Assembly (NCBI GenBank): GCA_041674405.1 | Contig: JBAYVT010000003.1 | Location: forward strand, 74,074-138,073 | DNA length: 64,000 bases | Source of the DNA: Patescibacteria group bacterium | Lineage (GTDB): Bacteria; Patescibacteriota; UBA1384; XYA2-FULL-43-10 | Reading direction: 5' to 3' | Shown here: in pieces, positions 1 to 64,000 of the stretch | Layout of the letters: every line of letters starts with the position of its first letter | How positions within the stretch are numbered: position 1 is the stretch's first letter | Translations under genes and position numbers: made by a program | Notes under the pieces: generated by a model | Told to the model about the DNA's origin: nothing | The model's input: the letters and a program-made list of their open reading frames with translations, nothing else | The model's database searches: none

Positions 1-712
1 ACTCCATACTTACTACCGCATCCTCCGGCCCGAGCAGCCGGTACCCCCTCTCCTCGTGCACCAAGCCGAGCTTCTCGGTCACTACTACCGCTTCCTCGCC
101 ACAAGGCACGTGAACCGAGTAGAACATGAGAATGTCGGAGACCAGACTCACCTCGTCCACCCACAATCTCGCCATCTCTTCGGCGATTAGCGGCCCGCAA
201 CGATCCCACCAGTACACATCAGACGACATAGCCGCTAGGTCCACTTCCTGGAGGAACGACCATGTCATGCCGTGACAGGTATAATCCTCCAGATCTCCTT
301 CCGGGTCGAATGGCCGTCTCCAGAGAAGAAGCTTGGCCAGAGCTGTTGCCGTTCCCCGACCCTTGAGCAACTGCTCCAGCTTGTTGAGCAGATCCGCAGG
401 ATGTTCCCCATAACCAGCGAGAACGCGGATCGCCACCTCAGGATCTATCCCTTCGGGAAGGCGCGAGCCAGATGGAAACAGGTGTCCGAGCATACCCTCA
501 ATTGAGGGATCCATCCCCTCGGACCAGCCGCAGTTGGGACATTGCGGCTTCCAAATCGTGTCGTTCGGAACGCTGGAATGCGCTCGCTCAATCGGGTAGT
601 GGTGGCAGCGTTTGCAGGTCAGTCCGTTTCGCCGCCTAGACCTTAGGTAGATGATGGAAACCAGCAGTGCTGCAATCAGCAAAGCCAGTCCGTGCGGAAT
701 ATAGTTGGTCAT
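1..712 (-). CDS. hypothetical protein with N-terminal TM helix and CxxC...CxxC zinc-ribbon-like motifs; 3'-truncated at window edge
   Basis: Open minus-strand frame from ATG at 710-712 (GGAGG SD 8 nt upstream) to window start, not in ORF track because no stop in window. Translation MTNYIPHGLALLIAALLVSIIYLRSRRR...CKRCHH...CPNCGW. About 58% GC versus AT-rich flanks. Confidence 0.45.
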   Translation of the reverse strand, partial: MTNYIPHGLALLIAALLVSIIYLRSRRRNGLTCKRCHHYPIERAHSSVPNDTIWKPQCPNCGWSEGMDPSIEGMLGHLFPSGSRLPEGIDPEVAIRVLAGYGEHPADLLNKLEQLLKGRGTATALAKLLLWRRPFDPEGDLEDYTCHGMTWSFLQEVDLAAMSSDVYWWDRCGPLIAEEMARLWVDEVSLVSDILMFYSVHVPCGEEAVVVTEKLGLVHEERGYRLLGPEDAVVSME

Positions 713-816
713 TACGCAACCTCCAAGAAGAGTGTTCCGGCTTTACTCGTTCCTGTTATAACAAAAAACGAAACTGAAGTCACGCAGTTTAATGCAGAAT
801 TTAATAATAATAAATA

Positions 817-2838
817 TTAGATCGTTTCCGGCGCCGTGAATTGGCTATTGTATAGAGAAGCGTAAAAGCCGTTTTTCTTAAGAAGTTCAGGGTGTGTTCC
901 CTGCTCGACAATATTGCCGTCGCGCATCACTAAAATTAAATCGGCTTCGCGAATTGTTGAGAGACGATGAGCGATAACAAAGCTGGTTTTATCCTTCATC
1001 AAATTTTCCATCGCTTTCTGGATCAAAATTTCTGTTCGAGTATCGACTGAGCTTGTCGCTTCATCGAGGATTAGCATTGGAGTCTTGGCGAGCATCGCCC
1101 GGGCGATAGTTAAGAGCTGTTTTTCACCCTGGGAAATATTGTCGGCCTCTTCGTTAATCTCCGCCTTGTATCCTTCGGGAAGAGCGTGAATGAAGTGATC
1201 AGCATGCGCCGCCTTGGCTGCCTCAATGATATCTTCTTCCCTCGCATTAAGTTTACCATAGGCAATGTTATCACGGATCGAGCCATTGAAAAGCCAGGTG
1301 TCCTGTAAAACCATGCCAAAAGTTTTTCGGACATCGGCGCGTTTCATTTCGCGAATATCAATGCCATCAATTTTGATCGCGCCCTTATTTACATCGTAAA
1401 AGCGCATAAGAAGATTGACCATCGTCGTTTTACCGGCACCGGTCGGGCCGACGATAGCAACTTTCTGGCCGGGTTTAATATTGGCATTGAAGCCCTTGAT
1501 GATTACTTTGTCCGGGTTATAGCCAAAAACAACATTATTAAACTCCACGCCACCTTTCACCTTATCAATAACAACAGGGTTAGCTGCTTCGGGAACTTCC
1601 TCAGTTTCATCTAAGAATTCAAAAACGCGTTCAGCCGCAGCAGCCGTTGACTGCATCACATTGGCAATCGTCGCTGATTGTGCAATCGGCTGATTAAATT
1701 GATTCATGTATTGAATGAATGCTTGAATGTCTCCAATTTGTAACCTTCCCTTAAAAGCAAGCCAGCCACCCAAAACGGAAATGCCGACAAATCCAAGATT
1801 ACCGATAAAATTCATAATCGGGAACAAAAGACCAGATAAAAACTGTGACTTCCAGGCGCTATCGAAGAGTTTATTGTTAATTTTCTTGAATTTCTCAACT
1901 GAACGTTTCTCGCCGTTAAAAACTCTCACTACATTATGGCCGGCATACATTTCTTCAACATGGCCATTCAAATGCCCGAGTTGATCTTGTTGTTCTTTAA
2001 AGAAATGTTGGGACTTTTTGACGATAGAAGCAATTAGCCCAAAGCTAATCGGCAAAATCACAAGCGCGACCAGAGTAAGCAACCATGAGATTGTAAACAT
2101 CATTATAATGATGCCGATGATCATCGTGACTGCAGTGACCGTCTGGGTCAAACCTTGGGTTAGAGTTTGACTTACTGTATCGACATCATTGGTAACGCGC
2201 GATAAAACCTCACCATAGGTGCGCGAATCGAAATACTTGAGCGGCATTCGGTTAATTTTTTCCGAAATATCACGCCGGAATTGATACGTGATTTTCTGCG
2301 AAACTCCGGTCATAATCCACCCTTGAATATAGGTAAATATGGATGAAAGAAGAACCAGTATGAGAAGAATGATCGCGATATGCCTAACCTTGGAAAAATT
2401 AATACTCGGGCGATGCGTGAGATCTAGATTTGTGATGCGATCACGAATATTTGAAGGAATTTTGGAAACCATATCCTGTGGTAAATTCTTGATGAATTGG
2501 CCTCCGGTTGTTCCAGAAGGCACGGTCACGCCCTTTGGTAAAGAACCGATTATTGCGTCATAAGCCTTCATGTCAATGAAATCGGATACGACTTGGTTGG
2601 TCATATTGCCCAATATTTTCGGAGAAAGGATCGAAAATATTGTCGAAGCAATAGCAAAGATGAAAACGACGACGATTGTTACCAAAAATGGGCGCATGTA
2701 GGCGAGAAGTTTTTGCATCGTTTTCTTAAAATTCTTTGGTTTTTCCGCCATCATGCCCATGGCGTGCCCTGGCCCGCCCATTGGCCCGCCGCCACGCTTT
2801 TTTGGCGCTTCCGTTTTTGGAGTATCTTTGTCTGTCAT
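817..2838 (-). CDS. ABC transporter permease/ATP-binding protein (type I exporter, MsbA/multidrug-like), subunit 1
   Basis: Six-TM region followed by Walker A GPTGAGKTT, ABC signature ISQGEKQLL and Walker B ILDEATSSVD. Gly/Met-rich N-terminal extension. Confidence 0.9.
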   Translation of the reverse strand: MTDKDTPKTEAPKKRGGGPMGGPGHAMGMMAEKPKNFKKTMQKLLAYMRPFLVTIVVVFIFAIASTIFSILSPKILGNMTNQVVSDFIDMKAYDAIIGSLPKGVTVPSGTTGGQFIKNLPQDMVSKIPSNIRDRITNLDLTHRPSINFSKVRHIAIILLILVLLSSIFTYIQGWIMTGVSQKITYQFRRDISEKINRMPLKYFDSRTYGEVLSRVTNDVDTVSQTLTQGLTQTVTAVTMIIGIIIMMFTISWLLTLVALVILPISFGLIASIVKKSQHFFKEQQDQLGHLNGHVEEMYAGHNVVRVFNGEKRSVEKFKKINNKLFDSAWKSQFLSGLLFPIMNFIGNLGFVGISVLGGWLAFKGRLQIGDIQAFIQYMNQFNQPIAQSATIANVMQSTAAAAERVFEFLDETEEVPEAANPVVIDKVKGGVEFNNVVFGYNPDKVIIKGFNANIKPGQKVAIVGPTGAGKTTMVNLLMRFYDVNKGAIKIDGIDIREMKRADVRKTFGMVLQDTWLFNGSIRDNIAYGKLNAREEDIIEAAKAAHADHFIHALPEGYKAEINEEADNISQGEKQLLTIARAMLAKTPMLILDEATSSVDTRTEILIQKAMENLMKDKTSFVIAHRLSTIREADLILVMRDGNIVEQGTHPELLKKNGFYASLYNSQFTAPETI

Positions 2839-4616
2839 TTTGCTCCCTTCGCGGCTAATTTTTCACCATCTAGGCTGACCTGATAGGCTGAAAGTTCGCC
2901 GGGAGAGAGCTGTGATGATGCAATTTCCCGATAAATATCGCTGGTCTTCATCAGCTCCGAATGAGTCCCCTGCCCAACAATTTTGCCATCATCGAGTACC
3001 AAAATTTTATCAGCAGACAATATCGTTGAAATTCGTTGGGCAACGATCAAAATCGTTTTATTCTTGACCTCTTTTTTGAGTGCCTTTCGAAGCGCTGCAT
3101 CAGTTTTGAAATCAAGGGCAGAAAAACTGTCATCAAAAATATAAATTTCCGGTTTGTGGATTATTGCCCTCGCAATGGAAAGCCGTTGTTTTTGGCCGCC
3201 GGAAACATTGTGACCGCCCTGGGCAATATTAGATTTATATTTATCAGACAGATCTTTTATAAATTCCTTGGCTTGGGCAATTTCTGCCATTTTTCTCACT
3301 TCGGATTCCGATGCCTTTGGCGCACCGTATTTTATGTTGCTCTCGATTGTACCGGAGAAAAGAACGCCCTTTTGCGGCACATAACCGATTTTGGAATACA
3401 GATCTTCAAGTTTCATTTTGCGGACATTGATTCCATCAATCAAAATTTCGCCGGATGTAACATCATAAAATCTTGGGATCAGAGAAATCAAAGTGGTTTT
3501 TCCCGAACCGGTCGAGCCAATGATAGCGGTTGTTTCACCTGGATTAGCGACAAAAGAAATGTTGCAAAGCGCCGCCTCATCTGCGCTTTTGTATTTGAAA
3601 GTTACATCTTTAAATTCAACCAAACCCCTGCCTACTTTTGCAACTTTAACGGGCTTTTTTGGATCCGCAATCGTGGGCTTAGTTTCCAAAATCTCAGAGA
3701 TCCGGGCACCAGAAACCGAGGCACGTGGCACCATGATAAACATAAATGAAAGCAAAAGGAATGACATTATAACTTGCATCGCATATTGCATGAAGGCGAG
3801 CATGTTCCCTACCTCTAAATTCCCGGAACCGATTAGGTGGGCACCAAACCAGATAATGGCAATTGCAGTCAAATTGAAAATAAGCATCATTGCCGGTTGC
3901 ATTATAACCATTACCTGGTTTACAAATAGATTGGTATTGGTAAGGTCAACATTGGCTTTCTCAAATTTATTTTCTTCAATATGTTCATTATTGAAAGCAC
4001 GAATAACGCGTAACCCTGTAAGATTCTGGCGCGTGACCATGTTGAGTTTATCAACAAGCTTCTGCAAAAGCTGAAATTTCGGTAGAGCAATAGTAAAAAG
4101 CACAATAATCACACCAATTAAAATGCATACAGCAAGCGCAATAATCCAGCTCATTGACGGAGCCAGATCATAGGCCTTTATGATTGCGCCAACGCCCATA
4201 ATCGGTGCCTGCAAAACCATGCGTAGCAATAACACTAAAACCATTTGAATCTGCTGAATATCGTTGGTCGATCGTGTAATTAATGAAGCAGTGGAAAATT
4301 TATTAAATTCAGAGAGCGAAAAACTTTCGACTTGAGAGAAAACCTTGTTTCTAATATCCATTGAGTAACCGGTGGCAACTCGAGCAGCAAAATAGCCAAC
4401 ACCGATTGTGGCCACACCTCCCAAAAGTGAATATAGGAGCATGGTCAATCCGGTAGAGAGAATAACATTATTGTTATTTAAAACAATACCTTCGTTTATG
4501 ATCTTTGCCATGTAATCCGGAAGAAGAAGAGTGGTATAAACAGAGACTGACACCAAAATAAACAGAGCAACAATCTGCCAAATATATGGCTTCAAATATT
4601 TAAGAATTTTCAACAT
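2835..4616 (-). CDS. ABC transporter permease/ATP-binding protein, subunit 2 of heterodimeric exporter
   Basis: TM domain plus Walker A GSTGSGKTT, signature VSGGQKQRLSIARA and Walker B IFDDSFSALD. The 4-bp overlap with the downstream partner suggests translational coupling. Confidence 0.9.
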   Translation of the reverse strand: MLKILKYLKPYIWQIVALFILVSVSVYTTLLLPDYMAKIINEGIVLNNNNVILSTGLTMLLYSLLGGVATIGVGYFAARVATGYSMDIRNKVFSQVESFSLSEFNKFSTASLITRSTNDIQQIQMVLVLLLRMVLQAPIMGVGAIIKAYDLAPSMSWIIALAVCILIGVIIVLFTIALPKFQLLQKLVDKLNMVTRQNLTGLRVIRAFNNEHIEENKFEKANVDLTNTNLFVNQVMVIMQPAMMLIFNLTAIAIIWFGAHLIGSGNLEVGNMLAFMQYAMQVIMSFLLLSFMFIMVPRASVSGARISEILETKPTIADPKKPVKVAKVGRGLVEFKDVTFKYKSADEAALCNISFVANPGETTAIIGSTGSGKTTLISLIPRFYDVTSGEILIDGINVRKMKLEDLYSKIGYVPQKGVLFSGTIESNIKYGAPKASESEVRKMAEIAQAKEFIKDLSDKYKSNIAQGGHNVSGGQKQRLSIARAIIHKPEIYIFDDSFSALDFKTDAALRKALKKEVKNKTILIVAQRISTILSADKILVLDDGKIVGQGTHSELMKTSDIYREIASSQLSPGELSAYQVSLDGEKLAAKGAK

Positions 4617-4709
4617 AGATCATTATTTTACTACTCTTGGCAGCCAAGGTCAAGAGAGGCTAAAGCTTAAGATCACTAGCTAATTTTCATCCAAGCCGGA
4701 AATCTTTTG

Positions 4710-5597
4710 TTAGAAATGGAGAGTCTCAATGGAAGTATCAATCTCGTCCATGTATTTTGCAAAACTTAGTGACTCTCGAGGAGTTGTTGTCATAAGGCTA
4801 ACAAAATCTGCATGAACTTTTTTGTCTTGCGCATCAGTTGGGCTCGTTCCATATTGCTTGGAAAGAGTGGCCACTTCGGTAGAGAACGATGTTAATTGCC
4901 GGTTTATCTCAATAATCGCATCGTGATCGGGATTATAAACAAATGCATGATATTCAATCGGTATACCGTAATCCTGGCTATGCGTACCGATCATTGCAAC
5001 ACCTTTGGATTTTCCATCCGTGCTTTTCAAATAATCCATATAAACCCTATCAGCCTTGGCATAGGTCAAAAATTCAACGCTGTATTTATTTAGATCATTC
5101 TTGATATTATCGGTCAATTTACCGGCATTATACAAGTCCTTTACCGCCGCAAGGAGGGATACCCTATCGGAAGCAGACAACTGATACGGCTCGTCACTTC
5201 CTGCGCCTTTTACCCATTCGGAAATTTTATATTCATTTATTACCCCATATACTTCCCCGCCTTTGTTTATAGCATATGTCGTAATTTGAGTCGAAACTCC
5301 TGAAGTATCAGCCTCTTTGGTCAGGGTCCAAGAATCCGGATATTTAAGAGTACCATTTGTGAGCGGAAGAGTTAGTGTTTTCCAGTTTGAAGTGTCGACA
5401 ACAGCTTGAGAGGATAAAGAATTTTCGGATGACGAAGAGTTTGAACTTTTTGCATTAATTTTTGCATTTAAATCATCAACCTGTGACTGCAAATCGTTCT
5501 TTTCCTTCACATACTGGCTATTTAAATAATAGTAGCCGCCGGCCCCGAGAGCTGCCATTACAACTACTGTGATAATCACGATCCAAATTGGTTTCAT
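4710..5597 (-). CDS. hypothetical membrane-anchored protein (N-terminal TM, coiled coil, Ser-rich linker)
   Basis: MKPIWIVIITVVVMAALGAGGYYYL TM anchor. No recognisable catalytic motif. Confidence 0.5.
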   Translation of the reverse strand: MKPIWIVIITVVVMAALGAGGYYYLNSQYVKEKNDLQSQVDDLNAKINAKSSNSSSSENSLSSQAVVDTSNWKTLTLPLTNGTLKYPDSWTLTKEADTSGVSTQITTYAINKGGEVYGVINEYKISEWVKGAGSDEPYQLSASDRVSLLAAVKDLYNAGKLTDNIKNDLNKYSVEFLTYAKADRVYMDYLKSTDGKSKGVAMIGTHSQDYGIPIEYHAFVYNPDHDAIIEINRQLTSFSTEVATLSKQYGTSPTDAQDKKVHADFVSLMTTTPRESLSFAKYMDEIDTSIETLHF

Positions 5598-5651
5598 ATC
5601 CCTCCTGTTTTATGTTCCTGCTACTATTATAGTTTTTTTGCAAGCAATATC

Positions 5652-5676
5652 AAAACGGCTCACCGTGAGCCGTTTT
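5652..5676. terminator. rho-independent terminator-like hairpin (aaaacggctcac/gtgagccgtttt) followed by T-rich tract
   Basis: Perfect 10-12 bp inverted repeat read in sequence, between the two minus-strand genes. Confidence 0.4.
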
Positions 5677-5851
5677 GATCATTTATTTTTAAAAAATTTA
5701 GAATCCGTATGTACTTAAATTTTACATTTAGGCCAATTTTGCAAAAAATAGTATTGATTCAAAGCGGGATACTAAGCGCTGGAGGGGGTAGCGCTTAGTA
5801 TCCCGCTCCCCTTTGCTGCAAGCTAAAAGATATCACTTATCAGCTTGCGGC

Positions 5852-6400
5852 TTATTGCGTTACTTGAATCACGACCGCTTGAATAACTCCGTTCGAATTC
5901 GGCCGGCCACGAACGATTATTTGGTCATCAACCTTAAGATCGCCTTTGGAGATTATTTTCCCGTCTGCGTTATAAATAGAAGTTGAGTCAAGAATTGCGA
6001 CTGAAGTATCGGAACTGCCGTTAGTCATAGTCAAATTATCGCCATTTACAGCGGTAATTTTTCCTTCATGCCCGCCTCGTCGCATGCCGGATTCCCGCAT
6101 CCCGCCGTTGCGATATTCACCCATCATATTGTCACCAAATCCGCCCATCATGTCCGGCCCTGTTCGTTCAACCGACACTCTTTCAAATTTTCGCTCACTG
6201 TGGCCATGAAAAAAGGCATGTCCTACAGCCGCCATTCCACCAACCAAAATTACAACCGCGATTATTGCCAAAGTGATAATTGCCGCTTTGTTGTGGTGGC
6301 GGTATTTATCCTCGAATTTCGGGGAAATTTTTTCTTCTTTCGGGCCTGGTTTTTCCTCAATTTTATCTTCTTGCATTTGCTCCTTTCCGGTGCCCAGCAC
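5852..6400 (-). CDS. hypothetical membrane protein with Gly/Met-rich low-complexity segment
   Basis: Single TM helix (AIITLAIIAVVILVGGMAAV) and a G/M-rich region (GGFGDNMMGEYRNGGMRESGMRRGGHEG). Confidence 0.45.
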   Translation of the reverse strand: MLGTGKEQMQEDKIEEKPGPKEEKISPKFEDKYRHHNKAAIITLAIIAVVILVGGMAAVGHAFFHGHSERKFERVSVERTGPDMMGGFGDNMMGEYRNGGMRESGMRRGGHEGKITAVNGDNLTMTNGSSDTSVAILDSTSIYNADGKIISKGDLKVDDQIIVRGRPNSNGVIQAVVIQVTQ

Positions 6401-6525
6401 CAGATCAGCTGATGCTGGGACCTGTTCTAATGAAGTATGAATATATAGTATAAAAAGAGTCTGAGAAATGGCTTAGTATGTTTGTCAAATTTTGGCTAAT
6501 CATATTCATTCATATCTGTCACCCC

Positions 6526-6550
6526 AAAAACCACACAAGTGTGGTTTTTT
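6526..6550. terminator. bidirectional rho-independent terminator (aaaaaccacac aa gtgtggttttt)
   Basis: Perfect 11-bp stem with A-run upstream and T-run downstream, immediately after the 3' end of the histidine kinase gene. Confidence 0.55.
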
Positions 6551-6575
6551 AAGTATTAACGGACATTTCTCTGGA

Positions 6576-7628
6576 TTAATAAAGAGGCAGATTGACTGTG
6601 AAGGTGCTGCCCTCATTGGGTTTTGAGTCGGCAGAAATAGCTCCACCATGTAGTTCTACTATGCGTTTGGCAATTGAGAGCCCAAGGCCATAACTTTTTG
6701 TTTTGTCTTTTGATCTAGAAGAATCGGCCCGGTAGAAACGACCAAAAATATGCGGCAGATCAGAAGGCTCGATACCAACACCCTGATCCTTGATTTTAAT
6801 TTCGGCATGCTGGTGTTCCTTTTTTATCATGATAGATATTTTTGACTCCTCTGGGCTGTATTTGATCGCGTTATCAAGAAGTATGACAAACAATTCAATC
6901 AAGCTCGGCCTATCACCCTTAACTTTGGCTTCGGCAAAATCATTTTCAAAACTTATTTTTTTGCTTTTGGCAATTTTTTCAATTTTTTCATAGGCCTCAA
7001 CAGCAACTTCTGACAAAGAAATTTCTTTGAATTCTTTGTGCGAGTTATCTTCATATTTTGCCAGTTTCAAAAGGGCGTTAGATAGCGTTTCCAATTTTCC
7101 AATTTCTTCCAAGTTGCTATTTAGTAGTTTTTTCGCTTCGCTCAAACTGATTTTTTGGTCGCGCAGGTTCACCTCAATTTCTGATCTCATGGCCGTAAGC
7201 GGGGTTTTTAGTTCATGAGAAGCGTCGGCAGCAAAACGGCTTTGTGCCAACATCATATCTTCGATCGGCTTTAGAGCCCTTTGCGCAAAATAGTACGATA
7301 AGAGTGACGACAAAACCAAAATTAACAGATTGAAGTAGATTAGATTCAATTGCAGGCGACCATTGGTTTCATCGATCTGTTCGTCGCGAATTTTTTCAAG
7401 TTCAGAGATGATCGGATTGCAGTTAACTTCTTCGCAAACGTTTTGCGAAGGTTGAATATTTTTTAAAATTCCGGTTTGGCGCCTTAAGCCCTGTCCGACC
7501 TCTCTGGCAGAAATTTGATAAATGGCCGCAGAAAAAGACACGCTAATGATCATAATGATCAAAACATAGAACAACGTAAGTTTAAGATAAGCGATTTTAA
7601 AATGCATAATAGATATCTCAAATTTCAA
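6576..7628 (-). CDS. sensor histidine kinase (two TM helices, HisKA + HATPase_c)
   Basis: H-box ADASHELKTPLTAMRSE. N, G1 and G2 boxes DQGVGIEPSDLPHIFGRFYRAD...GLGLSIAKRIVELHGG. Confidence 0.85.
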   Translation of the reverse strand: MKFEISIMHFKIAYLKLTLFYVLIIMIISVSFSAAIYQISAREVGQGLRRQTGILKNIQPSQNVCEEVNCNPIISELEKIRDEQIDETNGRLQLNLIYFNLLILVLSSLLSYYFAQRALKPIEDMMLAQSRFAADASHELKTPLTAMRSEIEVNLRDQKISLSEAKKLLNSNLEEIGKLETLSNALLKLAKYEDNSHKEFKEISLSEVAVEAYEKIEKIAKSKKISFENDFAEAKVKGDRPSLIELFVILLDNAIKYSPEESKISIMIKKEHQHAEIKIKDQGVGIEPSDLPHIFGRFYRADSSRSKDKTKSYGLGLSIAKRIVELHGGAISADSKPNEGSTFTVNLPLY

Positions 7629-7719
7629 ATATCAAAAGTCAAAGCTAATGTATTGTACTATATTATTTTTCGGATTTTAAGATGCAAATTTGAGATTTAA
7701 GGTTTGGGTTTTGAGCTAA

Positions 7720-8391
7720 TCAGCCTATTTTGTATCCGAATCCTCTTACCGTCTGAATCAATTCCGGTTTTTTGGGGAATGGCTTATCGATTTTGTTTCG
7801 CAGGTAACCGATGTAAACCTCAACGGTATTGGGCAAAATATCAGCATCGTAGTCCCAAACATGGGCGATAATGCTGTCTTTGGTCAAAATCCTTTTTGGA
7901 TTTCTCATCATGTATTCCAATAGTGCAAATTCCTTGTTTGAAAGCAGAATTTTCTTCTCGCCACGCAATACATCGAATGTCGAAGTATTCAGGGTTAAGT
8001 CTTCGATTTTGAGGGTATCGGGGGTTATTTCCTGTGGACGGCGCATCAGCGCGCGAACCCGAGCCAAAAGTTCTTCAAAGGCAAAAGGCTTGGTAAGATA
8101 GTCGTCCGCTCCTGCATTCAAACCCTCTACCCTGTCTTCAATCTTATCTTTGGCCGTGAGAATCAAAATAGGCGTATTATTTTTCTTGTCGCGTAAAGCT
8201 CGGCAGATATTTATTCCATCAACCCCGGGTAACATTCTGTCCAAGATTATCAGATCGTACTCAATCGTTGCGGCCTGGCCAAGCCCATCTTCCCCATCAT
8301 AGGAAACATCAACAGCAAAAGATTCCTGGGAAAGCCCTTTTTTGATCGCATTTGCTATCTTATGATCGTCTTCGATTACTAATATCCGCAT
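7720..8391 (-). CDS. response regulator, OmpR/PhoB family (receiver + winged-helix)
   Basis: MRILVIEDD...DLIILDRMLPGVDG receiver domain. C-terminal VRGFGYKIG winged-helix signature. Confidence 0.9.
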   Translation of the reverse strand: MRILVIEDDHKIANAIKKGLSQESFAVDVSYDGEDGLGQAATIEYDLIILDRMLPGVDGINICRALRDKKNNTPILILTAKDKIEDRVEGLNAGADDYLTKPFAFEELLARVRALMRRPQEITPDTLKIEDLTLNTSTFDVLRGEKKILLSNKEFALLEYMMRNPKRILTKDSIIAHVWDYDADILPNTVEVYIGYLRNKIDKPFPKKPELIQTVRGFGYKIG

Positions 8392-8399
8392 GTTTTTAT

Positions 8400-8752
8400 C
8401 TTATAACTAATATGTAACAACTAATAATCTGTTGAATAATTTCCCTCAGTTTTTCGTTTAAAGCCCCGAAGAGACCATTGGGGTTATTAGTTCTAAGTTG
8501 ATAATATACTATATTATCTGAGAAATTGCTGTGATTTTTAACTAAAAAGTTAAATCTAATAACTAATATCCAAATGAATAATCTTCTTTGGTTTTTCGTT
8601 TTTCGCCCTGAAGGGGCCCCTTTGGGGTTATTAGTTTTAGGGTTAATATCTGTGCTAGAATAAGTTGTCTATAATTTTTGAAAGGTTCCTTTGGTTATTA
8701 GTTTTTTCGCCCCGACGGGGCCCCATTGGGGTTATTAGCTGTTAGATAATTT
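8400..8752. promoter_or_regulatory. divergent promoter region containing three copies of a ~45-bp repeat unit (TTTTCGTTT...GCCCCGA(A/C)GGGGC...TTGGGGTTATTAGTT) plus AACTAATAA/TTATTAGTT inverted half-sites
   Basis: Copies at ~8450-8492, 8592-8636 and 8691-8740. Each carries a GC palindrome and the TTGGGGTTATTAG(T/C)T motif, and lies between the divergent RR and PHP genes. Confidence 0.4.
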
Positions 8753-9520
8753 ATGGAATATATTGAAAAATTTGGAAAAGCTGACCTTCATATTCATAGT
8801 ACTTTTTCTGATGGCAGCAATTCAATCGAGGAAATTCTTGATTATACGGAAACAAAAACCGACCTCAATATCATAGCCATTTGCGATCATGATACGGTCG
8901 AAGGTGCATATTTGGCAAAAAAGATTGCTCATGAAAAAAATCTTAGAATAAAGGTTGTTATTGGCGAAGAAATCTCAACAAAGGAAGGACATGTGGTTGC
9001 TCTTTTTATCGAGAAAGCCATCCCCCCAGGTTTATCGCTGCCCGAAACATTAGATCAGATCGAATATCAAGGTGGTTTGGCAATCGCTCCTCATCCCATG
9101 TTTCACACTAGAGTTCGTGGTAAAGATGAGGCGGTAATGGATGGAATCGGTTTTGTGAATTTGATCAAATACAAGGAGAAGTTCACCGGTGTTGAGATTG
9201 TGAATGCCACCCCTTGGATGGGACGCAAGAATTTAAATGCCCATTTTATAAATAGCTCTCTTGTGTTCAAATCGGAAACCGGCGGATCGGATGCCCATAT
9301 TCTTGATGCGATCGGAAAGGGCTACACGGCATTCGAGGGCAAAGATATTAAGAGCTTGAAATATGCACTTGAAGTCGGGCAGACGATTGCCATAGGTGTC
9401 CGCTGGAAAACATTGTCGCTTCTAAAATATGCTTTCTTTTTTATCCCGAAAGGAATTCGTATTTTTTTCTTCACTCTGCTGCATGGTTTCACCAAAAAAC
9501 GGCCACAAATCGATCTTTAA
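8753..9520 (+). CDS. PHP-domain metal-dependent phosphoesterase
   Basis: N-terminal DLHIHSTFSDGS PHP motif with additional His/Asp-rich motifs. C-terminal hydrophobic tail. Confidence 0.7.
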   Translation: MEYIEKFGKADLHIHSTFSDGSNSIEEILDYTETKTDLNIIAICDHDTVEGAYLAKKIAHEKNLRIKVVIGEEISTKEGHVVALFIEKAIPPGLSLPETLDQIEYQGGLAIAPHPMFHTRVRGKDEAVMDGIGFVNLIKYKEKFTGVEIVNATPWMGRKNLNAHFINSSLVFKSETGGSDAHILDAIGKGYTAFEGKDIKSLKYALEVGQTIAIGVRWKTLSLLKYAFFFIPKGIRIFFFTLLHGFTKKRPQIDL

Positions 9521-9584
9521 GCATTATCTCAATAAAGTTTTATATGATAATTTGTAAAGAATGCCTACTCCCTTGGGCATTCTT

Positions 9585-10298
9585 TTATTGCGCTCCCAAG
9601 CTCGCAAGCAACACTTTTGGATCAACCCAGTTTGAGAGATCAGACTTTGTCGGAACGTAGCCGCGGACATCAATCCCCGACTCCTTGTGCAGCCCGAAAT
9701 GCAAATGCTTTCGGACGTTTCCATTGGTATTCGAGCATTGCGCACCAAGCTCGGCTAAATTTTCTCCAGCCACAACGCGATCTCCAACCTTAACAGCCGT
9801 AGTTGATAGATTGACGTGGCCATAATACGCAGTATAGATACTTCCGCCTAAGTTATACTCGATAACGATTAGGCCGCCATAACCGGTGACTGAGCTTGTC
9901 TCACGCACCGTGCCATCGGCAATTGATTTTGCAATAACCGGTAAATTTAGTTCGTTTGGAAAAATCTCGAGATCATCGGCAGTGTGATAGCCGACATAAT
10001 ATGTTGCATTAGGACAAACTTTTTTATCCGGATTTGTGGTTCCTCCCGGCGGATAATACACACCGAAATCATTTGCCATGATACGTGCAGCAAAATTATC
10101 GAGAGGATAAACCAAAGTTGGCACCGATTCAGTTTGTGAAATTGGGTTCTGGCTTGAAGAGCCTGAAGGCGCTGGATTTGTTGTTGTGTCTGTCGACTGA
10201 GAAATTTTAGCCTTCCTGTTCTTCAAAAGATAAAAACCACCACCGGCGGCAGCAAGTATTATCGCTCCAATAATGAGTAGTGGAAGGATTTTTTTCAT
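9585..10298 (-). CDS. M23 family metallopeptidase (LytM-like), membrane-anchored
   Basis: N-terminal TM. HxxxD (YHTADDLEI) and HxH (HLHFGLH) zinc-binding motifs. Confidence 0.8.
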   Translation of the reverse strand: MKKILPLLIIGAIILAAAGGGFYLLKNRKAKISQSTDTTTNPAPSGSSSQNPISQTESVPTLVYPLDNFAARIMANDFGVYYPPGGTTNPDKKVCPNATYYVGYHTADDLEIFPNELNLPVIAKSIADGTVRETSSVTGYGGLIVIEYNLGGSIYTAYYGHVNLSTTAVKVGDRVVAGENLAELGAQCSNTNGNVRKHLHFGLHKESGIDVRGYVPTKSDLSNWVDPKVLLASLGAQ

Positions 10299-10327
10299 CA
10301 GGATTTTTTAGCGATATCAACAGAAAG

Positions 10328-11023
10328 TTATTTTAGCGAGCTATCGCCATCATTAAACCCAAACTCGATGTGCGAGCGGTCGCAGAATGGCTTGTTCTTG
10401 GATTTGCCGCAGCGGCAAAGGGTGACGCGGTTGCGGACTTCGTAGGTTTCACCATTTGCAGATTCTACTGGAATTTCCCCTTTCACCCAAAGTGGACCGG
10501 AAATTTTCATGTCTGGATCTTCAATAATGCCAATAGACTTTTCAAGCTTTGGTTCAATAATTTTTCCCGTTTTCTTGTCGCGCACAACGAGACGGCCAGA
10601 CGGGCAATCGCAGCATTCTTCTATAAGCATTTTTTTGGAATCTGGGTCAGATGATTCTCCTACTAGATTCCAGGCAGTATCTCCGCGATCGCAAAATCTG
10701 CCCGAGGCGCAGATTTTGCTCTCATCATACATAACTGCATCCGGACCATCCAAAACTTCGGCCTTGTCAAAAAAATTCTCAAATTCTGCTGTTTCTGTGC
10801 AATCAACACCAGCTGTCATATGTGTTTTATCACAATATGGCTTACTCTTAGATTTCCCGCAACGGCAGAGGTGATAATGTTCACTCTTGGGAAATTTTTC
10901 GCCGTCTTTCCACCTCTCCGAAATCCCATTGCCATCGCCGACAATTATTTGCCTCTGAAGCGGAACATTCCCGGTCACTTCGTAAGGCCCATCTTTAATA
11001 ATTTTAATCCTCTTCTTTGACAT
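10328..11023 (-). CDS. CDGSH-type iron-sulfur domain protein (two CDGSH motifs)
   Basis: CRCGKSKSKPYCDKTH and CRCGKSKNKPFCDRSH match C-x-C-x2-S-x3-P-x-C-D-x-[ST]-H, plus additional Cys clusters. Confidence 0.7.
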   Translation of the reverse strand: MSKKRIKIIKDGPYEVTGNVPLQRQIIVGDGNGISERWKDGEKFPKSEHYHLCRCGKSKSKPYCDKTHMTAGVDCTETAEFENFFDKAEVLDGPDAVMYDESKICASGRFCDRGDTAWNLVGESSDPDSKKMLIEECCDCPSGRLVVRDKKTGKIIEPKLEKSIGIIEDPDMKISGPLWVKGEIPVESANGETYEVRNRVTLCRCGKSKNKPFCDRSHIEFGFNDGDSSLK

Positions 11024-11256
11024 TTTCGCCTCGACTTTATGATCTTTATGAACTTTAACTACATAGAATTATATCAGCTATCACCAAGTTATTATTGTAG
11101 AAGTTAACAAAAGAAGCTCTTGTATTCAATCATAATGAATCTGAGATGAAAGAATCCGGCGAGATGATGGAGAAAATGGATAAAGACATGGATAGTAAGG
11201 ACATGTCTTCGGGTGAGATGTAATTACAACGCTTCTTTTTGGCTCAAAGCTTAAGC

Positions 11257-11294
11257 AAAAAAGGGCGGTGAGAAACCAGTCTACAGCTTCTCAC
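11257..11294 (-). terminator. rho-independent terminator for the aminotransferase gene (stem gtgagaa/ttctcac, U-tract on minus strand)
   Basis: 7-bp inverted repeat with a 13-nt loop, preceded on the plus strand by aaaaaa. Confidence 0.4.
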
Positions 11295-11315
11295 TCGATC
11301 CCCCCTACTTCTTGA

Positions 11316-12491
11316 TTACCCCGCCTTCATGGCGCGGGCGATCCGGTCCAATCCCTCCTCGATCTCCAGATCGTTGTACGTAAGGCTCATCCGGAAGTAG
11401 CCTTCCCCGCCCGCGCCGAACGCCGAGCCCGGGGTGAGGACGACGTGCGCCGTTTCCACCAGATGCTCACAGAACTCCGCACTGGTCGAGAACCCATCCG
11501 GGATCGGCGCCCAGATGTAAGGAGTCGCCTGAGGCGGTTCGATGCTCCAGCCCAGCGAGTTCAAGGTACCGACGACGAGGTCCCGGCGCTGGCCATAGAC
11601 GAAACAGATGTCCTCGCAGGCCCGCCGATATTCTTTGAGCACCCGGGCACCGGCGAACTGGATGAAACGAGGGGTCCCATTGTCGGTGTTGCCCTTGTAG
11701 CGCTTCAGGTACGACAACACCTCTGGGTTGCCGACGGCCGCGCCGATCCGCCACCCGGTCATGTTAAACCACTTGCTGTGAGAGATGATCTCCACAGCGA
11801 CCTCAGACGCCCCTAGTACCTCCAGGATGCTCGGCTGCCGGATGTTGCCCAGATTCACCAGGCTGTAGGCGGCGTCGTGGACGACAAGGAGCTTGTGCTC
11901 CTTTGCGAATTCGACGGCCTCAGCGAAGAAGTCGAGGCCAGCCACCGCAGTGGTGGGGTTGTTGGGGTAGTTGAGCCAGAGGATCTTCGCTTTCTGGCAA
12001 ATCACCCCCTCGATACTACCCAGGTCGGGGAGCCAGTACGGCGGCTCGAGCTTCATGTGGTAGGTGTTCGCCCCGAACATGTGCTGGGCGATCTCGTAGG
12101 TAGGGTATCCGGGGTCAGGCACAATCCCGAGATCCAGCGGATTCAGGAAGGCCCCAGCGAGCTGGACGATCGCCTCTTTGGACCCACTCGTCCGCAAGAT
12201 CTGGTTGTCCTCGAGCGTGACGCCGAAGTAGCTCTGGTAGAACCGGCACACCTCGGAGTCGAAGTCCGTGACAGGCATGTCATCCCCGTAGCGAAACCGA
12301 TCGGGATCCGTGACATCGTTGGCGGCACGGACCATCTCATCCACAGCACAAAGCGGAGTGGGCATGTCGGGGTCGCCGATTCCGAACGAGACGACATGGA
12401 CACCGCTCGCCTTGAGAGTGTTGATCTTCTCCCGCAGCGAGGCAAACGGATATGGCGGCAATGATGCGAGACGGCCTGAAGGCTCAAGCAT
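11316..12491 (-). CDS. class I/II PLP-dependent aminotransferase (LL-diaminopimelate/Ala aminotransferase-like)
   Basis: N-terminal LPPYPFASL...SFGIGDPDMPTP. PLP-lysine motif SHSKWFNMTGWRIG. About 62% GC island in the AT-rich backbone. Confidence 0.8.
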   Translation of the reverse strand: MLEPSGRLASLPPYPFASLREKINTLKASGVHVVSFGIGDPDMPTPLCAVDEMVRAANDVTDPDRFRYGDDMPVTDFDSEVCRFYQSYFGVTLEDNQILRTSGSKEAIVQLAGAFLNPLDLGIVPDPGYPTYEIAQHMFGANTYHMKLEPPYWLPDLGSIEGVICQKAKILWLNYPNNPTTAVAGLDFFAEAVEFAKEHKLLVVHDAAYSLVNLGNIRQPSILEVLGASEVAVEIISHSKWFNMTGWRIGAAVGNPEVLSYLKRYKGNTDNGTPRFIQFAGARVLKEYRRACEDICFVYGQRRDLVVGTLNSLGWSIEPPQATPYIWAPIPDGFSTSAEFCEHLVETAHVVLTPGSAFGAGGEGYFRMSLTYNDLEIEEGLDRIARAMKAG

Positions 12492-12761
12492 GAACGAAAC
12501 TCCTCCTGGAATGTGATATGCGTCCCGAGCGAGATAAAATTAACACATTTTATCATTTTTGTCTAGTCAAATAGCAGCATGATTTGTGAATTTCAATACC
12601 AAGCGATCTTTACAGAACGCTTCATTTTTGCTAAAATTCTTGTGTGTTTGAGAGTTATTCCCTCCGTCTCCAGCTTGCTGGAGCCGAGAGTTACCCGATA
12701 GCTCCCGTCTCCAAGCAAAACTTGGAGCCGAGGTCTCGGCTTGATATAATCAAGACGGACA

Positions 12762-13019
12762 ATGGCAGACCATTTTATTTACATTTTAGTAAGTAAAAAC
12801 GCCCCCAAAACTTATATAGGTGTAACATCAGATATCGAAAAGAGAATATCTGAACACAATTCTGGCTCAAATGCTTACACCAGAAAATATAAGCCTTGGA
12901 AGCTTTTTTATTCCGAAAAATTTGATGATAGATCAGTGGCATTAAAAAGAGAAATTTATCTGAAATCGCACGCAGGGCGGAACTTCATAAAAAAGCTTTT
13001 TCAAAATATTCCCCGATAG
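12762..13019 (+). CDS. GIY-YIG nuclease superfamily protein (small stand-alone, UPF0213-like)
   Basis: YILVSKNAPKTYIGVTSDIEKRISEHNSG GIY-YIG motif. 85 aa. The last 10 nt overlap the tRNA-Asn 5' end. Confidence 0.75.
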   Translation: MADHFIYILVSKNAPKTYIGVTSDIEKRISEHNSGSNAYTRKYKPWKLFYSEKFDDRSVALKREIYLKSHAGRNFIKKLFQNIPR

Positions 13020-13084
13020 CTCAATGGCAGAGCGCTTCGCTGTTAACGAAGATGTTGCTGGTTCGAGTCCAGCTCGGGGAGCCA
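13010..13084 (+). tRNA. tRNA-Asn (anticodon GTT)
   Basis: Cloverleaf read by hand: acceptor tccccga/tcgggga, anticodon loop CTGTTAA, T-arm ggttcgagtcc, discriminator G and encoded CCA. Confidence 0.85.
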
Positions 13085-13221
13085 AGAAAAAAGATTGATT
13101 GTGTAATCAGTCTTTTTTCTTTGTTCAGTAGAATGGACTCGAACCAAGGATGGGGTCGGGAAACATGGGTTTCCCGCTGAGGAAAATACTAAAAACCGAG
13201 GGTTTTTAGAGTGGTTCATAT

Positions 13222-13247
13222 GTCCAGCTCGGGGGGCCAAAGAAAAA
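13222..13247 (+). repeat. decayed direct repeat of the tRNA-Asn 3' end (gtccagctcgggg.gccaa.gaaaaa)
   Basis: 13-nt identity with tRNA 13067-13079 plus a similar A-rich tail, about 150 bp downstream. Resembles an att-site scar. Confidence 0.5.
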
Positions 13248-13255
13248 TGACACTT

Positions 13256-14107
13256 TTATGATTTTGATCCTTGAAATGTCCCACTGCAGCGTCCCGAGCT
13301 CCAGGTGCCGGAGACTTTGCTACCGGAAAAAGTCATATTTACGACTGTTGGGGTGGAGCCAGCGCTAAGCGTCTCAGCCGCCTTACCATTCGAATCGATT
13401 TTTGCATTGCCGCCCCAAGGATTTTGAACCTCGCCGCCAGTGACATAGAAGGCTGTCAGCTCGACTGACGAGTCACAATTCGGCTTTTGCATTGTAGTTT
13501 GGTAATAACCGTCCCAGTTGTTGCTGATTGGCCCGCCAGGCAAGTCGGTCGTTACATTGGTGACAGTGTGGTGAATGTACGGCCAGATAAAGACAAAAAA
13601 GACGACGACTAAAATTATGAACATAGCAGCGACTGCACAGCCACTAGCAGCTGTCTGCTTCTTTGCAGCCGGCGGAGACATTTCTGCGGCAGAATTCTCT
13701 TCTTTTTTGTTAGATTCTTTCATCTTGAGATTCTTTTTGTTCTGTTTCACTAAGGCCCAGATTCCAAGGATAAAAATTGCCAAGCACAACAAGGTTATTC
13801 CGAGAACTAATTCGGTAGCATTTTTAGTTTTATTGCCAGTGAAAAAATAGGCGGTTGTCCCGCTCAGGGCCAAAAAAGAAATGATGATCAAAAAAATTAA
13901 AAGGCAGGAAAGACAACCTGTGTTTTTCGCCGGAGGAGCAACCGGTTTAATGTCCTTGTCTTTATTATCACCAGGGACGTCGCCAATCAGATTGCCGCAT
14001 TTTGGGCAGAACTTATCTTTCGCCTCGACTTTCTCGCCGCATTTAGAACAAAACATTCCCCCTCCGAAATTTTTAGGTGATCTGACAACATCACAATTAT
14101 ACCACAA
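13256..14107 (-). CDS. hypothetical membrane protein with N-terminal zinc ribbon
   Basis: CSKCGEKVEAKDKFCPKCGN zinc ribbon, then 3-4 TM helices and a C-terminal extracellular domain. Confidence 0.5.
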   Translation of the reverse strand: MWYNCDVVRSPKNFGGGMFCSKCGEKVEAKDKFCPKCGNLIGDVPGDNKDKDIKPVAPPAKNTGCLSCLLIFLIIISFLALSGTTAYFFTGNKTKNATELVLGITLLCLAIFILGIWALVKQNKKNLKMKESNKKEENSAAEMSPPAAKKQTAASGCAVAAMFIILVVVFFVFIWPYIHHTVTNVTTDLPGGPISNNWDGYYQTTMQKPNCDSSVELTAFYVTGGEVQNPWGGNAKIDSNGKAAETLSAGSTPTVVNMTFSGSKVSGTWSSGRCSGTFQGSKS

Positions 14108-14157
14108 GTTGCGGAAACTTATGTTTTGCTGCCTTATTATAGATCAATTTCAAATTC

Positions 14158-15387
14158 TTACTTTAGGCTTTCTGATGCTGCGGTGATCAGATCGGAAATA
14201 AGTTTTTCTCCGGTTGTCTGGCCGCGATTCGCCTGCATCGCCGCCCAATCAGCATTCAGAGTTTCATCGCCCATCGCTGTAATCAGCGCTCCGGCACGAT
14301 CAAAATTATTTTTCTCGCGATTATGCTCGCCAAAAATCAGCGACATTGCCTCAAGTTTGTTGGCAACGCCGGTCATCTTCTCATCTTTGGACGCAAGGCT
14401 TTTTTCAAGATCGGCTTGCGCCATTACAAGATTATTTTCTGCATTCTTTTTGTCATTGGTTAAATTTCTATTTAGGATAAATAGCCAGGCGGAGACTGCG
14501 ATGAAAATTAACATTAGAGATGCGGCTATCATGCCAAAAGCTCCAATGCCGGATTTTTTTCGTAAGTATAATAACCAGTATAAAAATAAGGCGATAAGAA
14601 TGAGCAGAACCGCTCCGGCAATATAATATATAAGATATGGGTTTTCGGAAGCTGAATTATTCCCCACATTTGCCGTGGTAGTTTCGACACCTGTTTGACT
14701 GCTGTCGTCTGTCGCGGTCGTCGCTGCCGTCGATGCAGCGCCATTGTTTTGTGATGTGCCAGAAGCTGAATTTGCCGATTGTCCGCTTCCACTCGGAGCA
14801 GCCTGGCTTCCGGTTCCTGAAGAACCGCTGCTACCTGTTGTGTCTCCGCCATTTGCGATATTCTCTGTAAAATTTACGGTTACTGAAAGAGTCAATGACG
14901 GCGCACCGGGAAGCAATGAACTTGCTGTGTAGGTGACAATTTTTTCTCCCGGGGTTGATGACTTCAGAGTGAACTCTCCTGTCCCAGAAATTAGATTGTA
15001 GTCCGGCAGGATTCCACCGCTGCCGCCCAATGGGTTTGGAGACACATTGTTGCCCGAACCGGAAATCGAAAGGGTCATTTTATTTGAATAAGCCGCTGCT
15101 CGGCATAGCTGGCCATCGTCAGTATCAACCGTTGCCGGCAATGGAGTCTGCGGCGATGCCCCATCACTACAGTCAATCTCAAAAGGAGTTTTCTGGGTAT
15201 AGTAAGCGCCATACCAAAAATTAATCGTGTCGCTTCCATCTGCAACTGCCGTAGTTTTGTTGTAGGTAAGTGTGATTTTTGTAGCATCGACTGAGCTCAC
15301 AGTTTCCATTGCCGACACTTGGTTTACAATTAGAAACGGCAAACAGAAAGTTGCAAATAATGCTCCTAAAACTAGAACTTTTTTCAT
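14158..15387 (-). CDS. secreted/surface protein (signal peptide, Gly/Ser/Thr-rich linker, TM, C-terminal coiled coil)
   Basis: N-terminal MKKVLVLGALFATFCLPFLIVNQVSA. Low-complexity S/G/T segment. Internal TM. Confidence 0.5.
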   Translation of the reverse strand: MKKVLVLGALFATFCLPFLIVNQVSAMETVSSVDATKITLTYNKTTAVADGSDTINFWYGAYYTQKTPFEIDCSDGASPQTPLPATVDTDDGQLCRAAAYSNKMTLSISGSGNNVSPNPLGGSGGILPDYNLISGTGEFTLKSSTPGEKIVTYTASSLLPGAPSLTLSVTVNFTENIANGGDTTGSSGSSGTGSQAAPSGSGQSANSASGTSQNNGAASTAATTATDDSSQTGVETTTANVGNNSASENPYLIYYIAGAVLLILIALFLYWLLYLRKKSGIGAFGMIAASLMLIFIAVSAWLFILNRNLTNDKKNAENNLVMAQADLEKSLASKDEKMTGVANKLEAMSLIFGEHNREKNNFDRAGALITAMGDETLNADWAAMQANRGQTTGEKLISDLITAASESLK

Positions 15388-15445
15388 ATTTCCTCCCTCC
15401 TTGTTCGATTTACATTGGTGCGTCTAATCCTCCGAGCTGGTAATA

Positions 15446-16810
15446 TTAGCTCTGGCTTTTCGGCGGTGTTGGAGGCGCAGGTGCTGGCCCGACATTTGCT
15501 GCAGTCGGAGTTGGCGGTACGGCCGTCGGTTTCTTTTTCCTCGTAGCAAGAATAATGATCAATATCAATATTATTAAGATAATTGCGCCACCGATGATTC
15601 CCGCCCACAACCAGTTCATCACCCATCCTGATTTTACTGAAATTTTGTTTGATCCGACTGCCGTTGTGAATGTCAGTTGTTTGAATCCCTTGGTCACTAT
15701 AAGCTCGTTAGAGACAAACTTCTTTGTTTTGTAACCAATTCCCTCCATCGCCGCCTTGATTGCAGTCAGATCGTTGTCAGCTACATTCCTGCCAAGAATA
15801 TAGATTAGTGTGCGTCCCTTCTGGGAAGCGATTTTAGCCTTGTCATCATAGACCTTCTTTATTACAGGAGTTACGACAGCATCAGTATTAGCTCCTTCGC
15901 CGGTTGGGACTACTGGAACGACATCGGGATAGCTGGTACCACCCCCGCCGACATCGCCTCCTGTACCTCCGGCGCCAGCGGTTGCGCTAATAACCATGTT
16001 GTATTCCGAAGCCGCAGTTTCACAGCCTGAATTAATATCACAGTTGATGCCAACATAGACTACTTGATCAGACGAAAGATCAACGCTGACTGTCTTAATT
16101 TCGCCAGCGTTTCCTGCCATTTCATATCCAAGTTCCGTGCGATTGCTGTCAAAAACTTTTACTGTCGGCACAGCCTTGGTATCCGGAGTAAGCTTGACAG
16201 AAAAAGGTCCCGCCTTGGCAGAAACAGCATAATAATCGTCGGTATCGACAGACGAATAGTATCCTGTGTAAGTCCCCGGATTAAGAGACATGGCTGATGT
16301 GATTGCTTGACCGGCGTCAGTGGTCGATCCGGCGTCGAAGCGGTCGGTTAGGGAAACTTCAAACGTGCCTGATTCCGTTCCCCAGGTGTCATCGGAAAGG
16401 CGGATGTAGAAAGTATGTGTGCTCTTGGTAGAATTGGCGAGTGCAGCGACTGTGATCGGAGCAGGGGCGTCTTCAAATTCCGAGACCATTGACTCTTTAT
16501 CATCGGAAAATAACTCGATTGTATTCAGTGTTCCATACTGCGCATTTTCAGTCAGAACTTTGAATGTTCCAGTGACCTTCAGCTCCTGTCCGGCTTTAAC
16601 GCTAATTGAGTAAAAATGTTTTTCGTTCTCCACCAGTCTACCGACGGTGTAGCTGCCGGCAGCAATTCCAACCGCGGTATCAATCGTACTGCCGCCGCTT
16701 GGCAAACTTGCGGCTTGAACCTTGGAAAAAGGAATGAAGATAGTCATTAAGGATAAAACCAAAAGAGATGCACAAATTTTGCCAAAGAATTGCGCAGTGT
16801 TTTTTATCAT
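15446..16810 (-). CDS. surface protein with signal peptide, repeated beta-sandwich (PPC-like) modules, C-terminal TM anchor and Pro-rich tail
   Basis: Signal peptide. DxxDxYY-type motifs (DTDDYYAVSAKAG). C-terminal TM followed by PTPTAANVGPAPAPPTPPK. Confidence 0.5.
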   Translation of the reverse strand: MIKNTAQFFGKICASLLVLSLMTIFIPFSKVQAASLPSGGSTIDTAVGIAAGSYTVGRLVENEKHFYSISVKAGQELKVTGTFKVLTENAQYGTLNTIELFSDDKESMVSEFEDAPAPITVAALANSTKSTHTFYIRLSDDTWGTESGTFEVSLTDRFDAGSTTDAGQAITSAMSLNPGTYTGYYSSVDTDDYYAVSAKAGPFSVKLTPDTKAVPTVKVFDSNRTELGYEMAGNAGEIKTVSVDLSSDQVVYVGINCDINSGCETAASEYNMVISATAGAGGTGGDVGGGGTSYPDVVPVVPTGEGANTDAVVTPVIKKVYDDKAKIASQKGRTLIYILGRNVADNDLTAIKAAMEGIGYKTKKFVSNELIVTKGFKQLTFTTAVGSNKISVKSGWVMNWLWAGIIGGAIILIILILIIILATRKKKPTAVPPTPTAANVGPAPAPPTPPKSQS

Positions 16811-16835
16811 TTTCCCTCCTTAAAAATTATTTAAC

Positions 16836-17441
16836 TTAGAAATACCAAAAAATCCGCTGTACGCCAGAGCGCAAAAGCTCTTTGAAAATTTCCGGATTCA
16901 TCATATTGACCATAACGAGAGCGACTATAATAATTATCACCGAAAGCCACTTGGTGTAGGGCCCGGCTGTACGAAACAAAAGAATTAGTGATAAAACAGC
17001 CATCAATGTCGGTCCTAAGATCTTGATGTCGCCGAGGGGGACGTACTGGCCTCCGGCATAGATGGAATCCAAATTGAGATATTGTCCGAGATCATAGCTT
17101 ACGCCGAAAGCAATAAAAATTATTTCCAGGACGATTACGACTGCCAGCGCCCACGAAGCGAATGTTGTTGACTCTCCCTTGGTTCGGTAAATTTCATATC
17201 CGACGACTGGCAACATGAAAAGCGACAGAATGAGCACGCTGTGAGTGGCAATCCCGACCAGCAATCCGATTATTGCCCAGACCGTGAGAATGCTACAAAT
17301 CATCGCGGGAGAAATTTTATCTTTGGTTTTCTTTTTCTCTGTATCGGGTGGGCTTGCCTGGAAGTCTGCACTCTTTTGATATTCAATCTCCGTACCCTCC
17401 TTGGCAACGGGTGCCGGCCCGTCTGATCCGCCTCCTATCAT
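16836..17441 (-). CDS. hypothetical polytopic membrane protein
   Basis: Five to six predicted TM helices and a basic N-terminus. Confidence 0.45.
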   Translation of the reverse strand: MIGGGSDGPAPVAKEGTEIEYQKSADFQASPPDTEKKKTKDKISPAMICSILTVWAIIGLLVGIATHSVLILSLFMLPVVGYEIYRTKGESTTFASWALAVVIVLEIIFIAFGVSYDLGQYLNLDSIYAGGQYVPLGDIKILGPTLMAVLSLILLFRTAGPYTKWLSVIIIIVALVMVNMMNPEIFKELLRSGVQRIFWYF

Positions 17442-17450
17442 TGGTCCTCC

Positions 17451-18401
17451 TTAATTTAACTTAGAAAAAAGCTTCTCGAATATTTTCTCAACTTCATCTT
17501 TGTTCAAAAATCCCTCGGCTCCTATCGTACTTGTTTTCGGGCTGACCTCCGTCCGGTGATATGTAGCACCTTCAACTCGTTCGCTGATTTTTTTCGAATC
17601 AAACTGGCTTACCGATTCGCAAGGAGTGGCGCCATCCGGTAATGATTCGTAGCTATAGAGCAAAGAGCCGGTAATCAAATAATTCTTCACTCGAACTGCA
17701 ATACAAAAACGTTTTTTCTCGTCTTGGATCAAGAATACTGCTGGTCGGCCGAGCACCGTTCCTTGCTCATTCTGAAGCCCCGATTTTTCTCTTTCCGCCT
17801 TTATTTTCGGGGCCGAGCTCTTCATCAGGGATTGCATCTTGTCCATTTGAGCTTTTTGCGTCGGAGTCATTTGAGCTTGAACTACTTTGCTATTCAAAAC
17901 TTTTTCGAGATCCATACCGGCCGGTGCACCGGGGATTTGCGAGTTATATAAATTACCTTCCGCCGTGTCACTTTGATTCTTCATAGCTTCTCCGGCGGTT
18001 TTTTCGTCTGGATACTCGACGACAATTATATCTGCTACCATGTCGTACTCTTCAGGATGAGATTTGTTCATCTCTTGCCTTAGTTTCTCAATGGTCTCGA
18101 CGGTGACTCCCGGCATGTACCCAGAGGCTGCGCAAGCTTTCATCCCTTTGTAAAAATCCGCCAGATTTCCACGGGTCATTTCTTTCGAATATTTTACTCC
18201 GGTGGCCGCAACCGGTTCTGGCCCGCCAGAAATCAAGCCGCCATCCACCAGAGTGCGATCCATCTTAATCTCGGGGCTAAAATGACCGACAGAAACGACG
18301 GTCTGATTTACTGAAGATGATTTTTTGAACGATTTCCATTGGCTACCGGACAGGGCATCATCGATGGCTGAAATGGTTTTGTTAGATTTTTTGGCTTTCA
18401 T
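17451..18401 (-). CDS. hypothetical protein
   Basis: ORF with compositionally normal protein. No motif recognised. Confidence 0.45.
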   Translation of the reverse strand: MKAKKSNKTISAIDDALSGSQWKSFKKSSSVNQTVVSVGHFSPEIKMDRTLVDGGLISGGPEPVAATGVKYSKEMTRGNLADFYKGMKACAASGYMPGVTVETIEKLRQEMNKSHPEEYDMVADIIVVEYPDEKTAGEAMKNQSDTAEGNLYNSQIPGAPAGMDLEKVLNSKVVQAQMTPTQKAQMDKMQSLMKSSAPKIKAEREKSGLQNEQGTVLGRPAVFLIQDEKKRFCIAVRVKNYLITGSLLYSYESLPDGATPCESVSQFDSKKISERVEGATYHRTEVSPKTSTIGAEGFLNKDEVEKIFEKLFSKLN

Positions 18402-18595
18402 CGCGAGCTCATCATAAATTTCTTGCTACAATTAGCATTGTACCACTCCGCTACAATAATAAAAGTAGAGTAAAGCACCTTCTTGTGGTCGTGCAAATTT
18501 ATTTTAGCGAGAGATGAAAGAGAAAATGGTAATGTAATTTTGCGTTTATGATAATCAGCATTGTAGCACCACCAATGCAAGCGTATATTTAAAGC

Positions 18596-18958
18596 ATGAA
18601 AAAATATGCAACGGTTGAGGATTATATTTCTTCATACGATCCTGAAACTCGGGAGAAATTGGAATTGATGCGGAAAATTATTAAAGAAGCCGCACCGGAA
18701 GCCGTCGAATCGATCAGCTACGGCATGCCTGGTTATAAACTGAACGGAAAGCAGTTTCTCTACTTCGGCGGATTTCCTACCCACATCGGTTTTTACCCCC
18801 TGCCGTGTGCGATCAGAGAATTTTCCCACGACATTAAGAAATTCAAACACTCCAAGGGGGCAATTCAATTTTCCCTTGCTGAACCTTTGCCGATAGGGTT
18901 AATAAAAAGAATGGTTAAGTATCGAATAAGTGAACTGGAAGATAATAACTCGTGTTAA
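18596..18958 (+). CDS. DUF1801 (YdhG-like) domain protein
   Basis: MKKYATVEDYISSYDPETREKLELMRKIIKEAAPEAVESISYGMPGYKLNGKQFLYFGGF resembles the YdhG/DUF1801 family. Confidence 0.55.
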   Translation: MKKYATVEDYISSYDPETREKLELMRKIIKEAAPEAVESISYGMPGYKLNGKQFLYFGGFPTHIGFYPLPCAIREFSHDIKKFKHSKGAIQFSLAEPLPIGLIKRMVKYRISELEDNNSC

Positions 18959-19620
18959 TAAATATAGAGGAACCGATTATAAATTATCTTTCGAATCTAT
19001 ACAATCTACCCGGGACGGTCAGCTACTGCGAGCAAGCAATCGGCCACATAATCAAACGGCCATTTGATACCGGTGGCAATATTGTCTTTCTAATTGTCGG
19101 GATAATAATTTTATTGGTGGGCAGAAACAAAGCACTCGCTAGAGCCTTCGGTTGGACGACAATTTTGATCTGGCTTCTTTCATCGATCTGGGATGCAACT
19201 GCTAGTTTTCTCTTTCAGATTTTCGATTTCACCGGAATGTTTATTTTCGTAACATTGCTTTTATTTTTGAATTTCGAGCGAATGGGGTTAAAAGTGGCTA
19301 AAATTTATCGCTGGCTGGTTGTGATTCTCGGCGCGGCGATATTTTTGGTATTTGGTGGACTTTCGCCTCATGTTTTCTTCGGCGCATTGGTTTTTGCCGT
19401 CATAATTACTGAATTTTTGGCGAGGCAAAAATATTCAAGAAAACTTTGGTACTTGGGCTTGGCTTCTTTCGCCACCGGATTCATATTTTGGATAATTGAT
19501 ATGAATAAACTCATTTGTGACCCGACAAAAATTTTCTCTGGCCGCAACTTAGAGCACCTATTTTTCTCGATAGCAATATATCTTCTGTGTGTACATTATA
19601 GTAAGATTCAAGAAGAATAA
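18952..19620 (+). CDS. hypothetical polytopic membrane protein
   Basis: Five to six hydrophobic helices. Confidence 0.45.
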   Translation: MLINIEEPIINYLSNLYNLPGTVSYCEQAIGHIIKRPFDTGGNIVFLIVGIIILLVGRNKALARAFGWTTILIWLLSSIWDATASFLFQIFDFTGMFIFVTLLLFLNFERMGLKVAKIYRWLVVILGAAIFLVFGGLSPHVFFGALVFAVIITEFLARQKYSRKLWYLGLASFATGFIFWIIDMNKLICDPTKIFSGRNLEHLFFSIAIYLLCVHYSKIQEE

Positions 19621-19631
19621 TTGAGGGTAAT

Positions 19632-20222
19632 ATGAATATTTTTCTTACTTCACAAGCGTCGAGGGTTTTGGATAAGATTGTGGAAATGCTACCAAAACCA
19701 CCCAGAGAACTCAGGGTGGCATTTATTCCGACAGCATCCGATCCCTACGAAGAGCATCCGTGGTTAGATGAGGATCGAGCGAAGTTTATCGAACTTGGAT
19801 TTAATGTTATTGACTTCGATTTGAAGTATAAAACAGAGGATGAAACGCGCCAAGCTCTTAAAAATTTTGATATTTTGTTTGTTGCTGGTGGTAACACATT
19901 CTATCTTCTGAGCGAAGCAAGGAAGAGCGGGTTCTGCAAAGTTGCAAAGGAAATGGTTGAAGCTGGCAAAATTTACATTGGATCTAGTGCGGGAAGTTAC
20001 ATCGCTTGCCCAACAATCGAAGCAGCCACATGGAAAAATCCGGAGAAAGAACGATTTGGGCTGGTTGATCTAAGGGCTTTGTGCTTCGTAGATTTTATAC
20101 TCACAGCACACTACAAAGACAAATATAAGGATGCAGTGGCTGAAGGCAAAAAAACTTCTAGATACCGTGTAGTTGTATTAACTGACGAACAATTTGTTGA
20201 TAAAGATGGAAAAATTTACTAA
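19632..20222 (+). CDS. peptidase S51 family (dipeptidase E/cyanophycinase-like)
   Basis: VAFIPTASDP, FVAGGNTFYLL and IGSSAGS (nucleophile Ser) motifs. Confidence 0.65.
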   Translation: MNIFLTSQASRVLDKIVEMLPKPPRELRVAFIPTASDPYEEHPWLDEDRAKFIELGFNVIDFDLKYKTEDETRQALKNFDILFVAGGNTFYLLSEARKSGFCKVAKEMVEAGKIYIGSSAGSYIACPTIEAATWKNPEKERFGLVDLRALCFVDFILTAHYKDKYKDAVAEGKKTSRYRVVVLTDEQFVDKDGKIY

Positions 20223-20574
20223 AAATCTAATAGCCCCTTGTGGGATGAACTGCGGAGTTTGTCTTCACTATTTACGGGCAGAAAATAAATGCCCTGGTTG
20301 CTTTACCGGTCGTAAAGTAAATAGTCGACCGATCAAGTGCGGGCGCCGCCTATGCAAAAGCCGAACTGGCGTTTTCTGCTTCGAGTGCAATAAGTTCCCT
20401 TGCGACAGCATTGAGCGATTAGATGCGCGCTATCGTGAAAAATACGGCATGTCGGAAATTGAGAATTTACTATATATAAGAGACAATGGAATTGACGAAT
20501 TCTTAAAATCGCAAGGGAAGAAATATATCAAAGGCGACAAAATATATTGCGTGCATGATAAAAAATATTATTAG
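20194..20574 (+). CDS. Cys-rich putative metal-binding protein (DUF3795-like)
   Basis: CGMNCGVCLHY...CPGC...CGRRLC...CFECNKFPCD. Overlaps the upstream gene by 29 nt. Confidence 0.5.
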   Translation: MLIKMEKFTKNLIAPCGMNCGVCLHYLRAENKCPGCFTGRKVNSRPIKCGRRLCKSRTGVFCFECNKFPCDSIERLDARYREKYGMSEIENLLYIRDNGIDEFLKSQGKKYIKGDKIYCVHDKKYY

Positions 20575-20585
20575 AAATCTAAGCC

Positions 20586-20912
20586 ATGAAAAATAGTACA
20601 GCAAAATTTTTCCTTTGGATTCCCAGAATTCTCTCGATCCTTTTCATTATCTTCATCAGCATATTTGCTTTGGATGTTTTTTCTGAATCACAATGGCTAT
20701 TTGCTCTTTTAATGCACCTGATCCCCACTGCTATTTTGATTATATTAACAGCGATTGCCTGGAAAAACGAGTGGATCGGCGGAATGATATTTTTTGCATC
20801 TGGAGTGATTTTTTTGATTGCGACTCGCCTTGAGGCCTACATAATCGCTCTCCCATTAATTGCCATCGGGGTATTGTTTTTACTGAGTAAAAAATATGGT
20901 CTAAAGAAATGA
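20586..20912 (+). CDS. small membrane protein (3 TM)
   Basis: Hydrophobic throughout. RBS-compatible spacing. Confidence 0.4.
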   Translation: MKNSTAKFFLWIPRILSILFIIFISIFALDVFSESQWLFALLMHLIPTAILIILTAIAWKNEWIGGMIFFASGVIFLIATRLEAYIIALPLIAIGVLFLLSKKYGLKK

Positions 20913-20919
20913 GGTGTAA

Positions 20920-21429
20920 ATGGCAAAACAATTAAATGAGAATGGAAAAGAGCTGGGACCGAATGATGAAACCGGCTGCTGCCCGCGATTTGATCCCAAA
21001 CCGTGGGATGGAAAAGTTATTGAATGGGAAGCTAAAAAGTTTATAAAAGACCGCGTCAGAACGTTTATGTTCATGCCGATTAACTTTGGCAAAGTAATGA
21101 CTAGAGCGATGAAAAAGATCGATGATTCAGATGCCAAGTCAGACGTCGGACTCTGCTTATCTGACCATACTTCAAAATGGAATATGGACATTTACATTGC
21201 CGTATCCAAAGAAGTTAAAGACGCGGATAATGTGACGATTTCCGGCAAGTTTTTATCCAAAGTTTACGATGGCCCGTTCAAAGATACGGGCATTTGGTGT
21301 AAGGATTTCGAGAATTATGCAAAAAAAGAGGGTCACGAGATTAAAAAGTGGTACATGTCCTACACTACCTGCCCTGCCTGTGCCAAAAAATACGGCCATA
21401 ATTATGTGATTGTCTTGGGACAAATTTAA
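20920..21429 (+). CDS. hypothetical protein
   Basis: Soluble 169-aa ORF with CCPRF and CPAC motifs. No family recognised. Confidence 0.45.
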   Translation: MAKQLNENGKELGPNDETGCCPRFDPKPWDGKVIEWEAKKFIKDRVRTFMFMPINFGKVMTRAMKKIDDSDAKSDVGLCLSDHTSKWNMDIYIAVSKEVKDADNVTISGKFLSKVYDGPFKDTGIWCKDFENYAKKEGHEIKKWYMSYTTCPACAKKYGHNYVIVLGQI

Positions 21430-21497
21430 TTCAAATCTTATGGGAAAAATAAGACTGAAGAGATCACAATAAATTCTTTGGAGATATCATTAAAAAA

Positions 21498-22112
21498 ATG
21501 AAAAAAATATCAATTTTCGGTTTTCTTGGGACCGCTACATATCTTTTAACAATTATCATCGGTGGACTTTTTAGAGACAACTATCGGCTTTTTATTGACC
21601 CGATCAGCCGTATTTTTGCACGAGGCCTTCCTGGAAGCTGGGCCATTGCCCTGTTTCTTACACTAGGCAATTTTTTGATAATTGCGATCGCGATTGGGAT
21701 ATTTATTCGCTCAAAAAATACTTTTATCAAAACCGGAATGATTTTTTTGATTTTTTCAGGGATCATCGCGAGCATACTGTATAATTTTTTTCCAATGGAT
21801 CCATGGCTCGGCGGCCGGACCCCGGCAGATGTCATACACAATGATATTTTTGGGGTTGTTGTTGCGAGTATTATTTTTGCCTTGTTTTTCTTTGCCCTGG
21901 GAGCCAAATTTGAACTGAGATACAAGAGTTTGTCCAAATATCTTTGGGCGACATTTATTGCGTTCCTCGCAGTTAGTGTTGCCGGCGGAATATCCTGGGA
22001 TAATTTTCCCTATCTCACCGGCTCACTTGAGAGTATTTTTTTGTTAATCTTCATGCAATGGCTCATTGTGATTTCAAGAACGCTTCAACTAGAGCATAAT
22101 AAAAACAATTAG
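21498..22112 (+). CDS. hypothetical membrane protein (DUF998-like topology)
   Basis: Six TM helices. Confidence 0.45.
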   Translation: MKKISIFGFLGTATYLLTIIIGGLFRDNYRLFIDPISRIFARGLPGSWAIALFLTLGNFLIIAIAIGIFIRSKNTFIKTGMIFLIFSGIIASILYNFFPMDPWLGGRTPADVIHNDIFGVVVASIIFALFFFALGAKFELRYKSLSKYLWATFIAFLAVSVAGGISWDNFPYLTGSLESIFLLIFMQWLIVISRTLQLEHNKNN

Positions 22113-22201
22113 ATGTTTGGAAGGAAAATGAACGAGGACCAAGAGCCCAAAAAAGAAGTTTTTGAGGAAGACGACGAATCGGAATGGGAATAAATTTTAT
22201 A

Positions 22202-23116
22202 TCAGTAGGAATGGGTTGAAAAGAAAGCCCGAGCTTCATCTCGAGTTGAACTTATAGGCACTCCGCTTTGATAGAGCATCCTGATCGATCTTTGATCATT
22301 GGCCTTAAGCCCACCCCAATACATCATAATCGGATTACCCATCTCTGACTCTCCCAACCTATTCGAATGGCCCATAAAACCAACCGCATGCATCATTTCG
22401 TGCTTTAGAGACCAGCATTTTTCTTCGTTGCCCCAATCGCTATTATTTGGAAGATAGATTACCGCCGAGGTCATATTCCCTAAAGTATCATTTGTCGTAT
22501 CCGCAAACGGTAAATAATTACCATTCATTTCCCGAAGTTCCTCCATTGTGACCATCTCGATCCTTATCTGCATCGCCGGTTGGTTGGCATCATGAACAAT
22601 CCTAACTCCTCCAGAATTATTGTTGAAATCAGCAATGAACATATCAAGACATTGGTTATACTCTGATAAAATTACGCCAGGCCGCCCTGCGGCATAAATT
22701 GTACTTCTCGACCAACGTTTTGTATTCCTGGGTTCAAATTCACCGATACTGGAATTTGCTAGATCAAGATAGAAATCCAAGAAACTGACAGATGCGGCTG
22801 GAGGTGTCGTTCCTGGATTTGATCCTCCGGAGTTATCTTGTCCATCTGATTTATCACTTTTGGGCGCATCTTTTGTATCAGGAGTTTTTGTTTCCGGATT
22901 ATCTGCCAGATTTTCAGCCGAGGGTTCTTCGTTGGGAAAATTTATTTCGATATCGTCTTTTGAATTTGGACCGAGAAAATATGAGCGATAACTAGCATAT
23001 CCGGTGACAGCAAAAAATAAAAAAATTATTACTCCAAGAATGATCCAGCGGGTTTTTTTGGGGGTTTTGGCCTTTTGTTCTTCGCCAGGTTTTTGATCTT
23101 CCCTTTTTTCCATCAA
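22202..23116 (-). CDS. putative secreted/membrane-anchored zinc metallopeptidase
   Basis: N-terminal TM anchor. Low-complexity acidic linker. HEMMHAVGFMGH (HExxH...GH, metzincin-like). Confidence 0.5.
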   Translation of the reverse strand: MMEKREDQKPGEEQKAKTPKKTRWIILGVIIFLFFAVTGYASYRSYFLGPNSKDDIEINFPNEEPSAENLADNPETKTPDTKDAPKSDKSDGQDNSGGSNPGTTPPAASVSFLDFYLDLANSSIGEFEPRNTKRWSRSTIYAAGRPGVILSEYNQCLDMFIADFNNNSGGVRIVHDANQPAMQIRIEMVTMEELREMNGNYLPFADTTNDTLGNMTSAVIYLPNNSDWGNEEKCWSLKHEMMHAVGFMGHSNRLGESEMGNPIMMYWGGLKANDQRSIRMLYQSGVPISSTRDEARAFFSTHSY

Positions 23117-23217
23117 AATTTATTATATTCCTCCGTCATCAAGTTGAAAATAAGTTTATGCTTGAGTAAAATAAAAGCAATATTGATATTGCTTAGTTGA
23201 TTTCGAAATGGAGTCAA

Positions 23218-23334
23218 ATGGAACAGTGGATTTTGATCCTTGGCTGGGGGTCGCCGATAGGCATCGGGATTTTCCTAGTCGCCATAGCGACTATGGTTTA
23301 TATTCTGTCCAAGGCCAACAAGAAAAAAGAATAG
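23218..23334 (+). CDS. small hydrophobic peptide (38 aa), unannotated sORF
   Basis: GGAG SD 5 nt upstream of the ATG. MEQWILILGWGSPIGIGIFLVAIATMVYILSKANKKKE is a single TM with a basic C-tail. Confidence 0.3.
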   Translation: MEQWILILGWGSPIGIGIFLVAIATMVYILSKANKKKE

Positions 23335-23354
23335 GAATATTCTAAAATATTTCA

Positions 23355-23633
23355 TTGGACGAAGGAATCATGAGACGATGGTTCCACTGGATTTTTTTGG
23401 GAATTGGAATCGTGCTCTTAATTCTTGGTGCAACCCTGGCATTTTATTACTACTACCGCTTGCCGATGGAGATCAAGTCCGGCGAATTCACCCACACAGC
23501 GATTGATGTCGTCCAAAGTAGCGGCAAATCGCCAGGAATTGTAACTTGGAAAATCGGCTCAAATACCTATACAATCGATAATTCGGGTGATGGCGGTGGG
23601 GCCTCCACTAAAGATACTGATACAAAAAAATAA
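23355..23633 (+). CDS. small membrane protein
   Basis: N-terminal TM helix. 92 aa. Confidence 0.4.
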   Translation: MDEGIMRRWFHWIFLGIGIVLLILGATLAFYYYYRLPMEIKSGEFTHTAIDVVQSSGKSPGIVTWKIGSNTYTIDNSGDGGGASTKDTDTKK

Positions 23634-23847
23634 TTGACCTCGAGGAACTCTTTCGCTATATTTTAGCTGTTGGAAAAATGTTCTCGTGTTCTGCCCTTGG
23701 AACAATCAAACGAGCCCAACCGGAAAACTCAAGGGCCCCAAAAACTATTCAAATGCGGACTTGCCTCGAGTCGAAAAGGTTTACCTCGAGCTTAGTCGAG
23801 AGGTCGAAATTGGATAGTCTTATCAACCTAACTTCGCTGGAGAATTC

Positions 23848-24048
23848 ATGGATAATAAAGAATTCAACAAGGCCTTCGATGAGGCAACAAAGAAGAAAAT
23901 GCTCGAAGAGCCGGAAATTTGGTACAAACCGCGAAGGCACAGATGGGATGAGTGGGGCTCGCCGGTCGGACTGGGAATCTGGTGGTTGCTATTCTGGGTT
24001 ACACCAGCAATCGTCATCTACATCCTCCATCTCGCCGAACTGATCTAG
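23848..24048 (+). CDS. small membrane protein
   Basis: SD ggag upstream. C-terminal TM LGIWWLLFWVTPAIVIYILHL. Followed by a terminator. Confidence 0.35.
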   Translation: MDNKEFNKAFDEATKKKMLEEPEIWYKPRRHRWDEWGSPVGLGIWWLLFWVTPAIVIYILHLAELI

Positions 24049-24058
24049 CAAGCAAAAT

Positions 24059-24090
24059 AAAAATCGCCCGACATTTCTCGGGCGATTTTT
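24059..24090. terminator. bidirectional rho-independent terminator (aaaaatcgcccga/tcgggcgattttt)
   Basis: Perfect 13-bp stem flanked by A-run and T-run. Confidence 0.55.
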
Positions 24091-24182
24091 ATTTGGCAAA
24101 CAATTTGAAAGTTTGCTCAAGAATATTGCAAAAAAGGCAAATTTATTGTATAAAATATACGCTCAATAAAACGGAGAAATCT

Positions 24183-24476
24183 GTGACTCGGAAAGGAGTT
24201 GCTGCGGTACCTATGACCGAAACCACCAACCACAAGAGACAGAGACAAGCCCGACTCCGCACTCGCCAACCGTTAATGCTTGACTTGAGCGACGGCGAGC
24301 TTCTGAAAGAGCTCGGCAACAGCGTCCGCGTCCACTTCCGGTGCGGCCACATTGAATGGGTCGACACTCGCACCCTCCTAGCTCAAGACGGAGGTCGAGC
24401 CGTCGCCACTGCAGCAGTCAAGTACAATGCGGTGATCCGTCGGAGCCAGACGTACTGCCCGGCCTGCAACAAGTGA
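24183..24476 (+). CDS. small GC-rich hypothetical protein with C-terminal Cys/His cluster (start GTG 24183 or ATG 24213)
   Basis: About 60% GC. Own promoter-like TTGCAA...TATAAAAT upstream and own terminator downstream. HFRCGH...YCPACNK. Confidence 0.4.
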   Translation: MTRKGVAAVPMTETTNHKRQRQARLRTRQPLMLDLSDGELLKELGNSVRVHFRCGHIEWVDTRTLLAQDGGRAVATAAVKYNAVIRRSQTYCPACNK

Positions 24477-24500
24477 CGACTTCGCTACTCCGTACACCGC

Positions 24501-24569
24501 GCCCATTCCTGCAACTCGGGAATGGGCAAGGCCAGAGAGATCAAATAATTGATCATTCTGGCCTTTTTT
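24501..24569 (+). terminator. tandem hairpins ending in TTTTTT (rho-independent terminator)
   Basis: gcccattcc/ggaatgggc and ggccagaga...tctggcc stems, then a T6 tract. Confidence 0.55.
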
Positions 24570-24786
24570 GGATCAATTTCCATATTTATCTCCATACTCT
24601 CGAGCTAAAATAGAAATAATTTAGAATGTAAAACCTAAAGCTGGGACGATAAGCGAATATTCGGATCTAAATAAACATTAAAAGGTGGTAACCAACAGAT
24701 TGTAGCTAGTGATTTTGGAGGAATTACTCTTTATTTGGCCTCTACAATTATCTATAATTAAATTATCTATTAACAAAAAGGAGCTT

Positions 24787-25935
24787 ATGAAAAAAGTTCT
24801 CGCAGCAATAGCGTTATTGATTACAATATCAATGATGCCCTCGATGGCGTTGGCGGCAGATTTTCGAAGCGCAAAACAAGGACCTCTCGATATTGGAAAA
24901 GATGAAGCGGCCAAGAATCTATATGCCGCAGCCAGCACGATAAATACTTCCGCAAACATTAAAGGAGATTTGGTTGCTGCCGGAAGTTCGATCAACGTGC
25001 AAGGTGATGTCGAAGATAGCTTGGTTGCCGCTGGGTCCAACATAAATGTCCAAGGCAAAATTGGCCAAAATGCAAAACTGGCAGGGTCGAATATTAATCT
25101 GACTGGCAATATTGGTGGCGATTTGTTAGCAGGCGGAGCAATGATTTCCGTTTCTGATTCCTCAACCATTGGCGGCGACTTGATAGCTGGCGTAACGACT
25201 CTTTCGTTGAGCGGAACAGTTAGCGGCAAAGCGCGAATTGCCGGAACGGACGTTACATTAAACGGAAAAATTGATGGTGATACCGATATTTGGGCAACCA
25301 ATGTAACCCTCGGCGACAAAGCAATAATTAACGGAAAATTAACCTATCATTCCCCGAACACAGCTGCAATTTCTGAATCTGCGAATGTAAAAGGTGGAAT
25401 TGACTATCAAAAGACAGAAAACCAAAAGCAATATTACAGCAAAGCAAAGATGTTCGGGCTTTTCGGAACACTTGGAATTTTAGGCATTCTTGCAACACTT
25501 GCCTTATTGTTTGTTGTCGTTTATTTGCTGCCCAAAACAAGCAAGAATTATGTTACGGAAATGCTTTCTTCTTTTTGGAATAATCTCGGTTGGGGTTTCC
25601 TCACACTCGTTGCCGTACCGGTAGGCCTAATAATCGTTTCAATTACCATAATCGGGGTTAAACTCGCCGCAATTCTATTCCTTCTTTATGGTGCGCTTTT
25701 AGCAGTCGCAGGGATCTATGGCACTATTGCAATCGGCGCCCAACTGCTTAGATGGTTCGATTCCCGCCTGAAGGAATTTCGTGTTGATTGGCTAACAATT
25801 CTGATAGCGACGCTTGCAACAATCATCCTTGCTTTGATTCCGATTGCTGGCGGCCTAATTGTCTTCGCTTTCATGCTTGTCGGCCTCGGGCAACTAGTTC
25901 AAAATATTACTCGGTTTCTAAAAAGCCAACGCTAA
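24787..25935 (+). CDS. membrane protein with N-terminal signal peptide, bactofilin-like beta-helix repeats and C-terminal multi-TM domain
   Basis: True start at 24787 (AAAAGGAG SD). Repeated GDL(V/L)AAGS.IN(V/L)QG units. Four C-terminal TM helices. Confidence 0.55.
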   Translation: MKKVLAAIALLITISMMPSMALAADFRSAKQGPLDIGKDEAAKNLYAAASTINTSANIKGDLVAAGSSINVQGDVEDSLVAAGSNINVQGKIGQNAKLAGSNINLTGNIGGDLLAGGAMISVSDSSTIGGDLIAGVTTLSLSGTVSGKARIAGTDVTLNGKIDGDTDIWATNVTLGDKAIINGKLTYHSPNTAAISESANVKGGIDYQKTENQKQYYSKAKMFGLFGTLGILGILATLALLFVVVYLLPKTSKNYVTEMLSSFWNNLGWGFLTLVAVPVGLIIVSITIIGVKLAAILFLLYGALLAVAGIYGTIAIGAQLLRWFDSRLKEFRVDWLTILIATLATIILALIPIAGGLIVFAFMLVGLGQLVQNITRFLKSQR

Positions 25936-26012
25936 TTTTCTACTTGACCACGGTTTGCTCAATATCTATAATTGTAGTGTATTATTTTTGATTTAATTAT
26001 CGAGGGGAGTTT

Positions 26013-27358
26013 ATGAAAAAAGTACTCGTGTATGTAGGACTGGTCTTGTCGATAGTGGCTGGTTTAGTGTTGTTTGCGTCAAACGATTCCAAGGCAGCGG
26101 CCGAGGGGCCAACATGTAATTTTATCCCCGATAATACAAATTCTCTCTATGGAAAGACAGCACAAACAATACTCTGGCTGAAACATTCACAACAACCTTT
26201 GACAAAATAACAAAGGTTGATGTCAAGGCAAACAGCTTAGGAGGCTTTACCGGCACTATCACGGCTGCGATTTATTACGAGCCTGAGATGGGCATAGCAG
26301 GCATGACGACACGGAAATTTACAAATATGTCAGCCATGGATGATTATGAATTTACTTTTAATTCCCCTTTCACCGTACACCCTGGAGTAAATTACCAATT
26401 AGTGCTGTGGCTCACAGACAAGAATGAAGCTGATTTGTCGGGCACTTTTTATTGGAGGGTTTCGACAGATGCATCTTGCTATCCCGATGGTTATATCAAG
26501 ATCAATACAATAAATGATTACCCGGCTTTGGATTTTGGTTTCCAAGTTTACGGAACAAAGGCATCGGTCCCAGCAGATGGTGATAATCCTTCTGACCAAA
26601 CTGAAGAAACGACCGGGTCTACGCCATCCGAAAATGTTTCATCATCTATTGCCAAACCGACTTCCCTTGCTGCGGCATATGTCTCTGATTCAACACCCAA
26701 AGGCGTGAAATTGACTTGGAAAGCATCAACAACTACAGATATCGATGGCTATCGCATTTACCGCTCAACCGTGAAGGGAAAGAGCTATTCCAGGATTGGG
26801 CAAGTTGAAAAGACCAAATTGGAGTTTGTCGACCAGGCCGCCGAAGCATCACAAACATACTATTATGTAGTCCGTGCTTATAAAGCTTCTGATGAATCAG
26901 CGAGTTCCAACGAAGCTTCGCTTCAGGTTCCAGCCGATGCCGCACCTATTTCACCACAAAATTTGCACGTTGTTTCATTTACTGACTCTAAAATCAAAGT
27001 TGCTTGGGATAAAAATCCGGAATCAAATATCACAGCTTATACCTTGGTGATTTACAAAGGAGACAATGTTGTCGAGACAGTAACCCTGCCAGTTGCAAGC
27101 ACAGAAAATATTTTTTCAAATTTAAGTGCCAATACCGATTACCGCATTACGGTACTTGCTTCAAACGATAAAGGTATCTCCTCTTCCGTATCCGAAATTA
27201 CGCAGAAAACCGCAGCGGGCGCAACTCAAGTTTCTGCCGGGAAATTCGAAATGACGACCTTGACCTGGATATTGTCCGGAATAGCGGTCCTCTTGATCGG
27301 CACCTTGATACTCCTAATTTTGCGACGAAAAAGATTGGCAAAAAAGATCATACGATAA
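26013..27358 (+). pseudogene. frameshifted gene for Fn3-domain surface protein (signal peptide in frame 0, body in frame +2)
   Basis: The 26013-26210 ORF has a signal peptide and ends LWLKHSQQPLTK*. The +2 frame is open from 26135 and continues without stop into 26288..27358. The overlap is 26135-26210. Confidence 0.45.
26288..27358 (+). CDS. surface protein body: two to three fibronectin type III domains and C-terminal TM anchor
   Basis: Fn3-like segments (GVKLTWKAS...YYYVVRAYK and PQNLHVVSFTDSKIKVAWD...YRITVLASN). C-terminal TM followed by RRKRLAKK. Confidence 0.55.
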   Translation: MGIAGMTTRKFTNMSAMDDYEFTFNSPFTVHPGVNYQLVLWLTDKNEADLSGTFYWRVSTDASCYPDGYIKINTINDYPALDFGFQVYGTKASVPADGDNPSDQTEETTGSTPSENVSSSIAKPTSLAAAYVSDSTPKGVKLTWKASTTTDIDGYRIYRSTVKGKSYSRIGQVEKTKLEFVDQAAEASQTYYYVVRAYKASDESASSNEASLQVPADAAPISPQNLHVVSFTDSKIKVAWDKNPESNITAYTLVIYKGDNVVETVTLPVASTENIFSNLSANTDYRITVLASNDKGISSSVSEITQKTAAGATQVSAGKFEMTTLTWILSGIAVLLIGTLILLILRRKRLAKKIIR

Positions 27359-27412
27359 CAAACTGGAAAAAAGCAGATTTTATAAAGTCTGCTTTTTTCG
27401 TATAATCAGTGC

Positions 27413-28048
27413 ATGAATAATAAAAAACTTCTAATTTGGATGACTTGCTATGGCGGCTGGGCACCGGATTTAAGATCGAGGATTGAAATTCGAGGTCATG
27501 ATGAGTATTTAAATGGCGTCGTCGATTTTGTGGTAAAAAATAACAAAAATATAGTCAGCTTTTTTATTTCTGGCGGTATGTTTGATAGTAAGGGCAGGAC
27601 CGAATGTGAGACAGTTAGACCGGAACTTATTCGTCGCCTTGCAGTAAAAGGCATCCAAATCAATATTGAAACTGATAAAAAGAGTATTACAGGCCAAGAG
27701 ATAATGGAAAAATTTCTATCAACTTGGCAATCAGAATATTCCGATGCTGATCCCGTTTTATTTGTTGACCAAGTTCGGGCTGAAGTTAATAGATACTCTT
27801 TTCATTATTATTGTAAGAAACTAGGTATCGATAATCTTAATGAAGACGTAATCCATCCACTACACCGCCTCGACGATCACCCAGACAGCACATTAGAAAA
27901 ACAAGCTAAAAAACTTAAGATGATGAAGGAAAAAGGCGTTGACTTCGTCGAAAAAGAAGAACGGAAAATTCGTCTTGAGCTAGCTAAAAATAGCGAAATT
28001 AATACGATTTGTAGAAGAAAAGATAGTAAACAAGGCCATAAACAATAG
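27413..28048 (+). CDS. hypothetical protein
   Basis: 211-aa ORF. No motif recognised. Confidence 0.45.
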   Translation: MNNKKLLIWMTCYGGWAPDLRSRIEIRGHDEYLNGVVDFVVKNNKNIVSFFISGGMFDSKGRTECETVRPELIRRLAVKGIQINIETDKKSITGQEIMEKFLSTWQSEYSDADPVLFVDQVRAEVNRYSFHYYCKKLGIDNLNEDVIHPLHRLDDHPDSTLEKQAKKLKMMKEKGVDFVEKEERKIRLELAKNSEINTICRRKDSKQGHKQ

Positions 28049-28124
28049 CAGCTGCGACCAAATAAATCACTATCCATAACCAAACCGGCGTCTTCCCGTA
28101 GCCGCCCTTATCCTCTTCGGGCAT
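27999..28124 (-). CDS. small membrane protein (41 aa), unannotated sORF overlapping 3' end of upstream convergent gene
   Basis: AAGGAG SD 5 nt upstream of the ATG at 28124. MPEEDKGGYGKTPVWLWIVIYLVAAAIVYGLVYYLFFYKSY. Confidence 0.35.
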   Translation of the reverse strand: MPEEDKGGYGKTPVWLWIVIYLVAAAIVYGLVYYLFFYKSY

Positions 28125-28270
28125 ACTTCTCCTTTTTTAATTAACTGCTTCGATTTTATTTGATAACTCTGCTGTAATCATTGTAGTTTTCTTCAATTTT
28201 GTAGAAAAAATGATCGACTTTTATTTCTATCCTCGCTAAAATGTATAAAGAATTAAAAAAGTGAGGTTTT

Positions 28271-28828
28271 ATGAGCAAAACACAGGAGAATTTACTTAAA
28301 GCGTTTGCCGGCGAATCGATGGCGAGAAACAAGTACACATTCTTTGCCAAGAAAGCGACAGCTGAGGGATTAATTTGGATTGCTAAAGTGTTTGAGGAAA
28401 CGGCCGACAATGAGCGGGCGCATGCCGAGGAAGAATACGAAAAAATGGAGCCAGCTGTCGAGATGACAAATACTTACGACATTAATTCTTTGGGCACGAC
28501 ACTCGAGAATTTACGCCATGCCGCCGCCGGCGAGAATTTTGAATGGACGAAAATGTATCCAGAATTTGAGAAAACCGCGGAAGAAGAAGGAAACGCTGAA
28601 GCTGCCAAACTTTTCAAGGAGATCAAAGAGGTCGAAGAGAAACACGACGAGCGCTATACAATTCTTGCGGACAAACTTGAAAAGGGTGAACTATACAAAT
28701 CCGAGAATGAGATTGAATGGAAATGCCTAAATTGCGGATACATTCATAAAGGAACTTCCGCACCCGACAAGTGTCCTCTCTGCACCAAGCCACAAGGCTG
28801 GTATATGGGATTGGGAATCGTCAGATAA
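28271..28828 (+). CDS. rbr: rubrerythrin (ferritin-like diiron domain + C-terminal rubredoxin-like CxxC...CxxC)
   Basis: LLKAFAGESMARNKY, ExxH motifs. CLNCGYIH...CPLCTKP. Confidence 0.85.
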   Translation: MSKTQENLLKAFAGESMARNKYTFFAKKATAEGLIWIAKVFEETADNERAHAEEEYEKMEPAVEMTNTYDINSLGTTLENLRHAAAGENFEWTKMYPEFEKTAEEEGNAEAAKLFKEIKEVEEKHDERYTILADKLEKGELYKSENEIEWKCLNCGYIHKGTSAPDKCPLCTKPQGWYMGLGIVR

Positions 28829-28865
28829 CTAGTCCTTAGTTTGTAGTCCTTAGTTTGTAGTAATG

Positions 28866-28894
28866 AAAAAATGACCATGTGATGGTCATTTTTT
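28866..28894. terminator. bidirectional rho-independent terminator (aaaaaatgaccat gtg atggtcatttttt)
   Basis: Perfect 13-bp palindrome between convergent rbr and rpoD. Confidence 0.55.
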
Positions 28895-28944
28895 CATATT
28901 TGTATTTGCTGAGGACTACGGACTACTCACTAGAGACTAGCGAA

Positions 28945-30063
28945 CTATTTCAGGTAGTCTCTTAACTCTTCTGATTTTTCGTGTTTCTTGAGTTTTTGCA
29001 GGGCTTTAGCTTCGATCTGGCGAATTCGTTCGCGGGTGACGCCGAATTCCTGGCCGACTTCCTCAAGTGTATGCGTGCGTCCGTTCTCAAGCCCAAATCT
29101 CATACGCAAAATTTTCTGCTCGCGCGGTGAAAGCTCGCCAAGAAACTCGTTAACGTGGCCCTTAAGAAGTTGATAAATCGCCGATTCCTCCGGCGACAAG
29201 TTCTTGTCGTCTTCGATAAAATCGGAAAGTTTAGAATCCTCCTCTTCGCCCACGGGTGCTTCAAGAGAAACTGTTTCTTGTGAAATTTTGATAATATGTT
29301 CGACTTTATCAAGATCAAGCCCCATTTCTTGGGCAATTTCCTCCGGAGTCGGTTCGCGGCCAAGATCCTGAACCAGTTGGCGTTGGACACGGATCAACTT
29401 GTTAATCGTCTCAATCATGTGAACCGGAATCCGAATTGTTCTCGCCTGGTCGGCAATAGCTCGAGTTATCGCTTGGCGAATCCACCAAGTGGCATATGTC
29501 GAGAATTTATAGCCTTTTTTATAATCGAATTTCTCAACTGCGCGCATCAATCCCGTATTTCCCTCTTGGATCAAGTCGAGAAGCGATAGCCCGCGGCCAA
29601 GATATTTTTTGGCAATGGAAACAACCAACCGCAGATTAGCTTCGGCCAACTTTTTCTTCGCAACCTTGTCCCCTGATTCAACTCTCTTTGCTAGGCGGAC
29701 TTCGTCTTCAGTGGACAGAAGAGGAATGCGGCCGATTTCACGTAAATACATGCGGACAGAATCGTCATCGGCAATTCCTGATATATCAAGGTCTTTGTCA
29801 TATTTACTTTTGGCTTTGTCATCGCCGATTGCAGTTGCAATTATTCCGCCAGGTGCACTTTCTTTGAATTCGATGCCCTTTAGGAACATATAATCAAATA
29901 TCTCATCGAGTTCAGCAACATTTTTTTCCGGCTCCGGCATCGCCTGGATCATTTCTCTTGCCGTAACAAAACCATGGGATTTACCTTTTCCAAGAAGCTT
30001 ATTTACCTCTTCTGAAAATGGCAGTGGTTCTTCTTTTTTGAGTTGAAATACTTTTTTTGCCAT
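28945..30063 (-). CDS. rpoD: RNA polymerase sigma factor RpoD (sigma-70)
   Basis: Regions 2.4/3 [27 protein letters not shown]. Region 4.2 [23 protein letters not shown]. Confidence 0.95.
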
Positions 30064-30077
30064 AATATATAACCCCC

Positions 30078-30190
30078 AAAAACTAAATTCTAAGCCCTAA
30101 ATCCTAAACGATCCTCAAACAATCTCAAATCCGCATATTTACACTTTTGAAATTTTGGATTTTGGATTTATTTTGAGTTTAGGATTTTTT
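30078..30190. repeat. AT-rich imperfect palindromic element (CTAAATCCTAAAC ... GTTTAGGATTT) upstream of rpoD
   Basis: Arms at ~30083-30132 and 30157-30189. Shares the CTAAATCCTAAAC core with the element upstream of ppsA. Confidence 0.35.
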
Positions 30191-30222
30191 CGTATAACAA
30201 TCGTGATTATATCATTTCACGC

Positions 30223-31971
30223 CTACTTAATCAACTCTTGGAACTCAGAGAGAAGTTTTTTAATCTTCTCGTGATCGCCGGACTCTTCGGCCGCTTTTAT
30301 TCGAGCAGCAAAATCGAGCTTGATATGTTCATTCGAATCACGCTTAATTCGCTCAACCAAAAATTCGATTTCTGACTTTAATACATTCTCATCACCTATT
30401 TCAATATCTGCTACTGATAATGCCGCGATCCCGTCCAAGGCGAGCTTTTCTTTGGGCAAATATTTGTCTGCCTCCATTTTTTGATCAGCAATTTCATTCA
30501 GGAATTTAATCACCGGCTGATTTTCCGACTCCAGACTTGAAAGGCGCAGTTTTTTTGTGTCGACGAATTTGGTCACTTCCGGTTTGGCCCACAAAATCCC
30601 AGCCAAACGCTCAACCGCGGTTAGATTTGGGGCTTGGGCCTGCTCCACAGAGCCTTTTTTGGCCTCATCGGATTTGGTTTTTGAGAGCGCATCCAAGAGC
30701 GAGGATTCAGAAATGGCTAGCTTGCCCGAAAGATACTTCAAGTAGTGCTCCTTTTCAATATCGGAATATATAATTTTGATCACGGGCAATATTTCTTTGG
30801 CAATTTTTTTCTTGGCAGAAACTGAAAGATCGGGATCTTTGCGAACAAGAAGATCAATCCAATACTCAAGTGCCGGCTTAGACTCTTTTACTGCCCGCTC
30901 CCAATTTTTTGGGTCAGCCTTGATCGCTTCATCGGGGTCCTTGTAAACTTTAGGCAAAGAAATTATCCGTGCAGTAATGTCATTTCGCAGTGCAATTGTA
31001 ATCGCTTTCTTCATCGCCGCTTCACCCGCCACATCGGAATCGAAAGAAAAAGCGACTTCTGATGCGTAGCGAGACAATATTTTGAGCTGATCTTCGGTCA
31101 AGGCCGTTCCGGACGAAGCAACGACATTTTTAAAACCGGCCTGATGACAAGCGATCACATCCATATTGCCTTCAACAAGAATGGCAAGATCAGCCTCTTT
31201 AATCGCCATTTTTGCCTTATCAAGCCCGTAAAGCACCTTGCCCTTAGTATAAATCTCCGTCTCAGCGGAATTGACATACTTTGCCTGCTTCTCATCGTCT
31301 TCCAGAACGCGTGATGTAAAAGCAATCACCGAGCCCATGACATTGTCAATCGGAAACATGATTCGGCCGCGAAACCGATCATAATAATCGCCTTTCCCAC
31401 TCTGCGCCATTAACCCGGCTTTGGCGATCTCCGGCGGTTTGAACTTGAATTTAATGCCAAGAAATTTGCGTAAAAAATCCCAAGAGTTCGGCGCATAGCC
31501 AATGCGAAATTCACTTATCGTCTCATCGGTCATCCCACGTTTTTTCAAATATTTACGCGCTTTTTCAGCCTTCGGATGATCGGTAAGAATTTTATGATAA
31601 AGTTTTGCAGCAATCTCGTTAATTTCATAAAGGCGAGTTTTTTGATCGGCCCTGTGTTCAACATTGCCATATTTAACCGATTGCGATTTTAATTTTATAC
31701 CGGCGCGATCAGCAAGGATTTTTAGAGCATTGTAAAAATCTATGCCCTCAATTTTCTCAATGAAGGTAAAAATGTCGCCGCCTTCCCCACAGCCAAAGCA
31801 CTTGAAAGTTTGCCTCTCCGGTGAAACCATAAAGGAAGGAGTTTTTTCATTGTGAAAAGGGCAGGCTGCCTTATAATTGACGCCCGCCTTCTTAAGCGTA
31901 AGATAGCTTGATATCACCTCGGTAATATCAAGCCTCTCCTTTATTTGTTCGACTTCATCCATGTAGACCAA
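30223..31971 (-). CDS. dnaG: DNA primase DnaG
   Basis: Zinc finger CPFHNEKTPSFMV...CFGCGEGG. TOPRIM LVEGNMDVIACHQAGF. Conserved dnaG-rpoD arrangement. Confidence 0.95.
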   Translation of the reverse strand: MVYMDEVEQIKERLDITEVISSYLTLKKAGVNYKAACPFHNEKTPSFMVSPERQTFKCFGCGEGGDIFTFIEKIEGIDFYNALKILADRAGIKLKSQSVKYGNVEHRADQKTRLYEINEIAAKLYHKILTDHPKAEKARKYLKKRGMTDETISEFRIGYAPNSWDFLRKFLGIKFKFKPPEIAKAGLMAQSGKGDYYDRFRGRIMFPIDNVMGSVIAFTSRVLEDDEKQAKYVNSAETEIYTKGKVLYGLDKAKMAIKEADLAILVEGNMDVIACHQAGFKNVVASSGTALTEDQLKILSRYASEVAFSFDSDVAGEAAMKKAITIALRNDITARIISLPKVYKDPDEAIKADPKNWERAVKESKPALEYWIDLLVRKDPDLSVSAKKKIAKEILPVIKIIYSDIEKEHYLKYLSGKLAISESSLLDALSKTKSDEAKKGSVEQAQAPNLTAVERLAGILWAKPEVTKFVDTKKLRLSSLESENQPVIKFLNEIADQKMEADKYLPKEKLALDGIAALSVADIEIGDENVLKSEIEFLVERIKRDSNEHIKLDFAARIKAAEESGDHEKIKKLLSEFQELIK

Positions 31972-31996
31972 TTGTATAGAAAAAAATCACTTTGGT

Positions 31997-32512
31997 CTAA
32001 TTAGCATCAAATTGCATACAATATTTGGCATTTTGGTTTTGCAGCTTTTTGGGCTTCTCTTGCTTGATGTGATATGCCAACACAAGCTCGTCATATAAGC
32101 CTTCAATCAGTTCATATCTGCGCGCTTCTGCAAGATCCACCCATGCAAAATCAATTATTTCATCACCTAATTTTATTCCGCCCCCAGCATAATCAGCGGC
32201 AAAACTTATCACAATGGTCGGAATGTTATCTGGCCGTATAAAAACTAAATTTTTTATATACGAAATATTCCTAATTTGGATCCCAACTTCCTCGGCACAT
32301 TCTCGCATTACCAAATGGTCAAGAATGTGATGCCAATGCTGTGAGGTATTTTTGGGTCGATGAATATAATCGTTCAAATTTAATTTTCCACCGGGGAAAC
32401 CCCATAGTCCCGCCATGGCAGTTTCTTTTTTCGATCTCCTAACAATCAAAAACTTGTCGCCTCGCATTATCGCCGCCGTTGCCACCACATAATGGTTGTT
32501 CTCTTCTTTCAT
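31997..32512 (-). CDS. NUDIX hydrolase
   Basis: Nudix box GGKLNLND...RECAEEVGIQI (REx2EExGU). Confidence 0.8.
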   Translation of the reverse strand: MKEENNHYVVATAAIMRGDKFLIVRRSKKETAMAGLWGFPGGKLNLNDYIHRPKNTSQHWHHILDHLVMRECAEEVGIQIRNISYIKNLVFIRPDNIPTIVISFAADYAGGGIKLGDEIIDFAWVDLAEARRYELIEGLYDELVLAYHIKQEKPKKLQNQNAKYCMQFDAN

Positions 32513-32619
32513 AAACCTCCTTGGGATTATTATCCCAAGGATAAACCTGCCGGTTTTGCATGTAAAAAAATAAAAAATGCCAATTACTTATTGACACTAA
32601 ATGTCGTAGGAAAGAACAA

Positions 32620-33282
32620 CTATTCAAAATAATTGCATTCGCAAGGAGTTTTCTTGCAGACATGGCAGCCATCTTTAAACATGGCCAGAAATTCATCTTT
32701 AAAGTCAATTTTGAAATAATTAAATATTCTAAGCAGCATAACAAAATAATCCGCTGTTAATATTTCGATCTCTCGAAATCGGCTTTTTCTTTTTTCTCTC
32801 ACAAAGGCGCGAAAAGCTGACATGAGTTCCTCGAATTTAGAGCGCAATTTTAAATGGTAATTTTTTACTTTTGAAACTGGATATATTTTTAGAAGTATTT
32901 CCTGCCACTCGGAAATATCTTGGGGTTTTCGTGATGGCGGCCGACCGGTTTTCTGCGATTTTTGTGGTTCTAATTCATTGCAAATACAAGGAATTTCAAG
33001 GCAGAAAGGGCATTTATAAGAATATCTTTTCCAGAGATTTTCCGGCAAATCAATGTGAAACCGATTTACAAAAGCAAAAAGCCATGCGAAAGAGACCATC
33101 ATATTATTAAACGCTTCGGGAAGCCTATTTTTATTTTGTTCTTCCATATATGCGGTAAGAAAACGCTGATGGTTATAAAGCAGATCTTCGACAGAATAAA
33201 GGCGATCATCGGGTACCTGATAGATTGCTTCAATACGAAGAAGGATATCGTTCAAGGATAGATTTTCTTCATTTGTTCTCAT
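32620..33282 (-). CDS. MazG-like nucleotide pyrophosphohydrolase domain protein with Cys-rich C-terminal extension
   Basis: EEQNK...FAWLFAFVNRFHIDLPENLWKRY resembles the MazG all-alpha NTP-PPase helix pair. CPFCLEIPCIC and CHVCKKTPCEC clusters. Confidence 0.45.
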   Translation of the reverse strand: MRTNEENLSLNDILLRIEAIYQVPDDRLYSVEDLLYNHQRFLTAYMEEQNKNRLPEAFNNMMVSFAWLFAFVNRFHIDLPENLWKRYSYKCPFCLEIPCICNELEPQKSQKTGRPPSRKPQDISEWQEILLKIYPVSKVKNYHLKLRSKFEELMSAFRAFVREKRKSRFREIEILTADYFVMLLRIFNYFKIDFKDEFLAMFKDGCHVCKKTPCECNYFE

Positions 33283-33315
33283 GCATTCATAGTATCATAT
33301 TTGTCAAATTGGCCT

Positions 33316-33353
33316 TTAAAAAGAAACCGCCCGTGCCAGCATAGCTGACACGG
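33316..33353 (-). terminator. terminator-like hairpin after GC-rich gene (cgtg.cagc ata gctg.cacg, U-tract on minus strand)
   Basis: Inverted repeat preceded on the plus strand by an A-run. Confidence 0.4.
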
Positions 33354-33391
33354 ACCGGTCTCCCCTTTCTTTGGTTTGTTGCCACGCGACG

Positions 33392-34501
33392 CTACCCACC
33401 TTCCGGGCTGGTCAGGACCTCCTCAATGACCAGGATTGACCTCTCCAGATCAAGGCCATCCAAGATAGCCTCACATTCGTTCAGAATCAGCCTGGCGCCC
33501 TCCATCGCCGTTGTCTCTCCTGTCCTCTGAGTCTTAAGAGACTCGATCCGGGCACGAAGGGTTTCGATCTCTCCCTCGATTCCCTCGATCTCGTGATCAA
33601 GGCGGTCAACTTCGAGACGATGCCCCTCGATTTCTTCTCGCACCTTGTCGGACGCTTCCTTCAAGTCCTGGTACGGACCAGAGGCAAGAAATCTGTGCAT
33701 CCACTCGAGACACGCCCGGGATTCGCCATCATTCGGCCTGCGCCCAAGCATCTGCGAGATGGTGCCAAAGGCACAAGATGTGAGAGAGTAGTGCCCGTCC
33801 ACGCGACACAGATCCCGCTCCTTCACGCGAGCAACGGCATCACGCACACCCTCATTGGTCACTCGGCTCGGTGACCCAAGTATCTCGCCAAGGGCCCTCC
33901 GTGCGGCGCCCTTGACTTGGCCCTCGGTCAGCACAAGCCTACTCTTTGTAGTCATCCCGCGAATGATCTCGTAGAGCACGAGCCCATCCTGATCGCTGAA
34001 GCGCAAGAGTGCTTCCATTGCTGCGTCGTGTTCGGCTTCCTCGGAGTTGGGTGGTAGGACCTGTTCCTGTTCGGTGTGCTCAATCTCCTCAGTCTCATCA
34101 ACCTCGAGGGCCTTGCCAGTCACGACTGCGTCGAGGCGGTTGAGCAGTTCGATGATCTGTGCCGGGCTCGGGCCATTGCTATCGGTGCTATAGACCCGGT
34201 AGGTGAAAGTGCCATGCATGGCCCGCCGGGGCATCTTGCACCTGATGAGGGCGTAATCCCGATCACCGGGATTGTCTACGCGCACTCCCCAGACACGATC
34301 CTCTTTCGGGCCACTTGTGGTGTCCACATCTGGTATCGAGATGGCCTTAAAGGGTCCGTGAAGGCCGGCTTCATCGAACTTCCCAGCTAGCCATCTCGGA
34401 AAACCAGGTGGCGACCACGACCCTGACGGGTGTCTGGCACTCCCGACGACCTCTACGCTCGTTGTTCCTACCATTGCTTCGAACTGTCTACGTTTTGCCA
34501 A
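33392..34501 (-). CDS. hypothetical protein, GC-rich (about 60% GC), N-terminal globular domain, acidic linker, C-terminal coiled coil
   Basis: Long ORF with protein-like composition. LEVDRLDHEIEGIEGEIETLRARIESL coiled coil. No catalytic motif recognised. Confidence 0.5.
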   Translation of the reverse strand: MAKRRQFEAMVGTTSVEVVGSARHPSGSWSPPGFPRWLAGKFDEAGLHGPFKAISIPDVDTTSGPKEDRVWGVRVDNPGDRDYALIRCKMPRRAMHGTFTYRVYSTDSNGPSPAQIIELLNRLDAVVTGKALEVDETEEIEHTEQEQVLPPNSEEAEHDAAMEALLRFSDQDGLVLYEIIRGMTTKSRLVLTEGQVKGAARRALGEILGSPSRVTNEGVRDAVARVKERDLCRVDGHYSLTSCAFGTISQMLGRRPNDGESRACLEWMHRFLASGPYQDLKEASDKVREEIEGHRLEVDRLDHEIEGIEGEIETLRARIESLKTQRTGETTAMEGARLILNECEAILDGLDLERSILVIEEVLTSPEGG

Positions 34502-34662
34502 AGCGGTTCACCTCTCCCTGAAAGCGTTGGTACGGCAACACACTTATACCACAAAAAGCCAAAATTGACCAGCATAATAGCTGATCTTATTGCTAGCGAT
34601 TAATATGAAAATGCTAAAACCGAAAAAAGGTCAACAAAAATATTTTAATATTGAGGTTGTTC

Positions 34663-34941
34663 TTAAATCCGATTGATCTTTAAAACTGAATCTTGCAAAG
34701 AGGCTTCCACTTCTTGCCCGATTTCCAGATTTAAATTTTGGCGCAGGGTTTTCGTCATACCAATGAATTGATCAATTGAACCATCAATAATAATGGCAGA
34801 TAATCCATTAATAATTGATTTACCCTTACAAACGCCGAGATTCTTTTGATTCTTTGGGCTTAGAGCACACAGAGGAGTGCTTTTGACATCTTTAAATTTT
34901 TTTAACGTCTCTTTCTTAAAACCACGAACGATTAGTTTCAT
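34663..34941 (-). CDS. small protein, possible TOBE/Mop-like domain
   Basis: SPKNQKNLGVCKGKSIINGLSAIIIDGS...GQEVEASL loosely matches the TOBE pattern. Weak. Confidence 0.3.
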   Translation of the reverse strand: MKLIVRGFKKETLKKFKDVKSTPLCALSPKNQKNLGVCKGKSIINGLSAIIIDGSIDQFIGMTKTLRQNLNLEIGQEVEASLQDSVLKINRI

Positions 34942-35141
34942 AATTCTCCTTTGAATTTAAATATTTGTACAAAGAATAATAATATTTCACTACTTTACAT
35001 AATAACAGAAATATTGTTTTACTTAGCCAATGGTTCAATAATAGTCATTTGATCAATAATATTTCATTTACTATATTTCTCTGGTATAAGCATATTATGG
35101 TTGTCTCGACGTTATCCTAAAGGAAGGACTGGTGGATACGA

Positions 35142-36518
35142 TTGAAAAAGGTACCGACTAACCGTAATCCGAGGAGAGGCAAGCTGGAAGGAGAGGGAAA
35201 GACCAAGCGGCTGTACCATGCAGTCGGCAGAGGATTTGGGGAGGTGGTGATCGTAGAGCAGAAGAACACGATCACCAAGCACAACGACCCCTCCCAGACC
35301 GAGGAGTTCGAGTCTAAGGGCCGCTGTTCCACGACATTCGCCTCGCGGGTTTTCGAGCTGCTCACCGCGGCCGGAATCCCCAATGCCTTCATTCGCCAGA
35401 CGGGCGACAACGAGTTTCTCATGCACAGATGCAAGATGCTGGGACTCGAGGTCGTCATCCGCCGTCTCGCGATGGGCAGCTACTTTGACCGCAACCCCCA
35501 CATGAGGCCCAAGGCTGGTGATCCGGCTCCGCGCCTCCACCGGCTGGTCATCGAGATGATGCTGAAGACCACGGAAGGGATCGTTCCGCTCTTGAACGGA
35601 AGCACGCACGACACCGGCATCCGCGATCCCAAGCGGCAAGATCCGCTCATTGTGGATCCATCGGCCGAGATCTGGAAGCTCGCACACCCGCATCTCCCGC
35701 TCTGGGACACCGAGTCCTACATCGGCGAGATCGAGGCCAATCGCGTGATGGATCCTGTCCATCTCGAACAGATCGAACGGCTGGCGCGCCTCATCTTCCT
35801 TCTCCTGGAGTCAGCACTCACCAATGTGGGTAGCCGACTGGCGGACCTCAAACTCGAGTTCGGCTTCCTGCCAGACGGAACACTGGTGGTCGCCGACGTG
35901 ATCGACCCGGATTCGCTCCGGCAAGCCGTGTGGAACAACGATCTGGACGCGTGGATAGACTTGAGCAAGCAGAGCTTCCGGGACGGCATAGGCCTTGAGG
36001 AAGTCGAGCGCAAGTACCTGAACGCGGCCATGCTCGCGGAGAGGATCCGTGTTCCTCGCCAAGCGCTCATCACGTGGATAGGATCGCCCAAGGACACCCA
36101 CCCGCCGGTGGACAGTAAGCTACTGCTTCACACCGGCATCACCCATGAGAAGGTCATGATCTCGGGACACAAGCAGCCCGAGCACGTTCTTCCCGAACTC
36201 GAGCACCTCCTCGCCCAGTACCCCGATGGCGGCGTGATTATCGCCAAGGTGGGGATGTCCAACGGCTTGGGCCCGATCCTCGCCGCTCGCACCTCTCTGC
36301 CCGTGATCTCGGTCGTCGCCAACGCGGCCCCGGACGATCACGGGGTAGTACACCTGGAAGATGCGTGGAGTTCGCTTCGCATGCCCTCAGACGTGCCGAA
36401 CCTCACGGTGCTAAGCGAGAAGAACGCCATCACCGCGGCGCTGAACATCCTTGCCCGGAAGGATCCGGTGCTGTACATGTTCCGGCAGTACGAGATCGAG
36501 AAGCTTGCGGCGGTGTAA
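35142..36518 (+). CDS. bifunctional SAICAR synthetase (PurC) / class II AIR carboxylase (PurE) fusion, PAICS-like
   Basis: N-terminal domain: EGKTKRLY...GIPNAFIRQTGDNEFLMHRCKMLGLEVVIRRLAMGSYF (PurC). C-terminal domain: ITWIGSPKD...ISGHKQPE...VIIAKVGMSNGLGPILAARTSLPVISV (PurE, HK as in class II). TTG start in track, uncertain. About 62% GC. Confidence 0.75.
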   Translation: MKKVPTNRNPRRGKLEGEGKTKRLYHAVGRGFGEVVIVEQKNTITKHNDPSQTEEFESKGRCSTTFASRVFELLTAAGIPNAFIRQTGDNEFLMHRCKMLGLEVVIRRLAMGSYFDRNPHMRPKAGDPAPRLHRLVIEMMLKTTEGIVPLLNGSTHDTGIRDPKRQDPLIVDPSAEIWKLAHPHLPLWDTESYIGEIEANRVMDPVHLEQIERLARLIFLLLESALTNVGSRLADLKLEFGFLPDGTLVVADVIDPDSLRQAVWNNDLDAWIDLSKQSFRDGIGLEEVERKYLNAAMLAERIRVPRQALITWIGSPKDTHPPVDSKLLLHTGITHEKVMISGHKQPEHVLPELEHLLAQYPDGGVIIAKVGMSNGLGPILAARTSLPVISVVANAAPDDHGVVHLEDAWSSLRMPSDVPNLTVLSEKNAITAALNILARKDPVLYMFRQYEIEKLAAV

Positions 36519-36574
36519 CCGCCAGCGAGCCCGTACAAAGTTCTTCCATCCCGGAAGACAATAGCAGCAAACGC

Positions 36575-36603
36575 TTCAGGCGGCCCGACTCGGGCCGCCT
36601 GAA
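36575..36603 (+). terminator. strong GC hairpin after purCE (ttcaggcggcccg act cgggccgcctgaa)
   Basis: Perfect 13-bp stem. Weak U-tract. Confidence 0.45.
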
Positions 36604-36897
36604 ATGCTACAGAATCAAAATTCTCATTAATTATCCGATGATATACCGACATAAAATACATTAAGAGAAGGAGGCCCGCGCAGTACAGTCGGGCCTCGTT
36701 GCTCGGCGGATTACCGCCATCGGTCACCTTCTTCTCTCCTTGTGATTCTTTAGCGCCCAACGAATGAGAAACTATTAAAAATTAGACGAAATATTTCCAG
36801 CAGAATCAACAATACTAAGTTTATTGTTTGGCATATGCAAAAGTATTTCAGCATGACTGCAAAAATTGAAATAGAGAATATATTTGAAAACGATAAT

Positions 36898-37710
36898 TTA
36901 CTTGCGATATTTTTTCAGCAATCTATCGCTTACCGGAACAATTATCATCAGCCCGGCTAATAGTCCCAGGACCAGCCACTTATTTTCGGAGACAGGATTT
37001 TGCGGCCCGGTTTCCGGCAAAGCTGTTATCGTAGTAGTTGTAGCGGGTGTAGCAGGATTGTTAACAACAATTCTAACTGTTGACGAAAGATAAGTGTCCT
37101 CGCCTTCAGCCTTTGCCTTGTCGAGATCAAATACCCCCGCAATCCTTTCTGCATCTGGACCAACAACATAAAATGTGCCAGTTATTACTGTCTGATCGGG
37201 AACGTCAGATTTTATTCTAGCCGAGATTGACCCAATCTCGGCGTCCATCGTGGTGTCCAGACCATTACTCAAAATAATTGCTTCGGGCGAAGAATATTCG
37301 AAAGCATTAGTGTCAAGGTCCAAATCTCCCATTCCAGAGCCGAAAATATCAAGATTCTCAAGATATTCCGCGTTTGTGAAAGAAACGCCAAAAATCGGGT
37401 TTATGCTAGTGTTACCCTCGACCCGAGTGAGTCCGAGAAAGGTCAAATTATCACCAGGACTTGCTGTCAACGTTTCGCCAAGGCCACCGGCCATTTCCGG
37501 ATTGGCCGAATAGTCGGAGTAGTTATACAAATCATCATTTGTCGCCTCAAGAAAACAATTCTCTATCTTGCACACCAATGCGGCCATATAGAGAGAATTC
37601 CCCTCTCCTAAGTCGTAGTATGTTTCCGGAGTAGCGCCAGCAATCGTGGGAAATAATGAACTTATAGCCATAGCGATCATCGTAGTCCAGACTAGACAAA
37701 ATTTTTTCAT
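36898..37710 (-). CDS. LPXTG-anchored cell-surface protein (sortase substrate)
   Basis: N-terminal signal peptide. C-terminal LPETG followed by a hydrophobic helix and KKYRK. Confidence 0.65.
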   Translation of the reverse strand: MKKFCLVWTTMIAMAISSLFPTIAGATPETYYDLGEGNSLYMAALVCKIENCFLEATNDDLYNYSDYSANPEMAGGLGETLTASPGDNLTFLGLTRVEGNTSINPIFGVSFTNAEYLENLDIFGSGMGDLDLDTNAFEYSSPEAIILSNGLDTTMDAEIGSISARIKSDVPDQTVITGTFYVVGPDAERIAGVFDLDKAKAEGEDTYLSSTVRIVVNNPATPATTTTITALPETGPQNPVSENKWLVLGLLAGLMIIVPVSDRLLKKYRK

Positions 37711-37769
37711 ATCCCTCCCTTATTTATAAATACATTATATCAAATCAGGCTATTGACAGATATAAAGTC

Positions 37770-38357
37770 TCAAAGATATTTCACGGTTTTTTTTGTTATC
37801 ACCGACGCCGTTGTCTGAGCTTTAGACATCTTGATGTCTCTGATATAGAATTCGGCCGACGTTAGTTTTTTGTAGTCGGTTATTTTTTCAATGAACTCAA
37901 TTCCGTTTAAATGATCATATTCATGCTGGATAACCCGTGCAAGAATGCCGTCGCAGCTAAGCTGAAACTTTTTTCCGTTTTGACCGGTCGCTTCAATTGT
38001 GATTTCTTTCGGCCTTTTCACCGGTCCGAAGATCTGGGCATTTGCGAAACTGCCACATCCTTCGTAGGCGATTGATTCTTCGAGAGAACTTTTGATAATT
38101 TTCGGGTTAATGTAGATTCTTAATTCATCAGATTGATCAGCTGTTCTGAACTTTGTCTCTCGCGGTTCTGTAACAAAAATTTTGAAATTTTCACCAATTT
38201 GAGGAGCAGACAGCCCGACGAGAAGCTCTTTACTCCTCAAGCTATCGATCAGATCATCAATCACTTGCTTGGTTTTTGGGTCCCCAAAATCAGTCACAGC
38301 TTTATTCTCAGCCTTCAGCCTTGGATCGCCAACTTGTATTGTTTCGCGAACGGCCAT
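37770..38357 (-). CDS. def: peptide deformylase
   Basis: GLSAPQIG, EGCGS and QHEYDHLNG motifs. Confidence 0.9.
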   Translation of the reverse strand: MAVRETIQVGDPRLKAENKAVTDFGDPKTKQVIDDLIDSLRSKELLVGLSAPQIGENFKIFVTEPRETKFRTADQSDELRIYINPKIIKSSLEESIAYEGCGSFANAQIFGPVKRPKEITIEATGQNGKKFQLSCDGILARVIQHEYDHLNGIEFIEKITDYKKLTSAEFYIRDIKMSKAQTTASVITKKTVKYL

Positions 38358-38359
38358 AA

Positions 38360-38824
38360 TTATTCCTCAATATTTTCAAACCTTCCATCCTCATATGGCG
38401 GCAGACAAATTTCATATGCTGTCAGCGCCGAATCAGGCGCCGCTTCCCATTGCATCGTATCATCAATTCCAATTGAAAAATATTCCGGTTCCTCATCTTC
38501 CTTCTCTACATCATAGATTTTTTGGCTCCCATCAGGTTTTGTAACGGTCAATTTGCCTTTGCCGGCAAGATAACCTTCAATTGTTGATTCTCCTTTGAGG
38601 ACTCGCTGCAATGGTGTTTTCATACCTGGCTGAACGCGGATAACACCGAGGTCCTTATCAGGATCGTCATCGAAAGTGTAGACATCACACTCGACCCCAT
38701 CGATGACTTGCATAGTCTCGATGAACGAGACCGGTTGCCAGTCATGTTCGTGCCTAAATGCACCAATCTTGTCATGATTTACTTCGGCATATTCGCTTGG
38801 GGTTGTGCTGCCTTGTTCGTTCAT
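38360..38824 (-). CDS. hypothetical acidic protein
   Basis: 154-aa ORF directly upstream of def. No motif recognised. Confidence 0.45.
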   Translation of the reverse strand: MNEQGSTTPSEYAEVNHDKIGAFRHEHDWQPVSFIETMQVIDGVECDVYTFDDDPDKDLGVIRVQPGMKTPLQRVLKGESTIEGYLAGKGKLTVTKPDGSQKIYDVEKEDEEPEYFSIGIDDTMQWEAAPDSALTAYEICLPPYEDGRFENIEE

Positions 38825-38929
38825 CGCATGCTCCAGTGAAATTGATATTTACTAATATTACCAGAAAGGCTGAAATTCTCAGCCTTTAGCTCCGTTGGTA
38901 TCTTCTCAAATTCTATGGATTATGCAAAA

Positions 38930-39805
38930 TTATAACCCAATTTTAACCAGAACAACACCAAAAATTAGGATTAAGCTGCCAATAATTGTTTCAAGTTTTG
39001 GCTTATCTTTGAAAAAAATAAAGCTGAAGAGCAGAGCAAAGAAAACCTGCGATCGAAAAAGCGCTGTGACAATTCCTACGTTTCCACCGCCTATCGATAC
39101 AAATCCCAAAATATTGCCCATTGCGAATAACACTCCCAGGGCAAGTAATACCCATATATTCATTGAGATCTGAGATATTACTGCGCTTCTTCTGGCAAAT
39201 AAATAAGGCAACAACCCAATGATTATTACCATATTTTCTATGAATAATGTAAAAATGACGTTTTTCGGAAATGTTCCTAGAATTGCAATTTTGTCGAAGA
39301 CTGAAACAAATCCAAGCGCGATAACTGAAATAAGCATTAAGAAGGCATATTTGTTTTTTACTAGAATTTTGAATGGTTCAAGTAATCCCTCTTTTGCAGT
39401 ACTGACATTTATTGTATAAATTCCGACAAGCGAAACCATGCTTCCCGCCAGAGAAATCAGGGAAGGTCTTTCTGAAAGCGGCGGCAAGAATGCCAGTGTC
39501 ATGGTGACAATCGGACTCAAAATAATTATTGGATATATTTGAGATATGGGAGCATCTTTGATCGCTCTAAATTGAGTAATTCTCGATAGTGTATAGAAAA
39601 TGGTTGAACATAGTACGCCAACAATAAATAGGACGCTGAGATTTGGAATCCCATCTTTGAGAGCAAAATAAGACATTAGGGTAGTCGAGATCACAATCAT
39701 CGTCCAGAACAGAATGACTGGGTCGACTTTATTTAAAATTCTTTTGTTTAGAACAACAAGAATTCCAGATACGAAAGCGGCAGATAGAGCAATATAAAAC
39801 CACAT
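38930..39805 (-). CDS. EamA/DMT-family transporter (10 TM)
   Basis: Ten hydrophobic helices arranged as two 5-TM repeats. Confidence 0.55.
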   Translation of the reverse strand: MWFYIALSAAFVSGILVVLNKRILNKVDPVILFWTMIVISTTLMSYFALKDGIPNLSVLFIVGVLCSTIFYTLSRITQFRAIKDAPISQIYPIIILSPIVTMTLAFLPPLSERPSLISLAGSMVSLVGIYTINVSTAKEGLLEPFKILVKNKYAFLMLISVIALGFVSVFDKIAILGTFPKNVIFTLFIENMVIIIGLLPYLFARRSAVISQISMNIWVLLALGVLFAMGNILGFVSIGGGNVGIVTALFRSQVFFALLFSFIFFKDKPKLETIIGSLILIFGVVLVKIGL

Positions 39806-39852
39806 ACTTTATTCCAATCAGTTTTGCAGTTCAGTTTTATTTAATGTGTAAT

Positions 39853-39943
39853 TGGCGGTGGGAGAGGGATTCGAACCCTCGAGACCCTTGCGAGCCTACA
39901 CGCTTTCCAAGCGTGCGCACTAGACCAACTATGCGATCCCACC
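39853..39943 (-). tRNA. tRNA-Ser (anticodon GGA), class II with long variable arm
   Basis: Reverse-complement cloverleaf read by hand: acceptor ggtggga/tcccacc, anticodon loop TTGGAAA, 18-nt variable arm, T-arm gggttcgaatccc, discriminator G and CCA. Confidence 0.8.
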
Positions 39944-39989
39944 AACGGACAAATTCTACCATATTTGAAGCTAAAAAAGAAGTCCCGAC

Positions 39990-40720
39990 AGCCTAGAAGG
40001 CTCCCGGGAGATTCCTCGAAACCTGGATCTTCAGTCAGCGTCCGCGGCGAGCCGCACCTTGGTCCCTCCAACCGCTCCCACTATGGGCCTTCGGAGTAAC
40101 GCCCCTTGCAGGTTTGTTCCTCCCGTTGGGCTTCGTGCTCTTGGTCTTAACCTTACCCAAGCTAGACACCTCCCTGTAATCTACAGCCGAGATGGAAATA
40201 ATATAGCTGATCAGATTCAATTGGTCAAATGAAAGGAACAGCTCCGGCGAATGCCGGAGCTTACGACTTGCGTCCCAACTCAAATGAAGATGAAAGGAAG
40301 AGGGCTGCCGCAGAGAGTTTATAGCCGTGCCAAGGCATCTCTCTGCAGCTTGGTGCAATTCGGTGCTGCAGCCGTTGTTGCGATCATTGCTTCAATATAG
40401 GAGTATACTCACGCAGACCACCGACGGCCAGGCGCTATGGCCCGGCTTGTCACACCATGGGCTACCACCTCCTTACGGGAGGAGAAAAACGGCGACGCAG
40501 TGCCGCTTCTCCAATATTAATATAACACTGCAATATGCAGTGTCAAATAGCCTAAAATGGTGTATCCTGGGCGCGCGGCTGGGCGCGCCCAGGACCGGAT
40601 GGTAATGTGCGGCAAAGCCGCGAATCCCCCGGGATGGATTGGATAGGGGGTGGTTGCTTGACTTTGGCCGACTCTGGCCTTAAGTCCAGCGGGTATGTAA
40701 GATAAATGTTAGCACGAGAA
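39990..40720. other. GC-rich (about 57%) ORF-poor hairpin-dense segment: candidate structured ncRNA (RNase P-like motifs?) or decayed foreign gene
   Basis: No ORF over 110 aa, and those present are low complexity. Perfect hairpin ctgggcgcgc/gcgcgcccag at ~40567-40592 and several more. CCCGGCUU / AAGCCGGGCCAUAG-like strings at ~40435-40455. Confidence 0.2.
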
Positions 40721-40786
40721 AAAATATTGTCAATAAAATATACCATCACGAAGATGGTATATTTTTTAACCACAAAAAATTTATTT

Positions 40787-43138
40787 TTAGCGATCGATAA
40801 TTTCCGAAAGCATAAGCCGCTTCTCAACCGAAGCAATGATTCGCCGTGTAGGCACGATCATATCCGGTGAGACCGAGACAGAAGTTGTGCCAGCCTTCAC
40901 CATCATTTCGGTGATTTCCGGATATACACTAGGAGCTTGGCCACAGATCGAGCAAGTGACATTTCGCGCACGGCAAGTTTTTATGACGTATTGGATCGAA
41001 GACACAACCGCTTCATTTCTTTCGTCAAATAACGCAGCCAGATCCTGATTGTCGCGGTCTGCTCCCAAGGTTAGCTGGGTCAGATCATTCGAACCAATGG
41101 ATATGCCGTCAATCCCAAGATCGAGAAATTTATCAAGCAAAATTACATTGGAAGGAATTTCACACATCATCCAAAGCTTAAAATCCGGTGATTGGATTAG
41201 GCCATTATCTTCCACGAGCTTTTTAACTTTTTTCATTTCGTCAACGGTACGAACAAACGGAATCATGAGCCACAAATTTTTGAGATCATATTCATCCCGA
41301 ACCCTCTTGATCGCATCTAGTTCCAATTTGAAAAGATCAGGCTCTTTGATATAGCGGGAAGCGCCACGATAGCCAATCATCGGATTGTTCTCTGCCGGCT
41401 CATATTTTTCACCGCCCTTTAAACCTTTATATTCATTTGTTTTAAAATCTGTCGCGCGGTAAACTACCGGACGAGGAGCAAATGCCTGGGCAATGGTTCG
41501 CATACCTTCTACGAGCTTGTCTGTGTATTCTTTCCCTCTTCCCGCCTCAAACATTGCTCTCGGGTGTTCACCAATTTCGGCTATCATGAATTCCGCGCGC
41601 AAAAGACCAACTCCATCAACCGGTTCTGCCGCTATTTTTTCTGCAAGATGCGGCTCGGCTAAATTGACATAAACTTTTGTGCCGGTAACCGGAACTTCCT
41701 CAGAAACAAGTTTGCCAGCAGGAGTCCCTGGAGCCGTTGCGACATCTTCAGGGGCCGACTGGCTTTTGATTTTGCCTTTATAGACCAAGCCCTTGCCGCC
41801 ATCGACAGTGATCATTTGCCCAGTTTTAAGAACATGAGTAGCGGTGCCGGTGCCAACAACGCAAGGAATGCCCAATTCACGCGAGACAATAGCTGCATGG
41901 CAAGTTCGTCCTCCGGTATCGGTAACGATAGCTTTGGCACGGCGCATCGCCGGCACAAAATCAGGAGTTGTTTGCTCAGTGACAAGCACATCGCCAGAAA
42001 CGACCTTGTCTATTTCGTCAGGTTTATGAATAAGTTTGACCGGTCCAAATGCTGTGCCTAGAGACGCTGCAGCACCCTTTAAGAGTACTTCCGCTTTCCC
42101 GGCATCAATATCCCCTTGTTCTTGTGTCCCCGGCTGCTCTAATTTCTCATCTCGATTTTCGATTTTCCGCTTACCCAAAGTCGTGATCGGCCTTGACTGC
42201 ACCATATAAATCTTTCCCCTTTCAATAGCAAATTCCGTATCCTGCGGTTTACCATAATGTTTTTCGATAAGCAAGCCGATTTTCGCCAGCGCAATAATTT
42301 GATCATCGGTAAGTTTTTGTTTTTTGCGCAACTCTGCTGGAACATTTACATGCTTTTCGCCCTCTCTTCCGGATTTGACAATTTTCCAGGGTTGTTCATT
42401 AATTTCTTTTTCAAGAATTTCAAAAGGATCTTTCGATATCACGTATCTGTCTGGAGTGACAGAACCGGAGACTAAGGCCTCGCCGTAGCCGTAACCGGCT
42501 TCGATAGAAAGTTTGTTCAGATCTTCAGAAACAGGGTCGACGGTAAACATTATTCCCGAAAACTCAGAATCAACCATAACTTGCACAGGAACCGCTAAGC
42601 CAACCTTCATATGATCAAATTTATTGATAATGCGATAATAAATCGCCCTTGCCTCGAAGAGCGAGGCAAAGCACTTTTGAACCGCTTCTACCACTTCGTT
42701 ACCTCCGGTGATATTCAAAAAAGTGGCTTGCTGACCGGCAAATGAAGCATCAGGCAAATCTTCCGCAGTTGCGGACGACCTTACTGCAACAGAAAATCCA
42801 CCCAGCTCCCTGTAGTGTTCTTTGATTTCCTTGATAAGATCGGCCGGCATTTTTGCGGCGATAATTGCCGATTTAATTTTTTTTGCAACATTATTAAGCT
42901 CGCGGCTTTTTTCTGGATCGAGACCTTTCAGAGAACTGATGATTTTTGAGCGAAGGTTTGTTTTCTCGAGAAAATAAAAATAGGCGTTAGCGGTGACGAT
43001 AAATCCATTTGGTACTGGAATTTTAGCGTTATATAGCTCACCAAGGTTTGCGCCCTTGCCACCAACCCGTGGAATATCTTCCTTGTGCGCTTCAGAGAAC
43101 CACAATATAAGCTTTGGGTTTTTCTTTTTCTTAAGCAT
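40787..43138 (-). CDS. ppsA: phosphoenolpyruvate synthase (pyruvate, water dikinase)
   Basis: N-terminal PEP/pyruvate-binding domain (IPRVGGKGANLGEL). Phospho-His GGRTCHAAIVSRELGIPCVVG. C-terminal PEP-utilising domain NDLTQLTLGADRDN. Start moved to the ATG at 43138 with an AGGAGG SD (track used GTG 43174). Confidence 0.8.
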   Translation of the reverse strand: MLKKKKNPKLILWFSEAHKEDIPRVGGKGANLGELYNAKIPVPNGFIVTANAYFYFLEKTNLRSKIISSLKGLDPEKSRELNNVAKKIKSAIIAAKMPADLIKEIKEHYRELGGFSVAVRSSATAEDLPDASFAGQQATFLNITGGNEVVEAVQKCFASLFEARAIYYRIINKFDHMKVGLAVPVQVMVDSEFSGIMFTVDPVSEDLNKLSIEAGYGYGEALVSGSVTPDRYVISKDPFEILEKEINEQPWKIVKSGREGEKHVNVPAELRKKQKLTDDQIIALAKIGLLIEKHYGKPQDTEFAIERGKIYMVQSRPITTLGKRKIENRDEKLEQPGTQEQGDIDAGKAEVLLKGAAASLGTAFGPVKLIHKPDEIDKVVSGDVLVTEQTTPDFVPAMRRAKAIVTDTGGRTCHAAIVSRELGIPCVVGTGTATHVLKTGQMITVDGGKGLVYKGKIKSQSAPEDVATAPGTPAGKLVSEEVPVTGTKVYVNLAEPHLAEKIAAEPVDGVGLLRAEFMIAEIGEHPRAMFEAGRGKEYTDKLVEGMRTIAQAFAPRPVVYRATDFKTNEYKGLKGGEKYEPAENNPMIGYRGASRYIKEPDLFKLELDAIKRVRDEYDLKNLWLMIPFVRTVDEMKKVKKLVEDNGLIQSPDFKLWMMCEIPSNVILLDKFLDLGIDGISIGSNDLTQLTLGADRDNQDLAALFDERNEAVVSSIQYVIKTCRARNVTCSICGQAPSVYPEITEMMVKAGTTSVSVSPDMIVPTRRIIASVEKRLMLSEIIDR

Positions 43139-43173
43139 GCCCCTCCTACCCGCTCCGCGGGGAAATCTAATCA

Positions 43174-43250
43174 CTAAATCCTAAACTCTAAATATGTTTT
43201 GAAATTGATTTTTGTATTTCGAATTTGTTAAAAATTTAGGATTTAGGTTT
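43174..43250. repeat. AT-rich palindromic element (CTAAATCCTAAACTCTAAAT ... AAATTTAGGATTTAGG) upstream of ppsA
   Basis: Inverted arms at 43174-43193 and 43231-43246. Core shared with the rpoD-upstream element. Confidence 0.35.
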
Positions 43251-43289
43251 TTGAATTTAACAATGTAATTGTACCACAAATATCAAGGG

Positions 43290-43751
43290 TCAATCACTAC
43301 TTACAAGCTCATTAAAAACCTTCTTTGCAAGATCGAAGTCATAACCTTTTCTGTATAGGCTTCCCAAAATTTTTTGATAGAGCCTTCCACGATCAGTATC
43401 TTTGTTCCTGTCAAGAATCTTCTGACCGATTTCGAGCGCATTTTTATATTCGAGATCTGAATCAATATTTGATAATACATCTTCTATTAACCCGCTTGAT
43501 ATATGTGCCTTTATCAGGCGAACTTTAATTTTTTGCTTCCCCTCGCCAGATAATGATTTGGAACGAACCATATTTTTTGCAAATTTCTCATCATCAAGAA
43601 ATTTTTTCTGGATCAAAAATTGGATTGTTTCTTCTATTTCATTCTCGGGAAATTCTTTCAATTTGAGTTTGTTTCGAACTTCAAAAATGCTTCTGTCTCG
43701 AAGCTCGAGTAAATATAGCGCATAATTAAGCGGGCTATCTATTTTTTTCAT
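43290..43751 (-). CDS. recX: RecX family regulatory protein
   Basis: Immediately downstream of recA. Helical repeat protein of about 150 aa with a RecX-like N-terminus (YALYLLELRDRSIFEVRNKL). Confidence 0.6.
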   Translation of the reverse strand: MKKIDSPLNYALYLLELRDRSIFEVRNKLKLKEFPENEIEETIQFLIQKKFLDDEKFAKNMVRSKSLSGEGKQKIKVRLIKAHISSGLIEDVLSNIDSDLEYKNALEIGQKILDRNKDTDRGRLYQKILGSLYRKGYDFDLAKKVFNELVSSD

Positions 43752-43841
43752 TACTTAATCAGGTAGATTTTTCACTCGACCCAAAGGGTCCCCTTTCCTG
43801 AAGGAAAGCCCTAGGCTTGGGGTTCAGAATGACAATCTTTG

Positions 43842-44888
43842 CTACAGCGCCTCATTTCGCGCCTTGTCTTCGGCAACGGACTTATCTTTTATTTCTTCAG
43901 CAATCTTCGGGTTTTGCTTCAAAAATTCTCTGGCACCTTCCTTGCCTTGGCCAAGTTTCTCGTCGCCATATGAAAGCCAGGCACCGGCCTTATCTACAAT
44001 TCCAAATTTGATTCCAAGATCAACAAGTTCTCCTTCATAATCGATGCCCTGATTGAACATAATGTCGAATTCCGCAGTTTTGAATGGGGGAGCAACTTTG
44101 TTTTTGACAACTTTAACAGCCACATGATTCCCAACCTGATCCTCGCCTCGTTTCAAAACTGCTTTGCGGCGAATATCTAAACGGACAGATGAATAAAACT
44201 TTAACGCATTTCCGCCAGTCGTCGTTTCAGGATTCCCAAACATCACACCGATTTTCATACGAATCTGGTTGATAAAGATTAATACTGTTTTTGATTTGGC
44301 AACAGCGCCAGTCAATTTGCGAAGTGCTTGTGACATCAGCCTAGCCTGAACGCCCATCATCGAATCACCCATCTCGCCTTCTATTTCCGCTCGCGGAACC
44401 AGGGCAGCAACAGAATCAACAACGATGACATCTAGAGCATTGGAACGGATAAGCGTCTCTGTTATCTCTAGCGCTTGTTCGCCGTTATCCGGCTGGGAAA
44501 TAAGCAGATTTTCAAGGTCAACGCCAATTTTCTTGGCATATTCCGGGTCAAGCGCATGCTCGGCATCGATGAATGCCGCATTTCCACCGCGTTTTTGGGC
44601 CTGTGCCACAATTGACAAAGAAAGAGTCGTTTTACCGGACGATTCCGGACCATAGATTTCGATCACTCGGCCGCGTGGCACACCGCCAACACCGAGCGCA
44701 AGATCAAGTGCAAGTGAACCAGTCGGAATTGTTTCCACGTTTAGGCGAGCGCCATCGCGCATTGTCATTATTGCGCCCTTGCCAAATTGTTTTTCTATCG
44801 AAGACAACGCTGCCTCCAGCGCCATCGATTTGCCACTGCTTACGGATTTTTTATTTTCAATTTCCTCTTCGCCTTTTTTTCTCGCCAT
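43842..44888 (-). CDS. recA: recombinase RecA
   Basis: Walker [11 protein letters not shown]1/L2 regions. [14 protein letters not shown]. Confidence 0.95.
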
Positions 44889-45019
44889 AATATCTCCCTG
44901 CTTAATTCAAATATTTTGTCTCAAATCTTAAATAATAATTGCTAATTTCTAATAAAAAACAAACTTCCCAGATTTTGCGCTTAGCATTTTGAAGTTTGAA
45001 TTTTAGCTTTATTTTTGTT

Positions 45020-45730
45020 TCAGTTTGATACCCGTATTGGGATGGCTTCTGCTGTCACCGGTTTGTATTCGACGGTATAAGTCAGCGCTTTCTCTTTGTT
45101 GGTTTTTCCCTGGGATTTTACCTCGATAACGTTTACGCCTTTTTGTAATTTGTATTCAGTTGCAAACTGGCCATCTGAAGAAACCTGAATCTGGTCTTTG
45201 TTAACATAAACTTTTGCGCTTGTATCGGTAACACCGGTAATTTCTATCACATCTTTATCAAACACGGCATTATCGTTCGGCGATATTACCTGAAGTTCCG
45301 GTGCGCCTGCAAATCCATAAACCTGATAAACAATGTATCCAAATACTGCAATTATGAATGTACTGATCAAAACAGGAACAAAAAGGCGTGGCGTTAAGAG
45401 AAATTTCATTTCCTTTATATTTCTTTGCGGCAGGATATTTCCCTCTTCTTTCGAAAATCTGATATTTTTTTCTTTTTGGTACTTTTCAAGTATTTTTTTC
45501 TCGTCTAATCCTAAATATTTTGCATAACGCAAAACAAAACCTTTGGTGTAAGCATCGGCCGGCAAATTCTTCCAATCATCTTCCTCGAGAGCTTCCAAAA
45601 ACTTGCCGCGAATTTTGGTTTCCATTTCAGCATCAAGCAGAGAAATCTTTTTGCGCGCTCTTGCGCGCTTGAGTTTCTGCCCAAGTGTTGGGTCTGTTTT
45701 AATTTTTCGAAGTGAAAATCCGGCAGTCAT
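45020..45730 (-). CDS. RodZ-like cytoskeleton protein (HTH + TM + C-terminal beta domain)
   Basis: N-terminal LGQKLKRARARKKISLLDAEMETKIRGKFLEALEEDDWKNLPADAYTKGFVLRYAKYLGLD matches the RodZ HTH. Single TM. Confidence 0.5.
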   Translation of the reverse strand: MTAGFSLRKIKTDPTLGQKLKRARARKKISLLDAEMETKIRGKFLEALEEDDWKNLPADAYTKGFVLRYAKYLGLDEKKILEKYQKEKNIRFSKEEGNILPQRNIKEMKFLLTPRLFVPVLISTFIIAVFGYIVYQVYGFAGAPELQVISPNDNAVFDKDVIEITGVTDTSAKVYVNKDQIQVSSDGQFATEYKLQKGVNVIEVKSQGKTNKEKALTYTVEYKPVTAEAIPIRVSN

Positions 45731-45907
45731 TTCTTAAGTCCGTAGTTAGTAGCCCTTAGTGAAAATTCAAAAAGCAAAATTATTGATTTTGTTTGTTTCT
45801 GACACTTTGTTTTGGTGTTTTATATTTCGGGAAAAGTTGTAATTCTAATCGTGGATTTATCGGTGCCAAATCAGTGGAATAAATTATTGGTCGTTCTCAT
45901 CAAATTA

Positions 45908-48112
45908 TTAATGGTAAAAGTTGTTATATTCATCCTTGTCATCCGGAACATCGTCGCCTGACGGAATGAAACCTTCCGAGCCCGTATCAGAAACCAGAAC
46001 GTCTCTGGGTTTGGCACCATCGGCCGGCCCGATTGCCCCGTTTTCTTCCAGAATATCTAGAAGCCGTGCAGCCCTAGCATACCCTATTCGAAGCCGTCTT
46101 TGCAAAAGTGAAGCCGAAGCCTTGCCTGCTTGCATCACAACTTTAAGCGCATCATCATACAAATCGTCCTCGGCTGAACCATCACCAAATGCGCCGCTTG
46201 ACCCTTTGGACGATTTAAATTGCAATATTGTGTCATCATAATCAGGCGGGCTCAATTCTTTCAAAAAATCAACCAAGTCATTGATTTCTTTATCAGACAC
46301 GAAACAACCTTGAATACGGCGTGGCTTTGTGAGTCCATTGCCGACAAACAGCATGTCGCCGTTGCCAAGTAGTTTTTCCGCGCCGGACATATCAAGAATC
46401 GTGCGCGAATCAACTTGTGAAGCAGTAGCAAAGGCAATTCGGCAAGTAATATTTGCCTTGATCAAACCTGTTAGAACATCAACGGATGGGCGCTGCGTTG
46501 CAACAATCAAGTGCATCCCGGTTGCTCGCGCCATTTGTGCCAGGCGGACGATCGAACCCTCAACCTCGTTGGCTGAAGTCGCCATAAGATCCGCTAACTC
46601 GTCGATAACAATGACAATATAAGGTAACTTTCCTTCTGGGCCGGGGCTCTCATTATAAGCAGTGATATTCCTCTTCCCTAATTCTGAAAACATTTTGTAA
46701 CGGCGTTCCATTTCCCAAATTGCCCACTTTAAGGCAGACACCGTTTTGCCGACCTCGGTCACAACTGGCGTCAAAAGATGTGGAATATCATTGTAGTTTG
46801 TAAGTTCAACTCTCTTTGGGTCAACCATTAGCAGTTTCAGGTCGTTTGGCGAATTATGGAAAAGAAACGTCGTAATGATTGTATTGATACAGACCGATTT
46901 GCCCGAACCGGTAGCACCAGCGATTAAGACATGGGGCATTTTTTCAAGGTCAACAGCATATGAGGTACCGGCCACATCTCGCCCAAGGGCAATGGTTAGC
47001 TTTGACTTAACTGCCTTGAATTCTTGCGAGACCATCACCTCTTTCAATGTAACTTTTGCCGGCACTTTGTTCGGATTCTCGATGCCGACAGAGGATTTGC
47101 CGGGAATCGGTGCTTCCATACGAAGGCTCTTGGATGCTAGGGCGAGCGCCAAGTCGTTGGCGCGAGCAGTAATCTGATTTAACTTCACGCCCTCAACCGG
47201 CTTAAAAGTGTACTGCGTGACCGTTGGGCCAATATTGACTTCCCCCATTACTATGTCAATTCCAAAGTTTTTGAGTGTTTTTTGAATAACTTCAACATTT
47301 TTCTGAATATTGCCCGGATTGGCAACGTCGTCAGAGTCCTTTAAAATTTCAACCGGCGGATACTGCCAGCTCATATCTCTGGCAACAATTCTTGGTTCTG
47401 CCTCAATCACCGGTGCCTTCGCCACCCCCTCTCGCGGTTTCTTCATCGATGCTAGCTTGTTTCTTAGTGTCTTAAAAACCGAAACCCGGTTTCCACGATT
47501 TACCTTAACATCATCGTCGTCTTCCTTGTTTCCTTTCGCACTCTCCCAGCCAAATAACTGAGTGAATGAAATATTAAAAATCATCATCAGCGCAATAACG
47601 TCTAGTGCAAATGTGATAAGAAAAGATGCAAACAAACCGACGCCCTTTCGAAGCGGATCAGAGATCATATAACCCAAAATCCCTCCGCCAGAACCCGCAA
47701 ATGCGGCCTCTCGAGTGTCTAAAAGCGGGATAAAAAGATGAAGTGTTGCAGATAAAAATATGATCAACAGGATAAACCCGATGAACCTAGAAACCCTTTG
47801 CTTGTCGCGATTCGGAAATAAAAGGAGCACGCCGAACCAAAAAATAATTATTGGGAAAACATAGCCAGGAAAACTTCCAAAGATTTTGCGTATTATATGC
47901 GCTACCGAACTGCCAAAATTTCCCGCCATTTCAAAATAACCCAAAAGTATGACTACAGCAAAAATAAGGACTAGAATGGCAAAAATTTCCCGCCAGGTGC
48001 CAGCTCCAAGGCCAAGGGTAAAATCAAAGACAAAATCACCCCAATCATTTTCTTTCTGATACCACTTTGGATGCTTCTGCTTGTGTTTCGGATACTTCCG
48101 TTTGCGACCCAC
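45908..48112 (-). CDS. ftsK: DNA translocase FtsK/SpoIIIE
   Basis: Four N-terminal TM helices. Walker A GATGSGKSV. C-terminal gamma winged helix (LLQRRLRIGYARAARLLDILEENG). GTG start. Confidence 0.9.
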   Translation of the reverse strand: MGRKRKYPKHKQKHPKWYQKENDWGDFVFDFTLGLGAGTWREIFAILVLIFAVVILLGYFEMAGNFGSSVAHIIRKIFGSFPGYVFPIIIFWFGVLLLFPNRDKQRVSRFIGFILLIIFLSATLHLFIPLLDTREAAFAGSGGGILGYMISDPLRKGVGLFASFLITFALDVIALMMIFNISFTQLFGWESAKGNKEDDDDVKVNRGNRVSVFKTLRNKLASMKKPREGVAKAPVIEAEPRIVARDMSWQYPPVEILKDSDDVANPGNIQKNVEVIQKTLKNFGIDIVMGEVNIGPTVTQYTFKPVEGVKLNQITARANDLALALASKSLRMEAPIPGKSSVGIENPNKVPAKVTLKEVMVSQEFKAVKSKLTIALGRDVAGTSYAVDLEKMPHVLIAGATGSGKSVCINTIITTFLFHNSPNDLKLLMVDPKRVELTNYNDIPHLLTPVVTEVGKTVSALKWAIWEMERRYKMFSELGKRNITAYNESPGPEGKLPYIVIVIDELADLMATSANEVEGSIVRLAQMARATGMHLIVATQRPSVDVLTGLIKANITCRIAFATASQVDSRTILDMSGAEKLLGNGDMLFVGNGLTKPRRIQGCFVSDKEINDLVDFLKELSPPDYDDTILQFKSSKGSSGAFGDGSAEDDLYDDALKVVMQAGKASASLLQRRLRIGYARAARLLDILEENGAIGPADGAKPRDVLVSDTGSEGFIPSGDDVPDDKDEYNNFYH

Positions 48113-48127
48113 AATCCCCTCCGGGGT

Positions 48128-48244
48128 AAATTACAAATTACAAGAAACAAATCACAAATAATATCCAATCAGCAATTTCCAATCTCGATACCTTTAGTTG
48201 GAATTAATTTGATATTTGGAATTTGTCATTTGTAATTTGATTTC
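48128..48244. repeat. AT-rich palindromic element upstream of ftsK (AAATTACAAATTACAAG...ATTTGTCATTTGTAATTTG)
   Basis: Inverted arms at ~48128-48160 and 48221-48244 with a nested TTCCAA/TTGGAA inverted repeat. Confidence 0.35.
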
Positions 48245-48339
48245 ATTATATCTCCATTGAACACAATGCGCAATAAATGGTATCTTTAGTTTTAATCCGC
48301 TCTACGATAGCGGCAACCTAGAACCGGAAAGGACAGACT

Positions 48340-48864
48340 ATGTTACCGTATCTTACGGTTTTGCTAGTAGCCGTAGTTGTGGTAGCAGTTGCAGTAACAC
48401 TCGTGCGGTCAAGGAATATTGCCGCATTCGCAGACAAGGCTGTTGCAGACCTTGCGTCGGGATCATGCGAGATCCGCTTCAGGCGGATCGAGCACACAAT
48501 CGACGGCCATCATAGAGGAGTGCTGCTTATGATGTGCCTTCACGAACCGGTCGAGCGCTTTACGCGTCTTTCGATTATGCGTCGCGTTAGGGTTGTTGTT
48601 GAAGTCGAGGGAGAATTCCCCTATCGTTGCACGCCCTACAAAATGGAACTCTCAGTGCGCGATGCCGACCTCGCTGGTGTTGCATACCTAACGCTAAGGG
48701 GCAAAACCCCTCTTTGGGTTGTCGATCCAGTCTGGAAGCATACGTTCGCAGTGCTCGTGCCCGAAAGCTTGCAACCAGGAGGGTCGGAGAAATTTATAAC
48801 CCGAATAAGGGTAACTCTACCAACCTGGCCGAGTAAGCGTAAACTCGAGCTAACAATTCCTTAA
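48340..48864 (+). CDS. hypothetical membrane-anchored protein, moderately GC-rich
   Basis: N-terminal TM (LTVLLVAVVVVAVAVTLV). About 55% GC. Confidence 0.45.
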   Translation: MLPYLTVLLVAVVVVAVAVTLVRSRNIAAFADKAVADLASGSCEIRFRRIEHTIDGHHRGVLLMMCLHEPVERFTRLSIMRRVRVVVEVEGEFPYRCTPYKMELSVRDADLAGVAYLTLRGKTPLWVVDPVWKHTFAVLVPESLQPGGSEKFITRIRVTLPTWPSKRKLELTIP

Positions 48865-49070
48865 GCCGCCCAGAACCGCGAACGCCACCCCGGTCGGGGT
48901 GGCGTTTCCACGTTAAATTGCTATTTTGTTTTCCCTGCGGACTAAGGACTACTCACTACTATCTAGTCCTAAACCTCAATAACTACAAGGATGACCACCC
49001 CACTTCGCCAAGGCTACGCGGGGCAAGACTCATTTCAGAGCAAGAGTCGATAATAGATAATCGTTGTGCA

Positions 49071-51032
49071 TTATACCTCGATCACTACAGGGATGACCAT
49101 TGGCCTTCGTTCTGTCTCCGTATATAGGAACTCTCCCATGTCGTCGCGGATTTTCTGCTTGATCAGATTCCAGTCGGGCTGGGTTTTGGCTTCGGTGTGT
49201 TTGGCAAAAAGCCGTTTGATCTCAGCACGGGATTTGTGCACCAGCTGTTCGTTTTCACGCATATAGATGAAGCCGCGAGAAATGATATCGGGAGAGGTAA
49301 CAATCTCGCCAGTCTTGTGATCAACGGTAACAATAATGACAAAAATTCCATCCTGGGCCATTGCCTTTCTGTCGCGAAGAACGATGTTGCCTACATCGCC
49401 AACGCCGAGGCCGTCAACCATCACATAAGATGCAGGAACGCGCTTGTTGGTAACCGAGCCCATATCTTTTGAGAATTCAATTACCTGGCCGTTATCGGCA
49501 ACGAGGCAATGCTCTTCGTCGACGATTCCCATATCTTGGGCAATCTGCGCGAGTAGCATCAATCTGTGGCGTTCGCCGTGGGTCGGGATCAAATATTTCG
49601 GGCGGACAAGCGCGATCATCAATTTCAGGTCTTCCTGCTTGGCATGGCCAGAAGTGTGAACATCCATAAGTTTTTGATAGATTACGCGCGAGCCGGCGCG
49701 ATACAGATTGTCCATAAGCTCGGAAACAGATCGCTCATTACCTGGAATTGGCGAGGCCGAAAGAACAGTCGTGTCGCCTCTTTTTATCTTGATTTGGCGA
49801 TGTTCACCAAGGGCAATTCGGGTCAGGGCAGCGCGGTCTTCTCCTTGCGAACCGGTACAAACAATTATTACCTTATTATCCGGATAATTTTTTAACGCAT
49901 GAACATCGATGACGGTATCCTTCGGCACGACAAGAGCGCCAAGCGAGGTAGCAATCTCGTATGATTGGAGCATCGATCGGCCAACAAAAGTAACTTTGCG
50001 GTCGAATTTCTTGGCGACATTCAAAATTTGCTGAATACGCGAGATCAAAAGTGAGAATGTTGCGATGATTAGGCGCCCTTTGACCTGATCCATGATTTTG
50101 AAAATCGTATCTTCGATTTCTCGCTCAGATATTGAAACCCCTGGTTTTTCGACATTGGTACATTCGCAAATTAGCGCCGCTGGTTTCTCTCCGCCGAGCA
50201 TAGCAATCTGTGAAAAATCGACCGGCTTGCCATCAGCTGGGGTATGGTCAAATTTCCAGTCGCCAGTATGAATAACCAGACCTTCTGGCGTGTCGATCGC
50301 AAAACCCATCGCCTGTGGAATTGAGTGAGTAAGCCGAAAAGTCCTTACCTTAAATACCCCAAGCTGAAGTACATCTTTGCCAGCTTCGATCGTATTTAAT
50401 TTAGCTCCCTCGGCCAGGCCAAATTCTTCCATCTTGCCACGAATAAGGCCGATAGCAAGGGGCGATGAATAGATCTGGGGCGAGCCAAGCTTTTCATAGA
50501 TGTAAGGTATGGCCCCAATGTGATCCAAGTGGCCATGAGTGATGAGAAGGGCACGAATTTTATGCTTGTTTTGCTCAAGATACGAGACATCGGGAATGAC
50601 GAAGTCAATGCCTGGCATATCCTGGTCCGGAAACATAAGCCCGGCATCGATAATGATAATGTCGTTCTTATACTCTAGAACCATCATATTTTTACCACCA
50701 GTTTCTTCATTGCCACCGATAGGAATGATTCGAAGCTTTGGCTCTATAAAAAATTTGGTGTTTTTGCCTTCGGTTGATTGGGCAGTAAATCTTGGTTCAT
50801 CAACTTTTCCCGAAATTTTAGCATAGTCAAAAGATCTGCCACCCTCGGGTTTTTGCACAGGACGAGAATTTCGTTTATGCGGTGTTTTCTGACCGGATGA
50901 TCGGCTAACAAAAGCCTGATCGCCCGCAACGGTGCGCACAGGTGAAGAAACGCTGTGTTTTGGCACAGGTTTGTTTGCTCGGATGTTTCTCGTTGTCCGT
51001 CCACCTGTGTTTACTCTTTGCATTTTTTCCAT
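49071..51032 (-). CDS. rnj: ribonuclease J (beta-CASP metallo-beta-lactamase) with ~100-aa basic N-terminal extension
   Basis: HGHLDHIGA (HxHxDH). Beta-CASP motifs. IIPLGG-like start only after a K/R/S/P-rich 100-aa leader. Confidence 0.9.
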   Translation of the reverse strand: MEKMQRVNTGGRTTRNIRANKPVPKHSVSSPVRTVAGDQAFVSRSSGQKTPHKRNSRPVQKPEGGRSFDYAKISGKVDEPRFTAQSTEGKNTKFFIEPKLRIIPIGGNEETGGKNMMVLEYKNDIIIIDAGLMFPDQDMPGIDFVIPDVSYLEQNKHKIRALLITHGHLDHIGAIPYIYEKLGSPQIYSSPLAIGLIRGKMEEFGLAEGAKLNTIEAGKDVLQLGVFKVRTFRLTHSIPQAMGFAIDTPEGLVIHTGDWKFDHTPADGKPVDFSQIAMLGGEKPAALICECTNVEKPGVSISEREIEDTIFKIMDQVKGRLIIATFSLLISRIQQILNVAKKFDRKVTFVGRSMLQSYEIATSLGALVVPKDTVIDVHALKNYPDNKVIIVCTGSQGEDRAALTRIALGEHRQIKIKRGDTTVLSASPIPGNERSVSELMDNLYRAGSRVIYQKLMDVHTSGHAKQEDLKLMIALVRPKYLIPTHGERHRLMLLAQIAQDMGIVDEEHCLVADNGQVIEFSKDMGSVTNKRVPASYVMVDGLGVGDVGNIVLRDRKAMAQDGIFVIIVTVDHKTGEIVTSPDIISRGFIYMRENEQLVHKSRAEIKRLFAKHTEAKTQPDWNLIKQKIRDDMGEFLYTETERRPMVIPVVIEV

Positions 51033-51062
51033 TTAGTTTTTCCTTTAGTTCAAAAGAACATA

Positions 51063-51695
51063 TTATATTAGTTTTGTTTGAATTGGCTTATCGTCGTTAT
51101 CTGGTTTGATATTCCCTTTAGTCTCCTGCTCTTTGATTTTTTTAAGAACCGCTGGTACTTTTTTAAAATCGTCCATAAGCGTGCCTCGCAATCCGCCATT
51201 GTGCAGGGCTGCCGCCGGGTGGTAGAGGGCGAAGTAAACTTGGCCATTCGGCCGTTTGACCGCTTTGCCATGGAGCTTAGAAATCCCACCTGCTGCCGGT
51301 ATAAATGTATTGCATGAGTGCCGGCCGAGGCAAACGATGAGTTTGGGTTTTATAATTTCAAGTTGACGATTAAGATACGATTTGCAAGCCTCTTTCTCCG
51401 TATCTTCCGGATCCCGATTTCCCGGGGGTCTACATTTTACCGTGTTTAGAATAAAAACTTTTTCACGTGTGAGGCCAATAGAGGCTAGCATTTCGTCTAA
51501 GAATTTTCCGGCGGCTCCGCAAAAAGGGATGCCTGCCAGATCTTCCTTCTCCCCCGGCGCTTCGCCAACAAAAAGTATGTCAGCGTCGGGGTCTCCGCTT
51601 CCAGGAACAGTATTAGTCCTTGATTTCGAAAGTGGGCATAGTGCACACTTAGAAACTTCACCTGCAATAATATCGAGTTCTTCTTTCTTATTCAT
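51063..51695 (-). CDS. uracil-DNA glycosylase, family 4
   Basis: CALCPL...GEAPGEKEDLAGIPFCGAAGKFLD motif. Start moved to the internal ATG at 51695 (track start is TTG 51749). Confidence 0.75.
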   Translation of the reverse strand: MNKKEELDIIAGEVSKCALCPLSKSRTNTVPGSGDPDADILFVGEAPGEKEDLAGIPFCGAAGKFLDEMLASIGLTREKVFILNTVKCRPPGNRDPEDTEKEACKSYLNRQLEIIKPKLIVCLGRHSCNTFIPAAGGISKLHGKAVKRPNGQVYFALYHPAAALHNGGLRGTLMDDFKKVPAVLKKIKEQETKGNIKPDNDDKPIQTKLI

Positions 51696-51804
51696 CAAAA
51701 AGAGAAATAAATGATTAAAAAATCGCTTAATTAGAGTCCTGTCCCTCAAAAGTTAATCTCATTGTACCAGGTGCGAATAAAAAAGTCAATAGATAAAGGT
51801 GGTG

Positions 51805-51826
51805 CCCCCGCCTAGACGGCGGGGGG
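51805..51826. terminator. GC hairpin (cccccgcc tagac ggcggggg) at 3' end of hypothetical gene
   Basis: 8-bp stem overlapping the stop codon. Weak U-tract. Confidence 0.3.
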
Positions 51827-52261
51827 TTCGTGTTCGGTTGCCCGATCGGTGATCCGCTTAAACAAAGTTTCAACACCGATCAAAGGCATGGCTGCTTGGA
51901 ATGCAGCCTGTATGGTTGTGCGGTCAAGCGGCTTCCATCCGCTCGAGCCGCATTGAACAAGCGCGCGGACTTGTTCAAAAAGTTGTTCCGTCGGGACCCT
52001 GCCGGTAGCATTGGTATAGCCACCGGATATCCCGCCGCAGACTGAACGTGCTGTCAGCCTGAGAAGTTGGGCATTTGGTTCGCCTTGGGGCTTGTTCGTT
52101 CGGACAGACACGATTAGTCCTGTTCGGTTAGAATCATTCCAGAAGTAGAATTCGGATTCCTCGGTGCCATCATAGCTGCGCTGTCCCGTATAACATCCGA
52201 TGTACCGATATCCGAGAGGCGCCAGCTTTCTCTGAAGCCTTTTCAGCGCTATCACCTCCAA
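51812..52261 (-). CDS. hypothetical protein, moderately GC-rich
   Basis: 149-aa ORF. No motif recognised. Confidence 0.4.
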   Translation of the reverse strand: MEVIALKRLQRKLAPLGYRYIGCYTGQRSYDGTEESEFYFWNDSNRTGLIVSVRTNKPQGEPNAQLLRLTARSVCGGISGGYTNATGRVPTEQLFEQVRALVQCGSSGWKPLDRTTIQAAFQAAMPLIGVETLFKRITDRATEHEPPAV

Positions 52262-52433
52262 GCGATCTAAATTAATATATCAATAAGAGTGACATAAATT
52301 CAATCTAAATAAAGAGCCGGAAATGCAAGGCTTAAGAAAACTTTTTAGAAATTATCCATAGATTTTGACCTACTCGACTCTAGAATTTTCTGTTAGTGGC
52401 TGATTAGTGCTCGTAAATAATTTTTTGCAAATG

Positions 52434-52463
52434 TTGAATTTTCTCTCCGCCTGGTGCTACAAT
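52434..52463 (+). promoter_or_regulatory. sigma-70-type promoter for purN (TTGAAT - 18 nt - TGcTACAAT extended -10)
   Basis: Hexamers read directly from the sequence. AGGAGA SD before ATG 52509. Confidence 0.45.
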
Positions 52464-52508
52464 TTTTTTGAGGCGTTTCTACTCACAGACTACGGAAGGA
52501 GAATTGTC

Positions 52509-53123
52509 ATGAACAAGCTGTTGTTGGGCGTCTTGATCTCAGGAGGGGGCACCAACCTCCAAAAGATCATTGATCGTATCGGGGATGGCACCCTTTGTGC
52601 TGAGGTCGCTGTAGTGATCTCGAACAAAACCGATGCTTACGGCCTCGAACGTGCCAGAAATGCTGGCATTCGGGCTGTATTCCTTGACCCGAAAAGCTTC
52701 TCCAGCAAGCACGAGTTCGACCAGGCAATAGCCGAGGAACTTCAGCACTCAGGCGTTCAGCTCGTGGTTATGGCCGGATACATGAGGCTGCTCGGCAAGG
52801 AAGTCCTCGACGCCTTCCCGGGCAAGGTAATCAATCTTCATCCCGCTCTGCTGCCCTCATTCAAGGGGGAGCACGGGATTGCGGATGCCTTCGCCTATGG
52901 GGTTAAGGTCACCGGGGTAACCGTGCATTTCGCCGATGGCGAGTATGACACTGGCCCCATTATCGCGCAAACGCCAATCGCTGTGCTTGAGGACGACACA
53001 GTGGAGTCGCTCGAGCAGCGCATTCATGATGCTGAGTACAAGATCCTACCTCGAGTCATCCAGTTATTCTCGGAGGGCCGCGTCAAGATCGATGGTCGCC
53101 GCATTCACATCGACCAGAGGTAA
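52509..53123 (+). CDS. purN: phosphoribosylglycinamide formyltransferase PurN
   Basis: LISGGGTNLQ, VVMAGYMRLL and NLHPALLPSFKG motifs. True start at 52509 (track start 52407 is upstream read-through). About 56% GC. Confidence 0.85.
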   Translation: MNKLLLGVLISGGGTNLQKIIDRIGDGTLCAEVAVVISNKTDAYGLERARNAGIRAVFLDPKSFSSKHEFDQAIAEELQHSGVQLVVMAGYMRLLGKEVLDAFPGKVINLHPALLPSFKGEHGIADAFAYGVKVTGVTVHFADGEYDTGPIIAQTPIAVLEDDTVESLEQRIHDAEYKILPRVIQLFSEGRVKIDGRRIHIDQR

Positions 53124-53261
53124 GCCACCGAGGTTCGTCTGAAAAAGGCTCTGCACTCCTTTATCCTCTTCAGGCGAGCCTTTTTCTATTCATAGAATAT
53201 GATTAAAAAAATTCCCCGAAGAAATTCGGGGAATTTTTTCTATGAGATTAAATTTTTACAA

Positions 53262-55412
53262 TTAGTTATTTCCGGCCAATGCTTTCATTGAAAGTGAAAT
53301 CCTGCCCTTCATTGGGTCGACTTCAATCACTTTGGCAGTGACCATCTGTCCAACTTTGAGAACATCAGAAACCTTTTCGATTCGTTTGTCGGAGATTTGC
53401 GAGATGTGAATCATGCCGTCGATCTTCGGGGTGATTTGGACAATTGCACCAATCTCTTTTCCAGACATCCTGTCCTTCTTGATATCGATGATTTCCCCGG
53501 TGATGATTTCGCCTGGCTGAACCTCACGCATCATCGCCTTGATTTGCGAGATTGCTTTGGCGCCCATCTCTTGATCAGTTGAGGAGACAAGCACCGTACC
53601 GTCGTCTTCGATATCGATACTGATGATTTCTTTGCCACCGCAATCTTCGACAATCTTCTTGACATTCTTGCCGCCCGGGCCAATAAGCTCTCCTATCTTG
53701 TCAGGATTGATTTTGATCGATTCAATTCTAGGAGCATACTTGGACATTTCTGCCTTTGGCGCAGGCATGACTTTGGCTATTTCGTCGAGAATCTCAAGCC
53801 GGGCCTTTTTTGCCTGTGCTAGCGTGTCGCGGACGATATCCATAGTCAATCCCTCAATCTTGGTATCCATCTGGATCGCTGTCACACCATCGCGAGTTCC
53901 GGCAACCTTGAAATCCATGTCGCCAGAAAAATCTTCAAGTCCCTGAAGGTCGGTAAGGATTTTATATACAGATGCGTCTTCATTTGTGACCAAACCCATG
54001 GCAATACCAGCAACCGGTTTCTTGATCGGAACGCCGGCATCCATAAGCGCCAAGGTCGAGCCGCAAGTTGCCGCCATCGATGTTGAGCCATTGGATGAAA
54101 GGATTTCCGAGACTAGTCTAATAGTATAAGGAAACTCTTCGCTTGATGGGATCATTGGCTTTAAGGCTTTTTCTGCCAAATAACCATGGCCAATTTCACG
54201 CCTGGAGGCACCGCGAACGGGGCGAACCTCGCCGGTGGAGAATGGCGGGAAATTATAGTGGTGCATAAATCTCTTCGTGGTATCTTCTCCCATCGTGTCA
54301 ATCAATTGTTCCATGCCGGGAGATCCAAGCGTAGCGACGGTCAATGATTGAGACTCTCCGCGGGCAAAAAGGCCTGATCCGTGAGTGCGTGGAAGAAGGC
54401 CAATTTCAATATGCAATGGCCTGATTTCTTCCATACCTCGTCCATCGGGGCGTGAGTCATGTTCAAGTATACTCTCTCGCACTTCGTTGTTCACAACTTT
54501 GGCAAAGGCACCCTTTAAGTCAATCTGTTTGTACGTTCCCTCAAAGGTCTGTAGTATCTCCTGTTCAAAGGCCTTGATCGTTTTTTCGCGCGATTCCTTG
54601 TCAAGCGCCCGAAGCTCGGCTCGCAACCTATCTGCAACCAAATTATGAACCTCTGCATGAATTGCTACAAACGGATCGGGTGCAAATCCCTTTTCCTCTT
54701 CAGTAACAATTTTCCTGTGTTCCGCACCAATCTTTTTCTGAATATCAAGAACAGGCTGAATTGAATCAACCGCAAGCTTGATTCCCTCAAAAATTTGTTC
54801 TTCCGGAATTTCATTTGATTCGGTTTCAAGCATCATTACTCTGTCCTTTGCGGCAGCAACTGTCAGAAATAGGTCAGATGCTTCGATTTCATCCTCTGTC
54901 GGGCAAACCTTGAGTTTGCCATCAACAAGCGAGACATTTACCGCTCCGACAGGTCCCTTATATGGAGCCTTGGTCATCAAAAGTGCCGTGGATGCGGCAA
55001 TGATTGAGATTGCATCAGGCTCATGAACGCCATCGTAGGAAAGAACTGTCACGACAACCTGGACATCATTTCTATAAGTTTTTGGGAATAGAGGGCGGAT
55101 TGGCCGGTCAATTTTGCGCGCTGCAAGAATTGCCGCCTCAGAGGGCCTTCCTTCACGCTTAATAAAACGGCTACCGGAAATTTTTCCTGCAGCATAAAAT
55201 CGCTCTTCGTAATCAACGAGAAGCGGAAAGAAATCAACTCCTTCGCGGGTATCATCGGCAACCACTGCAGTTGCTAAAACAACCGTCTCGCCATACGTAA
55301 GTGTAATTGCGCCCTCCGCAAGCCCTGCTAATTTCCCCGTTTCGAACACTAGTTTCTCACCGGCAAAATCCACCTCGTAACGATGGACCTTATACTCTTC
55401 TACCTTCGCCAT
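53262..55412 (-). CDS. pnp: polynucleotide phosphorylase
   Basis: Two RNase PH domains, a KH domain and a C-terminal S1 domain (GQMVTAKVIEVDPMKGRISLSMKA). Confidence 0.95.
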   Translation of the reverse strand: MAKVEEYKVHRYEVDFAGEKLVFETGKLAGLAEGAITLTYGETVVLATAVVADDTREGVDFFPLLVDYEERFYAAGKISGSRFIKREGRPSEAAILAARKIDRPIRPLFPKTYRNDVQVVVTVLSYDGVHEPDAISIIAASTALLMTKAPYKGPVGAVNVSLVDGKLKVCPTEDEIEASDLFLTVAAAKDRVMMLETESNEIPEEQIFEGIKLAVDSIQPVLDIQKKIGAEHRKIVTEEEKGFAPDPFVAIHAEVHNLVADRLRAELRALDKESREKTIKAFEQEILQTFEGTYKQIDLKGAFAKVVNNEVRESILEHDSRPDGRGMEEIRPLHIEIGLLPRTHGSGLFARGESQSLTVATLGSPGMEQLIDTMGEDTTKRFMHHYNFPPFSTGEVRPVRGASRREIGHGYLAEKALKPMIPSSEEFPYTIRLVSEILSSNGSTSMAATCGSTLALMDAGVPIKKPVAGIAMGLVTNEDASVYKILTDLQGLEDFSGDMDFKVAGTRDGVTAIQMDTKIEGLTMDIVRDTLAQAKKARLEILDEIAKVMPAPKAEMSKYAPRIESIKINPDKIGELIGPGGKNVKKIVEDCGGKEIISIDIEDDGTVLVSSTDQEMGAKAISQIKAMMREVQPGEIITGEIIDIKKDRMSGKEIGAIVQITPKIDGMIHISQISDKRIEKVSDVLKVGQMVTAKVIEVDPMKGRISLSMKALAGNN

Positions 55413-55439
55413 ACTGAAAAATCCTTTCTAGAAGGATGA

Positions 55440-55760
55440 GAGATGAGTTCGTGAAAGTGAAAGGAAACGACAATCCGTTGATACAATCGTTTATACAGTA
55501 GTTGAACCAGTAGTAATACTATTGTTTTAACAACCGTATCAACTACCGAGTTAACTATGTGTCAACTGAGTTCCCGGAAATTTCTTTTGCAATTTCCTCT
55601 CACCTACCAACCCATCCTTCTTGTTACTAATTTATATTGTATTTACCTCACAGAATTTTTTCACAGAATTTCACAGATAATTTCGCTGGTCATACCCACA
55701 CTGAACCTTTTTCATGAGCGTTTTCTGTGTCCTTCTGTGAATTTTTCTGTGGAGTAATAT
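55440..55760 (-). promoter_or_regulatory. structured rpsO-pnp intergenic leader with multiple inverted repeats (CACAGAA x3 / TTCTGTG x3; GTTGATAC/GTATCAAC)
   Basis: Repeats read at 55649-55680 and 55723-55752, and an inverted repeat at ~55467-55546. Position matches the known pnp autoregulatory leader. Confidence 0.4.
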
Positions 55761-55767
55761 TCCGCTC

Positions 55768-56055
55768 TTATTTCCGTAAACCTAAATCGGAAATAAGCTT
55801 CTCGTATTTCTTCTCATCTGACTTTTTCAGATAATTCAGAAGTCTTCGTCTTTTACCAACCATCGAAAGAAGACCGCGGCGGGAATCAAAATCTTTCTTG
55901 TGCTCCTTTAAATGCTTGGTAAGATCAGAAACCTTTTTGGTCAAAACTGCGACCTGTACCTCTACTGAACCTGTATCGTCTTTATGCGATCTGTATTTCT
56001 TAATCAGATCAACCTTTTCCCCTGCCTTCTTCGTGTTTTTCTTTACTTCTGCCAT
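55768..56055 (-). CDS. rpsO: 30S ribosomal protein S15
   Basis: [13 protein letters not shown]...[27 protein letters not shown]. Start taken at ATG 56055 (MAEVKK). The track ORF extends to GTG 56121. Confidence 0.85.
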
Positions 56056-56207
56056 GTGTATTGGCTGCGCCAAGTAGAAAGTGTAAAGCGTAAAGTGCAA
56101 AGTTTTTGAATCGCTTTTCACTTTGATCTTTTCACTTTAACCTGACGAAGTCTCCTAATTACTTATTAACAAATTGATATTACAACATTTTGCTTGTTTT
56201 TACAAGC

Positions 56208-57392
56208 TTAATTCGTCTTCGGTTGTTCTACTGGCTGAACCAGTTTACCGTTCATCTCTTTCGTGTATTCCCGAATTTTTTGAATAATGGCCGACGAGCC
56301 GTTCTCAAGCGTAACATCAGACACTTCGAAACCGGCAGCTTGCGAATGGCCGCCCCCAGAAAATAGTTTCGCTATAGCAGAAACGTCGACACCTTTTTCG
56401 ACTGAACGAAGCGAGCCGTTCAAAATTCCGCCTTTTTCAGAGAGTAAAAGAACAAATTTGGCGCCAGAAACGGTTTTCAAAAGCTCGTCGATCACTCCAC
56501 CAGATTCAGACTCAGCTGCACCCACTTCAACATAATCATTGGCAGAAAGAGAACTCCAGACAAAGCCATAATCTTTTTCGTCGTGGATATTGGCGAGTGC
56601 TCGGCCCCAAAGTCGTAGTGTTGAAAGAGGCCGTGTTTTATAAATATTTTTGATAATTTCGTCGCGCTTGGCACCAGCTGCTACCAACTGGGCTGCGACA
56701 GTAAGCGATTTCGGAGTTGTATTCGTATTTTGGAACGAGCCGGTATCGGTGACTATTCCGGTAAGTAAAAGGGTGGCAATCTTTTCATCGAATGGCGATT
56801 TTTCCGGCGATAGTGCTTCCAACAAAGAAACCAATATCTCTGCAGTTGAGGTTGATGTCACATCGACCAAGTTCACTTGGCCAAAATAATCATTGCCGGA
56901 ATGATGATCAATGTTTATGACCGGTGTCTCATAAAACAGATCGGGATTTTTTTCAAATGGCGTGCCCAACCGTTCGAGATCTGGAGAATCCAATACTATA
57001 ATAAGATCAAAATTGAAGCCCCCTTCCGGAAATTCAACCATCTCTTTCGTAAATACGCCCGATTTCGGCGAAATGATAATATTGAGCTTATCATCAGAAA
57101 CCTTATACATTATTTTGTCAGCTTTCACATCCTTGGTCGAAAGGGAGATAACAAAATCGCGAACACCGGCAAAATCACGGGAAATTTCGGAGACATTTGG
57201 CAAAAAATTGAAGACCTCCGGAGTAGGCTCGTTGCAGACGGAAATTGCTTCCTTGCCGATGTTTTTGAAGAATGACAAAAGCGCCAGAGAGCTGCCAAGA
57301 GCATCTCCATCAGGATCCTTGTGGGTGAGAATTAAAATCTTTTTCGCCTCCTTAATTCTCGTCACCGCTTGTTGTTTGGGCGAAAGTTCCAC
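56208..57392 (-). CDS. nrnA: bifunctional oligoribonuclease/pAp phosphatase NrnA (DHH-DHHA1)
   Basis: ILILTHKDPDGDALGSSLAL DHH motif. GGGHSQAAGF DHHA1 motif. Confidence 0.8.
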   Translation of the reverse strand: MELSPKQQAVTRIKEAKKILILTHKDPDGDALGSSLALLSFFKNIGKEAISVCNEPTPEVFNFLPNVSEISRDFAGVRDFVISLSTKDVKADKIMYKVSDDKLNIIISPKSGVFTKEMVEFPEGGFNFDLIIVLDSPDLERLGTPFEKNPDLFYETPVINIDHHSGNDYFGQVNLVDVTSTSTAEILVSLLEALSPEKSPFDEKIATLLLTGIVTDTGSFQNTNTTPKSLTVAAQLVAAGAKRDEIIKNIYKTRPLSTLRLWGRALANIHDEKDYGFVWSSLSANDYVEVGAAESESGGVIDELLKTVSGAKFVLLLSEKGGILNGSLRSVEKGVDVSAIAKLFSGGGHSQAAGFEVSDVTLENGSSAIIQKIREYTKEMNGKLVQPVEQPKTN

Positions 57393-57557
57393 TTAGTTAC
57401 TTAAGAACTTAGAAACTTATGAACCCAAGAACAGCTTGATACAATTTTGTCCTTTGGTTCTTCAGTCCTTTCGTTCTTCAGTTAATGATAAACACTCGAA
57501 TATAGCGGAAGGTGTTTTGAAAGTCAAGATGAATTTAAATGCAAACCGCAGTTCAAT

Positions 57558-57624
57558 GGCTAGCCTTGGCTAGTCGCCGCGCTGCTAGTCAATTTTCTAG
57601 CTGCTGTCTAGCCAAGTCTAGCAA
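57558..57624 (+). promoter_or_regulatory. inverted repeat (GGCTAGCCTTGGCTAGTCG ... GTCTAGCCAAGTCTAGCAA) upstream of the rpsT promoter
   Basis: 17/19 complementary arms about 30 nt apart. Confidence 0.3.
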
Positions 57625-57645
57625 TATTTCGGCTATCATTATTCC

Positions 57646-57674
57646 TTTACAATTGTTTTTCTTTCTGCTACAAT
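57646..57674 (+). promoter_or_regulatory. sigma-70-type promoter for rpsT (TTTACA - 17 nt - TGcTACAAT)
   Basis: Hexamers read from the sequence. AAGGAAAT SD and ATG 57701 follow. Confidence 0.5.
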
Positions 57675-57700
57675 CAGTTTCGTATCAATAAGGAAATATT

Positions 57701-57961
57701 ATGCCAATCAAAAAATCAGCAAAAAAGACACTACGCATAGAGCACACAAGAACTGCACAAAACGACCTTACTAGGGCTAAGATTAAGGGTGCACTCAAAG
57801 GCGCAAAGATTGCTATAACCAAAGGCGAGAAAGATGCCGATAAAAAAATTTCCGCCGCATACAGAGAGCTCGACATCGCTTCAAAAAAGAACGTCATCCA
57901 TAAAAATAAAGCCGCCCGTCTTAAATCAAGGTTGGCAAAAAAAGTTTCTAAATCTGCATAG
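57701..57961 (+). CDS. rpsT: 30S ribosomal protein S20
   Basis: MPIKKSAKKTLRIEHTRTAQNDLTRAKIKGALK...KNKAARLKSRLAKKV. Confidence 0.85.
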   Translation: MPIKKSAKKTLRIEHTRTAQNDLTRAKIKGALKGAKIAITKGEKDADKKISAAYRELDIASKKNVIHKNKAARLKSRLAKKVSKSA

Positions 57962-57964
57962 ATT

Positions 57965-58001
57965 AAAAAAATCACCAAGGATACGCCAAGGTGATTTTTT
58001 A
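57965..58001. terminator. bidirectional rho-independent terminator (aaaaaaatcacc ... ggtgatttttt)
   Basis: Stem atcacc/ggtgat with A-run and T-run, between convergent rpsT and the giant surface protein gene. Confidence 0.55.
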
Positions 58002-58014
58002 TTTTGCAAAAATT

Positions 58015-61000
58015 TTATTGCCCAAATATTCTGACCCAGCTAAATGCTTTTTGAAAGGCCTGAATAATCAGATTAAGCGCCGATTGCTGGGCCCGTTGTG
58101 TGATTACGGCGTTATCTTCACTCAAACCAATATTGCCGGCAGCATCTTTAGACACTGCACGCAAATGATAAGTTTTTGAGGGATCTAGATTGGAAATAAC
58201 CACTACATGGGCATTCGAATACGAGAGATCTTCTTGAGTTTTCGATCCATATGAATCAGACGATACTCCTTCGCCATATTCAACTTGTGATGTTCCCGGC
58301 TCATCTGTTCTCCAGGAAACCACAATCTGTGCTTTATTTCCATCACTGCCCGATGCGGTTTTCGACTCAATAGTTAAATCAGTAACTACTGGCGGCCTGG
58401 AATCCAGGGCGGTCTTAAAAGTATTTGTATCAGAAGTGGCAGTATTTCCATACTGATCAATGCCGGTTGCGTAGACCTGATACTGCGTGTTGTCGCTTAA
58501 ATTACCAATCTCCAAAGAATGCTCCTTTACTTTCTCCGATGAAGAAATTTCTTTGAAACTGCCACCGATGGGCCCGAAATGGATCGAGGAAGTGGTTTCC
58601 ACATTTGTGGTCCACGTGACGCTCATAGTGGCGTATGGCTTATCCGTGACCGGTTGAAAGCGCAAATTGGTTATTTTTGGCGCCGGCGGTGTAGCGAATG
58701 TTGCACCACCAGAAAAATCCGCGCCTAACGAAGTGACCGCGTCAATCGCAATCTGATAATTTGTTCCTGGCTCTAAGTTACTAAGCTCATATGTGAAGGC
58801 TGTTGCTTGGCCAGGCAAAGGCACAGGATCCCCGTAAACCCCTGCCCCATACCGAATCGAAATACTGGATAAATAATTTGTTTGAAATGAAAGTAACGCC
58901 CGCGTCGGGGAAATTGTTTCTGCTTTGGGATTAATTATTCGCGGAGTAGTTGCCGTAGTTGTTTCAAACCATTCGGATTCTCCAGCGTTCGCCGACTGAT
59001 CAAGCCACACAAGCTTGTAGCGGTACGTTTTTTCCGGTTTCAAGCCGACTACCGTTACATTATGCGATAAGCCATAAGTTTGATTACCCTGTTCTGACAC
59101 ATAGACATTGCCATCATATACTTGAACAAGCGAGGTTGTATTTTTGCTTGATGTCCAAGTAACCGCCATCGATGACGGCCCTGCAGTGACATAGGGCCCA
59201 TCTATGATGTGGGCAATGCCGGTGGAACAGAAAATTGCCGTTTGCCAAGAGGATAAATTACCAGCATGATCTTTTGACCTTACATAGAAAACGTTGTCAC
59301 CTTCCTGCATCGGGGACACCGTCATTGTGGTGTCTGTAATAAATGCCACTGGCCCATTTGTCCAACGTTTATATTCATATCCCGCCAGGCTGGATCCGCC
59401 AGAATCCGAGGCATCCGGCCAGGTGAATGTAAATGTTGATGCCGTTGAACATCCCGTTGGAGAAGCATTGATATATTCTGGTGGTTGAGGCGTAACAGTT
59501 TCATATTTGTAGACAAGATATACCTCTGGGGCAACCAAATCATTAGGCGGACCGGCATCATTTTGTGTCTGGATGATTAGATAATATGTGCTGCCCGTCA
59601 CAAGCTCATCTGATACGGTATAATTCTGAGTTGCCCCAATCGCTCCTACATGTGCTTGATAATCACCCGCAGTAGAAGGAATAGCAGACGGATCCGTTCC
59701 AAAATATACCCAATACCCTTTTATGCCAGATTCATTGTCTGCTGCTCCCGACCATTCAAAGTACGGAGCCCCGAAATTATACCAATTATTGGTGGTAAGT
59801 TCGGTCCCTTTTGCTGCAGTGTCATATGCATGAAAAGTAGTCGGATTTTCTGGTGGGGTTACATCGCCTTGCTCTTCAGCGGATAACGATAAAAAAGTAT
59901 CTGGAGCACTCTGGTTGTTGTATTCGGTCAAAAGCCAATCGGCGCTGCGGGCAGTACTTGATACTCTGATATCCTCCAAACTGCCTTGAAAATTTTTCTC
60001 GTAAGCCAAAGAGCCGCTTGATTTTCCTATCAATAAACTACCGGTATTGGCAGCTATTGCCATGGCTTTTGACTTAGTCCCTTTTGAAACGCCGTTTTCT
60101 AAAATTGTCAGGGTACTGCCATCGTATGTTCCTGCTACTTGTGTCCATGTACTCGCAGCTAATGCATCGGATGAATATACTGCCGCACCTTCCCCTGTCT
60201 GCCAAATTGCATGGTTAGTATGATCCGGAGTAGTAAATATTTTTCCATCATACACCCCGGCACTCACTACACCGGCGCCATATGTGGCTGCCTTTGTCCA
60301 CCCAACACCGTCATCATATCTTTCAAGAGTCCCCAGATAATTGCCTCCTCTTGTGCCCGCATAAAGCTTTCCATTGTATGAAACTAACGCATAGACATTG
60401 TATGTGGTGGCAGTGCCAGACAAGGCAGTCCAAGTTGTGCCACCATCAAAACGATAGGCAGTAGTGGTAGCTACAGAAGCATATATTGTATCGTTAAATA
60501 CCAACAATTTGCCCACATTACCCGGGGATCCGATACTGGTCCATGTCGTGCCTCCGTCGTAGCGATAAACTCCAGTACCGCCAGCATATAATTGGCCATT
60601 GAAAATGACCAAGCTATTCACACCGGCCATTGCGCCCGGGCACCCCACGCTGGTCCATGTCGTGCCTCCGTCGTAGCGATAAACCACGCAGGCCGCACCA
60701 TACGTCCCTGCATAAATTTTTCCATTGTATACAACCATCGAATTTACCCCGCGGTTCAGCGAAGAGCCAACTGCAGTCCACGTGGTATTTCCATCCCATT
60801 CAAAGATTGTGCCTGTACCATTACTCCCCGTACCCGTACCGATGTAAAGTTTTCCACCAAACACTACGAAGCTGGCGGCGCCATTCCATGTCATATTGGT
60901 TATAGTACCTACGCCTGTCCAGGTTGGGCCATCATCGAGCCGATATATAGTACCATTATCGCCAAAAATAAATAATTTTCCGTTAAAGACAATTTGAGCC

Positions 61001-61836
61001 GGCGTCCACCAAGTCCCGGTTGCAGGATTTCCGAGATTTACCGCCGTCTCAGCACCGGTTGTAATCTGAAAATATGGCTTGTCATCATGACCAACTTTCA
61101 GAGAGTAATTGCTTTTCGACACCACACTATTTATCTCTGAACCAGAATCGCGTTTGACCCAACCCTGAAGAGTTAGGTTTGATGTAATATCAAGACTATC
61201 GGAATCCCCGACAGAAACCTGCCCAGTTAATCCATCAAACCCGAGTGCTTTATTGATTTCACCCGTTGCACCGTATGTAATTCCGCTCGCAGAGGCAGTG
61301 CCATCGTTATTATTCGCAGTTGAATCATAAAGCGTGCCTGATGCTTCATTATAATGCTGAACCATTTTATAATTTGTATCCCAAACATTGGTTGGATCAG
61401 CTTGCGGAGAGCAAGAATCATTGCCATAGTACAAATACAATATGGTATCGGAAGTTGAAGAAATATTGGATTTAACCCACGCAACTGTTGCTCCCGTTGA
61501 AGAATTGTAGTTCTCAAGCTCATACGGAATTTTGGTCGATCCGTCGGAGGACGTGAACAATAAATCGTCGCCATCAGTTTGAGCATGGGCGACAATATCG
61601 GAGTCTGACGCAAGTTTAATAAGGACCGGAAAGCTGGACTGATTGGAAGCAACTAACGTGTGGTCTATCGTAACAACTTTCCGATAACGCCAAGCATAAT
61701 CATACCAAGACGATGCGTTTGCTTTTTTCTGGTCCTGCCGCATAAGAAAAGTATTCACAACAGCAAAAGTGACAATGGATATTATCACCAAAATCAGCAA
61801 GAAGCTATTCCTTTTTCCCTTCTTTCCCCTCAACAT
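58015..61836 (-). CDS. giant (1273 aa) secreted/surface protein: N-terminal TM/signal, DUF2341-like and LamG-like jelly-roll, Kelch/beta-propeller repeats (YDGGTTWTxxG), Fn3-like C-terminal modules
   Basis: N-terminal hydrophobic anchor. DGDDLLFTSSDGSTKIPYELENY...VAWVKS (DUF2341-like). LamG-like ...GSLEDIRVSSTARSADW. At least seven repeats of Y(R)YDGGTTWT. Confidence 0.7.
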   Translation of the reverse strand: MLRGKKGKRNSFLLILVIISIVTFAVVNTFLMRQDQKKANASSWYDYAWRYRKVVTIDHTLVASNQSSFPVLIKLASDSDIVAHAQTDGDDLLFTSSDGSTKIPYELENYNSSTGATVAWVKSNISSTSDTILYLYYGNDSCSPQADPTNVWDTNYKMVQHYNEASGTLYDSTANNNDGTASASGITYGATGEINKALGFDGLTGQVSVGDSDSLDITSNLTLQGWVKRDSGSEINSVVSKSNYSLKVGHDDKPYFQITTGAETAVNLGNPATGTWWTPAQIVFNGKLFIFGDNGTIYRLDDGPTWTGVGTITNMTWNGAASFVVFGGKLYIGTGTGSNGTGTIFEWDGNTTWTAVGSSLNRGVNSMVVYNGKIYAGTYGAACVVYRYDGGTTWTSVGCPGAMAGVNSLVIFNGQLYAGGTGVYRYDGGTTWTSIGSPGNVGKLLVFNDTIYASVATTTAYRFDGGTTWTALSGTATTYNVYALVSYNGKLYAGTRGGNYLGTLERYDDGVGWTKAATYGAGVVSAGVYDGKIFTTPDHTNHAIWQTGEGAAVYSSDALAASTWTQVAGTYDGSTLTILENGVSKGTKSKAMAIAANTGSLLIGKSSGSLAYEKNFQGSLEDIRVSSTARSADWLLTEYNNQSAPDTFLSLSAEEQGDVTPPENPTTFHAYDTAAKGTELTTNNWYNFGAPYFEWSGAADNESGIKGYWVYFGTDPSAIPSTAGDYQAHVGAIGATQNYTVSDELVTGSTYYLIIQTQNDAGPPNDLVAPEVYLVYKYETVTPQPPEYINASPTGCSTASTFTFTWPDASDSGGSSLAGYEYKRWTNGPVAFITDTTMTVSPMQEGDNVFYVRSKDHAGNLSSWQTAIFCSTGIAHIIDGPYVTAGPSSMAVTWTSSKNTTSLVQVYDGNVYVSEQGNQTYGLSHNVTVVGLKPEKTYRYKLVWLDQSANAGESEWFETTTATTPRIINPKAETISPTRALLSFQTNYLSSISIRYGAGVYGDPVPLPGQATAFTYELSNLEPGTNYQIAIDAVTSLGADFSGGATFATPPAPKITNLRFQPVTDKPYATMSVTWTTNVETTSSIHFGPIGGSFKEISSSEKVKEHSLEIGNLSDNTQYQVYATGIDQYGNTATSDTNTFKTALDSRPPVVTDLTIESKTASGSDGNKAQIVVSWRTDEPGTSQVEYGEGVSSDSYGSKTQEDLSYSNAHVVVISNLDPSKTYHLRAVSKDAAGNIGLSEDNAVITQRAQQSALNLIIQAFQKAFSWVRIFGQ

Positions 61837-61870
61837 GTTACCTACATTTTATCCATTTTCAGGCAATCAA

Positions 61871-62428
61871 TCAAATATTATATCTCGGCAATCCAACTCC
61901 TTGAAAAACCGGGTAAATCATAAATATCGCTTTGCCAACAAAAAATCGTTTTTCCACCGGGCCGAAATATCTCGAATCATTTGATTGGGGCCGATTGTCG
62001 CCCATTAAAAAATATTCATTATTTTTCAGCGTCCACGTGCCGGATGGAAAAATCTCTGTCCCAGGCGAAATATATGATTCTTCGAGAGCTTTTCCGTTGA
62101 TATAAACTTTATTTTTGGCGATCACCACCTTTTCCGTCGGCAGGCCGATTACTCTTTTTAAATATTGTTTGTTTTGCGGATCGCCAGGATACTTAACAAT
62201 TACTACTTCTCCTCTCTCCGGGTCAGCCTCTCCGCGATAAAAACTTTTGTCAGATAGCATCATTTGCTTATTCATGAAGCTCGTTTCCATCGACACCCCG
62301 TCAACAAGAAATATCGAGTACCAGTATGAGTTTATTATCGTTACGACGATAACGACTAAAATTAACCATTTCAAGATATCAAAAAAAATACCCCCGCCAT
62401 ACAACAATTTTGAAATCGATGAATTCAT
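61871..62428 (-). CDS. lepB: signal peptidase I
   Basis: SPase I boxes: GVSMETSF (box B Ser), YLKRVIGLP (box D Lys), GDNRPQSNDSRYFG (box E). Confidence 0.85.
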   Translation of the reverse strand: MNSSISKLLYGGGIFFDILKWLILVVIVVTIINSYWYSIFLVDGVSMETSFMNKQMMLSDKSFYRGEADPERGEVVIVKYPGDPQNKQYLKRVIGLPTEKVVIAKNKVYINGKALEESYISPGTEIFPSGTWTLKNNEYFLMGDNRPQSNDSRYFGPVEKRFFVGKAIFMIYPVFQGVGLPRYNI

Positions 62429-63927
62429 TACTCAAATCCAGGTTCCCTAAGTGCGGCGAAACTACGCGCAACATAACTGACAATTGGAAAAAGAGATAGG
62501 CAAAATTCGTCTAAGCCGAGGCCGACCTTATCTGTCAAAAACCATTCAGGGATTATGAAATTGTGTTCTTCAAATCTCTTTGCCCATTCAACTTCGCAAT
62601 CAAGGACAATTGCATATGGCAGATATGCCTCAAATAATTCTATTACCGTCGGCGTATAAGGAATCGGTTTTGGGTTTGATAAAAATTTTTTAAAAGCCAA
62701 CCAGTTGGACAGCGCCTCGTTGCCAATTTGCGTTCGAAGCGGAATATTTGAAGCGGAAAATGCTACGATCAGGGCCGAAACCATCATACCAACCCAGAAA
62801 AATGAGGAGTAAGTCGAGATAAGTTGGAATCTCAGGCTTAGGATGAAGGCGGTTAATCCAAAGAGGAAAGTCAGGATTCCAATCAATCGATATTTTGCAT
62901 GAATACTTCTCGGGTTGACCTTGAAATAACCAAGCCGTGTTGTAATTGCATAAATCCCCGCAGAAACTATCGACATTTTTTTGCTGTAGAGGTGATTATT
63001 GATTCTACGCTCAATTTCGGCTCGGTCGGATGTCAAATTATTGCGAAATATTTTTGATAATAAAATTTTTTCATACCCCAAAAGACGATCATCAAACCTG
63101 CCTTTAGAGAAGGCAAATCCCCGCTCCCGATCAAGTATGACTATGTCTTTACGGCGGGCAAGGTCAATCAGCGTGGCGGCAATCTCACGAGAACCGACTT
63201 TGCCGCGAAACAAGGCTCCGACAATAGCCGGCGGCAACGCCATCGGCGGCGCAGATATTTCACGATCAGGCGAATCAATTTTATTGATTCGGTAGAGATA
63301 TCGCAGAAAAAATGTCATATAAAGGAACGTAATAATCGGTAGAACAAGCGCCAGAAGAAGCCAAACATTAAATTCAAGCCCGCGGAAGAAATTGATTATC
63401 TGGTCAATGATCGGGTGGTTTATCACTCCTTTTGGGATTTGGGCAACAATAGTAATCGTGGCGTATGCCGAAACTTGTGAAGCGTCATATTCTATCGTAT
63501 CTGGATCATTTACATACGTCTGCGTTGACCCAACTCCATGAATCGCTAGAATTTCGTGCTTCGTTTTGTAAGCAGAACCTTTTGGTAAGCTGAGCAGAAT
63601 CTTTAACTGGTCATAATATTCACCGCCATTATCCAAGACCGGAAGGCGGATTTCATCATATCCGTTCACCAACTCCGTTTTACCGACATTCTTGCCGTTT
63701 AATCTGATAATGCCATTATCGTCAACCGAGACACTAATAACAGAGTTTTGATTGCTATTCCCTATATTTATGCTCTCTACATCAGCCGAATATTTATTTG
63801 TTTGAATAAAGTTAAATGCCAAAAACGCAAGCAGAAAAACTCCGCAAAAGAAAATAAACTTGCGTGAGTAAAATCCAATAAGACCACTCCGTCTCTTAGC
63901 TACTTTTGCTGCACTTTTTTTGTTCAA
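62428..63927 (-). CDS. hypothetical membrane protein (N-terminal TM, extracytoplasmic domain, central multi-TM cluster; DUF2207-like topology)
   Basis: Hydrophobicity pattern only. 1-bp overlap with lepB. Confidence 0.5.
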   Translation of the reverse strand: MNKKSAAKVAKRRSGLIGFYSRKFIFFCGVFLLAFLAFNFIQTNKYSADVESINIGNSNQNSVISVSVDDNGIIRLNGKNVGKTELVNGYDEIRLPVLDNGGEYYDQLKILLSLPKGSAYKTKHEILAIHGVGSTQTYVNDPDTIEYDASQVSAYATITIVAQIPKGVINHPIIDQIINFFRGLEFNVWLLLALVLPIITFLYMTFFLRYLYRINKIDSPDREISAPPMALPPAIVGALFRGKVGSREIAATLIDLARRKDIVILDRERGFAFSKGRFDDRLLGYEKILLSKIFRNNLTSDRAEIERRINNHLYSKKMSIVSAGIYAITTRLGYFKVNPRSIHAKYRLIGILTFLFGLTAFILSLRFQLISTYSSFFWVGMMVSALIVAFSASNIPLRTQIGNEALSNWLAFKKFLSNPKPIPYTPTVIELFEAYLPYAIVLDCEVEWAKRFEEHNFIIPEWFLTDKVGLGLDEFCLSLFPIVSYVARSFAALREPGFE

Positions 63928-64000
63928 TCTCCCTCCGCGACACTTTATAAATCCAATAGTCCGTCGCGCCCCTCGTAGTGAAGATTTGTTTGCGAACCTG

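Follow-up and report, generated by a model that had tools for sequence, protein, structure and literature searches.

Reviews usually show the fusion of SAICAR synthetase (PurC) with a class II AIR carboxylase (PurE) as the way in which animals carry out steps 6 and 7 of purine synthesis. Class II PurE is usually described there as a rarity among bacteria, in which a class I PurE acting with PurK is the usual route. A gene with this architecture, purCE, lies within a GC-rich island in the 64,000-nt stretch of DNA analysed here (the window), from a tiny-genome bacterium of the Patescibacteria. This raises the question of what enzyme it encodes and from where it came. We consider it probable that purCE specifies a working PAICS-type enzyme and that it is an old xenolog of the type found in CPR, drifting toward the composition of its host.

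The gene consists of a single uninterrupted frame, as a sequence-only reading of the locus had proposed, and it begins with a TTG codon (Table 1); its translation contains the two peptides cited in that reading. Both halves of the 458-residue product score far above the Pfam cut-offs: SAICAR_synt (PF01259) matches residues 18 to 285 (E 3e-33, 116 bits versus a cut-off of 20) and AIRC (PF00731) matches residues 326 to 444 (E 3.7e-16, 59 bits versus a cut-off of 30). The PurE domain is taken from residue 307, the start of its predicted first strand and of its G-S-x-x-D loop.

Table 1. Features of the purCE locus and the purN gene, in window coordinates
Feature	Position	Strand	Basis
Sigma-70-like promoter match (predicted): TTGATC, 17-nt spacer, TATATT	35049..35077	+	consensus scan only
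Conserved upstream block with extended -10-like TGGTATAAG (35082-35090)	35080..35117	+	sister comparison
Second Shine-Dalgarno-like sequence, AAGGAAGGA	35120-35128	+	direct reading of sequence
Shine-Dalgarno-like GGTGGA, 5 nt ahead of TTG	35131..35136	+	direct reading of sequence
purCE, bifunctional SAICAR synthetase / class II AIR carboxylase (PAICS-type), 458 aa	35142..36518	+	Pfam, alignment, fold
SAICAR synthetase (PurC) domain, aa 18-285	35193..35996	+	PF01259
ATP P-loop GKTK, aa 19-22	35196-35207	+	within PurC domain
AIR carboxylase (class II PurE) domain, aa 307-458	36060..36515	+	PF00731 and predicted structure
S-G-H-K, catalytic His and class II Lys, aa 341-344	36162..36173	+	alignment to human PAICS
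G-M-S-N-G-L-G-P, class II 70s/330s loop, aa 371-378	36252..36275	+	alignment to human PAICS
GC-rich hairpin, perfect 13-bp stem, 3-nt loop, 57 nt past stop	36575..36603	+	folding
Second GC-rich stem-loop in the 3' tail of the island	36671..36697	+	folding
purN (GAR transformylase), 204 aa	52509..53123	+	TIGR00639

The fusion is not exceptional for such an organism. A PurC-PurE fusion is encoded in at least 585 species genomes of GTDB, almost all of them from Patescibacteria, and JGI annotation of the family is already of PAICS type (phosphoribosylaminoimidazole carboxylase / SAICAR synthase). No description of a prokaryotic fusion was found in the literature on CPR and on PurC/PurE fusions. 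A PurB-like lyase is encoded in 44 out of 81 related loci; in 32 it adjoins the fusion gene, always on the same strand. Other purine genes in these 81 loci encode PurL (20), PurM (18) and PurH (8), and related loci with an unfused PurC have a separate class I PurE. The fusion is the standard form of steps 6 and 7 in purine-making Patescibacteria, usually directly downstream of purB. An architecture treated as animal is, therefore, normal among the minority of Patescibacteria that make purines. This alters no general principle; the gain lies in better annotation and in a locus well suited to the study of amelioration and of how a pathway is re-acquired. The window protein shares architecture, motifs and length with members of this family (such as P0046, P0100 and the Berkelbacteria locus L058 in CP011213), at 43-50% identity. 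Unlike them, the window gene belongs to a long branch on which only three to four relatives are known, lies 16-18 GC points above its genome, encodes a GARP-enriched protein and has no purB or other pur gene beside it.

The relationships of the window gene were assessed using a neighbour-joining tree of 417 columns, rooted on two partial animal sequences. It nests within the main Patescibacteria clade in 100/100 bootstraps, on a long stem branch. Outside its sub-clade of three to four members, neither a search of 5.8 billion proteins nor two metagenome scans gave a match above 50% identity. The scan with the single protein gave no matches, and the one with the sub-clade alignment returned two distant relatives only, with no further GC-rich sub-clade member and no donor. 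In IMG/VR contigs, we retrieved two full-length fusions at 41% identity, the remaining viral matches being PurC-only; no sign of a phage vector for the window purCE was seen in viral contigs or annotated phages. A homologue labelled 'Heimdallarchaeaceae' (P0017) was considered as a pointer to an Asgard origin and rejected, its contig also encoding bacterial LigA, N_methyl pilins and DUF5671 and being most likely a mis-binned CPR contig.

The composition of purCE is strongly atypical, as first read, with figures that needed correcting: the gene has 60.6% GC rather than 62%, in a window of 44.1% rather than about 40%. Its GC3 is 79.1%, whereas the window genes average 44.4% GC and 44.9% GC3. The codon-usage and tetranucleotide comparisons suggested by the sequence-only reading single the gene out: among 209 sliding windows, it deviates more than any other in tetranucleotide profile (robust z 8.4), and in codon usage it ranks second (robust z -4.3). 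Antisense shadow ORFs are present, as had been noted. The GC boundaries are sharp, with a step within about 100 bp at 35100 on the 5' side and another near 36600-36740 on the 3' side. No integrase, transposase or tRNA adjoins purCE in the window. A GC-rich ORF of 369 aa at 33392-34501 was rejected as part of the same island, as a spacer of 33% GC and a gene lie between the two and the ORF is absent at L006, one of the sister loci described below.

The same GC-rich purCE is present in two sister lineages (loci L006 and L007), within flanks of 41-43% GC. The sub-clade copies have a GC3 of 78-84%, and the window gene is separated from its sisters by a dS of 1.0-1.8, with a dN/dS of 0.12-0.16; purifying selection was measured over the full length of the window and L006 copies, PurE half included. 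Amino-acid identity is 77% for purCE and, at a similar level of divergence, 66% for the CDC48_N-like gene that flanks it. The TTG start and an N-terminal KVP..NP.RG extension are kept in both L006 and L007. In L007, the PurE half has been lost entirely and the gene abuts a transposase.

The flanking elements are shared as well. Over 38 nt, the upstream block matches its L006 counterpart at 82% identity, and TCTG[G/A]TATAAG is invariant in the three sub-clade copies (3/3). The sigma-70-like match falls in the AT-rich spacer ahead of purCE; the consensus scan gave eight promoter-like sites in this region versus 2.4 expected. Downstream, the 222-nt 3' region folds at z = -5.3 versus shuffles, and the hairpin noticed in the sequence-only reading was recovered with a perfect stem. 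L006 has a hairpin at the equivalent position, whose stem is kept through two double-sided changes in the two sequences compared. The terminator scan did not call the window hairpin because it lacks a T-tract; it is probably a terminator or a 3' mRNA stabiliser. An Rfam scan of 34400-37000 revealed no riboswitch or known RNA in the 5' block or at the 3' hairpins.

These observations fit a CPR-type gene that was imported laterally once, long ago, from a GC-rich donor not yet sampled, and whose composition is now ameliorating. Horizontal acquisition best explains the foreign composition, in agreement with the sequence-only reading; a recent date does not, since the sister lineages share the gene, the promoter block and the hairpin at a dS of 1.0-1.8. 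The main competing explanation, which we regard as unlikely, is that purCE is native and vertically inherited, and that its high GC has been made or kept in place by selection on codon usage or mRNA structure, or by biased gene conversion. The nesting of the gene inside the Patescibacteria clade and the failure to find a GC-rich donor in very large databases would both be expected of a native gene. A GC3 excess is, moreover, systematic across the family: purCE exceeds its neighbours in GC3 with a median z of +1.5 (z >2 in 23 out of 55 loci), and purB and purH are also GC3-richer than neighbouring ORFs in many CPR genomes, though less so than purCE. The persistence of a GC3 of 78-84% after a dS of 1.0-1.8 points in the same direction.

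However, the synonymous changes themselves run the other way. When polarised, they give a ratio of S>W to W>S changes of 19:5 for the window lineage and of 28:5 for L006, with an implied equilibrium GC3 of 0.44-0.53, which is the host level; the polarisation was by parsimony on three taxa at dS >=1 and is biased toward inferring common-to-rare changes. This flux, mostly from GC to AT, is the opposite of maintenance, and active upkeep of GC3 was accordingly downgraded. The excess is also not confined to synonymous sites, since the amino-acid composition is likewise shifted to GC-rich codons (GARP residues make up 27.5% of the window protein versus 23.7 +/- 1.6% in the family), nor to the coding region, since the GC-rich tract runs about 220 nt beyond the stop into non-coding DNA and ends near 36740. 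Furthermore, unrelated genes of the same window are anomalous in the same way and have clearly foreign affinities, such as a GC-rich aminotransferase that matches Planctomycetota and Fervidibacteria (50-54%), whereas housekeeping genes such as recA, rpoD and pnp have an ordinary GC content.

The class II signature SGHKQPE, recognised in the sequence-only reading, spans residues 341-347, and its columns match exactly those of SAHKGPD in human PAICS and SAHKATE in Bombyx PAICS, so that S341-G-H343-K344 pairs with human Ser301-Ala302-His303-Lys304. The role of the catalytic His303 in human PAICS (PMC9376930) and the Arg/Lys difference between class I and class II after the catalytic His (PMC10484210) have been described, and the class II motif definitions used here derive from PDB alignments and from these two papers together with PMC3261824. 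The second motif, G371-M-S-N-G-L-G-P378, pairs with the human Gly330-Leu335 region (human loop 330-337). Class I PurE (N5-CAIR mutase; Escherichia coli 1QCZ, A. aceti 1U11) shares the fold, the catalytic His and the GSxSD loop, but has SAHR (SAHRTP) at the S-G-H-K position and GGAAHLPG in place of GMSNGLGP, and it needs PurK and ATP. The class I motifs SAHR and AAHLPG do not occur in the window protein. In the SAICAR synthetase site, 16 out of 20 mappable human PAICS residues are identical (among them G16-K19, T40, N43, E97, K191, E193, D207, D212, S213, R215, K228, R232), the differences from human to window protein being A41K, G42H, M190L and W214L; human F129, K131, D133 and D137 lie outside this comparison, in a segment left unaligned by HMMER. 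The Leu at the position of human Trp214 is a feature of the window sub-clade.

Some further replacements could indicate that the PurE half is altered or inactive, leaving a protein that acts as PurC only or has another carboxylase specificity. Human Arg331, which contacts the AIR phosphate, corresponds to Met372 in the window protein, and human Ser276 and Thr275 are replaced by Lys and Pro, respectively. The NCBIfam equivalog scores are far under their cut-offs (purC TIGR00081, 75.6 versus 189.9; purE TIGR01162, 55.2 versus 149.6); because both models miss the fusion, NCBI annotation names one half of the protein only. The sister copy without a PurE half points the same way. Nevertheless, we find this explanation quite improbable. 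The Ser, His and Lys of S-x-H-K are invariant in 70/70 family members, as are the Asp of GSxxD and, within the GMSNGLGP loop, residues G, S, N, G and P. At position 372, Met occurs in 34 and Arg in 29 of these 70 proteins, and each of the 70 has a Lys or Arg at one or more of positions 313, 316, 317 and 372 (K317 in the window protein). Arg331 is, therefore, not family-defining outside animals, and the alignment suggests that the charge contacting the AIR phosphate has been relocated rather than lost. Purifying selection over the full-length pair of window and L006 copies, with the PurE half included, also argues against inactivation.

The predicted structure supports the assignment of the whole chain. 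The AF2 model is confident (pLDDT 90.7, pTM 0.91), also across the domain junction and linker. The only full-length matches in the PDB are animal PAICS, by sequence (Bombyx and human, E 2.9e-36 and 4.3e-35) as well as by fold (6YB8, E 5e-30, and 4JA0, E 4e-29, about 460 columns each). The two domains are oriented differently in the model and in PAICS, which holds the full-length TM down to 0.54-0.65 (rmsd 7-8 A). Stand-alone PurC structures superpose on the PurC domain with a target-normalised TM of 0.80-0.92, and the best-fitting stand-alone PurE fold is the class II PurE of Treponema denticola (3RG8/3RGG; TM 0.71). This enzyme, too, is a bacterial carboxylase with class II chemistry that does not need PurK, but it is not fused to PurC and its sequence resembles the PurE half only weakly (E 7.5e-4), less than several class I enzymes do.

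Animal PAICS (human 2H31/6YB8, Bombyx mori 4JA0) is among the closest known systems, with an N-terminal PurC and a C-terminal class II PurE on one chain, the GKTK P-loop, the Lys, Arg and Asp that bind Asp and CAIR, SxHK and the GxSNGLGP loop. The domain order, the shared motifs and the fact that animal PAICS is the best PDB match for the whole protein and for each half might suggest that a true PAICS was acquired from a eukaryote. This origin is effectively refuted and seems to us very improbable. The window protein, from a bacterial host, is only about 26% identical to animal PAICS, versus 45-50% to hundreds of Patescibacteria proteins, and a split with 100% bootstrap sets the clade of the window gene apart from animal PAICS and a basal bacterial clade. 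In addition, its PurC domain has an extra stretch of roughly 40 residues relative to PAICS, which is present family-wide and is left unaligned by HMMER (window residues 124-198 versus human 118-152). Its sub-clade adds insertions of its own, LRQAV after residue 258 and six residues near residue 400. The likeness to eukaryotic PAICS pointed out in the sequence-only reading, therefore, holds for domain order and class II motifs, and not for a eukaryotic or non-CPR type of gene.

That the fusion or its island is an artefact (an assembly chimera, GC-rich contamination or two genes joined by a frameshift) can practically be dismissed: although composition changes abruptly at both ends of purCE, the identical gene and junctions, with no frameshift or stop between the halves, are found again in a 152-kb ENA contig and in the assemblies from two further sequencing runs, the GC-rich gene also stands between AT-rich flanks, next to the conserved promoter block, in the two sister lineages, the same two-domain ORF recurs across the genomes counted above, and the structure model is confident over the domain junction.

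With the gene taken as an old import of CPR type, the course of events can be outlined. A CPR-type purCE would have resided for long in a GC-rich genome before entering the common ancestor of the window organism and at least two sister lineages, a direction and an age that remain conjectural. There, it may have come under an AT-rich promoter of host type, if the conserved block has that role, and it would thereafter have been inherited vertically under purifying selection, with its synonymous sites decaying toward the composition of the host. As for the product, the class II PurE domain would convert AIR and CO2 to CAIR directly, with neither ATP nor PurK, and the PurC domain would next combine CAIR with aspartate and ATP to form SAICAR; these two reactions are steps 6 and 7 of the ten-step de novo synthesis of IMP. 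Given the changes Arg331 to Met and Trp214 to Leu, we can only infer this activity. The roughly 84 kb of the genome that were examined showed no PurK-like gene.

A broader and more tentative possibility is that purB, purCE and purH, the late purine module, form a mobile cassette that has moved into and within Patescibacteria, repeatedly restoring lost IMP synthesis, and, in a related proposal, that the prokaryotic fusion and animal PAICS are orthologues descended from one fusion event. If true, the window gene would have been caught mid-amelioration, and the 'animal' PurC-PurE architecture would be of bacterial origin or have a bacterial reservoir.

The surrounding DNA also bears on the suggestion that de novo purine synthesis may otherwise be missing from the lineage. 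Besides purCE and purN, no pur genes were found in the roughly 84 kb of the genome inspected. Nonetheless, the bona fide purN (TIGR00639, 232 bits versus a cut-off of 150), lying 16 kb from purCE and kept in a sister lineage, undermines that suggestion. This gene has 55% GC and a GC3 of 67%, its product matches proteins from Coriobacteriia and Actinobacteria at 60-64%, and both its GC excess and its synteny with UDG are conserved in the sister lineage. The locus is, thus, a concrete and datable example of how nucleotide-synthesis genes become scattered across the phylum, with the foreign purCE, purN and aminotransferase genes standing as single-gene GC-rich islands among AT-rich housekeeping genes.

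The PurC–PurE fusion gene purCE belongs to a large, already annotated family of PAICS-type enzymes in Patescibacteria (CPR), within which it is divergent and was probably acquired laterally. The sequence-only reading had described it as a single ORF, which holds: the gene starts at a TTG, and its 458-aa translation contains both peptides quoted in that reading. Pfam searches detected a SAICAR_synt domain at aa 18-285 (E 3e-33) and an AIRC domain at aa 326-444 (E 3.7e-16). The gene has 60.6% GC and a third-codon-position GC (GC3) of 79.1%, compared with 44.1% GC for the window and means of 44.4% GC and 44.9% GC3 for its 49 long ORFs. Its tetranucleotide composition was the most deviant among 209 sliding windows (robust z 8.4), and its synonymous codon usage was the second most deviant (robust z -4.3). 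The encoded protein contains 27.5% Gly+Ala+Arg+Pro, versus 23.7 +/- 1.6% across the family. The hairpin reported downstream pairs perfectly over 13 bp around a 3-nt loop, and the 222-nt region 3' of purCE folds with z = -5.3; the hairpin carries no T-tract, and a terminator scan made no call there. Since the same gene and junctions were recovered, identical, in a 152-kb ENA contig and in assemblies from two other sequencing runs, the fusion and its GC-rich island are not assembly artefacts.

Coordinates of purCE, other GC-rich genes and related features
Feature	Sequence	Coordinates	Strand	Assignment
purCE	window	35142-36518	+	PurC–PurE fusion
3' hairpin	window	36575-36603
purN	window	52509-53123	+	GAR transformylase; TIGR00639, 232 bits (cut-off 150)
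Aminotransferase, 391 aa	window	11316-12491	-	class I/II; LL-diaminopimelate-aminotransferase-like, under equivalog cut-offs
369-aa ORF	window	33392-34501	-
Interval compared with sister locus L006	window	34663-36518
Sister purN	L092	1729-2346
Region of truncated sister purCE	L007	1348-3387
Anaerobic ribonucleotide reductase	L090 (contig region left of the window)	20393-22022		ATP-cone + NRDD

The enzyme itself had also been identified correctly. Among solved structures, only Bombyx PAICS (4JA0, E 2.9e-36) and human PAICS (2H31, E 4.3e-35) matched over the full length, with both halves aligned. When the PurE half was searched alone, PAICS came first (E about 2e-10), with class I mutases behind (about 1e-5). 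An AlphaFold model built from a 40-sequence family alignment (pLDDT 90.7, pTM 0.91) retrieved the same two proteins in Foldseek (human E 5e-30, Bombyx E 4e-29, each over ~460 columns), with stand-alone PurC structures next (target-normalised TM up to 0.92) and PurE structures after them, the best fit being the class II enzyme of Treponema denticola (TM 0.71).

Active-site residues listed for human PAICS (PMC9376930) were transferred through a HMMER alignment. Identical residues (human numbering) comprise Gly273, Ser274, Asp277, Ser301, His303, Lys304, Gly330, Ser332, Asn333, Gly334 and Leu335 in the carboxylase site, and Gly16-Lys19, Thr40, Asn43, Glu97, Val99, Lys191, Glu193, Asp207, Asp212, Ser213, Arg215, Lys228 and Arg232 in the synthetase site. 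The His-Lys pair therefore lies at the catalytic position, where class I PurE structures instead align SAHRTP, with GGAAHLPGM at the second motif; this difference between Arg in class I enzymes and Lys in human PAICS has been pointed out previously (PMC10484210). In the window protein, human Arg331 is replaced by Met, Ser276 by Lys, Thr275 by Pro, Trp214 by Leu, Ala41 by Lys and Gly42 by His. Across 70 family members, S341, H343, K344 and G371-x-S-N-G-L-G-P are essentially invariant, while position 372 is Met in 34 and Arg in 29. All 70 carry Lys or Arg at one or more of positions 313, 316, 317 and 372 (K317 in the window protein), a pattern suggesting that the phosphate-binding charge may have been relocated.

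This bifunctional bacterial family is without a curated model. The name that NCBI gives the protein covers one half only, because its scores fall far under the NCBIfam equivalog cut-offs (purC 75.6 against 189.9, purE 55.2 against 149.6); PGAP gives each family member one of two names, 'SAICAR synthase' or 'AIR carboxylase family protein'. JGI already names such proteins phosphoribosylaminoimidazole carboxylase / SAICAR synthase. The exact window protein is an entry of an NCBI 'Patescibacteria group bacterium' MAG, and more than 300 proteins with both Pfam domains share 43-50% identity with it. When one genome per GTDB species was scanned, at least 585 relatives were confirmed, a few with the PurC half only. 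Nearly all belong to Patescibacteria (Moranbacteria, Parcubacteria/Paceibacterota, Falkowbacteria, Daviesbacteria, Magasanikbacteria, Berkelbacteria, Peribacteria and Staskawiczbacteria), and a few occur outside CPR in GC-rich genomes, among them Pseudolabrys and a Polyangiaceae MAG. Neighbours were clustered in 81 loci and representatives checked with Pfam: a PurB-like lyase was present in 44 loci and adjacent in 32, on the same strand every time, with PurL (20), PurM (18), PurH (8), SHMT (5) and FolD (5) also found. Loci with a PurC-only match have a separate class I PurE. Thus, those Patescibacteria that make purines, a minority of the phylum, ordinarily encode steps 6 and 7 as this fusion. 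De novo nucleotide synthesis is reported to be absent from 93% of Patescibacteria genomes, with the genes that are present phylogenetically scattered (preprint 10.64898/2026.06.21.733656, 2026).

The homologue P0017 is labelled Heimdallarchaeaceae; its 10-kb contig (L093) carries an NAD-dependent LigA, three N_methyl pilin-like genes and DUF5671, and looks bacterial (CPR-like), so that the Asgard label is probably a binning error. Many purCE records labelled 'MAG TPA_asm: uncultured Gammaproteobacteria / Bdellovibrionales / Hyphomicrobiales' (L011, L016, L031, L035, L036 and others) group tightly with copies from Patescibacteria, and the taxonomy they are labelled with looks unreliable; a few are among the computed GC extremes, with flanks of 33-35% GC. 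Two IMG/VR 'viral' contigs (L096 and L097, one of 241 kb) carry an identical full-length purCE, 41% identical to the window protein; the contigs may derive from CPR genomes and have been classed as viral, or the gene may be a real auxiliary one.

Only three close relatives of the window protein were found (P0002, 77-78% identity; P0004 and P0005, 73-75%). On two of their contigs (L006 and L007) the gene has 61-63% GC and GC3 of 78-84% within flanks of 41-43% GC; an ordinary family member has 40% GC, like its host. The window and L006 have in common def, a CDC48_N-like small gene (66% aa identity) and a 38-nt block upstream of purCE; an extended -10-like TCTG[G/A]TATAAG and the TTG start are kept in all three sub-clade copies. 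At the equivalent position L006 also carries a 3' hairpin, and the stem survives two double-sided changes between the two sequences compared. In the same sister metagenome (JGI 3300050015), purN again lies beside UDG and is GC-rich (57% against 45%). Taken together, the shared flanking genes, upstream block, -10-like motif, start codon, hairpin and purN synteny tie the copies to one ancestral insertion. With dS of 0.98-1.8, dN of 0.14-0.22 and dN/dS of 0.12-0.16 between copies, the gene is therefore functional and has been vertically inherited over a long time. The 92-aa CDC48_N-like gene lies upstream of purCE in the window and downstream in L006, with def on the same side, indicating local rearrangement around the island after the lineages split. 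In L007, purCE ends after aa 327, barely inside the PurE domain, and gives way to AT-rich sequence and a Transposase_mut/IS66-like gene; an IS insertion may have removed the PurE half, or this short contig may be chimeric.

By three-taxon parsimony polarisation of synonymous third positions, GC-to-AT changes outnumber AT-to-GC changes by 19:5 on the window lineage, 28:5 on that of L006 and 18:13 on that of L007. Under the window and L006 counts, GC3 would settle at an equilibrium of 0.44-0.53, matching the host; the GC of purCE is decaying rather than being maintained high, on a parsimony basis that is biased at such divergence. Neighbour-joining nested the window gene, with its long stem branch, within the main Patescibacteria clade (100/100 bootstraps), split with 100% support from animal PAICS and a basal clade holding the GC-rich non-CPR copies. 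No donor was found in protein databases and two metagenome scans, nor a phage vector among viral contigs and annotated phages. Lateral acquisition, as first proposed, is the best explanation, with the evolutionary reading otherwise revised: the gene is of CPR type and was probably acquired long ago, from an unsampled GC-rich source, by a recipient that has purN as well.

A GC excess of late purine genes across the family is a caveat on this composition-based argument. In 80 GTDB loci (L010-L089), purCE exceeds its own flanks by a mean of 5.5 GC points (sd 4.8, maximum +17.8), and its GC3 relative to non-pur ORFs of the same locus has a median z of +1.5, with 23 of 55 loci exceeding 2. The same tendency is seen for PurB (median z +0.7) and PurH (+2.3, n = 6), and not for PurL, PurM, SHMT (glyA) or FolD. 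The late purine module may have been repeatedly transferred into AT-rich CPR genomes, or there may be gene-specific codon bias.

Other GC-rich single genes in the window (the aminotransferase and purN) are foreign as well. The aminotransferase, as GC-rich as purCE (61% GC, GC3 81%), is a second single-gene foreign island. Its best matches reach 50-54% identity, the few named sources being Planctomycetota/Phycisphaerae, Fervidibacteria and Abditibacteriaceae; itself excepted, its top matches include no Patescibacteria relatives. The nearest named relatives of purN (55% GC, GC3 67%) are Coriobacteriia and Actinobacteria (60-64% identity). The 369-aa ORF (58% GC, GC3 65%) is separated from purCE by a spacer and gene of 33% GC and is missing from L006. 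It has no Pfam domain, and aa 277-328 give a sub-threshold NCBIfam match (20 bits, cut-off 40) to alpha-xenorhabdolysin subunit B.

The window as a whole is ordinary CPR chromosome, with rpoD, dnaG, recA, recX, ftsK, pnp, RNase J, PPDK, def and a signal peptidase. No pur gene adjoins purCE there, and none beyond purCE and purN occurs within the 84 kb of contig read. The bona fide purN in this stretch undermines the suggestion that the lineage may otherwise be without de novo purine synthesis. The anaerobic ribonucleotide reductase, encoded ~8 kb past the window's left edge, likewise speaks for investment in nucleotide metabolism by this organism.

Follow-up and report, generated by a model that had tools for sequence, protein, structure and literature searches.

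We analyzed the purine-biosynthesis gene purN in a window of 64,000 nucleotides (by which we mean the whole stretch of DNA considered here), which lies on a 152-kb contig (ENA ERZ27247358 k141_137659). The RecA protein encoded there is 100% identical to the NCBI entry MFA7244192.1 ("Patescibacteria group bacterium"), and all named relatives of this RecA are from Patescibacteria/CPR. The gene content is also typical of CPR in that the 5'-3' exonuclease and polymerase domains of DNA polymerase I are encoded by separate genes, and a sortase and many proteins without families are present. The purN gene lies between the gene for a family-4 UDG and pnp, to which it is convergent, and the features at the locus are as follows.

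51812..52261, minus strand: 149-aa ORF of no assigned family, GC-rich (GC 0.54, GC3 0.56)
52434..52439, plus strand: TTGAAT, putative -35-like hexamer for purN, separated by 18 nt from the -10 hexamer
52455..52463, plus strand: TGcTACAAT, putative extended -10 element for purN (hexamer TACAAT at 52458-52463; the 18-nt spacer ends in TGC)
52494..52501, plus strand: predicted ribosome-binding site GGAAGGAG, 7 nt ahead of the ATG
52509..53123, plus strand: purN, phosphoribosylglycinamide (GAR) formyltransferase, 204 aa (ATG at 52509; the stop codon ends at 53123)
53130..53192, plus strand: hairpin and T-run, likely the purN terminator (arms 53141-53151 and 53176-53186, 100% complementary)
53196..53249, no strand assigned: AT-flanked hairpin AAAAAAATTCCCCGAA/TTCGGGGAATTTTTT, likely a bidirectional terminator between the convergent purN and pnp

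PurN catalyzes step 3 of de novo purine synthesis, in which 10-formyl-THF and GAR are converted to FGAR and THF. Judged by profile scores, the window gene is a bona fide PurN, as the initial annotation had called it: its product matches the NCBIfam equivalog TIGR00639 (PurN) with 232.9 bits (cut-off 150.1) and the Pfam family Formyl_trans_N with an E value of 1.9e-58 (residues 8-184; the model has 181 positions), and the models of PurU, Fmt, and ArnA all score far under their own cut-offs. The best solved structure is a GAR transformylase (3AUF; 213.7 bits over residues 4-202). The protein is a single domain of the ~200-aa class, from which the C-terminal domain of Fmt/ArnA/FDH is absent, and it contains the motifs NLHPALLP (with N109 and H111), which includes the folate-binding HPxLLP loop, and YDTGPII (with D147); both align with the same motifs of 3AUF and 2YWR. 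We take N109, H111, and D147 to be the counterparts of the catalytic triad N106/H108/D144 of Escherichia coli PurN, and the product would be expected to be an ordinary, functional GAR formyltransferase. We note that the NCBI entry for the gene (MFA7244199.1, phosphoribosylglycinamide formyltransferase) has a longer, 230-aa form that starts at ATG 52431 and would run through the purN promoter; homologues of purN start at the shorter, 204-aa position. Position 52262, the start coordinate given in the initial annotation, is the start of an AT-rich upstream spacer and not of purN, the ATG of which is at 52509.

The composition and codon usage of purN are atypical for the recipient, whose composition was taken from the 64 kb of the window, with its 49 other genes as the reference set. 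Compared with these genes, purN has a GC content of 0.554 (versus 0.426 +/- 0.037; z +3.5) and a GC3 of 0.673 (versus 0.421 +/- 0.047, with a maximum of 0.530; z +5.3), and its codon-bias B has a z of +3.7. The codon adaptation index, which the initial annotation had proposed as a check, was computed relative to window codon usage and is 0.650 for purN versus 0.742 +/- 0.025 for the 49 genes (z -3.7). Likewise, the GC content of about 56% given earlier for purN, and its contrast with AT-rich neighbors, agree with the 55.4% measured here and with the GC of UDG (0.445) and pnp (0.475). The GC profile rises at ~52.45 kb and falls at ~53.15 kb, that is, in a sharp step at both ends of purN, and the upstream spacer (52262-52508, 247 bp) has a GC of 0.34. 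Although GC1 of purN is high as well (0.63), the GC3 predicted from its own amino acids and host codon usage is just 0.416 compared with the observed 0.673, and the amino-acid content therefore does not account for the GC3 excess. Apart from purN and the 149-aa ORF, the window contains the following GC-rich single-gene islands.

11316-12491: DapL-like aminotransferase, GC3 0.81
33392-34501: 369-aa protein without a Pfam match, GC3 0.65
35142-36518, plus strand: PurC-PurE fusion (PAICS-like; purCE), GC 0.606, GC3 0.791

The assembly at the locus is sound. The Logan assembly of SRR6484325 contains a contig of 5,044 bp (L002) that is 100% identical to positions 48999-54042 of the window; because this span covers both purN junctions and two assemblers agree on it, purN does not sit in a chimeric join, a possibility that the initial annotation had raised against its own reading. 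Further, the same gene order as in the window, RNase J-UDG-purN, recurs in L044, a contig of another metagenome (JGI 3300050015) that has 75-76% nucleotide identity to the window. The purN gene of L044 has a GC of 0.571 and its flanking genes 0.43-0.47, and the contig ends, after purN, in a 24-aa fragment of an opposite-strand gene, where the window has pnp. The identities between the window and L044 are listed below.

purN: 75% nucleotide identity, 78% amino acid identity
UDG: 78% nucleotide identity, 85-86% amino acid identity
RNase J N terminus: 75% nucleotide identity, 82-84% amino acid identity

Thus, purN and its flanks are about equally diverged, as expected from vertical co-inheritance since the two lineages split.

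The presence of purN at the syntenic site is patchy among relatives. Our view of the spread of the transfer is drawn from three loci found by exact protein look-up, namely the window, L044, and a locus with different neighbor genes (L045), the purN product of which is 68-69% identical to that of the window at the amino acid level. Pattern scans of genome and metagenome contigs with purN returned only relatives of no more than 56% identity, and no further CPR loci. A more distant relative is represented by a 603-kb contig (L089; RecA 83%, RNase J 69%, and UDG 68% identical), in which the wider synteny is kept (pnp ... UDG, RNase J, FtsK, RecA, RecX, PPDK ... DnaG, sigma-70). There, purN is lacking from the pnp-UDG interval, which is occupied by a RhuM-family gene and a 360-aa gene, and the PPDK-DnaG interval holds no purCE. 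Hence purN is present in the window and L044 and absent from L089, and, as other genes lie between pnp and UDG in the latter, this interval is a variable spot.

Next to purN, a segment of ~620 bp of the window (roughly 51793-52420), which carries the GC-rich 149-aa ORF, is absent from L044; in the blastn comparison, the alignment stops at window position 51792 and restarts at 52513. The 149-aa ORF has no Pfam or NCBIfam match and four distant homologues (E values of 2.6e-19 to 5.9e-10) among 1.84 billion representatives, and near it are a promoter-like site (52303-52274, minus strand) and an all-GC hairpin of 8 bp (51805-51825). Around purN, we detected no integrase or transposase, no nearby tRNA, and no target-site duplication, and such mobility signatures are not required for transfer by recombination. 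The 12-mer ATGATTAAAAAA, which flanks the region (51711 and 53199) and occurs only twice in the 64 kb, was considered as a target-site duplication of purN and rejected as an insertion mark because its left copy sits in ancestral UDG-upstream DNA that is homologous in L044, with 9 of the 12 positions matching there.

To judge from the motifs upstream of the gene, its transcription probably depends on an extended -10 sigma-70 promoter of the host type. The initial annotation had written this promoter as TTGAAT-18-TGcTACAAT, and these elements are indeed present, albeit in a loose notation, since 15 nt precede the TG; the distance from the promoter to the ATG is 45 nt. The exact 9-mer TGCTACAAT occurs in four copies in the window compared with 0.41 expected, and none of 100 shuffles reached four. 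One copy, at 57666-57674, lies 26 nt upstream of rpsT (57701-57961), in agreement with the earlier claim that purN and rpsT have this -10 element in common, and the remaining two form a divergent pair at 18.4-18.6 kb. The more general motif TGNTAYAAT is found 15 times in the window versus 4.4 expected, with 14 of the 15 sites in the intergenic 17% of the window (binomial 2e-10, and 2.5e-5 when AT-richness is generously allowed for), and the sites are mostly correctly oriented upstream of a gene. A generic -35/-10 scan of the purN region was not significant alone (4 sites versus 2.0 +/- 1.3 in shuffles). The layout of the promoter is kept in both other loci, at a comparable distance upstream of the start (GTTGTCT...TGaTACAAT in L044 and GTTGATT...TGcTACAAT in L045), and a GTTGnnT element is seen in both at the position of the purN -35. 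Because the window, L044, and L045 have this layout in common, the promoter would have been in place before the lineages split. The description of purN as "transcriptionally domesticated" in the initial annotation is thus supported as a prediction, by a promoter kept in L044 and L045 and by a motif that is almost exclusively intergenic.

The ribosome-binding site of purN has equivalents in L044 (GAAAGGAGG) and L045 (GGAGG). Downstream of the gene, the terminator hairpin is part of a fold with a z of -5.5, and its 3' arm and T-run (TTTCAGGCGAGCCTTTTTC) are kept in L044; the hairpin AAAAAAATTCCCCGAA/TTCGGGGAATTTTTT is not kept in L044, which has a different hairpin. A search with Rfam, which took in the whole window (gathering thresholds) and the purN locus (E <= 1), revealed no riboswitch or leader, and the sub-threshold matches at the locus were to the terminator hairpin only. 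Because the leader of purN is only ~45 nt long, a purine or ZTP riboswitch is excluded by space.

Database matches and a tree support high-GC, Coriobacteriia-like Actinomycetota, and not Patescibacteria, as the closest relatives of the window purN. Beyond the gene itself and four short metagenome contigs (69-78% identity), the best matches are 59-67% identical. Four of the best 120 matches are named, and these are three proteins from "Coriobacteriia bacterium" and one from "Actinobacteria bacterium HGW-Actinobacteria-7" (60-64% identity), which answers the question of BLAST taxonomy posed by the initial annotation; among species-representative genomes, the four best matches are from Coriobacteriaceae or Eggerthellaceae (55-56%). 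The donor label is therefore based on four named proteins and four named genomes at 55-64% identity, and a Coriobacteriia-like actinobacterium is the presumed donor. Two donor-like contigs (L046 and L048) carry purN genes that are 64-65% identical to that of the window and have a GC of 67-69% and a GC3 of 0.82-0.87, and the former has the classical purM-purN-purH order. In a neighbor-joining distance tree of ~200 columns, which has moderate bootstrap support, the window purN groups with P0002 and P0003 at 96%, and P0004 and P0005 join them in a five-member low-GC (CPR) clade at 61%. A clade supported at 83% contains the group of the window together with all high-GC homologues, Eggerthellaceae, and Coriobacteriaceae, and the sequences from Clostridia, Proteobacteria, Nitrospirota, and the other sampled phyla fall outside it; the most distant sequence of the set is a CPR PurN domain (L040). 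This nesting and the foreign composition of the gene indicate the direction of transfer, which would be into the CPR lineage.

The purN gene is under purifying selection, with a dN/dS of 0.087 between the window and L044 compared with 0.03-0.12 for flanking host genes. We followed the decay of its GC content at 88 four-fold sites in codons conserved between the window and L044. Both sequences have G/C at 39 of these sites (the same base in 29 of the 39), one has G/C and the other A/T at 38 sites, and both have A/T at 11. These counts fit an ancestor near 85% GC and independent decay in the two lineages, and this estimate is close to the present GC of donor-like purN genes. Although the counts of G/C and A/T pairs alone would also fit a stationary equilibrium in which a GC3 of 0.67 is maintained, we rejected the latter on the grounds that the base is the same at 29 of the 39 shared G/C sites and that the L045 orthologue has decayed further (GC 0.505, GC3 0.55, and GC4 0.43). 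As read from these sites, the decay of purN toward the host level is ongoing, and the transfer is not recent, in that it would be older than the split of two lineages that are ~25% different in nucleotides.

We considered whether these observations could be explained without a transfer. An actinobacterial fragment that was joined into a CPR contig during assembly or binning would give the sharp GC step at either end of purN, but the junctions are identical from two assemblers, the gene order recurs in another metagenome at 75% nucleotide identity, the orthologues in the window and L044 differ by about as much as the flanking genes, purN is just 60-67% identical to any high-GC homologue, and its promoter and spacer are of host composition. 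We give such an artefact practically no credence, and it is already refuted for practical purposes. It is also very improbable that purN is native and owes its high GC to its amino acids, to selection on codons or mRNA structure, or to a local mutation bias. This explanation could appeal to the high GC1, which is seen in many enzymes, and to the fact that a GC-rich form of the gene has been kept in two lineages whose synonymous sites diverged heavily. However, the amino acids predict a far lower GC3 than that observed, the L045 orthologue, being already at a GC3 of 0.55 and a GC4 of 0.43, argues that no fixed constraint exists, and the identical bases at shared G/C sites point to shared ancestry and not to a maintained equilibrium. 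Moreover, the nearest relatives are Actinomycetota and not CPR, and the gene is absent from L089.

The other pur gene of the window, purCE, lies 15,990 bp from purN, consistent with the 16 kb stated previously. Its product has the Pfam domains SAICAR_synt and AIRC, and its best solved structures are animal PAICS (4JA0 from silkworm and 2H31 from human). Three close relatives of PurC-PurE are 74-78% identical, and further homologues are 43-49% identical, the named ones being mostly from Patescibacteria (Moranbacteria, Parcubacteria, and Minisyncoccia), with one from a Heimdallarchaeaceae archaeon and one from a Bacteroidetes bacterium outside this group. In one other CPR contig, the PurC-PurE fusion follows purB. 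Because purCE and purN differ in affinity and in GC3 (0.79 and 0.67), we consider them separate arrivals that, by these two measures, are without a common origin. A different arrangement is found in L040 (Levyibacteriota), where a 709-aa PurF-PurN fusion is followed by purD, purL, and purQ; the C-terminal PurN domain of this fusion, which is the one CPR-type PurN examined, is 31-35% identical to the window protein. The search for additional pur genes suggested by the initial annotation was run on ~80 kb of the contig (66.9-146.5 kb), and no pur gene besides purN and purCE was detected there.

What purN may contribute to a complete pathway can be read in two ways. Our preferred reading, which we regard as about evenly poised, is that purN replaces or patches an existing step, for example as a xenologue that displaced a CPR-type PurN like the one in the PurF-PurN fusion. 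This would agree with a PurC-PurE of a type widespread in Patescibacteria, with the purB-purCE and purF/N-purD-purL-purQ clusters of other CPR genomes, with a survey in which IMP synthesis is complete in 32% of CPR MAGs (PMC11608272), and with the strong purifying selection on purN, which is understandable only if the pathway also has steps 1-2 and 4 onward; it is because of these clusters, the survey, and the selection that patching is favored. The absence of another pur gene within 80 kb of the contig argues against it, as does the composition of PurCE, which is foreign too and may mark a recent arrival. The alternative, which follows the piecemeal acquisition suggested in the initial annotation, is that the lineage had no purine synthesis and has been putting it together gene by gene from various foreign donors, purN and purCE being two of the genes gained. 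In favor of this proposal, which we consider rather doubtful, both genes are single-gene GC-rich islands at separate sites, L089 has neither of them in the syntenic intervals, and their nearest relatives differ, implying separate events. Against it stand all the points just given for patching. Further, steps 3 and 6-7 are not adjacent, and either gene would be useless without the others, which argues that other pathway genes were already present. We therefore see the piecemeal proposal as supported only in part, the purCE family being common in Patescibacteria and other CPR genomes having pur clusters of their own, and we conclude that it is no less likely that an existing pathway had a step replaced or patched than that one was built up piece by piece.

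Overall, we think it likely that purN was taken up horizontally from a high-GC, Coriobacteriia-like actinobacterium and has since been kept and inherited vertically, probably under a host-type promoter. In the scheme that we propose, the ancestor of a small Patescibacteria clade would have gained the gene from such a donor, and the incoming purN would have inserted into the variable pnp-UDG interval. Transcription would now probably start at the extended -10 sigma-70 promoter, cover purN alone, and end at the hairpin of the gene itself, and translation would make use of a strong Shine-Dalgarno site. After the transfer, the gene would have been passed on vertically under purifying selection, with its synonymous sites drifting from ~85% GC toward the ~42% of the host. 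An extension of this scheme, which we consider unlikely, is that the GC-rich islands (purN, the 149-aa ORF, the DapL-like aminotransferase, and the 369-aa protein) are transfers from a physical host of the bacterium. Saccharibacteria, which live on Actinomycetes, offer a parallel. If true, the Coriobacteriia-like affinity of purN would suggest that this episymbiont lives on a high-GC anaerobic actinobacterium, and islands that differ in how far their GC has decayed would amount to a sequence-only predictor of CPR hosts.

The purN gene thus presents a clean and datable case in which a reduced-genome member of the Patescibacteria appears to have gained or repaired a biosynthetic step, with a foreign gene that selection retains, that has a host-type promoter conserved in related loci, and that is still midway in its loss of GC. 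It adds one more instance to a documented kind of transfer and leaves knowledge of PurN and of CPR metabolism unchanged. In practice it offers little beyond a corrected start codon, a marker for one small CPR sub-clade, and a weak hint about the partners with which the lineage exchanges DNA. Our literature search found no published mention of this purN transfer.

When compared with known systems, the window protein is like PurN/GAR transformylase 1 (TIGR00639; 1C2T and 1CDE from E. coli, and 3AUF from Symbiobacterium toebii) throughout, and the motifs N-x-H-P-x-L-L-P and D-x-G-P-I are common to both; the setting alone differs, as purN stands by itself in a CPR genome and the classical gene is part of a purM-purN-purH operon, as in L046. 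The CPR-type PurF-PurN fusion of L040 belongs to the same pathway, whereas the window purN is stand-alone and only distantly similar to it in sequence. The window PurC-PurE, on the other hand, belongs to the same fusion family as the PAICS-like PurC-PurE of CPR (L090 and many Patescibacteria). Metabolic genes are reported by Jaffe et al. (2020) to have moved horizontally from other phyla into Patescibacteria/CPR. A 2025 mSystems article (PMC12455944) counts nucleotide-metabolism genes, such as thyA, among the genes gained by Patescibacteria. As in such transfers, purN is one metabolic gene, of presumed non-CPR origin, that has become fixed in a sub-clade. The case of purN differs from these known transfers in that the sequence alone reveals the insertion site, the conserved host-type promoter, the selection, and how far the GC decay has progressed.

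The version of purN deposited at NCBI (MFA7244199.1, 230 amino acids) begins at the ATG at 52431 and spans the -35 and -10 elements together with the ribosome-binding site. Because the ATG at 52509 agrees with both the homologues and the Shine-Dalgarno site, we consider that the deposited protein probably starts 26 codons too early.

52431-52508, + strand: N-terminal extension in the NCBI version of purN, from comparison of its start with the homologues and the Shine-Dalgarno site

The interval between pnp and UDG is a variable spot in related Patescibacteria. It is occupied by purN in the sister locus on a metagenome contig (L044), by a GC-rich 149-aa ORF and purN in the window, and, in a more distant relative (L089), by a 360-aa unknown gene together with one of the RhuM family.

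L089 968-3557 and window 51750-53261: pnp-UDG intervals compared for gene content
51812-52261, - strand: GC-rich 149-aa ORF between UDG and purN
51711-51722 and 53199-53210: 12-mer ATGATTAAAAAA, two exact copies

The 149-aa ORF, which is missing from L044, was overlooked by two gene callers, and a 99-aa form is present in one collection. When 1.84 billion representatives were searched, just four homologues were found, all of them distant (E 2.6e-19 to 5.9e-10). The ORF has its own promoter-like site and, at its 3' end, an all-GC hairpin. Together with purN, it is bracketed by the two copies of ATGATTAAAAAA, a 12-mer for which 0.08 exact occurrences are expected in the 64-kb window, compared with the two observed. 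We considered that the pair might represent a shared target-site duplication and rejected this reading because the left copy lies upstream of UDG, in DNA whose homologous counterpart in L044 matches it at 9 of the 12 positions.

Elsewhere in the window, we note two more GC-rich islands of one gene each, the second of which adjoins the purCE gene and encodes a protein for which no family was found in Pfam.

11316-12491, - strand: LL-diaminopimelate-aminotransferase-like gene, GC 0.61, GC3 0.81
33392-34501, - strand: gene for the 369-aa protein, GC 0.58
39944-40786, - strand: 843-nt stretch without a called gene between the PPDK gene and tRNA-Ser, GC ~50%
18424-18568: two exact TGCTACAAT elements, pointing apart, plus one TGGTACAAT, in a single intergenic region

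The 843-nt stretch is a candidate large structured RNA, as its predicted minimum free energy is -331.6 kcal/mol vs -270 +/- 7.2 kcal/mol in shuffled sequence (z = -8.6); Rfam gave no match to it at E < 0.1. The two TGCTACAAT elements look like a divergent promoter pair, which would serve the gene at 17451-18401 (-) on one side and that at 18596-18958 (+) on the other.

With respect to the other purine genes, the PurC-PurE fusion (35142-36518, +) resembles animal PAICS, with 4JA0 and 2H31 as its best PDB matches, and scores under both bacterial equivalog cut-offs (purC and purE). Patescibacteria broadly carry this type of fusion, at 43-49% identity to that of the window. In the window, however, the gene ranks second in GC content (GC3 0.79). 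In a Levyibacteriota (CPR) genome contig (L040), a compact native CPR purine cluster contains an unusual fusion of PurF and PurN, which is 709 aa long and comprises GATase, PRTase, and Formyl_trans_N domains.

L040 6555-13721: PurF-PurN fusion, then purD, purL, and purQ, from domain content and gene order
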